From positions 181,536,001-181,600,000 of the forward strand of contig NC_042997.1 in assembly GCF_006345805.1 (NCBI RefSeq): a DNA stretch of 64,000 nt, in the 5' to 3' direction. The first letter of the stretch is position 1, and each line of letters begins with the position of its first letter. The notes beneath the pieces are model-generated. The model saw only the letters and a list, made by a program, of their open reading frames with translations, did not search any database and was not told the origin of the DNA. The translations under genes and the position numbers were made by a program. Below are positions 1-64,000 of this stretch, in pieces. This DNA is from Octopus sinensis (lineage: Eukaryota).

Positions 1-957
1 TTTGTAGAAGACCCCAGCTTGGTCCTCCAACCACGACGTGACTTCAGAAATCAAGGCTGCATCATCAGGGAAACGCTTTCCTTTCAAAAACAGCTTCATG
101 GCTGGGAAGAGGTGAAAATCAGAGGGTGCAAGGTCAGGAGAGTAGGGGGGATGGGGGAGGAGTTCATAGCCGCTCGCCTGTGCTTCTGATCTGGCGACAT
201 GCGAGTTGTGGACCGGAGTGTTGTCCTGCAGGAGGAGGATGCCTTTGCTGATCTTGCCCCACCTCTTGATTTTGATAGCTTCTCTTAATTTCCTCAAAAG
301 TGAAGCATAATAGGCTCCTGTAATTGTGGTACCCTTTGCCAGGAAATCTGTCATCACTACTCCGTCCTGGTCCCAGAAGACTGTGAGCATGACCTTGCCA
401 GCGGAGGGTTGCACCCTTGCCTTCTTTGGAGGAGGTGAGTCACGGTGCTTCCACTGCATTGACTGGGCTTTGGTCTCTGAATCATAGTGATGGACCCAGG
501 TTTCATCCTGTGTAATCAGTCTTTTGAAAAATTTTGACTCATCTTCTTGGCACATCTCCAAATTCATCCTCAAGCACACGACGCGTTCTTGCTTCTGGAA
601 AAGTGTGAGCAACCTGGGAATCCATCTGGCAGACACCTTTTGCATATGCAAATGGTCATGAATGATAGTTTCCACAGACCCTGTACTAATCTTGACCTCA
701 TGGGCTATTTGGCGAATAGTTATGCATCGATCTTCCAAAATGGCAGCCTCAACTTGACGGACAGATGCCTCATCAATGGCAGAAGGGGGGTGACCAGATC
801 TGGGAGCTGTTTCCACAGAGTTCCGACCATGTTTGAATTCACGATGCCAGCGTTTTACAAGGTCATATGATGGGGCATCATCACCATAAGTTACTTTCAT
901 TTCATCAAAAGTCTCCTGTGGTGTGCGTCCTTTCAAATACAAAAACTCGTATATTGA
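1..957 (-). CDS. Mariner (DD34D) transposase, open frame lacking its native N-terminus and running off the window edge
   Basis: Manual translation has no stop from 957 to 1: FLYLKGRTPQETFDEMKVTYGDDAPSY..WIPRLL..ITQDETWVHHYD..GKVMLTVFWD..LLQDNTPVH..HPPYSPDLAPSDFHLF. There are 34 residues between the 2nd and 3rd catalytic Asp. First ATG at 900. Absent from the ORF track, presumably because no stop falls in the window. Confidence 0.93.
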
Positions 958-1082
958 TCAAGATAGGCCACAGTGGCGAAGATGTTGACAAACCTGCTAA
1001 GTTGTGTGGATGACTAGGCAGTCAAGGTCTTCATTAATCAGGAGGTGGCTACCTCGCGCGGCTCGTAGTGGAGAATTCGAAT

Positions 1083-1620
1083 TCATAACTGGATACATAA
1101 CCTGTTGAAAGATTTTCTGATAAATTGGGATATTGCGGGCATCAGTATCCGGAACGTTTCAGACGGCCAAATTCTTCTGTTATGTAAACTGTTAGAATAT
1201 GGAGCATCTCTGCCAATATTATTCCAGTTTATTGCAACGTTGTGTTCCCAGACAAACCAGGACAGGAAAGAAGACAGAATTCCCATTTTCTAGATCTAAA
1301 GGAGTACATATACTTAGCATAACATCCCAAGAAATTGTTAGTGGTGGCTGCGTTTATTTTCTTTGAATGCCGACAGGTTGTATAAATGATACTCGGTATA
1401 GTACTTTCTCATCTGGAAGACGTAGGACTTCGCAGCTGACATGGCTAATAGAGTTATGGTTCTGTGTAAATATGAGTTTCCGATTGCGATAATTATGGAA
1501 GTGCTATTGTCTTGGCAACAGTAGCTAACTACACACTTAAGATTGTGTGCATTAAAGTGCTTTTAATATTTGAATGCTGGTTGGGAAGTGGTGTCTAACA
1601 AAGGATACAAAATTCCTGAG
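1083..1620 (-). pseudogene. Degenerate Penelope-like retroelement, GIY-YIG endonuclease region
   Basis: ORF 1083-1286 LSWFVWEHNVAINWNNIGRDAPYSNS..SETFRIL resembles the Penelope EN C-terminus pattern (LSxYIW..IxWxI..AxPY..CxLCxxEK). Upstream HFNAHNLKCVVSYCCQDN resembles the 'FN..LKVSYSCMxN' linker. Confidence 0.55.
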
Positions 1621-1907
1621 CTTCACTACTATCATAAGGTTTTGACATAACACCTGTCTTTTCCTATACACTCTGAACAACTATATAACTTCCTTAAGAG
1701 ACGGCAGTGTACACTAAATTTTGAAACATTACCAAATAGAAAATCGCCCAAATACAAACAAAACGGAAATAACTCGTCAACATATGATATTAAAAGAAAA
1801 TAATAATCATCGTACTAAAAGTAGAAGACTACGCGGACCGCATTGCTATCCGTATATCTTTTACTTAACGCTTGGAAATAGTGAGTAAGCACATCATAAA
1901 ATATATT

Positions 1908-2114
1908 TCTTTTATTTGTTTCAAGCATATTAGACTGTAGTCATGCTGGGGGACCGCCTTGACGGATTTTAGTCGAACGAATCGGAACTTATTTTTTTCA
2001 AGCCTGGGACTTATTCTATCGGTTCCACTTACCGAACCACTAAGCTACAGGGACCTAAATATCATTACCAGTTGTCAAGCGGTGGTGGGGACAAACAGAC
2101 ACACACATACACAC

Positions 2115-2166
<52 letters not shown>

Positions 2167-2320
2167 CGATAGGCTTCTTTCAGTTTACGTCTGTCAGATC
2201 CACTCACAAGGCTTTGGTCAGCACATGGCTATAGTACAAGACAAGGTCTGTGCAGTGAGACTGCCCTCGAACCGTGCGGTTGGGAAACAAACCTCTTGCA
2301 ATACAACAACGCTTGCGCCT
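1908..2320 (-). mobile_element. tRNA-derived SINE, family B (internal CA/TA microsatellite), degenerate
   Basis: Similar to the copies at 22899, 25728 and 37020 (gactg..catgctgg..accgcc; gtcaagcg..ggggacaaacac; atccactcacaaggctttggtc). Confidence 0.8.
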
Positions 2321-3348
2321 GCATGTAATAATGCATGTTGCTTTTGTTAGGAATAATCTAAGAGCTGAACGGCACCTTTCCTTTCACACTTTTCAAACAA
2401 CCCTTCAGCCGTCTGCCAACACAAAATGCGGTTTCTGCCCCCAGAAACAAGCTTTCTTTACTTGACAACAAGGTCAAGGTAAGCTCTGATTGGCTGTATG
2501 CAAATGAGTTCATTATTGGGATCCAGAACTCTCGTGAGAAAAAAGAAATTCGCCGCCGGAAAGGCCCGATTCAAACTAGTGAGGTTTAACTGCGTAACGA
2601 TGAAAGAAAATTTTGTTGTGCAATAGACTTATTCTACAATGTAACCAGTCCCATATTTGACCAATAATCAAAGGTTGTTTATAGTCAGAAATGGCAACTA
2701 ACACCTTCACATTTAATTCTGATTCAAGGGGCATGACATTTCTCTATCGTTTATATATTATTCACTAGAAAAGTTCCCCTTTCCTCTCTTTTGGGAGTAG
2801 GGATACTGAGAAGTATAATTCAAAATAAAGTGCAGGTTAAAGAAAAGTTTGAATCTAGTTGGAATTTCGTAATTTGTATTGATTATTAATGATTTTCTTT
2901 AATGATTTTTATATACTTCCTCATTAGTTCTTTATATTTAATTTGAAATAATAACGTTCGTTATACATATGACAGGCGAACAGAAAACTGGTTTCTTTCT
3001 AAAGTGAACGGCAAATTTGGGATGCGCATGTGTTAAGTGACAGGTGATTTAACAAACTTAGTTCAATTTCTTTAATCTCACCATCACAACATCATCTCTT
3101 TGCTAAAATATTCCTAACTCTCTTCTATGTCTCTGCCTTCAACTAACTTTTTTAACTACGTAAAAAGTATTACGTTCCCCCTACCACATGTCGTGGACGC
3201 TTCTCCTGGTTTTTCTTTTTCTCTTTCTGCCTCACTATTTGCCTTATCCTCTTTTTCTCCCTCCCTCTTTTCTTTCTCTTCCTTTTTCTCTAATCACGTG
3301 AAAGCGTTACCGATATGACAAGTAATGACAAGTAGAATTATTATAAAA

Positions 3349-4055
3349 CTAGCTGGCCCTGTGCCGTCAAAATGACAGCTAATCTTCTTTATATATATAA
3401 AAGAGAGGTGTGTGCTGTCTGTCTCCTACGATTTAGATTCCTAACTACTCCCACATTTTGCGGTGCAGTTTAACCAAAACCGGGTATCTTATAGTCGTGA
3501 TTCATATCGAGCCCTTCTGCGTATTAGCGCGCGTCTACGATGAGTCTACGATTAAAAAAAAAAAATTACCATCATTTTTTCCATTTTAATGCATTTTTTC
3601 GCTATTATATAAGGGAGTTAACTCTCTAAAAATGTCTACGATGAGTCAACGATTTAAAAAAAAATTACCATAATTTTTTTCCCCTTTTTAATGCATTTTT
3701 TCCTTTTTTTGCTATAACTCTCTAAAAATGCTTATATAGTTATTTCCCTTACAAGCCCGAGCAACGCCTGGCGATACTGCTAGTTATATATAAATAAAGT
3801 ACAAAATAAGTTACATAATCACAGATACAAACATTCACATATTTCCCTTGTATACGTACACACATATACTCAGCCAGAGTTGAAACGTTGTTTGATTTTT
3901 CTTTTCAGCGTTGAATATTCACCATCCCACTTCCAGATTGATATCGTCTCTTCCTGATCCATTTATCATCCTTCCTTCCTTATTCGTCTATCACTCCTTC
4001 CTTTATCATTCATATGTTGTGACAGAAAAAAACACAAGAGTATTATTATAGTAGA
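3349..4055 (-). mobile_element. Non-autonomous Helitron (host of a nested Helitron)
   Basis: On the minus strand it starts A|TCTACTATAATAATA at 4055 and ends with hairpin GCTGTCATTTTGACGGC followed by CTAG|T at 3349-3352. Confidence 0.75.
3383..3783 (+). mobile_element. Non-autonomous Helitron, nested
   Basis: 5' end A|TCTTCTTTATATATATAAAA; internal ~100-bp direct subrepeats (gtctacgatgagtc..); 3' hairpin CCCGAGCAACGCCTGG then CTAG|T at 3780-3783. Confidence 0.85.
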
Positions 4056-5330
4056 TCCTTTCTACCTATAGGCACCAAGCCTGAAATTTCGGTGGTGGTA
4101 GGGGGCTAGTCGATTACATCGGTCCCAGAACTTAACTGGTGCTTATTTTAACGATCCCGAAAGGATGAAAAGTAAAATTGACCTCTACAACCCCAGCACT
4201 ATAAATGCAGAATTAACAACATATTGAAAAGGTGACCTGTGATTCTTTACAGATTTGAGGTACAGATGTTCCTAACCAGAGCTGTTAGTTATTCAAGAAC
4301 ATCCTATATCGGTCGCTGAGGATCTAATAAAGACGTGGCTACAATCCATTTTGTGGTCCAAACAATTCCAACCTCTTCCCCACTCCACAAAACCCCAGTT
4401 TTTCTAGCATCAGTTCAAGTACGTTAAATAAAAAAGGAAGCAGACAAGATCTATATCATCCTGAGATTAAACAAAAAATCCACTGTACGTCATCAATTTC
4501 TATGAATATTTTTGCTATGTCTGTCTGTTCACTACGCACTGATGATCATGTGGCTGTACAATCACACTGGACTTAGAGCAATCGCCTACTTATTAGCCTG
4601 CAGGCGATCAGGATAAATCTCAGTTGACAGTTTGGCTTAAATTTCGCGAGAAAAGCGGTTCTGTTTGCATTATTTATCGTAGTAAGATCACGGTGAATTT
4701 TTTTTAAATGCGTTCACAACCCCATTAATGACAGGTTTCATTGTAATTCCTGGCACAAAATTTTCTCGAGAGGCTAATAAATATATAATAGCATTTCCTC
4801 TTTTACTCGTTTTTCCTCTGTTTAACTAAACACCACCTGTATAGCCGACTATTTATTTCATTGACTTCTACCTCCGGTAAGAAGTAAATCTCATGCGTTT
4901 ACATCATACTTTAACATCATATACAAGTAGCAAGCGTTGTTGCGAAAACATCATTTCTCGATGAATTCAGCTCTCGACATTATGTTTCAATTCCTAGCTG
5001 AAGTAGATTCAGTTCATTAATTAAATACTAATGGAAAAGGTATGAATTTCTACCTGCAGTATGCAGTTTCTTTTTTCTTTTCCTTTCTTGTGCTTCTGTA
5101 TTAGGAAACTACTTATCATCTTTACCCAAGCTCTCTATGCATCTGACTCATTTCTTATTTGTCATCAAACTTAGATCTCGACTCATACCTAAACTAGCAC
5201 CAATTCCTTTGCTCAGTCATCTCTGATCAAGTGCAGTCTCCTATAACTCAGACCATGTCTATTTTTTCCTACAGACATCATCTTTCAGAACTGGATGTTG
5301 AATTCCAACGGTATCACCTTATCAGATAAT

Positions 5331-5564
5331 TAAGGCGGCGAGCTGGCAGAAACGTTAGCACGCTGGGCTAAATGCGTAGCCGTATTTCGTCTGCCGTTAC
5401 GTTCAGAGTTCAAATTCCGCCGAGGTCGACTTTGCCTTTCATCCTTTCGGGGTCGATAAATTAGGTACCAGTTATGCACTGGGGTCGATGTAATCGACTT
5501 AAACCGTTTGTCTGTCCTTGTTTGTCCCCTCTGTGTTTAGCCCCTTGTGGGTAGTAAAGAAATA
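5331..5564 (+). mobile_element. tRNA-derived SINE, family A, full length with 21-bp TSD
   Basis: Head GGCGGCGAGCTGGCAGAA..GAGTTCAAATTCC (A/B-box-like); central CCTTTCATCCTTTCGGGGTCGATAAA; TSD GGTATCACCTTATC(A/C)GATAAT at 5310-5330 and 5565-5585. Confidence 0.92.
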
Positions 5565-6504
5565 GGTATCACCTTATCCGATAATATAAGCAAATATCAC
5601 GGGTGCCACCCCTCGGCCTCCATTCAGTAACAAAGGATTTTTCATAATTCATTTCGACGTATCAGTAAAATTTCCTGTCTAATGAAGGCTATTATTTCTC
5701 CCAAGCGATTAATACCGTCAGTTTCATTTCGTTCCTCTACATTTCTAATTCAAATCCTGGACCCTTTAATTTTCTTTAGCATTCTTCTAGGTTCGATAAA
5801 AGTAAGCACCAGTAATATTTTGAACTTAATAACAGTCGACTATGCGCACTTCTCAGGCAAAACACGGCCTTGTCAAATGAAATCAAGAGTAATTCTGTCT
5901 ATAGAAATGGTACAGCTAGTAGAATATTGTACTTGTAAGGCAGCTGTTTCTGAGTTCAATTCTTCCAGAAGTCATCTTCCATCTTTTCATTCAGCATAAA
6001 AAAAATTTAGATATGAAAACCAAATTAAATTTTAAAAATTTAGAATAAAAATCCAAAAGAAAGAAATGATTTAAATATCTATTGAATGTATTATCTGCTT
6101 CCACTTAACGCAGTTGAGAATAAAATGCAAAACTAACTACTTTAAAGTATGTTTAGTTTCAACCTGCCTCGTTCTTCGTTCGATTTTAACTGCAATCACT
6201 TTTGTTTTTCCCCCATCTGAAACGATAATATCGCCAATAGACTAGAACTAAATACATTTGAACTCCCACACAAAAAGAGACAGAAACTGGCATTGTGCCA
6301 ATTAAACGTATATTACTGATATTTATTTCGCTTTCAATTCAGTTCCACACCACAAACAATTCAGTTTCACATCACAAACAAAACAGTACGTTTTAAAGAT
6401 CCTTTACTAGTTTTTCTTTTTACTGAATTCGATTCGAGTTCGGAACCAAAAGTGATTTAACAAAAGAACATGCACAACAGAAAGCATTGCTCTGATATTT
6501 TCAC

Positions 6505-7062
6505 TTCATCATCCTTTCGCGGTCGATAAATTAAGTACCAGTTGCGTACTGGAGTCGATCTAATCGACTGGTCCCCTCACCCAAAATTTCGGGCCTTGTG
6601 CTTAGAGTAGAAAAGAATATTTTCACTTCATAAGGCGGCGAGCTGGCAGAAACGTTAGCACGCCGGGCGAAATGCTTAGCAGTATTTCGTCTGTCGCTGC
6701 GTTCTGAGTTCAAATTCCGCCGAGGTCGACTTTGCCTTTCATCCTTTCGGGGTCGATACATTAAGGACCAGTTACGCACTGGAGTCGATGTAATCGACTT
6801 AATCCGTTTGTCTGTCCTTGTTTGTCCCCTCTATGTTTAGCCCCTTGTGGGCAGTAAAGAAATAAGAAACGTTAGTACGCCGGGCGAAATGTCTAGCGGT
6901 ATTTCGTCTGTCTTTACGCTCTGGGTTCAAATTCCGCCGAGATCGTCTTTGCCTTTCATCTTTTCGGAGTCAATAAATTAAGTATCAGTTGCGTACTGGA
7001 GTCGACGTAATTGACTGGCTCCTCCCCCAAAATTTCGGGCCTCATGCCTAGAGTAGAAAAGA
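6505..7062 (+). mobile_element. SINE family A cluster (partial copy plus dimeric copy)
   Basis: Three repeats of the catcctttcggggtcgataaattaagtaccagtt core; ATATTTTCACT recurs at the junctions. Confidence 0.88.
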
Positions 7063-7299
7063 ATATTTTCACTACACAATTGAACTTTTTGTATTAAACA
7101 ATTTATATCAAGTTGAAAGTGAAATACAAGAGAAGTGAGTGCGTTGTGACAAGAAATATCTTATGGCGCTTTGAACTTTATTGATTTAAATCTTATTGAT
7201 GCTAATCACACTAAAATCTTTTATGTGAATAAATGTAATCTATTGATGGCACTTATCCATATAAAAATTCAGCGATTTTTCATGTTTCAGAGTGCGTGA

Positions 7300-9331
7300 C
7301 AAAATGTCCTAAAAAATATTCATTTCGATCTTCAAAAAAATGTTAAAAAAATTTTTTTTTAAATGCCTGTGCTCAGTTCAATTTCATGGCATTTTACGGA
7401 TGGCGGATATATATATATCCCACTGGAAAAACGCTGCTATTGTAAGAACATTAACAGCTGCTACGGTATCTATTTCTAATATCTTGGCGAACTGAAGCAA
7501 TGTACGAAAGTGTTCTGATTAGAAATACAACGAAACACTATTCGAAGTTTGACCCGTGAAAGCTATCTTGCATCAAAACAGCAATATTTAAGTTGGTTGA
7601 TTGCTGCAGATCATATTGTGTTTTTGACACTTTTTCATTTTTCGATAGTAACTATAGAAACCGGGTAAAGTTCCGGCCTTATGAGTCCTAGAGCTCATGA
7701 TAAACTAAAATCATACAGTTTGATTCTGTTTGAGCCGATATCCGACTCAGAGGTAACTGATGCGTCGTTCATGCTTGTTGTGTTACACGCTTTTATTGCG
7801 TTACATACTGACGTAAGATAGTTGGTAATTTAAATTCTTTGAGATTTTACTAACAACAGTTGGCGAACGACTGTTTTGAAGTTGATCGTTCGTAAGCTCG
7901 AGTTTTCTGGCTTGTTTATCATTTTGTTTTACTGATGAATAACGGTAATACTTATTTTTTAAATTTCCCATGAAAGGTTTACATAGAGGGGGACATCACA
8001 AACAATGCGGACACAAAACATAAAAAAAAAATACAGAAACGTATGAAAGATGAAAAATTGTGAAAATGAGAAATGAAAGCGATGTTAACAGCCCCATCCG
8101 ATAACATCACTTACCTGTCCTTCTTTCCTATATCGGTATAAAAAACATGTAGTCCTCTAGTTTCATCCCACGTTTTTCTTCCAGTTTATATCTCCTATCC
8201 GGTTCAATCGTTTTCCTAATTAAATTATAACTTTTTTTAAAGTTTTTCTTTGAGTTATTTTTCTTGGTATTCTAATATATGATGAATAGGGGAAGCACTC
8301 CGTCGGTTACGACGATGAGGGTTCCGGTTGATCCGATCAACGTAACAGCCTGCTCGTGAAATTAACGTGTAAGTGGCTGAGCACTCCACAGACACGTGTA
8401 CCCTTAACGTAGTCCTCGGGGATATTCAGCGTGACACAGAGAGTGACAAGGCCGGCCCTTTGAAATACAGGTACAACAGAAACAGGAAGTAAGAGTGAGA
8501 GAAAGTTGTGGTGAAAGAGTACAGCAGGGATCACCACCATCCCTGCCAGACCCTCGTGGAGCTTTAGGTGTTTTCGCTCAATAAACACTCACAACGCCCG
8601 GTCTGGGAATCGAAACCGCGATCCTACGACCGCGAGTCCGCTGCCCTAACCACTGGGCCATTGCGCCTCCACTATAAGAGGAATAACGGTAATACTGAAA
8701 AGCTTTCTGTGATATGACAGTTTAAAATGCTTAACGACAAAAATATTTTGCATAAACACAAGTCGGGAGCTAACAAAAAGTGAAATGAAAATAATTGGCT
8801 GAAAATATCTTAGGTCTATGCTGAAAACCACGTCCATGACAAATTATAAACATGAAGATATATATGCCAAAGATTATTAACTTTGAATCTTGCTGTTTCA
8901 GATTAGAATATGTTCTTAAAAGAATCAAAGCAAATCCCTCTGCATAGTCATAAAGCCGGAACTTTACCCGGTTTCTATAGTTACTTTCGAAAAATGAAAA
9001 AGTGTCAAAAACACAATATGAATTGCAGCAATCAACCAACTTAAATATTGCTGTTTTGATGCAAGATAGTTTTCACGGGTCAAACTTCGAATAGTGTTTC
9101 GTTGTACTTCTGATCAGAACACTTTCGTACGTTTATTCAGTTCGCCAAGATATTAGAAATAGATACCGTAGCAGCTGTTAATGTTCTTACAATATAGGCA
9201 TTTTTCCAGTGGGATATCTATATCCCCCATCCGTAAAAAGCCATGAAATTGAACTGAGCACAGGCAGTTAAAAAAAAAATTAAAAACACATTTTTTTGAA
9301 GATCGAAATGAATATTTTTCAGGACATTTTG
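7300..9331. mobile_element. ~2-kb non-coding element bounded by ~390-bp inverted repeats (foldback/long-TIR type)
   Basis: 7300-7688 is the near-identical reverse complement of 8945-9331 (CAAAATGTCCT.. / ..AGGACATTTTG). Confidence 0.85.
8290..8672 (-). mobile_element. tRNA-derived SINE, family C
   Basis: Minus-strand head GTGGAGGCGCAATGGCCCAGTGGTTAGGGCAGCGGACTCGCGGTCGTAGGATCGCGGTTTCGATTCCC with A and B boxes, followed by a ~300-bp non-tRNA body. Confidence 0.85.
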
Positions 9332-9904
9332 ATATACAATCCTTCTGATGCGATAACATATTTACAGACATTACATTCTCATAATGAAGTCTAAATTACA
9401 CGAAGAAAAAGTTGTTCAAAGTAATATAAACAAGTAAACCCACTTTTTATGTTTTAATGTAAGCCCACATTGTATTGCGTTTTTCTATTCTGTACCGTCT
9501 TCGATCTTTTTGTAAACCTTTAGAGGTTTATAAAGAAAGCATTCTTATTATTAACTGTCGTGGCGTCTGAACGTATTTTCACTCCGACCGAGACTTTATT
9601 TTAAGTAATTACCAGAGGAAAAATTCTTTCTTCGGAGTGCTTTCAGTATGGATTTTAGTTATTTGTAGACGTCTGATTCCAATACCTGGAGATAGACAAA
9701 AGCAGTTTGATTTTACAAATACTTCAATTTATTAGCTTTCACATTTTGACGATATTTTCACATTAAAATATCTATTAGACTTCTACAATGCACCCCTCAA
9801 AACAGGAAAATAATACAACAGTGCAAAAAAAAGAAGAAACATAACACAAAATCAAACTATATCATAGATTGAGCGCTTACAATAAAAAGAAAAACTGGTT
9901 ATTA

Positions 9905-10140
9905 ACCTATTTCTTTACTACCCACAAGGGGCTAAACACAGATAGGACAAACAAGGATAGACAAATGGATTAAGTCGATTATATCGACCCCAGTGCGTAA
10001 CTGGTACTTATTTAATCAAACCCGAAAGGATGAAAGGCAAAGTTGACTTCGGCGGAATTTGAATTCAGAACGTAACGGCAGACGAAATACCGCAAAGCAT
10101 TTCGCCCGGCGTGCTAACGATTCTGCCAGCTCGCCGCCTT
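9905..10140 (-). mobile_element. SINE family A with TSD
   Basis: Reverse complement of 5331-5564; flanked by AAAAA(C)TGGTTATTAA on both sides. Confidence 0.9.
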
Positions 10141-10649
10141 AAAAATGGTTATTAATCGTTAAATGAAAATTTAATAGAAAAAGAAATTATTTCGATTAGT
10201 TTAAGAGCAATATTACTAGCACATATTTTACATAATCTATATAGCAGCAGTGTTCAGGCAACCAGTTTTGCCTCTGTTCTTACACAGACGAAGTTTTTTC
10301 AGATTTGACAAAATTTCCTGAAAACAATTGATTGGAGGAATTGTGTGAAACCAAACAGTATCTCTTTGATTCAGGATCTAATGATGAGATGGGAAAAAGA
10401 AAAAAATAATTGAGTTGAGCTTGAAGAGGTTTGGCAGGAGTTTTCGCTTCATGTCGAAACACTAACTGGAAGAAGCACTATATGAAATATTGAAAATAAT
10501 TTTCTCGATTGAGTATGGTAAAACATTGTCATATTCTTAGGGTCAAGGATTGAACCAAAACGACAAGTTAAAAAATCTAGGCATACCTCCATCTATACTA
10601 TTAAGCCCCACTATTTAGAGCAGTGGAATACGAGGGTGATGATTAGTGA

Positions 10650-11110
10650 TATCGGAAACGACTTTGGTCCCTGACCACCTTTGTATTACAGTATGGTCTG
10701 GTGGTTAACGCAGGTATGACGACAAGGGTCATGTGGTCTGGAATGAATAGGAGAGATCTGCAAATCCTCATGTTCTCCCAAAGCAACAAAGTCAAAGCAG
10801 AGTTGAGTGCAGCTGAGGACATCAAATCAAATGCTATGGGGCTGATGGTGCAGGATAATAGGAAGAGATATTATGTATATGATAATAAAAAAAAACACTT
10901 GAAGGCTTTTTGAAGAAGTGGAAAAGCCAGAAAAGCAGAGGTTAGGAAAGCAGTAGAGAGCAGCTGAGGCAGAAATAATAACAAGCTTCCCACCCATTTC
11001 ACGAATAACTCAGTCACGGCTTTGGAAATGTTGGAGGAGGTCATCTTGTATATGATGCGGATAACAAGTGAGCAGGTATTTTGTAGAAATGCCAAACCGT
11101 AAAAGCCATC
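10650..11110 (+). pseudogene. Highly degenerate RTE-like LINE fragment
   Basis: Broken AEVRKAVE..NNKLP motif resembling the EVxxAI..NNKAPG motif ahead of the RT domain. Confidence 0.35.
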
Positions 11111-13466
11111 AGCATCATTTCATGATCTTGGGACGAAGAAGCGATGATGATTGCGGAGAAAAATCTTCAGGCTGTTGGAGGAACGCAAAAAGCCGAAACT
11201 AGAAAGAAATCACAAAATGAAAGGTTAACGTCAACAGAAAACAGCAAAAAAGGCGCCCTCCTAGAAACAACACCGAAGTCCTTCCTCAAAACAATATTGA
11301 AGGCAATGATGATAAATTTCATAATTTTTCTAATATCGAACCAAGATCTAATAAACAGAAATGCACAACTGTGGAGCAAGGGGTATTCCAATGATGTTTT
11401 GATTACAGTAACTGTCGGTTTTGGAATATAGAAGATGCACAATAGACGGGATATTACTAAAATTAAAAATGAAAATGTTACAATGAAGTGAAGTAGTTGT
11501 ATCCTGTAATTTATCTAACTCACTCCATTCAAAATGTGTCAACGGTTACCTTCGAGTATATTGCAGTACGTCCGAAGAGGGAAATTAAAATTGTTTTCCG
11601 TGTTTTATTTCCTATTTAATTATGGAATATCATATCAAAATTCATTTTATGTGACTGCGTGTTTTATAAATTGGTAACACGCCTCCACCTTGATTGTATA
11701 ACACCTTTTACTTCTCTCTTAATCTTGTATTTACACAACTTATTTGTGCCACCCCTCACATATTTCTTGTGTTTTATAAAGACAAGATCATGATCGTCGT
11801 CGTCGTCATCCTCATCCGCAGCAGATGCAGTAAGGCATTGATAAATTGTTGGAAAAATGCCTAGTGATACCTGTTAGCTCACGTTAAATTTCTAACTCAC
11901 ATCCGGCCGGAATAGACTTTGTATTTCATCTTTCTGTTAAATAATTACCACTCAAATACAATCCATTCAACATATTTTCTCTTGCATTTGAATGACACTT
12001 CGACATGCCGTTGCTGGTTATGTATGCCATACTGCACATTGACCAATTGCCGATTGGATGGGTTTGCTCTCGCTTGCGTGGTTAGCTCTCGCTTTCAACC
12101 CCAAGACATAATTTGAACTTAGAAAAGAAAGAGACAGATCAGTTTCAGTATGAATTTTCATCTAATGTTCTAAGAATTCCGCCCATCCACTTATCCGAAC
12201 TGATGTTTTATTTATCAATGCTGAAAAAGAATGAAAGTGAGAACTGGCAACGGAAGGATCTGAACCCAGAAACAAACATCGGAAAGTATTTTTACCTACG
12301 CTCTGAATACGCTACCAATTCACTGCCTTGTAGGCGACTTTGCCAATCTGCCGCCTATTCTACTATTGGAGTCGATTTAATCGATTAGACCCCTCCCCAG
12401 CAGATTTGTTGGTCGTGTACTTATGTTAGAAATCAATATTATATCCGATCAGCCATTCAGATTCTGATATTTTTGTTTTAAAAAAATCATACTTTTTTTT
12501 TAATAAGGAAGAAGTTTTATCTACACTGGAGGGTTGACGGATAAGGTTGGTGCTGTAGGGATACATATATAACTGAACTATACAGAGATAGACTTGGAGT
12601 TCAGATTTTTTTTCGTTACATTGTCTTTGTTATGTTAATACCACAGTAAACAAATAGCACAACTAACAGCTGCATTTCAGTATAGGAAACTGAAGCTGTT
12701 AATTTAGGGCACAGAAATAACAATATGTAGTATGGTTATGTAGAAGGAGTGAGCTGAAAGAGTTAGAAACATAAGCGGCAACAGGAACAGTGCTATAGGA
12801 TATAGCGATCATCAGCAAGTTTATTGATTCAGGCTTTCACGAGAAAGAGAGAGAGATATGCAAAAACAGCGCCAGCAGGGTATCGACTATGAAGCAGAAC
12901 GTCTGCTTTGCTCTATTTAATATCATTGCAGCTCTAACCAGGAATATGTAATTGCAAATCAATGAAATTGAATGGATTATCTGCAGTTTATAACAACCAA
13001 CTTTATTTTAGTCTTCCAATTCGAAACCGTCAGAATAATAATTTCTCTTGAAGATCTACCCATCCATCCATCCAGCCAGCCAACCAGCCAGCTAGCCAAC
13101 CAGCCAGTAAACCAGTCAGCCAGTTAGTCAGCCAGGCAATGGAGGCGAAAGACAGACTATATATTTGTAAATTAACGAATCTAAATGTGAGAAAAAGAAA
13201 AATGATGGAGAGAATAAAATAGAGAAAAATAGATCGAAAGAGTGTGTCTACATGTGTGAGAAAGAGAGGGAGAAAGAAAGAAATATAGAAAGATTAAGGT
13301 AGAAAGAAAGATTAAAGAGAAATATTAATATGAGGGAAAGACATAGGGAGACACAGACAGAGAGAGAAAGGTGTAAGTGAAGGGGGAGAGTGAGGGAGAA
13401 GGTGGACGACACACAGGAAGAGATGTAGCAGCAGGGAGAGAGAGAGAGAGATAAATAGATAGATAA

Positions 13467-13506
<40 letters not shown>

Positions 13507-13579
13507 CGTGAAGTAGATTTCACTTCATATAGACAGTAGAAGTGAAGTAATCCACACTGAAATATGATTCTGTAGAAAT

Positions 13580-14005
13580 AATGTGGCGGTAACCATTATT
13601 TGGCAGAATCGACAAAACGGCGAACAAATATACTCTGAGACATTTTCTTGCACACATTTAAGATTTCTGAGTTCAAATCCAGTCAAAGTTGACTTTGCAT
13701 TTCGCCCTTTGAGAGTCGTTAAAATAAGTATTGATGAAGAACTAGAGTCAATTCATTCGACCACATCCCATATCTCTCAGATCTGTGCACTTGTAGCTCG
13801 CAGAATCGTTAGAACGTAGAACAAGATGTCTTGCGGTTTGTTCCTGCTCTTCACGTTTAGCGTTAAAATCTTACAGAAGTCAGCATTACTTTTCATCCTA
13901 CTGGAATCGATGAAACAAAGTGCCTGCCAAGTACAGGGGTAGGTGGTATCAACTACCCGCCACCTCTCAAAATTTTTGGCTCTGTGCCTAAGTTAGAAAC
14001 CATTA
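13580..14005 (+). mobile_element. Old degenerate family A-like SINE copies
   Basis: ttctgagttcaaatcc..gttgactttgcatttcgcccttt..; tttcatcc..tcgatgaaa; gtgcctaagttagaaacc tail. Confidence 0.6.
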
Positions 14006-14230
14006 TTTCATTGCGCAGTATGAATATAAAATAGTTGTTTTTGTTATTTTTTTTCAACCCAACTGTGAAGCTTTAACCGAGGCCTTAAAGAGAAAGTGCC
14101 TTTTTCATGGGGGCGGGGAGAGTTTTAGAGCCCTTGCATACCTATCTTCTCGTCCAACCGTTCCTGGTTGTACGATAGTTTTTTTTTAGAATTGACGCTA
14201 ATTCTTCGATAATAACTAGTATGATTTTAC

Positions 14231-14802
14231 CTTTGGACATGGAGTTGTAGCATGATACATGACTGTACAAAGCGAGCCTTTGTCTTTTTATCTACATAAG
14301 GAGTGGTTCCTGTCTGCCAGTGTATTTGTCGACTTGCTGTCTGACAAAACTGTTCGTTTTGTACCCTGTGTTCGGGTGTGCAATAGTCTTCTGAAGCAAT
14401 TATGCTCAAATGCTTGGATTCATCACTCCATGTCAGTTGCAAGAGCCCAGTTCTCACACCCATACAGATGGATCGAAGTCACTAGTGTTTATACACACTA
14501 AATCTTGTTGGGAAAATAATGGAATTGCTTTTCCATAGGTTGTCCTGTTTCGTCATGGCAGCAGAGGCTAAACTGAATCATTTTGAGATATGCCGTCCTT
14601 GGTCAAAGTGGGAAGGTGAAAAAGTCAGGCAGAGAAAATTCTGGTTTGACAGCATCAAGGACCGGACAGTTTACAGCACAGCGAACCTGCTACACATGAC
14701 AGAAAACAGAAACCAGTGGCGACGGTTGACTATGAAAGCGTCTAGAGTGGCACCCCAACGACTGGCTGCATCAGTTAAGGGATTTTAATGATGATGATGA
14801 TG
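14231..14802. mobile_element. 5'-truncated RTE-clade LINE with 5' inversion
   Basis: Minus strand 14570->14231 reads ASAAMTK..LWKSNSI..LYGCENW..IQAFEHNCFRRLL..QEPLL..RLALYSHV. Plus strand 14596-14788 reads RQRKFWFDSIKD..NRNQWRRL, followed by a (TGA)n tail. Confidence 0.8.
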
Positions 14803-15829
14803 GCTTTATCGCTAGACATTCCTACATTCCTGATATCTCTAACTTTAGATTAACATATTTAAATTTTCTTTGTCTGGAAAGGTTTTCTCTGAGAGAATTC
14901 TCTATCATGCGGCACTCTTTTTCATGTGTATGTTATTTGCTCTCTTCAATTATTGTCTAGATGTAAAATTCAGATTGTCTGGATGTAAAACTCAGAATTT
15001 TCTGATTTACCAGGCTCATTTAAGCCTTTTCTGGTACGTGATTATGTCACTCGTCTAAAGTATTGTATCCATATTTTTTTTATAAAGTTACCAGCATAAA
15101 TAGTCATGCCAACGCTTGTATTGTTTCTGAGGTAATATTTGGCAGCCTGCTAAATATGTTCTATACTTTTGATTGCATTGCCACTACTTGCTCGTTGAAG
15201 CAGTGGAACAAATATCATTATTCACTCAATTAGTGTTGATCTTGAACAGCCACCAATAAACTCCCAGTTTCTGTTATTAAATCTTCGGTTTGGAGTTACT
15301 CCCACAATGAATTATAATTTTTCATATTCTTGATGTCGCCTTACAACCGCATTTCTTCTAAAGTTCCTTTCTTTCACAAATTATCCTGCTCCAGTACACC
15401 TTCTTCTTTTCAAGTTCAACACAATTCCTAGTTCTGTTACAACATATTTAAATCATTCTTTTTCACCTTGATTAAAATAGTAATTTGCTGAATTTTGCTC
15501 TCCATACATATAAGAAATGCGAATAAGTCTACTCTCTTGAATTTTCCTTTTCATTTATAAGCAACTGATATTTACTTTCCGATGAAGCATTGTATGTATA
15601 ATTCGTGTTTTTCGTGTTTTTCAACTTTCGTTCAATTCATCATGCAAAGATTTATCGCATTTATGAAATTCCTTGATATGAGTGTGATAAGTTTGGACTA
15701 CAATACAAACTTTAATCTTCTTAAGTAACAGGTTGTAACGAAAGTTCTGTTTGTTTTTAAGGCCCAATAAAACAATAAAAAAAACAATATCTGATTTATT
15801 CAATCGTTAATATAGCCCCCATTCTTCTC

Positions 15830-16680
15830 TACGACCACTTTCCATATGTCAATAAGCATTTTAATACCACGTTCATAAGTTTCCTTAAGTTTAGACTTCT
15901 TAATTTACTCAAACGATTCTCTAAACTTATAAAGAGATGGTAATCTGTCGGTGCGAGGTCCGTAGAATATGATAGGTGATGCATAAATTCCTTAGCAATT
16001 TTTTTCTAGGAGATCTTTGGTCTTTTGTGAGTGTGCAGTTTAGCATAATCATGTTGGAGGATGACTCCTCTTCTGATTGTTATTGATGGACGTTTTTTCC
16101 GCAAAGCTGCTTTCAAACGTGTTAGCTGTTGGGAGTACAGATCGGTTGTTATTGATTGATTATCGTCTAGCAGCTCGTGATGAATTATTCCCTGTATATC
16201 CTACCATTCGCTCAGAAGACTTTCCCTTGTATGCAGGCCACTTCTGGATTGCTGAGCTGGCTCTTCAACACGTCTGAGTCACTAATGTTTTCGCTTAACC
16301 TTGTGGTTAAGTATCCATTTTTATCTCCAGTAATGACTATTTAAAACGGCATTTGCAGCACCCAAAATTACAATGATGTAGAGCGGTCAACACGTTGTTT
16401 CTGAATATATGTAGAGAGAGACTATACGAGACCCATTTTCTACCTTTGACATTTTACCAAGCCTTTTCAATCCACGATAAATGATAGCATGGCTCACGTT
16501 GAAACCCGTTTTTAATTTCCGAACTGTAATAGTCGGTTTTCCTTTTAAAAATTTGAAGATGTACTTCTCCCTAGTTTGTAGTCCATGCTGATTTTTTCCA
16601 GTTGTCATTGAGATAGGTGTTAACATATTAACAAATATCATAGGAAACAAATAGTTATTTTAGAATATACCACATTTAAC
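15830..16680 (-). pseudogene. Degenerate mariner transposase
   Basis: GVILQHDYAK..HLSYSTDLAPTDYHLF near 15930-16070; HTH-like FNVSHAIIYRGLKRLGK in ORF 16387-16650. Confidence 0.75.
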
Positions 16681-17026
16681 GAGTTTTTTGTCCAGCATGA
16701 AGTTCGTTTCCTAGCACGTCAAACAAACACTGAGAACCATCAGTCGTTGCCTGCTGTCTTCCATCATACTATTGTCTATGATCAGATGGGCTTTGGTGTG
16801 TTTTGCTTGCTGCTAAAAGACTCTTACTGTTCAGCTGACAATAATTTCTTTTGCACCAAATGATTGTATGTTTTCTCGGATAAAAAAAAAATTCCATAAC
16901 AGATTGAAGAAGGTGATTGTTCGATAATTTTCTACCACATTTCCCGTCGGTAGAGCTTTCATAATCGAAGTTGTTCGTCCTTCAACCATCCACTTTAGAA
17001 CATTCATTTATTATAACTTTGATACA

Positions 17027-17108
<82 letters not shown>

Positions 17109-17171
17109 TACACACACACAAACAAATACACACATACATATAAATATATATACATACATACATAGACACAT

Positions 17172-17345
17172 GGACTACAAGTTCAGATTTATACCCGTGA
17201 TTATTGGACCACTTGGATATGTAACCAACTGCATCGCAATCAATCTTGAGAAATTAGAGTTCCCAAAACGAGAAAGAAGCTAATTAGAAGATCACAGATA
17301 CAAGAAAGCAATATCTGTAAGACTTTCCAAAAGTTTAGCAAATAA
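17172..17345 (+). pseudogene. 3' end of an RLE-type (R4/Dong-like) LINE
   Basis: YKFRFIPVIIGPLGYVTNCIAINLEKL resembles the 'PVIIGALG' C-terminus of RLE elements. Confidence 0.6.
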
Positions 17346-18104
17346 GTACACCTGAACATGACTGTATGTAAAATTACACTGACATAAAGCAAAACACAAC
17401 AGCGCTTGTACTGACCCCAAATATGTACACTCATACACGCATATGCCCACATATGCGCAGCTACCCTATTGTTATTGAAATTCCTGTTGAAAACAACTTA
17501 CAGGGTGGCAACCTTGCCCTGCATAATTACAGGCAAAGTATAACACCCTTTCAGCCACCTTGTTAGGTAAACGGCGAATTCATTGGATTGCAGCATGATG
17601 GATTGTGAAGAGTGCAAGTGAGCAAACAGTGTTTCTTACAATGATGCTAAACGGAGGAATCCCAGAAGATTAACGGACACGACCCACCAAGCTCTATCAA
17701 GAAAGTAACTGCAACGTATCCGTATAGGGGCAACGACGATGGTTGTGTAATCAGCCAATGAAAGATTCACTACGATTCAAGGTCCCAATTCTTATTCATA
17801 ATAATGGAATTGGATGGCGACAGAGTCATGGGAATCTGCGAAAGCAGCGCGCCCGAATACATACATACAGACATACACACATACATATACATATATATAT
17901 ATATACATATATATATATGCATATATATACATATATATATATATATACTATATATATATATATTATATACATATATTATATATATACTATATATTATATG
18001 TATATATATAATATATTTATATATATACATAATATATATATATATACATATATATATACATATATATATATACATATATATATATACATATATATATACA
18101 TATA

Positions 18105-19830
18105 TATACTTTGATACTTTGATACTTTGATACTTTGATAGGTTTCGGCCATTATTGGCCCAGGCCATGTCTAACTTAATAGCACCACCTGGTGAAGTCT
18201 TTCAAGTCAGATTTGGGCACTATGGCCACTCAAGTAGAGAGTTATTGTTTACAGAGACATATCCGGGTGTAGGGGGTTTATCCGGGATTTCTTGAAGGAA
18301 TCTGTCCAAAGACTTCTTGAACCCTATAGGGTCAGTTTCTGTTTTAATGCGTTTGGTGTATGTTAAAGAGAGCGGGGCCAATTGAGGTGAAATAATTGTG
18401 CCGTATTGTTGTTATGAGATGAGAGTGCGATTTTGTTTTGGGCGGATGGCACGGGGCCCAAGCCTTGGATGTACCTTAAAGGTGATGCCAACATCATTTG
18501 GGCAATGCTGATGGAATATTTTCCACATCATGCAGATGATGTAGCGCTCACGACGACGTTGGAGAGAATAGAGTTTTAGCTTTTCTAGTCGACCCCAATA
18601 GTCGAGGCCTGTCATGCCATCTATCTTTTTTGTGATGCCCTTTGAGGTGCTTCGACTTTTATGATACCTTGTATTGTGTGGGGAGACCACAGTGGACAAC
18701 AGTATTCAAGGTGGGGTCGGGCAAAAGTGGAGAAGAGAAGGATAATGGTGTGGATATCTCTCGACTGGAAAGTTCTGAGAATCCAGGAACACATTCTGCG
18801 GGCCATGTCAACTTTGGTGTTATATGAGTGGCCCAGCTTACGTTGTTGTCCACAATTACTCCAAGTCTCTGATGTTGTTGGACGCCGTGAGAGTTCACCT
18901 GAAGGAAGGGAGTATGGGAGTTTCAGGGCATCCTCTTTCCCAAGTGGATTAGCTCAAATTTATCCTCGTTCAGCAGCATATTGTTTTTTTCTGCCCATTG
19001 GATAACAGCCAGTAGATCTGACTGAAGGCATGTCCGGTCACTCGCCTCATTTATGACCTTCTGTAGCTTGGAGTCATCTGCAAAGATTTTTATGTGCTGT
19101 GCTTGATGATGTCATTAATGTCATTAATGTAAATGATGAAAAGAAGTGGGCCCAGCACAGTGCCTTGCGGAACGCCACTACTGACTTTGGCTGGGCTTGA
19201 TTTTACCCCTTCAACTACAACATGTTGAGATCTGTCTGTCAGGAAACACTTAATCCATTTCAGTAACTTTCCAGAGACACCAATGTTGGATAGTTTTTTC
19301 AATAGGATCTTGTGATCGACCCTGTCGAAGGCCTTACTGAAATCAAGGTAGATGACATCGGTGTTGGAGCCTCTCCCAAAGCTCTCAAAATGTCCTCAAA
19401 GTGATGCAGGAGCTGCGTTAGGCAGTCCCTTCCATTACGGAACCCATGTTGGTTGGAGATCAGCCGTCTGTTGCTTTCCAGAAATTGGGTTATTTGAGAT
19501 CTCACCACCCTCTCAAATACCTTGATGATATGAGAGGTGAGTGAGATCGGACGGTAATTCACTGCAAGGGACTTGTTTCCCTTTTTGAAAACTGGGACAA
19601 CAGACTGGGACAGAAGGTTTTTGGAATATAGCCAGCATCCAGTGAGTTTCTCCACAGATTAGCAAGGGGAGATGCAAGTTGGTGTCGACACACCTTCAGG
19701 ACACAAGCAGGGAACCTATCGGGGCCTACTGCTGAATTGTGTTTTATTTCGTTTATCGCCGCTAAGACATCAGGGGCACTAACGTTATGTCCGATATAGT
19801 GTGTTGGGGGTTGACATCACTGATACGCCC
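18105..19830 (-). mobile_element. CR1/L2-group LINE, 5'-truncated ORF2 (RT) with frameshifts
   Basis: VVPVFKKGNKSLAVNYRPISLTS, NQHGFRNGRDCLTQLL, SGVPQGTVLGPLLFIIYIND, FADD near 19075, RPHLEYCCPLWSP, LYSLQRRRERY; 3' tail of GTATCAAA repeats at 18105-18140. Confidence 0.93.
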
Positions 19831-19898
19831 AGATCGGCCATACATATATCTATATATATACAATATATCTATATATACATATATATATATACATAGTC

Positions 19899-19989
<91 letters not shown>

Positions 19990-20290
19990 TATATATAACA
20001 TATATATATATGAAAATAATAATGCAATACGAAAGTATTGCTTTCCAGCAAAAGATAGCCCGTAGGGTAAAATTATACATATAAAAGTAGATAAATGTTG
20101 TTGCACACACGCGTCTTTGCTAGTATATACGCAGTGAAGCTATACAATAGCGTCGTATTTATTACGATGTCTATTTTCAGTAAATATCGGTGCCTCGTTG
20201 TACCATTATTTACTTTTATACATATATATATATATATATATACATATATATATGTATATACATATATATATATATATATTATATATATAT

Positions 20291-20348
<58 letters not shown>

Positions 20349-20407
20349 ATATGCACCACACCCCCATATAATATATATATATATATACACACACACACAC
20401 CACACAC

Positions 20408-20463
<56 letters not shown>

Positions 20464-20523
20464 TATATACACACATATATATATATATATACTATATATT
20501 ATACATATATATATATATATTAT

Positions 20524-20705
20524 GGGGAGAATTCACAAAAAAAAATCCAAAAGACGAAGACAGGTGGTGTAACAACAAACAGATGTATTAGTATAACGCT
20601 CGGGAAGTGAAAAGTCTCTAACGCTTCGAGCCTATGCTCTTCCACAGAAGGAACACAGAAAGAAACAAGGGTAGAAAAAATAAAGAATGTGTAGTGGATA
20701 ACGAT
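20524..20705 (-). mobile_element. ~180-bp (TA)n-embedded repeat with a variant hammerhead-like motif (Penelope pLTR-like), copy 1
   Basis: Homologous in reverse orientation to 55076-55270. Minus strand CCTT CTGTGGAA GAGC ATAG GCTC GAAGCGTT AGAG. Confidence 0.7.
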
Positions 20706-20706
20706 A

Positions 20707-20744
<38 letters not shown>

Positions 20745-20752
20745 ATATATAT

Positions 20753-20806
<54 letters not shown>

Positions 20807-22813
20807 TATATTATATATATATATATAGGGTAACCATTACTCGATATATTTCAAAACAAACAGTTTATTTGAGTCAAAATCTTAGAAGATATAGCAATGA
20901 TAAACTCATATTTTCTCGTTTAAAATCTGCACCACTCGCCATTGCTAAGATTCACTTGATACCGATAGATCTATATAATTGTTTCTCAGCCAAAATGTGC
21001 CCTTTTTTTTACCATTAGTAGTAGCATAACATTTATAGCATTCTATTTCGTGGGCCACCGCCTGTTCGTCGTCTCGTTAGAGAGCTCTGCTAGACGAATG
21101 GTTCTACTCTTAAGTAAGTCTGATATCAACTAATTCATAATTTACGGTGCCATCAGCATTACCTGAACCCATTCTGCAAATAATCTTGGTCCACCACTCC
21201 TAATTTCAAGATAACAGACATTCAGACTGCCAATCAGGTGAAACTAATGCGTTCTGACAAGAGAATACGCAGGGAAAGGAAAAGATACTTATTTTTTTCT
21301 GTTTCCCGAGGGTACTTTAGAAGCTGTTTATTGAAAGTAAACTCAAACACCCCACAGGATGATTGTCTGCATTATTTCATATTCTGCTGATTTCTGATAT
21401 CACCAAAAGACTACCGTTAAAAAATTTTCTTTTTATTTTCGTGGCTCCTTTTTTCTTTGCGAATCATTACTCTGAATTCTTCTCCATTGGATCTTCCCAT
21501 TTATAAATGTGTGTACACACCCCACTCACCACATGTATACACATGCATAGATACCTCTCCTCACAGGCTGGAATCAGTAAAAGCGTGAAAGATAATCTCT
21601 ATACTCTTTCTCTCTGTCTTTCTATATTTAAGTATATTTATGTATATGTATGTACATTGTATGTATGGTATATATGTATGTATGTAAGTATCTTTGCGTG
21701 TGCATTAGATCCTATTATATCTGTTATTATTCTACTGTATTGCAATATCTCTGTACCCTGTGGAAAATAGAAATTATCACTAAACTCATATCAGCGACAT
21801 CGTCATCGTCATTATAATTTTTACTGTACGACTGTAAAATCAGACAGAAATAAATTATAGACGACACTGTCACTGCTGGAAGTAATATAATTAAGAGAAA
21901 ATGTGTTGTGTTTGGGAAATACTAATTTTGTGTGGGGAGTGTTGGTAGTAGTGATGGGGCTTGAAGATATTGTCACATTGAGCAGCCATACAAATACAGC
22001 AAGGAAACTAGAGTTTTTATTCTATGTTAATGTAAGAAAGCAAAGCTTTTGTGTATGCATGCGTGCATGTACGTACGTATGTATGTATGTATGTATGTAT
22101 GTATGTATGTATGTATGTATGTATGTATGTATGTATGTATGTATGTATGAAGTACGTTTCCTTTGGGATTTATTCAAGTTGGCGAATCTAAGTTGGCCAC
22201 AAACCAACTAGTAAGGCTTTTTTGTTTCAGTTAAGACTGGTGTTGGGGGCTTGTGGTCGTGTGAATCGGTTGATGTGTCTATATATGCATGTTTAAGGCC
22301 ATGGATAACGTGTATTTGTGTGTGGGAGATACGAGTTTCATTTTAGTATACAAGTGTTTGTGCTTCAATCTTAAATGTGCGCGTGTGTTCAAGCATTCCA
22401 TATGTATATATGTATATATGGATGTGTGAATAGATATGTATGCGTGAGCGTGTGCGTGTGTGTTTCCCTGTGGGCTCAAACGTAGCCCTGTGTTTAAGAA
22501 GTGCACCTCGCATGTATGAAATCCCTGGTTCCATTCTCCCTGTGTAGAATCTTTTACTTTAGTTTTCGGTCGACCCAAGCATTGTAAATAAAATTGCGAG
22601 GCAGAATATTCGTAAAAGCACATACGTCGACTGTATCGGTAATTCAAAGGGCAATTTTTAAAAACTAAATGTCAGGCTGATGCTGGTCGAAGATCACATT
22701 AAGGATACAAACTATTGCAGAATAGACAACCATTTACGGACTAATACAATGAACAGGTAGTTCTGGTATACTTATAATCGAAACCGACGAACAATGCGTG
22801 TACGTTTACATGT

Positions 22814-22886
<73 letters not shown>

Positions 22887-22898
22887 TATATATATATA

Positions 22899-23117
22899 CT
22901 CTTTTACTCTTTTACTTGTTTCAGTCATTTGACTGTGGCCATGCTGGAGCACCGCCTTTAGTCGAGCAAATCGACCCCAAGACTTATTCTTTGTAAGCCT
23001 AGTACTTATTTTATCGTTTTCTTTTGACGTAAACACACCAGCATCAGTTGTCAAGCGATGTTGGGGGGACAAACACACACACAAACATATACACACACAT
23101 ACATAATATATATATAT

Positions 23118-23167
<50 letters not shown>

Positions 23168-23261
23168 TACATATATACGACGGGCTTCAGTTTACGTCTA
23201 CCAAATCCACTCACAAGGCTGTGGTTGGCCCGAGGCTATAGTAGAAGACACTTGCCCAAGG

Positions 23262-23266
<5 letters not shown>
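22899..23266 (-). mobile_element. SINE family B, head truncated
   Basis: (ctctttta) tail repeats, tcagtcatttgactgtggccatgctggagcaccgcc, agaagacacttgcccaaggtgcc. Confidence 0.88.
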
Positions 23267-23340
<74 letters not shown>

Positions 23341-23544
23341 TGTATGTATGTATGTGTGTGTGTATGTGTGTGTATATGTGTGTGTATGTGTGTGTGTGTG
23401 GTCGTTAATGAAAACCAGAATGCTTTCCATAAAGCCCAAGTAGTGATCTACTTTTTCCTCAATAAAAGCAATATGGTCACCCACAGCACCAGCAAAGCTT
23501 TCGGCTGTGTCTGAAAAGATGCCGATCAGTCATAGAAACTGTCT

Positions 23545-23604
23545 TGTAACGGCTCCACCTTGTAACGGCTCCACCTTGTAACGGCTCCACCTTGTAACGG
23601 CTCA
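23545..23604. repeat. 16-bp minisatellite, about 3.7 copies
   Basis: (TTGTAACGGCTCCACC) repeated. Confidence 0.9.
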
Positions 23605-23609
23605 TCTCT

Positions 23610-24110
23610 TAGATCGGTAGCTTACTATCAGATCACATTATCACCGTATGTATCGACGTAACCTTTTCTCTCCCTCATTCTGTTAATTCCAGAGGGCCCC
23701 AGGGTTTGGTTTTGACCCCCTTTTCTATCCTTCTTTTCATCAATGATATAGCAGTCGCCATACATCCAGCAAGTTTGGTTCATAAGCCCGATCGCAGGAA
23801 AGCTGGGTATGAGAAAACCGAATTTCAAATAATCAGAATGTCGAAAGTTTGAAAGACCAAAAACTATATTTTAATCGTAACCCACAGGCACACTGTCTCC
23901 TCTCTCTCCATTTTCTAGCGCTGCTATAATGCCCTCGGCTCCTCGCATCTAATTGGTGACGCCAATTCCACACACGCACTTCCAACCCACTCGTCTCTTT
24001 TCCTCTCATTCATCTTGTGGTGTCCAGTACCCAGATCCCTTACTAATCGCTATACTAGTCCTTCCTTTCCAGAACATGCACTCTCTGGAATTCTAATTCT
24101 AACATCAGTC
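23610..24110 (+). pseudogene. Degenerate CR1/L2 RT and 3' fragments
   Basis: VNSRGPQGLVLTPFSILLFIND resembles GVPQGSVLxPxLFLxFIND; FLSRTCTLWNS near 24060. Confidence 0.5.
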
Positions 24111-24177
24111 GCATAGGTCTAAAAAGGTATGCAAAGTCCATGAACATTTGCCTGTTCTTGCAGACCCAACAAGCAAT

Positions 24178-24241
<64 letters not shown>

Positions 24242-24663
24242 GGGTGTGTGTGATTCTGTATTAAATTTTGCAATCTTCAGGTTCATGTAGTAATGGTGAC
24301 AGTCATGCTTCACAGTTTTTGACTGTAGCGAGATGATTGAATCTGTGCCTTAAATACAGCTGTGTAGGCTCCAGATTGCTAGGTTTTGCAAAATTTGCAG
24401 AATTTAATGCATGAAAGTACTAGTTCAATCAGAATGAACATTTAACATTCTATTATTTTATTTTATTTTATTATATTATATTATCTTATATCATTATAAG
24501 ATTGTAAATAAAACGTGAAAATCAGACAAGGTTGGAATTCCTTTTATTAATATATATATATATATATATATAACTTAAATCTTTTGAGAAATTACGTAAA
24601 GAGATCCTATACTGTTTTCTGCAAGTATATACCAAATTTGAAATTATTGTATTTATAGTATTA

Positions 24664-25360
24664 ACATTGGTTTCACATTTTGGTACAAGACCAGTAATTT
24701 CGGGGAAGGAAGAAATTCGATTACATCGATGTCCAGTGCTCAACTGGACTTATTTTATCGACTCTGAAAGGATGAAAGGCAAAATTGACCTCGGTAGAAT
24801 TTGAACTCAGAACGTAAAGACAGACGCAAATTGCGATAGGTCTCTTTCTCGTCTTGCTAATAATTCTGCCAACTTGTCGCCCTACTTATAGTATTAATGT
24901 TAACAGTTATATTAAGGCGGTGAGTTGGCAGAATCATTAGCACACCGGAAAAAAATGCTTAGCGGCATTTCGTTCCTCTTCACGTTTTGAGTTCAAATTC
25001 CGCCGAGGTCGACTTTACCTTTCATCCTTTCGGGGTCGATAAATTAAGTACCAGTTACGCACTGGGGTCGATGTAATCGATTTAATACCTATGTCTGTCC
25101 TTGTTTGTCCCTTCTATGTTTAGCCCCTTGTGGGTAATAAAGAAATGGGTGAGTTGGCAGAATCATTAGCACACCGGAAAAAATGCTTAGCGGCATTTCG
25201 TTCCTCTTCAAGTTTTGAGTTCAAATTCCGTCAAGGTTGACTTTGCCTTTCATCCTTTCGGGGGTCGCTAAAATGAGTACTGGTTAAGCAATGGTGTCGA
25301 TGTAATCGAGTTAGCCCCCTCTTCCGAAATTGCTGGCCTTATACCAAAATTTGAAGCCAT
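24664..25360. mobile_element. SINE family A cluster (minus copy 24664-24882, plus dimer 24913-25360, head to head)
   Basis: Family A head and core motifs present in both orientations. Confidence 0.85.
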
Positions 25361-25727
25361 TACTATTATCGTCGTTGTTGTTGTTGTTTACCATGAGTAG
25401 ACGTTGACGTTGTTTAGGATGTCTAATGTGTTTCCTTAAACAACTGGAATATCACCAAGTTTTACTTCTTGCAAAAATATAATTATCATAATTATTTTTG
25501 CTTTTCTTTAGTAATTTTTGTTCTTTACGAGTGCTTACTCCGTTTACCTTGGGTTGGAAAACATAACGGGGTACTGCTTTTTGGAGATTTTTTATATATT
25601 TTATTTTGTAAACATTCGCTTCTTAGTCTGAGTTATCGGTTATAGTTTTTTTTCCCACAGAGGCGGTAATTGCGGATGTGTTCGTAAATATTTTGAAAAG
25701 CAAATTCTTCTTTCTTTTCTTCTCTTT

Positions 25728-26233
25728 TTTTTTATTTGTTTCAGTCATTTGACTGCAGTCATGCTGGAGCACCGCCTTTCGTCGAGCAAATCGACCCAAG
25801 ACTTATTCTTTGAAAGCCTGGTACTTATTCTATTGTTATTCGGTTGTCAAGCGATGTTGGGGGGACAAACACAGACATACAAATACACACATGCACATTG
25901 ATAAAAATGGTAATACAACAAAAGAAAGAAATAGACCTCGATATTATGTAAATAGAGGAATTTATCTGTAAATGTAATATGTGACAATTATTCGTTAGCC
26001 ATGATAAAACTCCGTTTCGGATGCCGAGGTGGAAAGCCACGCCGCCATCTCTTCAGTTATCCGGTCATCATATATATACGACGGGCCTCTTTCAGTTTCC
26101 GTCTACCAAATCCACTCACAAGGCTTTGGTCGGCCCGAGGCTATAGTAGAAGACACTTGCCCAAGGTGTCACGCAGTGGGACTGAACCCGGAACCATGTG
26201 GTTGGTAAGCAAGCTACTTACCACACAGCCACA
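25728..26233 (-). mobile_element. SINE family B interrupted by a ~175-bp hammerhead-bearing insert
   Basis: Head GTGGCTGTGTGGTAAGTAGCTTG..GGGTTCAGTCCC on the minus strand; unrelated sequence at 25898-26070 replaces the internal microsatellite. Confidence 0.85.
26003..26061 (-). ncRNA. Type I hammerhead ribozyme (predicted)
   Basis: GATAA CTGAAGA GATG..GTGG CTTT CCAC..CATC C GAAAC GGA GTT TTATC: stem I GATAA/TTATC, core CUGAAGA and GAAA, minimal stem III, GUU triplet. Confidence 0.7.
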
Positions 26234-27020
26234 ACAATTGTGGAAATAAAGATTACCGATGGTATAAAAAAAAAGACAGAACCAATAAAAGTAGAGATAA
26301 TTAAGCAGACACGTAATTACAAACACATATTTTATATGATGAATACAAGTAGTGCATAACATAAATGTCTGATTTATTTACTGCGGTACGTCTAAAATTT
26401 TCACGCTGAATTTGATTGTGATTTTGGTGATGTTATTCGATTCAATTTCATATATTATGAGAAGTTATCTTTATAATTGTCTATGATATTATCTATAAGT
26501 CATATTTTTATTGAGTGCTATTGAGGATAATTCTGATCTTTAGATATGTGTAATGTTTTATGTTAGTTCTGTTATTTCTATTGCATCCAAAGTGCTTTGG
26601 GTAATATGTCAGCGGTGACTAGTAGTGTTGCAAGCTACCCATTATTGTTACTCCTAGGGTTTTCGGCATTTATTTGTATGCATATGTCCGCGCTACAGTA
26701 CTTAGTACTATTTTGTATATGTTACGTATATATACATATCGTGGGATTTGACTTCTATATTTTTGCTTACAACTTTACTTTGATCAATGCTGAATTACCC
26801 GTTATTATTGAGATTCTGTTTCCAGTCCTTACATTTTAATTATTTCTATTTCCAGATCATTATTTTCCGATAATTTCTCCATTTACGCATATTTAGTTTT
26901 ATTCCCCATGGGTTCTGTGAATTTGTATCTTCAAAGATATAGTTGCTTTGTTATTCTCTAATAATAGCATAACTTCCAATACATACATACATATACCCAC
27001 CCCATATATATATATACATG

Positions 27021-27880
27021 TGAAGTGGTATCAAAAAGTTCCCGGACTAGTTCTGTAGCACGCCAACAGATGGCAGCACACGGTTGCATGCGCAGTGGTA
27101 CCTAGCAGTGACCTTCATGTGGCAGTGTGCTGAGTGATATCGTTGTGTTTACTTCACAAGTTGTGAAATTTGTGTTTTTGTCATCATGTGTATGTTATAA
27201 TGCAATTTTGTCATGGACAGGAACTAAGAGCCAACGTAAAAGTTTGCGTTAAACTTGGGAAGTCTGCTACAGAGACATTGAGCATGCTTCAGCAAGCTTA
27301 CAGCAACAAGGCAATGGATCGTACGCAATGTTTCGAGTAGTACGGGCGATTCAAAAGCGGAAGAACATTCCTGGAAGATGATGAGCGATTTGAAAGACTT
27401 TCCACAAGCGTTACCTCCGGAAATGTGGTATCGAGCATAGAGAATTAGTCCCCCGTCAATCGAGAAGTTTACTGTGACGTTTTGAAGCGTCTGAGGGGGA
27501 CATTCGGCGAAATCAAAGGATTGGATTCTTCACCGACTTCTCTTCACTCGTGCGTTTCTCGCCAAAAACAACATCGTATCGCTTTCACACCTCCCCTATT
27601 CGCCAGATATAGCACCCGCAGACTTCCATCTCTTCCCGAAGAAGAAAATGCAGCTCAAAGGTCGCTGTTTTTATAACGTTGTCGAGGTCCAGAGTGAATC
27701 ACAGAAGGTCATCGACTCGCTAACAGAAATCGATTTCTAGGCCTGATTCCAAAAAGTGTCAGGAACGCTGGTGTATTGCTGTGGAATATGACTATTTCGA
27801 AGGAGATGATGTTAAAACTTAGGTAAATAAGTTATTTTTATTAAACATAACTAGCATGGGAACCCTTTGATACCACCTCG
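27021..27880 (+). mobile_element. Internally deleted mariner element with TIRs
   Basis: TIRs TGAAGTGGTATCAAAAAGTTCCC / GGGAACCCTTTGATACCACCTCG|TA; remnants CVKLGKSATETLSMLQQAY and PYSPDIAPADFHLFPK. Confidence 0.88.
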
Positions 27881-28769
27881 TATATATCTTCAAAGTGTCA
27901 TGCCTATGGCTCTATTATTTCTTGGTAAATGCTGGGCAGTCAGAGACAATGCAGTTAAGTGTCCCTTCCGTGTCACAAAATATTCTGCTTCATGACAAGA
28001 TTTTTAGTGGTTTCCGGTGTAGAAGCATTGATCCTATGCTGGAATAAAAAAATCTTTTAGTCTTAGCTTTGAGTCTTGTGCTTCTTAGTGAGTGTTGCAA
28101 ATTTTTCTTCTTTACATTCAAACAATTCAGCTTTTTCACGTATTGGTTATATATGGAGATTTTTTCCAACATCATTTCATCATGGCTGAGTTTATAGTGT
28201 TTTCATAATTTTTGTTGTTAGTTGTTTTTCTTTTTAAATATTTGCCATTTCAACTTCTGTTTTGTGTTTGCTGGTTTCTTGCAGACAGAAACAGTTCTTT
28301 TCTTATGTTTGTATTAGTTTGTATTCTTTACAAGTTATTTTATAGTCCTATAGCTGATATTTCATAATAGTTTCCACCTGCATAATGTTATAGATTTCTG
28401 AAATCGTAGTAAATATAACCTTTCTCTATCAGATTTTGCAGTTATTATTCTTCTTGATTATTTTTTGCTGTTTAGTTTCGTTAGATTTCAGTTTTCAGTA
28501 ACTTATAACTGGATCAACAATAATATTAATGCATATTACCTTACGTTTTTGATATTCAGCTCTGTTTTAAGTATTAATCTCATCATCATCATCATCATCG
28601 TGGGATTGGGCAACTTGCCTGGACACATGCAACTCTTCCACGCCAGATGTTTTGATCAAGCGATGTGGCATGAACGTCTGGCGTTGGTTTTAGTCACACC
28701 GGCCTTTCTCTAGCTGAAGTATCTCATCTGTGCACGCTATGACTGCAGGTAGTAACAGTAGTTTGATAA

Positions 28770-29070
28770 CTGAACTGATTGATCCTGACCGTTGACAGTA
28801 TTAATCTAATGCGTATAAAATATTACTTCATAATATTTTCTTTCACTGGTGTGTGTGTTGTATACTCTACTTTATCAATTCTTAGGTATTTGTAGGTCTT
28901 TGTTTAGTCTGCTGCTCTTATTTCTTAATCTAATATGAGATTAATGTTCTTAATTAATTTTTCCAAAGGTTGCTTTGGCGCATATTTCTAATCCGAGTCT
29001 TATATCATTTTCTCTGGTAAATCCACGTTCATGAAGTAGTGTTTCTAGTCCTTTCTCATCTGCAGCTTCT
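28770..29070 (-). pseudogene. R4/Dong-like RT fragment
   Basis: DIRLGLEICAKATFGK and TYKYLRI motifs (late RT domains). Confidence 0.5.
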
Positions 29071-29112
29071 AACATTGTCATCATTATTTCTTTTTCTTCT
29101 TCTTCTTCTTCT

Positions 29113-29745
29113 TGGCGGTGAGCTAGCAGAATCGTTAGCATGCCGTACAAATTGCTTAGCGACATTTCGTCCGTCTTTACGTTTTGAGCTCAAATTCTGC
29201 CGAGGTCGATTTTACCTTTCCTCCTTTTGGAGTCGATAAAATAAGCACCAGTTGAACACTGAAGTGAGGTCAATGTAATCGACTTAACCCCCTCCTCAAA
29301 ACTTGCTGGCCTTGTGCCAAAATTTGAAACCATTGTTGTTGTTGTTTTTGGAAAAAAGCTTCAAGCTAGAATCGTTCCTGACCGGACAAAATGCTTAGCA
29401 GTGTTTCTTCCGACTCTTTAGATTCTGAGTTGAAGTTCCGCCGAGGTCGACACCATGACCGATGTAATCGGTTTTTCTCTTCCCTCATATTACTTGTGTC
29501 AAAATTAGAAAGAACTACTGCTGCCGCTACCACCACCACCACCACCACCACCATTTCTTCTACTACTACAACAACAACGAAAGCTAAATCGGTAGAACCA
29601 CAGACAGCGTATCTTATGGTATTTCGCGGCGTTTCTTTACGTTCTGAGCTCAAATCGCGTCTAGGTTCATTTTTGCCTTTCTGGGTGTTATGAAATAAGT
29701 GATTGTTGATGAAAGTACTGGTACTCGATGTAATTGGTTGCACTC
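29113..29745 (+). mobile_element. SINE family A copies separated by trinucleotide tracts
   Basis: GGCGGTGAGCTAGCAGAATCGTTAGC head followed by two degenerate copies. Confidence 0.75.
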
Positions 29746-30881
29746 CAGAACGTAGCTGAGTTCAAGTATAGTCATATTACAACGACAGAAGGCGTAAATA
29801 TACAGAAAGATACAGATGAGTGCTTCACTGATAAAGTATTTCGATACTGTAATTCTAAAATATGCCTGTTAAATTGAAGATTGTACATAAGGTTTATTGT
29901 CTGGAATCGCAGTAGGTGTACTGCCACTAGTGGAGATAGTAGGATACGCATTGCCAGTTCATGATACTGTGCTGAGTAACAATTCATATCGGATGTTATA
30001 TTTTGAAACTTCCACACTCTAGGAGATAATGAAGGCCATTCAACTGCATTGATGTAATTGGTAGAGATAAACAACGAAAAATTGAAGCTTGGATCTTTGA
30101 AGCTATTTCCTCTCTATGCGAGTAAATGTGGAGCCTATAAGAAATCACTCGATCGGCTAGAAACTGCAGCCTATGATTCTCCAAAGTCACATTCTGATAA
30201 CTGAAGAATAATATTTTGACAATGTAGTCCCTTGTATAAAAAAAAAAATATGGGATGGTCATGGTTAGAAAGTCTTTGATCATAGGTCTAGACTTTCAGG
30301 GATGACCTATGGCGAAACAGCGGCAGCCGCAACACCACCTCGCGTCTACTTGATTAACAAACAACTGTTTCTCTTTACACAGGTATGAGTCAAAGATTCA
30401 TAAAGCAAAAATGTCATCGTGCAAACGCTTATGCCCTTATTAAGGGCATTATCGATACAAGCGGGCCACACATATTTCCTGAAGGCTTTCATTGGTTGCA
30501 CAATTTAAAGAAAATCGAAACCGGGTCACACGATCCACACACAAACACGGCCAAATATAGAGTTCTCTTTTTATAATTTTTTTTTTGTCTCAAACGCGTG
30601 TTATTTAGATTTCGTGTGCAGTGACATTATTTTCAGTTCGTGTTGTCTCGTGTTGAGATTATCACGAAGAACATTTCTATTACCCAGAAGCTATAATCTC
30701 TTTATAGTTTTAGTTTTCAGTTTATTGAATAAGTAGAGTTTGTTATCTAGCACGTTGTTTCATCTATAATTCTTGCTGTTTTGCAAAGAATATTCTTGTT
30801 GTATACATTGTGTATTCTGTTAGCTGTGACTGATTGATGCAATACTTATACTTGTTATATATGCCTGTTGACATCAGCATC

Positions 30882-32182
<1,301 letters not shown>

Positions 32183-32281
32183 CTTATCTATATCTGTCTA
32201 TATCAATAATATCTATCTATATCTGTCTATATCTATCTATTTATATATGTCTATATCTATCTATCTATCTATATCTGTCTA

Positions 32282-32344
<63 letters not shown>

Positions 32345-33699
32345 ATATATATATCTATCTATCTATCTATATCTGTCTATATCTATCTATCTATCTATCT
32401 ATATTTATTATCTATACAAATTTTTATGCTCATCAGTTGATCTGTTAACCTGCCTACACCAACTTATCTATAATTCTGTATACACCTCATTCAATAGCTT
32501 CAACAAGTTTGGTCAGATAATATTTTCAGCGAGGACCCCAAATAAGAATAAAATGTCTAAAGTTATTTCCTATACGTGAGGATGAATATATATATGTCGC
32601 CATATATACTATTTTGAATACATCGGCTTAAAATCTAAATGCTTACGCAAAAACACACAAAAGAGTAATGAGTTCCTCACTAAACAGCTCTGTAGTTGTT
32701 ATGACACCAGTGGAAACCGCTTCATCGTGAGCGCTTCTGTTTAGTCACTCGACCTGCTAAAAATAACAATCAAGTCTTCTAGTCAAAATCTACCGTCTTA
32801 ATGAAGAAATGACACATTGGATAATGCTCATCTGGAGGCGTTATGTCCAAAGACAAAGACGAGATAATTCGGCTGCAACACCCTTGATCATAAATCTGCT
32901 TGATCAGTGCTTTCCTTGGTCTAAACAACAACAACAAGCACTAGACCAGAATTCTCAACTATTTTCTCTTTAGAGTTTTACTTCGACTTTGAGAGCTGAA
33001 GAATTACCAAAGTGCCAATTCTCTGACACTACCTTCCAAATGTTTTTCTCTTCCGATATCTGTTTCTTCACTTGAACTTTTCTTTGCAAGAATATTTTAG
33101 CAAAGCAATGAGGATTTCACATGCAATGTGCTCATTCGGTATCCGGATTCTGCTTTTAACAATATTCAGCAACTTTTAAAAAGCTCAATTACAGAGTAGA
33201 TTGTTTCTTGAACCTTGATGGAGAATTTGTGGTTGCATCTCATTTAGATATTTGGTATGTCTTTGAACGCGTACCTACTCAATTAAAGATTTTTGGGGAC
33301 CAATTAACATCATCAACTAATTGGATCACAGATGCGTGATTTCCTCCCTGGATCTGTTATTGCTATTAGGAATATCAAAACTCAAGAAAACAATTTGGGA
33401 AAGAAGCATACATAAAAATGAAATATAATAAAAGATCTCGCAATCTTTTATGAAACCAATACGTAAAGAGACAAGTGGAAAAAAAAACCGGAGGGAGAAT
33501 TACTTCGGGATTATATCTGCAACACAAATAAGAGTAGATGAAATCAAAGACACACAACACGGAAGATGTTGTCAGTTTGTGGTTCGGCAAAAATACCGAT
33601 CAGATAAGCAACAAGCTTAAAATAAGTACTGGGACCAAGTTGTTCAACTGACTCAATAGGGAAGCACTCCAACATGTTTAAAACAAGTAAAAGCTAAAA

Positions 33700-34396
33700 G
33701 AGGAACTCCAAACAATTTTTTGAAGAACTAGGTTAAAATAAGATAGAAATCAATGAAACACCATCAGCCAGAAATGTTGAGGGTGGCGTTTAGGAATCGA
33801 TTAAAACATCGCAGATGAGTTTTTCAAAACAACGCACGCGGTACATGATTTATCGTGGAGGCTTTAACAATGTAAGGAGTAGCCCAGACTCCTCAAAAAT
33901 ATACAAACTTTAAGGCACTAGGGTATGATAAAAATTCTAATCTTTTGCTTAAAATATCTGATACTGGTTGAGATGCTTCATAAGATACTGAAAAAGCCAG
34001 ACGAAAAAAAAAAAAGAAAAAAGAAAACTGAGGCAGAAAACCATTTTAATCTCCAAGACTAAAAGAACGGCAATCTGTAAACGCTACAGAGCCATAACCT
34101 ATCTTGCGATAGCTGGCTAAGCTTATTACTGCAATAGTATTGTAGGGGTTAAAAATACATCGAGAAATAAAATAATTTGTATCCGAAAGAGCAGACGGAA
34201 TGCTCTAAAAGCTTATAAGGTTGTAAAGTTGACTTACTGATCAACATAGTCGTAGAAGGGCTTGATCATAATTGACTACAACTATCAAAAGGCTTTTGAT
34301 AGTATTATCTTCATGCGGATTAGAGAAACATTAAGTATGAATAAGTTATCACCAATGATAAGTAGTTATATCCAATACATCATGGCTCTGTCTGTA

Positions 34397-34475
<79 letters not shown>

Positions 34476-37015
34476 GTCTCTCTGTGTGTCTCTCTCTCTG
34501 TCTCTCTTTCTCTGAGGGTTCTACCGAAAGTAATGCAAAAGTGAGTGCAAGAGTAAATCGTTCTCTGAATAAAGTTATGAAATACGTTGTCTCTATCACA
34601 ATGCATTTACTCCATTATAGAGCTCAACTATCGAATCCTCTTCAGGTGTGCACTGTTGTATCATATTTACAACCACTTCCATTTTGTCTGTCATAAAATC
34701 GTTATTCTTGAAAACTGTCTTTCGTTGGACCGAACAGGTGGAGGTCGAAGGGCGTCAGTGGACGGGGTGGGGATGGGAGCAATTTGCCGATAGTTTGATT
34801 TGTTGCCCAAAATGTATGTGGTCGCGTATTGTCATGGTATTTGTGAGTGTTTTCAGATTCCTCTTCAATCTCTTCCTACGAAGGGTTTCTATAAACCTTC
34901 CGAGTGTCTCAACGTACTGCTCGCAGTTCACAGTATACCCATGTTCTAGAAAATTATGGAGAATCATGTTCTTTCCATCCAAAAAGCAACCATCATGACT
35001 TTCTGTATTCACCAGTAGCTCGTCGATATATTTCTTTGTGGAGAAGATGTACGACGCCACTCGATGGGCTATGACTTCGTCTCTGGATCATAAAGTTACG
35101 TTTACATTTCATCCCTTGTCACCAGATCGAACAAATCGTGTCTTCATTAGCATCAAAAGCTTCCAGCAGCTATGGACAAATTTCCATTTTTCTTGAGTTG
35201 CTCATTTTCCGCATATTTTATGACACCCTGTGTCTTTCACCCACATCTCCAATGCATTGTGATTACAATTCAGCTGTGTAACAAGCTCACATATTATGAC
35301 TCGTTTATCTGCGCGATTCAGCTAGCGCACTTACTGGCCATTCGCTTCAGTTTTGGCAGTTAATGGTCTCCCACTCCGTGATTTATGTTAACTGCTGTCT
35401 TTCCCCCTCTTTAAACCCCTCCATTAATCTGTGCACATTGCTCTAGTAGACAGTGTAATCTCTGTAAACAACATACATCCTTCTGTAGCTGTCGGGTATC
35501 TTATACCTCTTCTTCGTCAACGATTTAATAACGGTGCGTTGCTTCTACTTGGAACCCATTATTTGCCTGCTCTGGAGAAGAACAGAAAGAAAAGTTACTA
35601 TAGAGGAACAGTTTCTCTACCAACATGGGCAATTTGCACAACTTCACTACTTTTGGTGTCGTCTATGTATTCTGGATAGACTTGGCTACAAAAACTGTGG
35701 GAGGACAATCAACAATCTTTTATATACAAAAGCTGTGGGAGGACAATGAACAATCTCAAGTCGCTCGCTGCGAGTGATAAACAACTGCTAACATTATTAC
35801 AGATAGCAGACGGATTTACCAAACGAACTGATATAAAACTCGAATTGGAAAATTTGCACATAGCAACATTGTAATGAAGAAAATTAATTACGAACACTAG
35901 CAACATGAATAGAGATAAAAGAATGCGACCAACAGAAATTTACAAATACTTTGGAATCAATGAACTACACAGAGTATAGTGCATGTAAATGAAAGAAAAG
36001 GTTAGAAAAGAATATTACAGACACATTAGATTAATATTTAAAATAGAGCTTAAGGAAACAATAAAACAAATTAGATAACAAGATAATAACTAGATACTAT
36101 TTGCAACTGAGCACTAAATGGATCATATGATTGGACAGAAAAACAAGAAAAACTGACCGCTTTTTATAATATATTATTCAAAATCTGGTATATAAAGATT
36201 ATATTTACTGCAAATGCAAAGAGTTAAGGATATTATAAAATATCTATCGTAGGACTACACAAAATTATCTAGTAAAAAAACCTCCACAAAAACAAACAAA
36301 ACCCGAAAATTAATTCAAAATAAATATATCTTCTGACTGTAAGGAAGCCAACAGAGGCTGAAGATAAAAACCTGTAAGAATAGAAATGAAATAACAATTA
36401 AAATTGGGATAAGGCTAAAAACGAAACTAAAAATTGTACTGCAGTCCGCCACATTATAGCTATGGTAAGAACTAACTTTTATACTAAAGGACTAACATCT
36501 TAAAAAAGAAAATAAGATTGAAGTCGACAATGAGAAGTCCCTGAGAAGCTCAGGATTCAAAGTTTAGACTGAAAGAGCATTGATAGCAGCATAGGAGCAA
36601 AGGCTCCCCGCTAAAAATAATTAAAATGATGTAACTACAGAATATAATGGCAGTTGAGAGGATATAATTAACATATTGTTTCTGACTGCCAAGAGGGAAC
36701 AGACTATAGGAGTCGGATTTTCTTACATGAATAGGAATGCCATCGTTATGAAACACCAACAGAAACGATGAACATATACCTGAATAGGACAAAGATAATG
36801 ACAAAGTGACCTTGGGATATGCAAATATACACAAACAAGGAGAACATGGATAATCGGTCGGATTAGTTGTCAAGGATGACAAAGAAAAGAAATGTCGACA
36901 TTTGTGAATGTATTGCATTGTCTTGAGAATAAATGGCAAAATTATCCCAAAACAAAGATTGGGAAATAGAAAAGGAGGAATGAAAACTAGAGCAATCCCT
37001 ATTATAGATTATAAT
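33700..37015 (+). pseudogene. Degenerate R4/Dong-like RLE LINE interrupted by a microsatellite and a mariner
   Basis: YRAITYL, KEQ..GCKVDLLIN, YQKAFDS (34080-34320); YKYFGI and MKEKVRKEYYR (35940-36050); ALIAA.EQ; WDMQIYT..NRSD..KDDKEKKC (36810-36900). Confidence 0.7.
34514..35230 (-). mobile_element. Degenerate mariner element
   Basis: FLDGKNMILHNFLEHGYTVNCEQYVETL (ORF 34755-35060); TIR-like GAGGGTTCTACCGAAAGTAATGC at the left end. Confidence 0.7.
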
Positions 37016-37019
37016 AGGT

Positions 37020-37375
37020 ACTCTTTTACTCTTTTACTTGTTTCAGTCACTTGACTGTGACCATGCTGGAGCACCGCCTTTAGTCGAGCAAATCGACCCC
37101 AGGACTTATTCTATCGGTTTCTTTTGCCGAACCGCTAAGTTACGGGGACGTAAACACGCCAGCATTGGTTGTCAAGCGATGTTGGGGGGACAAACACAGA
37201 CACACATATATACATATATACGACGGGCTTCTTTCAGTTTCTGTCTACCAAATCCACTCAGAAGGCTTTGGTCGGCCCGAGGCTATAGAAGACACTTGCC
37301 TAAGGTGCCACGCAGTGGGACTAAATCCGGAACCATGTGGTTGGTAAGCAAGCTACTTACCACACAGCCGCTCTT
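37020..37375 (-). mobile_element. SINE family B, full length
   Basis: Tail repeats, body and tRNA-like head as in the copy at 25728-26233. Confidence 0.9.
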
Positions 37376-38185
37376 GCACCTATATCTTAAGAATCTTAGA
37401 AAAATATTCGTTTCAAAATATAAGCACTGAATTCGCTGGTTCCAATGTTTTAGCTGATGAGCCACAGCAACAAGTAGTGGCAGATATCCTTTGTTCTTAG
37501 AGTTTCTTAGAAAGTCTCCTAGATGTTAAGAGAAAAATGAAAGTGAAACCAATGTGATAATGACTACTGAAGCAGTTTGGCATGACCGCTCGAAGAATTA
37601 TGTTAACAGTAAAAGGAGTTGGTTATCGAAAGCTTCTAAAAGAAACTAGAACTTGATTGAAAAAAGAAGAAAAGAAAAAAAAGCAGCAAAGTATAAAACG
37701 AATTAAGAATACATTTCTATGTCTTACCTAGCATTAACGATTTTTGGAGGAAAAGTAGAAAGTACATAAAAACAAACGAACGGATAAATAAGGCAATGAA
37801 CAAGAACACTAAAGGCAAACAATGAGGAAACAAGCGAACATCTCGCAATACGTGCGTTCTAGGAACACAGAAGTTGTAATAATTGATAAAGTAGCGTCTT
37901 AGTCATGTTCCAGTCTCTGATCTGTGTGTACAATGTGTGGAAGATGAGCCTTTGTGCAGCTGTTTGTAAGAAAATATTAATGGTTAACAAAAGTTGAACA
38001 TTCAAGAAACACGTTATCAAATAGTAAGATTAAGATAAGTTTGTCAGTCTTATTAATCTTTCCTCGTATGAGATGCACGTGTAGGATATACACTGAAACT
38101 GCTTGCGTATCCTTGTTTATTTTTTGTCCTTTCCCTCTATATGTTCATACAAGTGTGAATATACATACATGTAAAACACACACAC

Positions 38186-38238
<53 letters not shown>

Positions 38239-38247
38239 TAGATAGAT

Positions 38248-38311
<64 letters not shown>

Positions 38312-38577
38312 AGAGAAAAGAAGTGATGGAGAGATACGCATGACTGTGGTTAAAAAGCTTGCTTTGAAACTATTTGGTTTCGGGTTCATATACAATATAA
38401 ATACTCGTCTTAACTCTTCATTTTTTTTCTGACATTTTATATGAAAATAGTGACACAGAGCTTTTCGTGTGCGTGTGTGTGTGACAGAGAGAGAGAGGGA
38501 GAGAGAGAGGGGGAGAGAGATAGAGAGAGTATCTGTGTATATGTATATAACGGAACATATATATATATATATATATT

Positions 38578-38810
38578 GAAGGCGGCGAGCTGGCAGAAAC
38601 TTTAGCACGCCGGGCGAAATTCGTGACCGTATTTCGTCTGCCGTTACGTTCTGAGTTCAAATTCCACCGAGGTCGACTTTGCCTTTCATCCTTTCGGGGT
38701 CGATAAAGTAAGTACCAGTTGCGCACTGGGGTCGATGTAATCGACTTAATCCCTTTGTTTGTCCTTGTTTGTCCTCTCTGTGTTTAGCCCCTTGTGGGTA
38801 GTAAAGAAAT
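38578..38810 (+). mobile_element. SINE family A in (TA)n
   Basis: Near-identical to 5331-5564. Confidence 0.92.
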
Positions 38811-38825
38811 ATATATATATATATA

Positions 38826-40066
38826 CAGGCGTTGGACATCATAATTTTGAAATATGTATAAAACCATCAAAAGCTTGGTTATTTTAATGTTTTTTGATTT
38901 ATTATTAGTGTTGCTTAACATGTTTTGCTAAAATTGCTGTTTCGTTTCAGATATCCTCAGAAAAAGGTAATTAAAATTCATTAAAATGATAAATCTATCG
39001 GACTTTCAAAGAGGTGAAATTGTTGGTGCTCGTATAGCAGACGCTAGCGTTACGAAAACAGCCGAAATGTTTGGTGTATCAAGAAGCACTGGCTCGAAAG
39101 TATTGACAGCCTTTAAGAAAGAGGGAAAAACCTCCTCGTCGAAACAAAACCCCGGAAGAAAACCAAAACTTTCAGATAGGGACCGTCGAACTTTTACGCA
39201 AATTGTTAGAAAGGATCACAAAAGTACAGCTCCCCAAATTACTGCAGAGCTTAACTACCATCTCGAGAACCCTGTTCCCACAAAAACTGTTCACCGGGAG
39301 CTGCACAAAGCCGGATTTCACGGGAGGGCTGCAATCAGAAAACAACTGCTTTCAAAAACAAACTTTGCATACAGTGGAGTAAAAACCTACATAATTTGTC
39401 CCTAGGGCAGTAGAAGAATGTTATTTTCTCGGAAGAGTCATCCTATACCTTATTTCCGACCACCGGCTGAGTATATTTGTGGAAACAACCAAAAGAAGCA
39501 TTTGATCCAGACTACCTTCTTCCAACTGTTAAACATGGAGGAGGATTTGTGATGATCTGGGTAGGCGGGGGGCTATATCTTGGAAATCAGCCGGCCCAAT
39601 GGTTTTCCTTCATGACAGAATTAATAGTCAAGACTATATATACATTTTATCTGATGAAATTCATCCTACGGTTGGGGAACTGTTTCCGGAGGGAAACGCA
39701 ATCTTTCCTGATGATAATGCACCAATTTTACACAGCAAAATTTGTTACTGAATGGCACGAGGAACATTCTAGCGAAGTTGAACATCTTATCTGGCCACCA
39801 CAATCCCCAGATCTCAATATTGTTGAACATTTATGGTGCATTTTAGAAAAACAAGTAAGGAGTCGATATCCTCCACCATTATTAGAACTGGAGACTGTTT
39901 TAGCTGAAGAATGGACAAAAATTCCTTTGGAAACAATCCAAACTTTGTATGAGTTCATACTTCATAGAATTCAAGCTGTAATTACTGCCAAAAGCAGTCC
40001 TACCCCATATTAAAATAAATTTGTTTGAAATCTTAAGGTGTTTCCATGTTTTTTTTCCAACCTCTG
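38826..40066 (+). mobile_element. Full-length Tc1-like element with disrupted transposase (38986-40013)
   Basis: TIRs TA|CAGGCGTTGGAC.. / ..TCCAACCTCTG; LSDFQRGEIVG HTH, GRKPKLSDRD, VIFSEES, PTVKHGGG, WPPQSPDLNIVEHLW; frameshifts and stops. Confidence 0.93.
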
Positions 40067-40072
40067 AATGCA

Positions 40073-40130
40073 CTAGCAGAAATACCCGGCGTTGCCCGGG
40101 TTAAAGAAACTAATGAAATTTTAAGATGCT
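40073..40130 (-). mobile_element. Helitron 3' terminus
   Basis: Minus strand CCCGGGCAACGCCGGG hairpin, then TATTTCTG CTAG|T; same style as 3756-3783. Confidence 0.75.
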
Positions 40131-40132
40131 CT

Positions 40133-40795
40133 CTAGATTACGTGGGTCTCAACTGCTTCTATGTCTGGCTGGATTCCTTCCACTCTGATCCTGGACGTCT
40201 TCCTGCCAAGATACGAGGGCAGAAGGACTACTTTTTCTGTTTTGATAGTCCTTGCTGCCATCCTCCTAGCGACTGCCTCCGACTCGAACTGCACTACAAC
40301 AGTACCATACTTATTCCCTCTTGTCAGGAATATTACTTTTTCTGCTGTTGTCCGCAATGCCTCCTCCACGGTTTCCATTCCAACTAAATCTATTTTCCTT
40401 TTTTCTGTCGCAAACACTTTGTATGTTATGATTTTCCTTTCAAAATTCTTTATCGTTTTCCTTGGTGGAGACAATTCCACGTCACCGCCTACCTTTTTCA
40501 CCAATTTTTGGCCATCCAGTAGCTTAGCAAGGTTAACCTCTTTACTTGTTGGCTTCATTGCTCCTGCGTAATTCATTCTTCCTTCTATCACCATATCCAT
40601 TCTGTTGACCACTCTCGCCAGTTCCTCCTCCGAAGTCGGCAGATCCAACTCACTGAGGTCAGAATACCTGTTTCCTCTTTGCCATTTCTCAAAAAACACC
40701 ACTGCTGCGAACAGCGAAAATCCAAACAATTCCACAAAACAAATACAATCTTAAACCATTCAACTTACACAGACCAAAAAACGCGAAACAGGAGA
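40133..40795 (-). pseudogene. 5' part (ORF1) of a Tx1/L1-like LINE, 3'-truncated
   Basis: ~180-aa natural-looking frame (NRYSDLSE..YAGAMK..YGTVVVQFESEAVA..YLGRKTSRIRVEGI) resembling RRM-type ORF1. Probable ATG near 40685 is out of frame by 1 nt. Confidence 0.6.
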
Positions 40796-41495
40796 CATGA
40801 ATAGATCAAAAATTTTAAAAGAAAAGCTTATACTTTTATGAAAAGCTTATATAATTTAAAAGAAAAAGCCATCAACGGACTAGTCTAAATTTAAAAAAAA
40901 AACGTCTATTGCTAAACTTTTAGGTGGTTGAAGTTAACAGAAATCCAACCTCGGCGGTTTCAATCTCCGTAATGCTAAACAAATTTATTATATCTACTTT
41001 TATTTCTATACACTTTCAAAAAGATGGACGAAAACCTATGGTTGCAAAAAGGAATTACCTTTTACTTATGAACTTTGGACGTACTTGTATGAGGGAAGTA
41101 AAAGACCTTTTCAAATATTTTTTAAATATTTAAAAAAAAATTGTTTTAAAATCTTTAAAGGAATATCTTAATCGTCTGATAAAACATTTTTAGTGGGTGG
41201 ATATTTATTTTACTTCAATTTATTTTTACCTTTACTTATTTTATATTTGTCTATTATGTCTTTTTGGTAGTTTTTGAATTTTTTAGCCGTTTATATTTAA
41301 CATTTTTGATAGGCCGTTCTATTTGCATTCTATTCGATTCTTTACTTTTACCTGCTGTGATTTTATGCATATGTATTATTTTTATGGGTTTGTGAACCAT
41401 GATAAATTTTATGTATGAGTAAATGTTTGAGGTGTGGTATTGTATGTAAAGTCGTTGACCCAAATTTAACGTTTGTTTTATAACCAATGCTTCTT

Positions 41496-41533
<38 letters not shown>

Positions 41534-41539
41534 ATATAT

Positions 41540-41731
41540 CTGTGCACACCTTTGAATGCAGTGTATGCCAGAAACTTATCTGCAGCTCTTGCTGGTCTAA
41601 ACCGGATGTGCAATCTATGTGGGTGTCTTTTCAGAACATTGTCTGGTTTAAAAACCCACATCAGACGCTATGATGGTGCTAAGGTGTAGATACAGGAGGT
41701 GGTCAAACTCTGCATAAGGACTATATAACCA

Positions 41732-41733
<2 letters not shown>
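41540..41733 (+). mobile_element. LINE 3'-end fragment with C2H2-like motifs, inside (TA)n
   Basis: FECSVCQK.. and CNLCGCLFRTLSGLKTHIRRY, typical of RTE-type C-termini. Confidence 0.5.
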
Positions 41734-41790
<57 letters not shown>

Positions 41791-41970
41791 ATATTAGAAA
41801 AAAAACCCACCTTTTATCAATTCAAAATGAATAATTAAGTTACACCATCTAGAAAATTACATATAGAAAAGTTAAAATCAAAATAACAATTAAAAAGTAA
41901 AAATTAAGTAAATTACAAAAATAATAATAGGTTGAAAAACGACACGTGTTTCGCTGCTATACATATACAT

Positions 41971-42017
<47 letters not shown>

Positions 42018-42674
42018 TATGAAAATTCTAAATATACATAAGTGAAAAATAAAATAATACTTCAATAATTAAGTACTTTAAAATTAAATAAAATACACAA
42101 AGCTATTACAAGTCATTAAATTGTAATCAAAATAAGAAATGGTTCAAATATAGACAAACTCCTTACATAAGCTAACCATATAATAAATATACATGTGTAG
42201 TATCTATAGATTTAATATAACAATTTATAACAAAATTGACTAAATATCAAATAATATAATACCTAATTAACTTCAATTTAATATTACAAATACATAATCC
42301 ACCTATATATCAATAAATAATATAATATATTATATATATATATATATATAATAGCGAGAATAATATGTTAATGGAAACGAATAATACATGTTTTATGGAA
42401 CAAAAACAGTAAATGATACATGAATAAATAAAATAGTAGTTTCAAATTTATTGAGGTGGGTGTGTCGATTACATTTGCTCCAGTTCGCAACTGGTACTAA
42501 TGTATTCTATCAACTCCGACAGGATGAAAGACAAGGTCGAACTCGGTGGTATTTGAACTCACAGCGTAAAATCTGAAGAAATACTTCTAAGTATTTTGTC
42601 TTGCGTGCTAACGTTTCTGCGTGTCCGCTGCCTTAATAAACGAAAACAATAAATAATTCTTTCTACTATAGGCT

Positions 42675-42975
42675 TTCCTATCATTTATAAACTCTCTTGC
42701 CTCTCTCACTCCAACACCTCTGACTACCAAAGCTTTCCTCACTCCATCCATCCACACAAACCGAGGTCTGCTTCTGGTTCTGCTGCCTACCACTTCTGCC
42801 TCTAACATCCTCCTTACCATCCGCTCCTCGTCCATCCTCTCCATGTGGCCAAACCACTTCAACATTCGTCTATTCATTTTGGTTGCTAGTTTTTCTCTCT
42901 TTCCTGCTCGCCTTTGCACCTCCTCATTCTTCATCCTGTCCATCCGTGTCACACCAACCATAGCCCTCAGAGTGT
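42675..42975 (-). pseudogene. RTE-clade LINE 3' fragment
   Basis: LRAMVGVTRMDRMKNEEV..LKWFGHMERMDEER..GSRTRSRPRFVWMDGV. Confidence 0.85.
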
Positions 42976-43768
42976 TTGTGGACAGATGAGAGAATTTTGA
43001 TGTTGCCCAAAGAGGTACAGAACCAGCATCATGCGGCGGGGGTAAACCAGCATACGCTGTCGGGCCCCGCTGCTGATACTGTGTTCTATGCTTTGATCCG
43101 AGCATAGAACGGGGCTCGCCCCTTTGAACTGGGAAATGAATGGAATGCCTGGTGTGTGTCTTGCTGCGGTTATCTCCTAAAAAACAAAAAAAGCAGGGAA
43201 TAGGCCTGGGTATAGATATGTATTATAGGCACAAGGCCTGAAATTTTAGAGGAGAGGGCTAGTCGATTACATCGACATTAGTGTGCGGCTAGTACTTATT
43301 TTATCGACACCGAAAGGATGAAAGGTAAAATCAATCTCGACGGCATTTGAACTGAGAACGTAAAGACGGACTGAATGATACTACGCATTTTGTCCGGCGT
43401 GCTAATGGTTCTATAAGTTAGTTGCCTTGTTAAGTATAAACTTGAAAGCTGAGTGAATGGAGAGAAGTTACAACTTGATGAAATCTCCAGATGGTTTAAA
43501 TGCACAAGTCTCCCATATCCAAATGACCTAACGTATCAGCGGAAGGGCATCCAGAAATTGTGAACTGGATGGGGCCCAGCCCATTTACAGTATAAGTAGG
43601 TAAGGGCCGAAGACTTGCTTGAGGTGGGTTTCTCCCTTGAGAGTTTCTTATCACTGCGAGGTCGTTGCCTTCATAAAATAATAAATGATGCTAACAATTT
43701 GAGTGATGCCTGAACATAACAATTATATGCATGGGTATAATAGTAGGATTTTCAACTCCACAAATATT

Positions 43769-44168
43769 CTTTTCTACTCTAGACATAAGGCCCGAAATTT
43801 TTGGGGAGCAGGGGCCAGTCAATTAGATCGATCCCATTACGCAACTGGTATTTAATTTATCGACCCCGAAAGGATGAAAGGCAAAGTCGACCTCGGCGGA
43901 GTTTAAACTCAGAACGTAAAAACAGACGAAATACCTATTTCTTTACTACCCACGAGGGACTAAACACAGAAAGGACAAACAAGGACAGACAAACGGATTA
44001 AGTCGATTATATCGACCCAGTTCGTAACTGGTATTTTATTTATCAACCCCGAAAGGATGGAAGACAAAGTCGACCTCGGCGGAATTTGAACTCAGAACGT
44101 AACGGCAGACGAAATACCGCTAAGCATTTCGCCCGGCGGGCAAACGTTTCTGCCAGCTCGCCGTCTTA
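43769..44168 (-). mobile_element. Dimeric SINE family A with 15-bp TSD
   Basis: TSD AACTCCACAAATATT at 43754-43768 and 44169-44183; two core repeats between them. Confidence 0.92.
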
Positions 44169-45045
44169 AACTCCACAAATATTAGTTCTCTATAGTGCTT
44201 GACAGGTAAACATTCAACGGAATACTTCAGAGGATCCCATAAATATAGTAGGAACTTGAGGTAGTGCTTATTTTTCTTGTAAGAGTTCCTGTAATCTACA
44301 ATGTGATACAATTTAGCTGTGTCTCATCTTTCGTCCACCTGACGTAGGCCATTGTTTTTCGTTCGTAGGGGAGCCTGTGAGGACGGGGCAGACAAATTAC
44401 TATGTTTAGCAAAGCTAAGATGGTTTAAAACTTTTTTAAACTTCTTCCATAGCCTGAAACACAAGAAAATCATTTGGATGCAGATCTTTGACTTGTCATT
44501 AATAAAGAGGAGGGGTGAAGCAAAAATTTCACTTTTTTCTTTTTAGGGCGAAACTTGCTGCTTGTCAATGTAAGAATCTGTACTCCAAGCGATTATAATG
44601 TTACTGTTTTCTTCAGCCAGAGACCTACTAGTTATAATTAACTTCAGGGAAATATGCTTGTTCTGAGCCTTTAAAAAACTTTGTTGTGCTGATAATCCTG
44701 ACCATCAATATTTATATCATATTGAGGCAGTGAACTAACAGAACCGTTAATACGCCAAGCAAAGTGCTTAGCGGCATTTCGTCTGTCTTTACGTTTTGTG
44801 ATCAAATTTCGCCGACTTCGACTTTACCTTTCATAATTTCGGGATCAATAAAATAAGTACCATTTGATGCAATCGACTTATTCCCTTCCCCTAACCCGCT
44901 GGTTTTGTGCCAAAATTTGAAATCGATATTTATATCAGTTATTTTTAAAAAGTTAATTAAACAAAAATACAATAAAACATTTTTCAAGTCAGTAGCAACC
45001 TTTATGCAATTATTAAAAATGACAACAAATTCTGAGGCTTCATAT

Positions 45046-45270
45046 TTTGAACATGGGAATACGCTTTAGCAGGCGCGTGATTTCGTACGACTACAGCCCT
45101 GGAAAACACTAAGCAAATGGCCACATGGTTTTGGTTTACGGCTTACTGATTGGCAGAAACATCGTTATTTTTAGCCGTAAACACAATACCACGTGACTCA
45201 CCGCTTTTATTTCTTCCAAGAGTATATTGAAATGGAATTGCGCCCGCTAAAGCGTACTCGTAGGTTCAAA
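45046..45270. mobile_element. MITE with ~30-bp imperfect TIRs
   Basis: TTTGAACATGGGAATACGCTTTAGCAGGCGC / GCGCCCGCTAAAGCGTACTCGTAGGTTCAAA. Confidence 0.7.
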
Positions 45271-45999
45271 GGGAAACATCACCAAAGAAATCTCTGAGTA
45301 AAGATTCGAATTTCAATATATATTATTAGACAAAGGTGGTGAGCTGCAGAATCATTAGCACGCCGGGTAAAATGTTAAGCAGCATTTCGCCTATTTTGCT
45401 GAGGTCGGCTTTGCCTTTCTTCATTTCGGGGTCGATAAAATAAGTACCAATTGACTTGCTGCCCTTGTGCCAAAATGAGAGAGAAGGAATTTACTGTTAA
45501 CTGACCAACTCTCATCAGTTGATCGAGCGGAAACATTTTATAAAATCCCAGATACGTTAAATATCTTGTCACCTCGTTACATTCCTGATCATCTGTCTCC
45601 AGTTGGTTACATTTAGTGTTAAACATTCTCAAATAATTCAAAGACACATCGAAGTATAACGTTAAGTATACAAACCGAAACATCAAAATGCAACCTAAAA
45701 AGAAATATTAACAAAACAAGAGGAAGTACAAGAAGTGGTGTTATAGTTGGAACTCATAAAACTCCGCGCCTACTAAAGAAGAACAAAAAAACTATATTCA
45801 CCATCCTCGCAACAGATGGAGTTAAAGTGAAAGAGTGAAATTCGCATTGCCTATGCTCCTTCAATCTTAAATACATTCCTTCTACAGAGAGGCTAAGCAT
45901 ATACAGAGAATGAGTGCCAAACTAGCTGCTGTAAGTTTTATTTTTCACTTAATTCAAGGATATTCAGAAAAACTCTAAGCATCGAAGAATATCAACTGG

Positions 46000-47809
46000 C
46001 TGATCATCGGGTCACGATCCGTTGAAAATTTCCAGAAAATCCCTAGCCTAGTATTGTCGAGAGGTATTACCGGTTCGAGATAAAATTCTAACGACACCAA
46101 AGTGTCGTCGACTGGACCTGACCAATATGAAAGAAGGGCAACGAAACCCATCTAAACACACACGTCCAGTGCATGTAAACATAAAGCTTGTAGACCATCC
46201 AAACCAGGTATTGTTAACTTGTGCAGCTATGTCAAATAGCGGTTGTCACGTAAAACGGATCTGAGCGTTGCCACTGTAACAATCTTATGATCGGCCACGT
46301 TATACACTGTATATCAATTATAGCACACCCGTATATCATCCGCGAAGGCTTTTCCAAGATAAAAGTCACATGCATAACATCGTTTATTTATTTACTTGAT
46401 TAATCATACTATTATTATCTATTTATTATTCATATGTTTATTAACTATTTATTATTTATATATTTATTATCTATTTATTATTCATAAATTTTATTTATTT
46501 ATTCATTTATTTACGTATCTATTCTTTAATATATTTATCGTTTGTACACAGCTGGTAACCTTTCCGATTAGGTCGCTTATCAAAGACCTACGTTACATTA
46601 TTTAAATTCAACTTAGAGATGATTTGTACAAAATAAGCGACTATAAGATTACAATGAAACGAAATTTTACATTATTGAAATTTTAAAAGAAACAAGAAAA
46701 ACATTTTAACATTTTTTTTCTATGGAAAAAATTCAAACTTCTTTCAATAACATAATATAACATAATACCATAACATACAAATACACGTTAGTGTTGTATT
46801 TCCATCAGTATTATGCTGTCTGCCTGTTCAGACCATCTCTAGAAAGGCTTGTTTGATCAAAAGGAAAATTTAAGCGCCGCTCAGTGGTCATCAATTAACG
46901 AATGACACTAAAACAGAAAATACACAAATTGTTATTACTGTCATATAATGACAGTTATTGAGTAAAAGATTTCTATTATGGCAATAAAGCATAGAAAATC
47001 ACTCTACAGTAGTGTCTGATACTGCAATTGTAATTAGTTGATTGCTGTTTGTAATTAGTAGATTACAAATGACAACAGATATTTATCTTCTTTCGATTTT
47101 GCACAAAGGCTCAATGTTTAAGCGGGCTGCGACTGATTAATTGAAATGCCCATTCATAACTTTCTGAAGGGCATTAGTAGTATAAGTGAAGTGGCTGCCA
47201 CCGAAGATTGAAATCGCGTTGAAACGTGTCAACCAGAATGTCTCTAGTGGCCGTTCGACTTGCTAAAGTTAGCAGCCAAAACTCCTTCAATTCAAATCTT
47301 ACTATCTTTTAAAAGGGAAGAACACCTTGGCTATTGCTGCTCCTCATACAAAAAACAAGATGGAAGTGTCCTGACAGTAATGATTTTGACAAAAGGTCTG
47401 CCTCTTCAGGGCTAAAATGCAGTTTATACAACAGAAACCACCGCCGCCACCACCACCATCACCATCATTACCACAACACCAACAACAACTATCCGCTCTT
47501 CCCAACCAAAAGAAGGCAACTATCTTCCCAATGAATTTAGCTGATAGTCGGATCCGTCTTACGTGATAACCCCTATTTGACATAGCTGCCCAAGTTAACA
47601 ATACCTGGTTTGGATGGTCTACAAGCTTTATGTTTACATGCAATGGACGTGTGTGCTCAGTAGAGTTTCGTTGCCCTGCGTTCATTTTCGTCAGGTCCAG
47701 TCGACGACACTTTGGTGTCATTAGAATTCATCTTGAACCAGCAATACTTTTCCACAACAATACTAGGGATTTTCTGGAAATTTTCAACGGATCGCGACCT
47801 GAAGATCAG
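46000..47809. repeat. ~260-bp inverted repeat pair around a 1.3-kb spacer
   Basis: 46000-46263 is the imperfect reverse complement of 47548-47809. Confidence 0.85.
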
Positions 47810-47811
47810 TT

Positions 47812-47847
<36 letters not shown>

Positions 47848-48403
47848 CACACACACACACACACACTCTATCACACACTCTCTCTCTCTCGTTGGACAAT
47901 GATGAAAAGAAATTCAAATAATTTTTTGAAAAATAACTTTTATTAAAACAAGAAACACCCCTTGGAGTAGCCACCTGGTTTTGCCATTTCTAAAGGCCAA
48001 GAATCACTTTCTATTGAAAGAACTGACCACCTGTATAGAAGTAAACACATGCTTCTTCTTTCTCTCTTTCTTCTTCCTTTCCTTCTCTTTTCCATTGACG
48101 CTCCTTTCAGATACAAAGGCACACGCACACACACACGCACGCACTCTCTCTCACTTTCTCCCCATTCTTCACCCTCTTTTACTATCCTATATCTCTCTCC
48201 ACCCCCACACACTCAATAATACTATAAAAAGAGACGAATCTCCTCAAAAAATTCAATCTGAAGAATCCACTAGAGTGGATGCAAGCGCTATTATATGATT
48301 TATAAAAACATGTGACATATTAATAAAAATCTGCAAATATAAAACCATCCAGATTTCTGAGTACCTTACTTCTTCTAATACACACACACACACACACACA
48401 CAT

Positions 48404-48500
<97 letters not shown>

Positions 48501-48591
48501 AGTAAACAACAGGTTTGTACGATGAAAATCCAACTATATTCTATATAAAGTCATACAAACTCGGATATATATATATATATACATATGTATG

Positions 48592-48640
<49 letters not shown>

Positions 48641-48960
48641 ACTGTGACTGAGGGTGAGTTCACGCCAATTATAAGCTTGAACAAGTCCAGCGCGTCCTCG
48701 TTAGTTGCTGCTGGGAGGGGGGGGATTCGTATCACACACATATTATTGTGGTTTTAAGCACTATATATATATTTTACTTCTGGAACGAATACGGCACTTT
48801 ATATTTTTCAACGATGTAATACTATAATAAATATAATACAAAGATATCCACACACACACACACACACACACACATGCATGTGTGTGAGTGTGTATGTAAA
48901 AAATATATATATATACATACATATATATATATATATATATAGATATATTATATATATAAT

Positions 48961-48997
<37 letters not shown>

Positions 48998-49903
48998 ATA
49001 ATACGCACTTGTATATCTATGTCTATCTTTCTATCCATAAGTGCGGCGAAAGATTTTCAGACAATGGACATAAAATAAGAACAGTAATAAACGAGTGAAG
49101 AATGAAAATATAGAGCGTGTGGTTATATGGCAAAAAAAGAAACTGACTATCTGGAAATATAATATATACGTAATGGATTCTTTCGTCGTGAAAGACAAAT
49201 ACGGGTTCAGTAAAATAAGGCGTTAATCATGTTTTATGGACACATATGTGTCTCTTGAGGCTTGCTAGTGCCTTGCGGATCTTCTGACTCTGATACAGTT
49301 TTGTTAGCCGGAGATTTTGTGAGCTAACCTTTTCTGATGGTAATCTTGAAGGTTTTGTGGTTGACATTGTGCACAAAAAGATCTTCCAATTGGTTGTCGT
49401 GAGTGACTTCCTCTACGACATGTATGTAGTTTTTCTTTCTATGGACTACTGCAGTACAGGTATGGTTAAATAATTTGGATATTTGCAAGGTATGGTTTTA
49501 GATGTATGGGCAGTTGGTATAAAACTTTTAGATCCCTGGCCAGTTGACGAAACTAAAGGTTCGGGTATTGTATATTATACGATAGGAGCGTGTTCTGTGG
49601 GATTTTGTCTGATGAAGCCGCAATTGGTTAATCTAGTAGTTGTAGAAATAGAGATGCTGCGATGAAGGTTTGATTTTGAAGAAAGCGATTAAGGATGTTT
49701 GGTATATCAATGTATTTATCACGTATAGGTATAAGTGTGGGTGGTTGTAGGGTTTGGCACTTCAGAGTAACAGATGCTTAGGCCTCTATGCTTGAAGCGT
49801 CGATAATGAGTGAATATGTATGCTTGTTTCTCTTTCTCTCTCACTCACTCCGATCCTTCCTTCCTTCCTTCCTTCCTTCCTTCCTTCCTTCCTTCCTTCC
49901 TTC

Positions 49904-49950
<47 letters not shown>

Positions 49951-50000
49951 TCATTTTTCATTTTTTTTTCACTTTCTCTCTCTCTCTATCTACCTATGTG

Positions 50001-50132
<132 letters not shown>

Positions 50133-50611
50133 ACTATCTATCTATCTACTCGTGTGAAAGACAGAAAGTGACGTGTTTGTTGATATAGTTCAATGACATA
50201 TGATTGCAAGGTTGCAAGGCTACTAAGAATATAGGCACTCCGATGTAGATAAATAAATACACAAAGGGACAGCTGGATAAAAAGAGAGAAAGAGAGAAGA
50301 TAGAGAAAAACAGAGAGAGAGAGAGAGATCGGAGAGAGAGAAAGATTCAACAAACGGTAAACAGTGAAGAGGTATACAGACATTAGAAGAGTAGATAAGA
50401 ATAAATAAGAATAAAATAAAAACAGATAAAGTAAATCGAAGAATGTATATTTGTATGCATTTGCGTAAAAGAACGTCTACATTTAAGTATGTCTTCTATT
50501 AATGCAGGTGGCCACCTGTCTTGATAAGCACACATACATACATGCATACATACGGACGTACGTACGTACATACATACATTCATACATACATGCTTGCATG
50601 CATATTTATAT

Positions 50612-50674
<63 letters not shown>

Positions 50675-50743
50675 ATATATATAAAACATTATTGGTGAAT
50701 TGAAGAAATGGAGCTGAACGCAGATTGAACAGAATCGTTTTAT

Positions 50744-50829
50744 TTCATTCTACACGTGTTTCGAAAGGCACAAATTACCAAAATCCGATTGAATAATGGG
50801 ACCATATTGGTCTTTCTCTTCAGGAAGAA
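50744..50829 (-). ncRNA. Type I hammerhead ribozyme (predicted), Penelope pLTR style
   Basis: TTCTTC CTGAAGA GAAAG-(44 nt)-CTTTC GAAAC ACGT GTA GAATGAA: 5-bp stem II, palindromic stem III ACACGTGT, GUA triplet. Lies in island 50683-50922 flanked by (TA)n. Confidence 0.75.
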
Positions 50830-51284
50830 AAAAGGAAATCCGTTGGAAAAAAAAAAAACAGAACAGAGGCAGAGCAAAAAACAAATCGAACTGTGCTCCT
50901 AAGACCCCATGGCGAAAACTGTTATATATATATATATATAATATATATGTATGTAAATATATATACATACATTTAAATATGTATATGTCTTCATATGTAT
51001 TATATATATATAGATATATATATATATATATATATATGATATATATATATATAATGCATGCATCATCATGTACATTTATACTTAAATAACACACACACAC
51101 ATATATATGCAACATGACCATCCCCAAATACAACAATATATATATATATAATACAAAATATATATATATACACATACATATATGTATGTATATAAGGATA
51201 TATCTTTGTATGCATATAAAATATTTATGCATGTACATTCATATATATATTACATACATTATATATATATATTATAATATATAT

Positions 51285-51322
<38 letters not shown>

Positions 51323-51885
51323 ACATAACATACATACATTCATATATACATATATACATACACGTATGTGCCCCCAAAGATATATAATTAAATCCATTTC
51401 GTATTTAATAAAGAAAAAAAGAAAACAATTCTTTTAAGAAACCCATTTATTTGGCAGCTGCATCAGAAAGTATTGGTGTAATGATGCAATCCTCTTTTAT
51501 CTTACTTAATATAGTGATGGATCCCCTGCAGCTATTCAATGCTATTCTTTCTTACAACAGAATCCACATTGTGTCTGAAAGATTTTCATCAATGCAATCT
51601 GATTAAGAAGGACTTCCTTCTCACGTTACGAAATATATAGACACGAGCTACACACGGACACAAGCACAGATAGACACACACACACACACCCACAACACAC
51701 ACATACGCGCGCACACACACATGCACACGTACACAAACGCATATACATTGACATACACACATGCGTGAATGTTGTACATGCAGATATATATATATATTTA
51801 AAATAACACACACAAAGGTAAGTATTTGTCTGTCTGGAATGTTGTGAGCTGCAGACGGATGAATATTCTCGCAGATTATCAGCAC

Positions 51886-51936
<51 letters not shown>

Positions 51937-52216
51937 TACATTAAATGTGTGTGTTTGTGTGTGTGTGTGTGTGTGTGTTTGTGTATGTGTGTCCCTGCGT
52001 GAGTGTATACATATATGTATGTATATATATGTCTGTATGCATATGCATGTATATTCTTATGTATCTATATCTGTATCTGTATCTGTAATCGACGGCTTAT
52101 ATTTATTTGCTGCCGATAAATTTGGCGCGAGTGCGACGATTTGAAAATTTTAGGTCAGATATTACCTTGGCAGGGTCGGAAATGCCTCGTGAAAATATTC
52201 TGTTCCGACTTGGGCT

Positions 52217-52322
52217 ATTTCTTACTGAAGAATCTGAGGGCCTATGGAAGATTGGCTTGATTTAATTTAATCAGGTTAGTTTACCATTAAACAGCAGATG
52301 AAACGTGCATCGTATAAGAATT
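52217..52322 (+). ncRNA. Type I hammerhead ribozyme, array copy 1
   Basis: ATTTCTTA CTGAAGA ATCTG..CAGAT GAAACGTGCATCGTA TAAGAA. Confidence 0.8.
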
Positions 52323-52705
52323 CAGGGTAAATGTTTTTTAAATTTTCTCCTGGTTTACGGAATTAATTTTTATTTGCGGTTGAAGCTTGGCTGTTATTTC
52401 TAGTGGGTGAATGGCCTATTATGGCCGTTCCTTGATTGTTGATGTTGAACTTAAAAATGGTCTATGACTATTAATTTTTTCCCACTAGGCCGCTGGTGGC
52501 AAAAAGATTCTACAAAATTTTTTTTGCCACCCTATATTGATTAATTATGAATTTTCTGGTTAATTCCGTAATGGATCGACGGCTTATATTTATTGCTGCC
52601 GATTAAATTTGGCGCGAGAGTGCGACGATTTGAAAATTTTAGGTCAGATTATTACCTTGGCAGGGTCGGAAATGCCTCGTGAAAATATCTGTTCCGAATT
52701 GGGCT

Positions 52706-52813
52706 ATTTCTTACTGAAGAATCTGAGGGCCTATGGAAGATTGGCTTGATTTAATTTAATCAGGTTAGTTTACCATTAAACAAGCAGATGAAACGGTGCA
52801 TCGTATAAGAAAT
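52706..52813 (+). ncRNA. Type I hammerhead ribozyme, array copy 2
   Basis: ATTTCTTA CTGAAGA ATCTG..CAGAT GAAACGGTGCATCGTA TAAGAAAT. Confidence 0.85.
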
Positions 52814-53201
52814 TACAGGGTAAATGTTTTTTAAATTTTCTCCTGGTTTACGGAATTAATTTTTATTTGCGGTTGAAGCTTTGGCTGTTATTTCTAGTGG
52901 GTGAATGGCCTATTATGGCCGTTCCTGATTGCTGTTGATGTTGAACTTAAAAATGGTCTATGACTATTTAATTTTTTCCACACTAGGCCGTGGTGGCAAA
53001 AAGATTCTACAAAATTTTTTTTGCCACCCTATATTGATTAATTATGAATTTTCTGGTTAATTCCGTAATGGAATCGACGGCTTATATTTATTTGCTGCCG
53101 ATAAATTTGGCGCGAGTGCGACGATTTGAAAAATTTAGGTCAGCTATTACCTTGGCAGGGTCGGAAATGCCTCGTGAAAATATCTGTTCCGACCTTGGGC
53201 T

Positions 53202-53308
53202 ATTTCTTACTGAAGAATCTGAGGGCCTATGGAAGATTGGCTTGATTTAATTTAATCAGGTTAGTTTACCATTAAACAGCAGATGAAACGGTGCATCGTA
53301 TAAGAAAT
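53202..53308 (+). ncRNA. Type I hammerhead ribozyme, array copy 3
   Basis: 8-bp stem I, 5-bp stem II base, stem III ACGG/TCGT; predicted cleavage after GUA at 53300. Confidence 0.87.
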
Positions 53309-53680
53309 TACAGGGTAAATGTTTTTTAAATTTTCTCCTGGTTTACGGAATTAATTTTTATTTGCGGTTGAAGCTTTGGCTGTTATTTCTAGGGGTGAAT
53401 GGCCTATTATGGCAGTTCCTTGATGTGATGTTGAACGAAAATGGTCTATAACTATTTATTTTTTTCACTAGGCCGCTGGTGGCAAAAAGATTCTACAAAA
53501 TTTTTTTTGCCACCCTATATTGATTAATTATGAATTTTTGGTTTAATTCCGTAATGGAATCGACGGATTATTTTATTTGCGCCGATAAATTGGCGCGGTG
53601 CGACGATTTGAAAATTTTAGGTCAGGATACCTGGCAGGGTCGGAAATTGCCTCGTGAAAATATCTGTTCCGACTTGGGCT

Positions 53681-53787
53681 ATTTCTTACTGAAGAATCTG
53701 AGGGCCTATGGAAGATTGGCCTGATTTAATTTAATCAGGTTGTTACCATTAAACAGCAGATGAAAACGGTTGCATCGTATAAGAAAT
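53681..53787 (+). ncRNA. Type I hammerhead ribozyme, array copy 4
   Basis: Same motif with 1-nt insertions (GAAAAC, GGTTGC). Confidence 0.72.
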
Positions 53788-54171
53788 TACAGGGTAAATG
53801 TTTTTTAAATTTTCTCCTGGTTTACGGAATTAATTTTTATTTGCGGTTGAAGCTTTGGCTGTTATTTCTAGTGGGTGAATGGCCATTATGGCCGTTCCTT
53901 GATTGTTGATGTTTGACTTAAAAATGGTCTATGACTATTTAATTTTTTCCCACTAGGCCGCTGGTGGCAAAAAGATTCTACAAAATTTTTTTTGCCACCT
54001 ATATGATTAATTATGAATTTTTTCTGGTTAATTCCGTAATGGAATCGACGGCTTATATTTATTTGCGCCGATAAAATTTGGCGCGAGTGCGACGATTTGA
54101 AAATTTGTAGGTCAGATATTACCTTGGCAGGTCTGAAATGCCTCGTGAAAATATCTGTTCCGACTTGGGCT

Positions 54172-54277
54172 ATTTCTTACTGAAGAATCTGAGGGCCTAT
54201 GGAAGATTGGCTTGATTTAATTTAATCAGGTTAGTTTACCATTAAACAGCAGATGAAACGGTGCATCGTATAAGAAT
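54172..54277 (+). ncRNA. Type I hammerhead ribozyme, array copy 5
   Basis: Intact core and stems; GUA at 54268-54270. Confidence 0.83.
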
Positions 54278-54656
54278 TACAGGGTAAATGTTTTTTAAAT
54301 TTTCTCCTGGTTACGGAATTAATTTATTTTGCGGTTGAAACTTTGGCTGTTATTCTAGTGGTGAATGGCCTATTATGGCCGTTCCTTGATTGTTGATGTT
54401 GAACTTAAAAATGGTCTATGACTATTTAATTTTTTCCCACTCGCCGCGCTGGCAAAAAGATTCTACAAAATTTTTTTTGCCACCCTATATTGATTAATTA
54501 TGAATTTTCTGGTTAATTCCGTAATGGAATCGACGGCTTATATTTATTTGCTGCCGATAAATTTGGCGCGAGTGCGACGATTTGAAATTTTTAGGTCAGA
54601 TATTACCTTGGCAGGGTCGGAAATGCCTCGTGAAAATATCTGTTCCGACTTGGGCT

Positions 54657-54761
54657 ATTCTTACTGAAGAATCTGAGGGCCTATGGAGATTGGCTTGATT
54701 TAATTTAATCAGGTTAGTTTACCATTAAACAGCAGATGAAACGGTGCATCGTATAAGAAAT
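54657..54761 (+). ncRNA. Type I hammerhead ribozyme, array copy 6
   Basis: Intact core and stems; GUA at 54751-54753. Confidence 0.83.
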
Positions 54762-55075
54762 TACAGGGTAAATGTTTTTTAAATTTTCTCCTGGTTTACG
54801 GAATTAATTTTTATTTGGGGGAAGCTTTGGCTGTTATTTCTATGGGTTGAATGGCCTATTATGGCCGTTCCTGATTGTTGATATACATATATATATATAT
54901 ATATACAATTTTTACAAGAAAATGGAAAAACAGACTTCACTTGTAAAATATAACATTTGTCACTGTGCTGTGGCAGGAGTTTTAAGTTGCTGAGTTTTCT
55001 TTCTCATATCATTACATAAAATCTATTTTATATATAATAATATAAATATGATTCAGTATATATATATATATGATA

Positions 55076-55267
55076 GATCGGTAGCCACTACACACACTCT
55101 TTTTCTCTCCTTGTTTCTCTCCTTGTTTTTTACTGTGTCCCTTTCTGTAGAAGAGCGTAGGCTCGAAACATAAAAGACATTTTCTATTCCTGAGCGTTAT
55201 ACTAAAGCATCTGTTTGTTTTTTACACAACCTGTCTTCGTCTTCTGTTTTTTTTTCGTGAGCTCTCC

Positions 55268-55270
<3 letters not shown>
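55076..55270 (+). mobile_element. ~190-bp (TA)n-embedded repeat with a variant hammerhead-like motif, copy 2
   Basis: CTTT CTGTAGAA GAGC GTAG GCTC GAAACAT A AAAG at 55141-55176; homolog of 20524-20705. Confidence 0.7.
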
Positions 55271-55322
<52 letters not shown>

Positions 55323-56139
55323 ATATATATGCATATTGGCTTATAGGTAGATACACACACTTGTATTTGACGAAGTCTAATAATTGCATTGTCTTAATTT
55401 TCCAAAACTTTGAATCTACTTATATAGGAAATTATCTCCCTTGCTTGTTTTTAGATTTGAACTCACATACACACATACATACCTACACACAAATATATAC
55501 ATCATGCACAACACACCTTCGAAATTTTTTTTTACTCCCTCTGCCGACCACCCCAACCATTACTTTCTCTCGGCTTTTGTCTTGACCCTGAACAACGTTC
55601 CTTCCATTCCTTGTTTCAAGAGAAAACAATAGACTATAGACTATCCTTCTTTTGCAAACTTTTACCCACACGGCTTAAATTTCCATCCTTAATTTACTTA
55701 ACCTACACTTCCACAGCAGAGCTAAGTCCTTTTCCCAACATTGATACGCGTATAACAAAAGAAATGTAACCACACATATATTCCTAGCCTAACAGGCCTC
55801 ATAATATACGCACATACACACATATATCCATGCACAACACTCTACACATAAAGATGTAGCATACATTTACGCACTCCATACACACATATTTTGCATCGCA
55901 TACGCGCATTACACGCACCTTAATTTCATACGCAATTTTTCATTATTATCTGTTCTAAAAATCGCAAATTTATTTCTTGAGTGTTTTCTCTCTTGTCGGT
56001 TGACCTCGACTCACGCTCAAAGACTCAGCGTAACACTTCTAAAACTCACATACACACACCTACATCACTTTTCCACGTACATTCAGGGTGGATGCAACTC
56101 GCACGTGAGTATGACCATCACTCACAAATTTTCCTAGAT

Positions 56140-56429
56140 CAGTGATTCCCAATGTAGGGCATACGTCCCACCAGCGGTACCTGGGAAAATTGTGGACGAG
56201 CGTGGTACCGTAGTCGCTAGGTACAAGGTTCTCAATAAAGTGACTCATTTTTTTACCTTAGATAATAATGTGGGTTTTTGTATTCAGTATTTAATAAAAG
56301 AGTTATCTGTAGATTCTTTTGTATTAAATAATTCTAATAAAGTATTAAAAATAATGTTTTTTTCCCAACCACAAGTGAGGAACACATTTTTATATTGAGG
56401 TGTGGGGAAAAAAAGGTTAGGAAACACTG
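56140..56429. mobile_element. hAT (Charlie-like) MITE
   Basis: TIRs CAGTGATTCCCAA / TTAGGAAACACTG; 8-bp flanks TCCTAGAT / TCCTGGAC. Confidence 0.78.
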
Positions 56430-56679
56430 TCCTGGACGTTAAGGACAATTTGTATTTGCAATGCTTGCTCTGAAATTTAATGTCACTGACAGCTTCCACA
56501 ACATTGCTTAGGTTCCATATACAAAACCAAGTAGTCCATACACAACAAGAGCAAGATCTCCGGCTTCGCAATGAGAGGAAAGCTATTTGACAGGCCGCTT
56601 TTCGTCCTTCCGGCTTGATAGGGCTGTCGATTTAGCTGCTGACAGCTCGACCATATAACAGGTTGTACTACCATACCTG

Positions 56680-57045
56680 TATGCATTTGAGCTTTGGTGT
56701 TGGAGAAGACTTTTTCGGATTCCATGGACAGCGAGGCTCACCAATGGAGAAGTTCTTAACCAGATCAAGCCGAAACTGTCGCTAGAAGCTAGGATCACCA
56801 AGCATAGATTAGCATATTTCGGTCATATTATGCGGAGAAAATCCCTGGAGAAGGACATCATGCTCGGAATGGTCAGTGGCAAGAGAAGAAGAGGCCGACC
56901 AAGAACCCGTTGGCTTGACACTATCAAGAGTGACACGGAAATGGCCATAGCCAGTATGAAAGAAGCGACCCAGGATAAAACTGGCTGGAGAACACTGATC
57001 CATCGAGTAATCGAGAGTCGACCTCGACTGAACGATAGATAGACT
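56680..57045 (+). pseudogene. RTE (BovB-like) LINE 3' end
   Basis: AFELWCWRRLFRIPWTARLTN..LAYFGHIMRRKSLEKDIMLGMVSGKRRRGRPRTRWLD. Confidence 0.9.
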
Positions 57046-57949
57046 ACCATACCTACCTACCTACCTACTTACCTACCTACCTACCTACCTACCTACCTAC
57101 CTACCTACACATACATACATACATACATACATACATACATACATACATACATACCACGGTATTTTCTTCAATAGTTTCTGTCACTTTGGTTGAACTCACC
57201 ACAAAGAAAAAGAAGAAAAAATATGGATTACCTCACTTTTTCTCTGGTATTTAACTGTCAAGTGTATACACGTGTGTGAACTTTAGATTTCCGAAATTAA
57301 CTTTTTTCTCCCGCATATCTATGCATTACTGGATACTCCACAGCTGTACACAACCATAACATTTTTTTTACAACTGTAGACATATTTCTTTTCGATAATG
57401 TTATTTAATTTACTCATATACATAGATAGTAGATAGATAGATAGACTCGGCACAAACGCAAACTTATATCGTGAAGGCATGCACTTATGGTATTCTCTGA
57501 ATGATGCATAGAAAAAAAATACAATTTATATTACACGGGCAAATGAAACCACATCACAGTACGTTGCACTCCTGCCACATGTGTGTGTGTGTGTATGTGT
57601 ATAAATTATTGAAAGAAATATACACTTATTTAAAATACAATTGGCAAAATACTTCTACATATATAAAATATCCTTTGAAGGAAATCATATATAATTCAAT
57701 AAAAAATACACGCACTTTATGTAGAAATTCCTTTGAAGAAAATTATATATAGTCCAATCAAATACACATACACACATTCTTTGGGAACATGAAGTAAGTA
57801 AAAAATACAAGGCAATAAAAATAAATGATCATTTAGGCTTTTTAATCTTCACTTTTTATACATACCTCTATTTCTTTTATAGAATATGGCATCATTACCA
57901 TTACCTTTCTTTTACGAACCTTAAACGCTTACATATATTCTTTCTCATA

Positions 57950-59000
57950 ACAATTCAGTGCTACAGTTACAGATAATTTAACTTTTACGCTTCGTTCAGA
58001 ATTTGGATAGTATTCTGAAAATAGCTGCAAAGCACGAGAATTTCATTAGCTTGTTCTGATAAGACTTTTATTTTTAAAACTGATTGCGGAGCAGTCTCTT
58101 TTTCTCTTCCGAATAAGACATTTGCAGTTCTGCCGACTTCCAACAGGTTTCATAGGCGAGAGGCTGGATATCAGCATGCAATAAATCATGATTATCACCT
58201 GTATAAAATTTCTACAAATACATCTTCCTATGCCGTTTGCACAGAGCTTTGCTGATTAAGACGATTTCCACTATTCTATGGTCTACATTAACTAAATTTG
58301 AACGATTATTTTCCCAAAGCTATTGATATATGTATGTTTAACATACATATATCAATACATATATCCTAAGCATCTTTTGAATGGTTTTATTGCGTGCATA
58401 ATACAATTTTCCTGGGAATTCTTCAACGGACTGATGCTTATTATCAGTAGCTGTAATCAATTAACTTAGAGTTCTAGGATTATATGCTTTGAAGATAGAC
58501 ACACAGGTCTGTTATAGTTAGGTTGTATTGGTTGGAATAAAAAGGACTTCAACAGGTGAATCGAGAACTGAAGGATGATTTAGATCTGGAGCATTGTTCA
58601 AAAGGTGAAGTGCTTTGGTTGGTCTCCAAATTATTCTTCCAGCAATAGTGTTTCACAACACGGTAAAAATGTTCAACGTACCCTTCAGAAAACAAATCTT
58701 GCGTAGCCCTGGTTTTTATCCCGTTACCTTTCCTTAAAGCAGGAAAACTAGACTTGGAAGTATCTTTCTTAGAATACCACAATTATAAACAAACAATAGT
58801 TTGACTTTCAAGACTTCAGTAGCATTTACTTTTAAGAGCAAAGTGAGACGATTTTTCGTCGCTTTATTCTCCAGCACATTCTTCTTTTCAATGTAATAAA
58901 AGCTTAAGATAAGGAAATTTCCAAAATGACTTACATTCCTCAACAGTAAAAACTCGATTAAAAAGATATTTACGACATTCCCTTTAATTGTATTAGAAGT
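57950..59000 (-). pseudogene. Degenerate Tigger/pogo transposase (DDE_1 domain)
   Basis: KATKNRLTLLLKVNATEVLKVKLLFVY (cf. KDRLTLLLGANAAGDFKLKPLLIY), ATQDLFSE..HF..VKHYC, LLNNAP, PTNTT, FKAY. Confidence 0.75.
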
Positions 59001-59469
59001 TCTGATGTAACATGCATATGAACATTGAGAATCTGCTATGATCTGAATACAAAAGAATCAATGGTAGCTATGGCGATTAGATAGTTTCTTGAAATTTTCA
59101 AAGCATCTATAGAATATAAAATATGCGTTTTTTGATACATTCGTCCTTCCAACAAACCAAACAACCAACCAGCCAACCAACTAACCTATCAAAGTATCCA
59201 CCTACATACCTACCTACCTACCTACCTACCTACCTACCTACCTACCTACCTACCTACCTACCTACTTACCTACCTACCTACCCACCTACCTACCTACCAA
59301 CCTACCTACCAACTTACCTACCTATCAACTAAACAACTAACGTACGTAAATATATATCTACCTGTTTCGTACATACATACAACATAAGTATATAAATACA
59401 AATATATATTTACTATTATATACATATTAATACATAAGTAATTGCCTTATTAGCAAATTTGAAAATCTG

Positions 59470-59605
59470 GACCACAGTTATAAACAAACAATAGTTTGAG
59501 TTTCAAGTCTTCAGCAGTATTTACTTCTAACAGCAAAGTGAAACAATTTTTCGTCGCTTTATTCTCCAGCACTTTCTTCCCACCACTGAAATAAAAGTTT
59601 AAGAG
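59470..59605 (-). repeat. Second copy of the Tigger segment at 58777-58910
   Basis: Same-orientation diverged copy (ttataaacaaacaatagtttga..tttttcgtcgctttattctccagcac). Confidence 0.85.
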
Positions 59606-59716
59606 AACAATAAAGCTATACAAGGCACAACTAAGAAAACTTCAGTTTGAAATCTTTAATAGAAGTGTGAAAATATATAAGACAATACAAAAATTAGTTT
59701 GTAGAATGCGCAAATA

Positions 59717-60974
59717 TCAGGCGGAGTAAAAAGTAAGCAACAATTTGAAACAAGAAATTCATCACAATGAATTTCAACTATGTAAAAATTTTATTCATTA
59801 AAGTAAGTACCATTACAATCAACACATTTTTGTTAACGAGTTAGAAGTTTGTTTATTCCGGTAACATAAATTCTGGAGTTCTGGAGCTGATGAACTCTTT
59901 GAACTTACTTTCAGCATCGGTTTGATTTTTGAACTACTCTCGCAGGAAACTATCAAGGTTCTTGAAAAAATTGTAGCCGACTGGAGAAAGGTCTAGGGAA
60001 TAAGTTGGGTGGGGAAAAACTTCGTAGTTAACTTCCCTCAATTTCTGAAGCGTCATTAATGAAACGCGTGATCGAGCCTTGTCAAAAAGAATGATTGGCC
60101 CTCTTCTGTTGACCAGTCTGGAACAGAGGAGTAGTAGTTTTTCGTTCATTTTGACAATTTCATGTTTCTGCAGTAATGGTTTTTCCGGGTTTTAAGAAGT
60201 TATAGTGCATGAGTCCAGCGGTACACCACTAGAAAACCATAATCTTCTTTTTGAAGCGGTCGGGTTTAGGGAAGGTTTCCGGTGCTTCATTTTGGTCCAA
60301 CCATCGCGAAGAATGTTTTTTTTTTATTATTATTGTATAGAATTCACTTTTCATCGCAAGTTACAATACGGTCGGGAAATAGATCGGTCTGGTTACGGAG
60401 AAGAGGCGCCGAACAAATTTCATATCTGCGCATTTTGTGATTTTCATTGAAATCGTGTAGTACCGATTATCGTGCTTTTTTGATTTTCCGATCGCATGCA
60501 AAAGGTAGCAGGCAGTTTTCTGGCCAACTTGAAGTTCTTTTGCCAGTTCTCGAGCGGTTTTACGTGAATCTTTCTCAATAACGGTCTTTAATTGACCGTC
60601 ATCGATGACAGACGGGCATCCTCTACGCTCAGGTTTCCACTGCGAAATCGCTTAAACCATTTTCGAGTTGACTATTCACTGGCCGTTTCCTCACCAAACG
60701 TTTCGTTGATATTGCGAGCAATTTCAGCTGTTTTACGTCCTCTTTTTTGAAGTTGAATAGCAAAATTGATCGAATATAGCACTTTGATAGTTCCATTTCA
60801 TATGATTGTAACAACGGTGAAAAGAATATCAAAGTTAATTTATTGATGCATTTAAGCAAGTCTATGTCTGTATCATCAGACAATTTCAAAGAAATGTTTA
60901 AAAAAATTCAAAACTCTGCAAAATCCGGTACAAATTCTTCATGGTTCAAAACGTTGCTTATTTACTCAATCTGA
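59717..60974 (-). mobile_element. Full-length degenerate mariner element
   Basis: TIRs TA|TCAGGCGGAGTAAAAAGTAAGCAAC / GTTGCTTATTTACTCAATCTGA|TA; IRSILLFNFK, LVNRRGPIILFDKAR, HPTYSLDLSPVGY. Confidence 0.88.
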
Positions 60975-61058
60975 TAAATACATATCGACAATATATGTAA
61001 GTGTAGTGTCTGACAGTTCGCAGAAGCGAATGTTTAGGCCACTGTGCTTGAAGCGTCG

Positions 61059-61293
61059 AAACAAGGACAGACATAGGTATTAAGTCGATTACATCGACCC
61101 CAGTGCATAACTGGTACTTAATTTATCGACCCCGAAAGGATGAAAGGTTGAGGTCAACTTTGCTTTTCATCCTTTCGGGGTCGATAAATTAAGTACCAGT
61201 TACGCACTGGGGTCGATGTAATCGACTTAATACCTATGTCTGTCCTTGTTTGTCCCCTCTATATTTAGCCCCTTGTGGGTAATAAAGAAATAG
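61059..61293. mobile_element. SINE family A 3' half with inverted duplication (palindrome 61059-61251)
   Basis: ~89-bp arms, near-perfect reverse complements, 15-nt spacer. Confidence 0.9.
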
Positions 61294-61314
61294 GTAATGA
61301 ATGTGTATGAGTGC

Positions 61315-61367
<53 letters not shown>

Positions 61368-61419
61368 TTCGTCTCCATATATGTGTGTGTGTGTGCGTGT
61401 TTGTGTGTGTGTGTGCTGG

Positions 61420-61884
61420 GGCTGAAGTTCTTGACTGGCTATTCTGACTGATTTCTGAGGGATGCGCTGGAAGGCCTGCTGAACGTGTTCAACCGTATCA
61501 TCTAAAGTTGAGAGGCGTCCTGTTCTCTTTGCCGAGCACAAACACCCCGCTTTCTTAAATTTTGCATGCCAATTCAAAATCGAACGTCTGTCTAGTGCCT
61601 GCTTGGTAAATGTCGTTTGAAACTTGCGTTGAACACGTGTCCATGATTCAGTTTTAGCGTATTTTAGGACGCAGAATGACTTCCCATCTTTTGTGAATGA
61701 CATTGCTGGATCTGAAAAAAGTCAAAAAACAAAATTAGATTTAATTAATTATATTAAGATTAAATTAACAGGAGAAAATTTGACACTTTTAGCTGTTAAA
61801 TAGTACCAGTTCAATCATGCTACCATTTTTTGTTCATTGTATAAGAGTTCATAGAATGTGACGTAGACTTTTGAAACACCTTGT
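61420..61884 (-). mobile_element. 5' fragment of a Tc1/mariner-superfamily element (DUF4817-like HTH)
   Basis: FCVLKYAKTESWTRVQRKF..ILNWHAKFKKAGC..RTGR..PQKSVRIASQEL; terminus TA|CAAGGTGTTTCAAAAG. Confidence 0.8.
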
Positions 61885-61986
61885 ATACATACATACCTAT
61901 ACATACACACACACATACATACATACATGCATGCATGCATACATACACATACATATATATATGCATAAATACAATATATATACATC

Positions 61987-62049
<63 letters not shown>

Positions 62050-62187
62050 TTATATGATTCTAAACAAAACTGTTTTTGTGATATTTTTGCTGATTTTTAA
62101 TAAAGCATATTACTCTACCTCTGGTATTCGGATACTATTTTTTCCACCTTGTTTCGCTTTTATGTGTCTACTTTGGTGTGTGTGTGC

Positions 62188-62234
<47 letters not shown>

Positions 62235-62789
62235 CTGTATATATTCTTTTATTCCTTTATCTTTTTACTTGCTTCAAGCATTTGATTTATTCTTTGTAAG
62301 CTTAGTGCTTATTCTATCGGTCTCTTTTGCCGAACCATACGATGCATTACGGATCTATAGCAATTGGAAGGGCGTGACCCAGTTCAAATAAACATTAACA
62401 ACTGTGTGATGTGAGGGCTGAGGGGAAATGAAAGTGTCACCTCTGGAGTTTGCCAATGATTACTATGATGATAGGTAACTGAACAGAATAAATTTGCAAT
62501 CTATAAGTCTCTTTGAATGACCTGTCACTTATCTGGAAAGGTCTTGAAATAAACGTTACCATCTGGAGACTATTTCTGACTCAGTGATAATAAAAAGACT
62601 CAAAGGAGGTCTGCAACCAAATAACTTTACTCAAAGTAACACTTTGCAACTGAATCAGTAGAGGCAAAGATGCCTACTTGATAATGTATGCGCCACATTG
62701 CAGAAATCACAATCTAAGTATATCTCAAAGCAAACTTTTACACTGTTGTACCATTGAATTACAAATAACGCTCATCTTGTATCCTCGGG

Positions 62790-63660
62790 TGACTCTATAG
62801 CTTCCAAGACTACAATTGTATTTGTCTTAGGAAAAATGACAAAATTGTGGGGGTTGAGCCCCCATTGAGGGATCTTACTAACCTCCTAAAAAGTTGAAAT
62901 TTTAGGAATATTACTTCATTTCTTTCTAATATCTATGGTTAACAGCAAAAATATATGAATTTTCATGGGAGTTGCGGCCTCATTTATGCCCACTTGCTTT
63001 CAAACATATACTGCATTACATTCACCCTTATGCATAGAATGTAATTTCCAAATTTCATAATGATCCATCCAGTACCTTTGACTTTGTTTTGGATCATAAA
63101 AAAATGACTAAAATTTGGGAGTTAAGGCCCCCATTAGAGGGTCTTAGAATCTTCGTTGGAAGCGGAAACTTTGGGAATATTTTTTGATTTGTGTCAATTA
63201 CCTATTATTGAAATTTCATCAACATCGGAAATTTATGAATTTTAAAAGGGAATTCTGCCCCCCTTTAACCCCCCACCCAATTCAAACCAAACATACTGCA
63301 TTATACCCGCCCTTATGCGTTGAATCTAAGTTCCAAATATTGGAAGAATCCATTCAGTAATTTTGGTTCATGAAAAATGACTAAAATTTGAGGGTTAAGC
63401 CCTCCTTAGGGGGTCTTAGAATCATTCAAGTAAATGGAAATTTTGGGTATATTTTTCAATATTTTTCTACCTATGGTTCAATTTTCATCAAAATCCGAAG
63501 CACATGGATTTTTACGGGGGGTTCTGCCCCCTTAAAATTGCATGAAACATACGGCATTACCCTTCTCCCTAAGCTTAGATTTTGTGTTCCAAATTTCATT
63601 AGGATCGGTCCAGTAGTTTTCGAGTCTATAAGTATCACACAAACACACATACACTGACTT

Positions 63661-63670
<10 letters not shown>
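62790..63670 (-). mobile_element. Helitron-like non-autonomous element with ~270-bp internal subrepeats
   Basis: Minus strand begins TATATATCAAAGTCAGTGTATGTGTG..ACTACTGGACCGATCCTAATGAAATTTGG; AAAATGAC(T)AAAATT..GGGTT recurs near 62833, 63100 and 63374. 3' CTAG not located. Confidence 0.6.
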
Positions 63671-63706
<36 letters not shown>

Positions 63707-63948
63707 TAAGCAATTAAGGGTTTAGCAACGAATTGCCTTACCACACACCGAATTTAGAAATAGCAGTCAAAGAGATTATAGCTATTTCTTCTACTAAAAG
63801 GGAGATCACAGTAAAGGCACAGCATTTGAAAGGCAAACACAAACAATATATATATATATATACTGCTGCTGTACATATATATAAATATATAAACTGATAC
63901 GAGTAGATACTAGAACTAGATCTTAGTCACAAGACTGATATATATATA

Positions 63949-64000
<52 letters not shown>

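What the first reader, a model, noticed from the sequence alone, without database searches (positions are those of the whole stretch)
52806..53300. The cleavage-to-cleavage monomer folds into a closed, nested structure with strand-specific G-U pairs
Seen, from the monomer ends inwards: TAAGAAAT/ATTTCTTA, CAGGGTAA/TTACCTTG, TAAATTTTC/GAAAATTT(T)A, TTACGGAATTAA/TTAATTCCGTAA (12 bp) and CTAGTGGG/CCCACTAG. Local hairpins: GAATGGCC-TATTAT-GGCCGTTC, AAATGGTC-TAT-GACTATTT, GGTGGCAAAAAGA..TTTTTTTGCCACC and GTCGGAA/TTCCGAC. These helices do not cross. Several non-Watson-Crick positions are G-T on the + strand, the hammerhead strand. Inference: selection acted on a + polarity, viroid-like branched circular RNA rather than on a DNA satellite. 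In the circle, stem I reforms across the junction.
Basis: partly seen in the sequence, partly recalled or inferred. Interest (0 to 1): 0.8.

Follow-up and report, generated by a model that had tools for sequence, protein, structure and literature searches.

The report
Hammerhead retrozyme with paired Penelope-type ends
This is a young, protein-free mobile repeat of about 490 bases that carries a self-cutting RNA motif and a conserved fold; its many short arrays end at two fixed points next to AT repeats, and two-armed insertions almost always use one of each, which likely shows how a Penelope-type retrotransposon enzyme copies such RNAs into animal genomes.

Summary
The unit (52806-53300) is one of 5.7 tandem copies of a ~491-nt repeat with a canonical type I hammerhead: an animal non-LTR retrozyme, with more than 2,000 ribozyme copies in the genome. 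The fold is real (z about -4 to -7). Its inner domain covaries across relatives (17 of 49 pairs changed on both sides). The more telling evidence is at the array ends. They stop at two fixed positions (unit 132 and ~238), both inside the covarying domain, and run into (AT)n. Of 84 insertions with an inverted second arm, 77 pair one site with the other; none is a clear same-site pair. Both arms share one haplotype (20 of 21), and the join across the cleavage site is seamless. A young, intact Neptune-type Penelope element in the same genome shows the same pairing (8 of 8). Likely mechanism: a Penelope reverse-transcriptase dimer primes twice on one RNA, probably a circle. A known kind of element, with a new and testable mechanistic footprint.

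The parts
52087..54882 (+). Tandem array of 5.7 units of ~485-495 nt; one-armed insertion, 5' truncated at unit position ~265, 3' end at site 1
   Evidence: TRF period 485, 93% matches; alignment to a natural copy
52806..53300 (+).
53202..53308 (+). Type I hammerhead: stem I 53202-53209 with 53301-53308; core CTGAAGA 53210-53216; long stem II 53217-53284; GAAA 53285-53288; stem III 53288-53299 with palindromic loop TGCA; predicted cut after GTA at 53300|53301
   Evidence: sequence; allowed core variation and compensated stem I across subfamilies
52848..53068 (+). Covarying branched domain: 12-bp closing helix, GCGGT/GGCCGC, CTAGTGGG helix and three hairpins; holds both start sites in single-stranded linkers
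   Evidence: pair probabilities 0.93-0.99 in clean copies; 17 of 49 pairs changed on both sides over 13 copies of 6 subfamilies
52926..52939 (+). Site 1 (unit position 128-137), just 3' of the GGCC-TATTAT-GGCC hairpin: fixed 3' end of arms; the one used by this array is at 54882
53030..53045 (+). Site 2 (unit position 233-247), just 3' of the GGTGGCA hairpin: the other fixed 3' end; about 106 nt from site 1
53074..53101 (+).
   Evidence: 92.6% paired over 17 copies
54883..54905 (.). (AT)n tract at the 3' end of the array, the inferred target and primer
   Evidence: sequence; same context at nearly all intact 3' ends

Best explanation
It is a non-autonomous, hammerhead-bearing tandem retroelement (animal non-LTR retrozyme) whose arrays end at two fixed sites in (AT)n, likely because a Penelope-type reverse-transcriptase dimer primes twice on one RNA, probably a circle. 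Shown: canonical ribozyme sequence, a covarying fold, dispersal, (AT)n targets, two fixed 3' ends, site-1/site-2 pairing of inverted arms, one haplotype per insertion, seamless joins across the cut, near-random 5' ends with short overlaps. Inferred: (1) arrays are transcribed, self-cleave to ~490-nt monomers and are ligated to circles by a host ligase, as shown for other retrozymes (PMC7229834); (2) the branched domain binds the protein of a Neptune-type element in trans; (3) its GIY-YIG endonuclease cuts both strands of (AT)n; (4) one subunit extends one DNA end from site 1 and the other extends the second end from site 2; (5) each runs round the template for a variable number of laps; (6) the two cDNAs meet, often through 1-10 nt of overlap, and are filled in, giving a head-to-head inverted array. 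One-armed arrays such as this one would arise when the second arm is very short or lost.
For: Ends: 77 of 84 inverted arrays among 114 fetched loci are site 1 + site 2 by alignment coordinate (72 by a stricter motif call), none a clear same-site pair; 75 of 82 after counting a triplicated locus once. Five more 'one-armed' loci carry a mini second arm of the other site. Haplotype: arms agree at 20 of 21 informative loci against 29 of 616 for arms from different loci. Join: 346 of 366 exact across the cut; controls 312 of 332 and 290 of 314. 5' ends are spread over the unit and do not abut the other site (2 and 4 against 6.5 expected); both arms exceed 600 nt in 25 of 76; longest arm 6,753 nt; overlap of 1-10 nt at 45 of 76 central junctions. 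Partner class present and young: 781-aa RT + GIY-YIG frames about 99% identical between copies, ending in (AT)n at two sites 38 nt apart, 8 of 8 inverted copies with both ends seen are site 1 + site 2 (two of the 8 look like one duplicated event). Papers: two internal start sites, cleavage and extension of both strands and a predicted dimer for an anole Penelope protein (PMC11167929); inverted 5' copies, a tail at one end only and (TA)n bias (PMC8557442).
Against: No extended DNA similarity between the unit and the 20 Penelope loci examined, so the actual partner is not identified. The site spacing (~106 nt) is longer than the published 30-40 nt tail. Three loci could be same-site pairs with a damaged end (L037 132/121, L182 118/128, L113 128/128, the last starting with a site-2 tip), and one locus of the older family D has an inner 2/2 pair. 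Haplotype columns were picked as locus-fixed, which favours agreement, although the six columns shared by several loci also never disagree. L039 has variants in alternating subsets of units, which a single circular monomer would not give. 5' ends show a slight excess at the cut (7 of 152 against 3.1), and the anole paper found uncleaved RNA to be the dominant substrate in vitro.
Confidence: 0.68

Rival explanations
1. Same element and same Penelope-type twin priming, but the template is a linear uncleaved multimer transcribed from an existing array; the fold and ribozyme are selected, yet no circle is needed.
For: Seamless joins and one haplotype per insertion fit a transcript of a homogeneous array equally well. 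Unit-specific variants in L039 and the slight excess of 5' ends at the cut fit a linear RNA with a cleaved 5' end. Uncleaved RNA was the main substrate in vitro in PMC11167929.
Against: Arms of up to about 13 units need that many intact ribozymes to stay uncut. Central junctions differ at every locus except known duplications, so no source junction is copied. In L102 and L104 both arms stop near the cut but differ in unit number.
Confidence: 0.22
2. The arrays are orphan pseudo-LTR fragments shed by an autonomous Penelope element, with no life of their own.
For: Penelope elements leave truncated, inverted terminal repeats with hammerheads (PMC4209133, PMC8557442); many lone hammerhead families lie in the flanks.
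Against: No fetched array runs into an open frame; arms repeat only the non-coding unit for many laps; Penelope frames near arrays lie outside them; subfamilies keep the tandem unit down to the distant family D.
Confidence: 0.06
3. A DNA satellite spread by DNA-level events (unequal crossing-over, extrachromosomal circles), with a decayed ribozyme and a chance fold.
For: Tandem organisation; both strands fold better than shuffles; a few local duplications inside arrays.
Against: Fixed 3' ends, strand-polar 5' truncation, (AT)n targets, site pairing, core variation limited to allowed positions and compensatory changes.
Confidence: 0.02
4. Endogenous copies of an infectious viroid-like RNA that replicates RNA to RNA and is only occasionally reverse-transcribed.
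For: Highly paired unit with a hammerhead; several coexisting haplotypes.
Against: No ribozyme on the minus strand of the array; thousands of germline copies with a dedicated priming domain; nested subfamilies of different ages, as for transposons.
Confidence: 0.02

Closest known systems
Animal non-LTR retrozymes (Cervera and de la Pena 2020, PMC7229834; review PMC7761336; Li, Clavereau and Pollet 2026, 10.64898/2026.07.22.740005)
   Same: Short tandem units with a canonical type I hammerhead, GC below 45%, no LTR, PBS or coding frame, highly self-paired monomer, dispersed arrays, co-occurrence with Penelope-like elements.
   Different: Unit of ~490 nt is above the 170-400 nt of the first paper but within the 51-972 bp of the preprint. 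Those papers infer the Penelope link from co-occurrence and pLTR similarity; the review says the repeats show no motif that points to a partner. Here the insertion footprint and a covarying priming domain do. Circles are shown there, not here.
Penelope-like elements with endonuclease (Poseidon of the anole, PMC11167929; Neptune and Naiad, PMC8557442)
   Same: Two internal start sites, tail at one end only, inverted 5'-truncated second copy, AT-rich or (TA)n targets, hammerhead upstream of the start sites.
   Different: No protein; site spacing ~106 nt rather than 30-40; canonical rather than minimal ribozyme; many laps of one unit. The strict one-of-each pairing, shared haplotype and random 5' ends were not found counted in the passages read.
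L1 twin priming (recalled, not read)
   Same: Two target ends prime on one RNA and give a head-to-head inversion joined by microhomology.
   Different: In L1 the second site is variable and the arms abut; here both sites are fixed and internal, and the arms overlap the same template for several laps.
Hammerhead viroids and viroid-like satellites (recalled; review PMC7761336 passages)
   Same: Small, highly paired, ribozyme-bearing unit.
   Different: Genome-encoded, one polarity only, spread through DNA copies.

Membership tests
Non-LTR retrozyme | Type I hammerhead in every unit of a short tandem repeat | tested here: met
   Six cores at ~490-nt spacing in the window; 346 of 366 joins exact
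Non-LTR retrozyme | Low GC, no LTR or coding frame, dispersed dimers to multimers | tested here: met
   GC about 36%; 271 matches in 39 scored regions on many contigs; no Penelope-type frame in the window. PBS and PPT were not searched
Non-LTR retrozyme | Highly self-paired monomer | tested here: met
   z -4.6 to -7.1; covariation
Non-LTR retrozyme | Self-cleavage and accumulation of circular RNA | not testable with these tools
   Only assembled contigs were available; they cannot show strand, ends or circles
Type I hammerhead ribozyme | Core CUGANGA, GAAA, NUH with three stems | tested here: met
   Sequence; N7 and H17 vary within allowed letters, stem I compensates. Pair 10.1-11.1 is A-U (A-C in subfamilies B, C), not the usual G-C
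Type I hammerhead ribozyme | Match to an Rfam hammerhead model | tested here: not met
   No match at gathering score or at E up to 5; probably because stem II spans 68 nt
Type I hammerhead ribozyme | Loop I-II tertiary contact | not tested
   A conserved GGTAAA follows stem I in all relatives; its partner was not established
Element mobilised by Penelope-like machinery | Two internal 3' start sites, tail at one end, inverted 5'-truncated copy, microsatellite target | tested here: met
   77 of 84 inverted arrays; same pattern in an autonomous element of this genome
Element mobilised by Penelope-like machinery | Sequence shared with the terminal repeat of an autonomous partner | tested here: inconclusive
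   No extended match in 20 loci drawn from 149 GIY-YIG matches; only a short CCTATTAT-like motif near site 2
Autonomous Penelope-like element | RT + GIY-YIG open frame | tested here: not met
   None inside any array
Hammerhead viroid or viroid-like satellite | RNA-to-RNA replication; ribozymes in both polarities in the symmetric kind | tested here: not met
   No minus-strand hammerhead in the array; RNA replication itself not testable here

The most novel reading that the evidence does not exclude
The arrays are a fossil record of double rolling-circle retrotransposition: a telomerase-related Penelope RT dimer clamps one structured circular RNA at two dedicated start sites, each subunit extends one end of a double-strand cut in (AT)n and laps the circle independently. 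This would be the general rule behind the unexplained tail and tandem/inverted structures of Penelope-like elements, and the 220-nt branched domain would be a portable RT-loading module.
Probability: 0.45. Interest if true: 0.8.

Novelty: new member of a known kind. Interest (0 to 1): 0.62.

Why it matters
How animal retrozymes move, and how Penelope-like elements make their tails and inverted tandems, are named as open in the papers read (PMC7761336, PMC8557442, 10.64898/2026.07.22.740005). This family gives hundreds of young insertions of a small defined RNA with a near-absolute rule (one arm from each site, one haplotype). That yields a specific model that can be tested with one protein and one 490-nt RNA in an existing in vitro assay. 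It also gives the fold a likely function, and suggests a compact RNA module for targeted writing into (AT)n.

Tried and rejected
Expression: no RNA holder listed on record; eight runs were laid, all as contigs, six of them only guessed to be RNA, and no silent control stretch was laid, so nothing is claimed about transcription, strand or circles. Rfam: no hammerhead hit. The helices CAGGGTAA/TTACCTTG and GTCGGAA/TTCCGAC were rejected as conserved structure; alternatives ACAGG/TCTGT (91.7%) and the GGCA/TGCC hairpin (89.0%) hold better but show no two-sided change. G-U strand asymmetry as independent proof: rejected as mostly composition. Classical L1 twin priming with abutting arms: rejected. 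End-to-end template jumping with added bases at the cut: not supported. A single inverted master copied as DNA: rejected, since central junctions and arm lengths differ at each locus. Periodic variants as proof of a circular dimer: L039 is near-alternating but irregular, and polishing artefacts cannot be excluded. Search for a parent Penelope terminal repeat: a motif from a loose contig end was absent from the genome; Penelope frames near arrays were separate insertions. Literature: searches for retrozyme + hammerhead + octopus, cephalopod + hammerhead ribozyme, retrozyme + Penelope + target-primed, twin priming + Penelope and related terms showed no description of this family or of the pairing rule. 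The library lacks most subscription journals, and supplements were not read; the bioRxiv supplements and the supplementary figures of PMC11167929 and PMC8557442 could bear on that claim. Earlier scan notes: none for this genome or sequence.

Full report
Setting. The window is a microsatellite-rich stretch of a 2.72-Gb animal genome, G000; its size and repeat content resemble an octopus (recalled, not tested). The finding is one unit of a 5.7-copy tandem array at 52087-54882. Each unit has a type I hammerhead with a predicted cut after GTA at 52314, 52805, 53300, 53779, 54270 and 54753. Rfam finds no hammerhead, probably because stem II spans 68 nt.

The fold. The named monomer folds better than 100 of 100 shuffles (z -4.29), and three clean copies from other loci reach z -4.6, -7.1 and -6.4 as circles. 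The named copy has indels, and its own ensemble does not form the long-range nest. Fourteen cleaner copies and a second window copy form the inner helices at 0.93-0.99 where the arms could be located, and the three outer helices variably. Bystander copies in the flanks revealed older relatives D-G. On 13 copies of A-F (mean column identity 68%), the domain from the 12-bp helix inward has 17 of 49 pairs changed on both sides, against at most 5 when partners are slid; 0 of 500 shuffles reach the covariation score. The rows are related and the structure came from one of them, so this is not a probability. The energy gap between strands (about 40 kcal/mol) is matched by shuffles (about 37) and shrinks to 5-10 without G-U pairs. 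Variant types lean to G-U over A-C without significance; locus-fixed changes give 6 G-U-related, 0 A-C and 6 breaks. Polarity is better fixed by the ribozyme and the insertion ends.

The ribozyme is under selection. Across subfamilies the core reads CTGAAGA, CTGATGA or CTGACGA and the triplet GTA or GTC, the positions that may vary; stem I changes on both sides, even within one locus (L059). Stem III has four pairs and the palindromic loop TGCA, so a dimeric form is possible (sequence; dimer concept from PMC4209133, passages).

Dispersal. A search with the monomer gave 271 matches in 39 scored of 902 candidate regions. An exact pattern for the ribozyme tail occurs 2,158 times against 39 for its control; subfamily B adds 400 and a C pattern 10. 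Four coded organism labels in seven studies hold the sequence.

The ends. I examined 114 loci: the window and 38 best matches, 28 B loci from the first 100 listed, 7 C loci, and 40 loci from the first 100 matches (left out: three already fetched, one chance match and the last two). Arms end 3' at unit position 126-147 (site 1) or 233-247 (site 2) and run into (AT)n. Both sites lie in linkers just 3' of a hairpin in the covarying domain. Eighty-four loci have an inverted second arm, head to head. By alignment coordinate 77 pair site 1 with site 2 (26 of 28, 19 of 21, 6 of 7, 26 of 28); a stricter motif call gives 72; neither gives a clear same-site pair. Seven are undetermined (L037, L061, L113, L119, L128, L177, L182), three of them possible same-site pairs with a damaged end. 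L191-193 are one event. In family D, found with a site-2 query, about nine inverted loci have site 1 at the other end by alignment, but one locus has an inner 2/2 pair.

One template. Locus-specific substitutions run through all units and both arms. Arms agree at 20 of 21 informative loci against 29 of 616 cross-locus pairs; the columns were chosen as locus-fixed, but the six shared by several loci also never disagree. The join across the cut is exact in 346 of 366, like two controls. The 152 arm 5' ends are spread over the unit and do not pile up at the other site; 45 of 76 central junctions overlap by 1-10 nt, 8 are flush, 22 have a gap and one overlaps by 33; the longest arm is 6,753 nt. 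Against a simple circle: near-alternating variants in L039 and 7 of 152 ends within 5 nt of the cut against 3.1 expected.

The likely helper. A GIY-YIG search gave 149 matches. Of 20 loci fetched, most belong to a young family with a 781-aa RT + GIY-YIG frame, about 99% identical between copies. A CxxxxCxxC motif before the nuclease suggests Neptune or Nematis (criterion from PMC8557442; no tree built). It ends in (AT)n at two sites 38 nt apart; of 30 loci found with a query spanning both sites, 8 show both ends of an inversion and all are site 1 + site 2. It shares no extended DNA with the unit, so it stands for the class of helper, not the proven partner; two other related families exist.

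Comparison. Read: Li et al. 2026, parts 1-3 of 5; Frangieh et al. 2024, parts 1-2 of 4; passages of PMC7229834, PMC8557442, PMC4209133, PMC7761336 and PMC13282606; no supplements. The element meets every retrozyme feature that can be tested here. Two start sites, a one-sided tail, inverted copies and a predicted dimer are known for autonomous Penelope elements, and a rolling-circle model for retrozymes is proposed in print. What I did not find in eight searches is the insertion footprint of a retrozyme, the counted one-of-each rule, or a covarying priming domain. Two earlier scan notes describe tRNA-bearing repeats with Penelope-type ends in other genomes; they are unchecked leads.

Verdict. 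The element is a new member of a known kind. Its interest lies in the mechanism recorded by its insertions, not in the fold as such.

Noticed in passing
flanks of L031-L068, L099-L133, L164-L203, L234-L283: Dozens of other type I hammerhead families turn up as bystanders in the fetched flanks, many beside (AT)n; this genome seems unusually rich in them.
   Followed up: partly
L244:9505-9800 (-), L254-L283; L179:1395-1720; L099:143-547 (-); L237:7300-7960: Older relatives D-G keep the same architecture with different sequence; D is itself tandem (~450-nt unit), with 1,832 first-look candidates and sites about 75 nt apart.
   Followed up: partly
L234:984-7479 and L235-L247: Young, intact Neptune-type element with an upstream 479-aa frame of no Pfam family; no canonical hammerhead was found in its terminal repeat, while two related families show minimal variants by eye (L241, L035).
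   Followed up: partly
unit laid on runs X1, X2, X8 versus X15, X16: Three runs guessed to be RNA show an excess of T>C and A>G places (X2 27 and 19; X8 35 and 9; X1 17 and 4) that X9, X14 and the large runs lack; possibly A-to-I hyperediting of double-stranded RNA from inverted arms, but no matched DNA.
   Followed up: no
L102, L104, L122: Both arms stop within about 15 nt of the cleavage site, with unequal unit numbers in two of them; may mark re-cleavage or a nick in the template.
   Followed up: partly
L113:2815-2860, L133:4590-4640, L186:1900-1960, L057:8450-9476: Arms that start at site 2 and jump to the site-1 region, or switch strand repeatedly: template switches near initiation.
   Followed up: no
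L169:2470-8210; L191-L193: Local duplications that copy a whole insertion with flanks; in L169 one copy is interrupted by a LINE-like fragment.
   Followed up: no
window 26063 (-): A lone hammerhead-like motif of another family elsewhere in the window.
   Followed up: no
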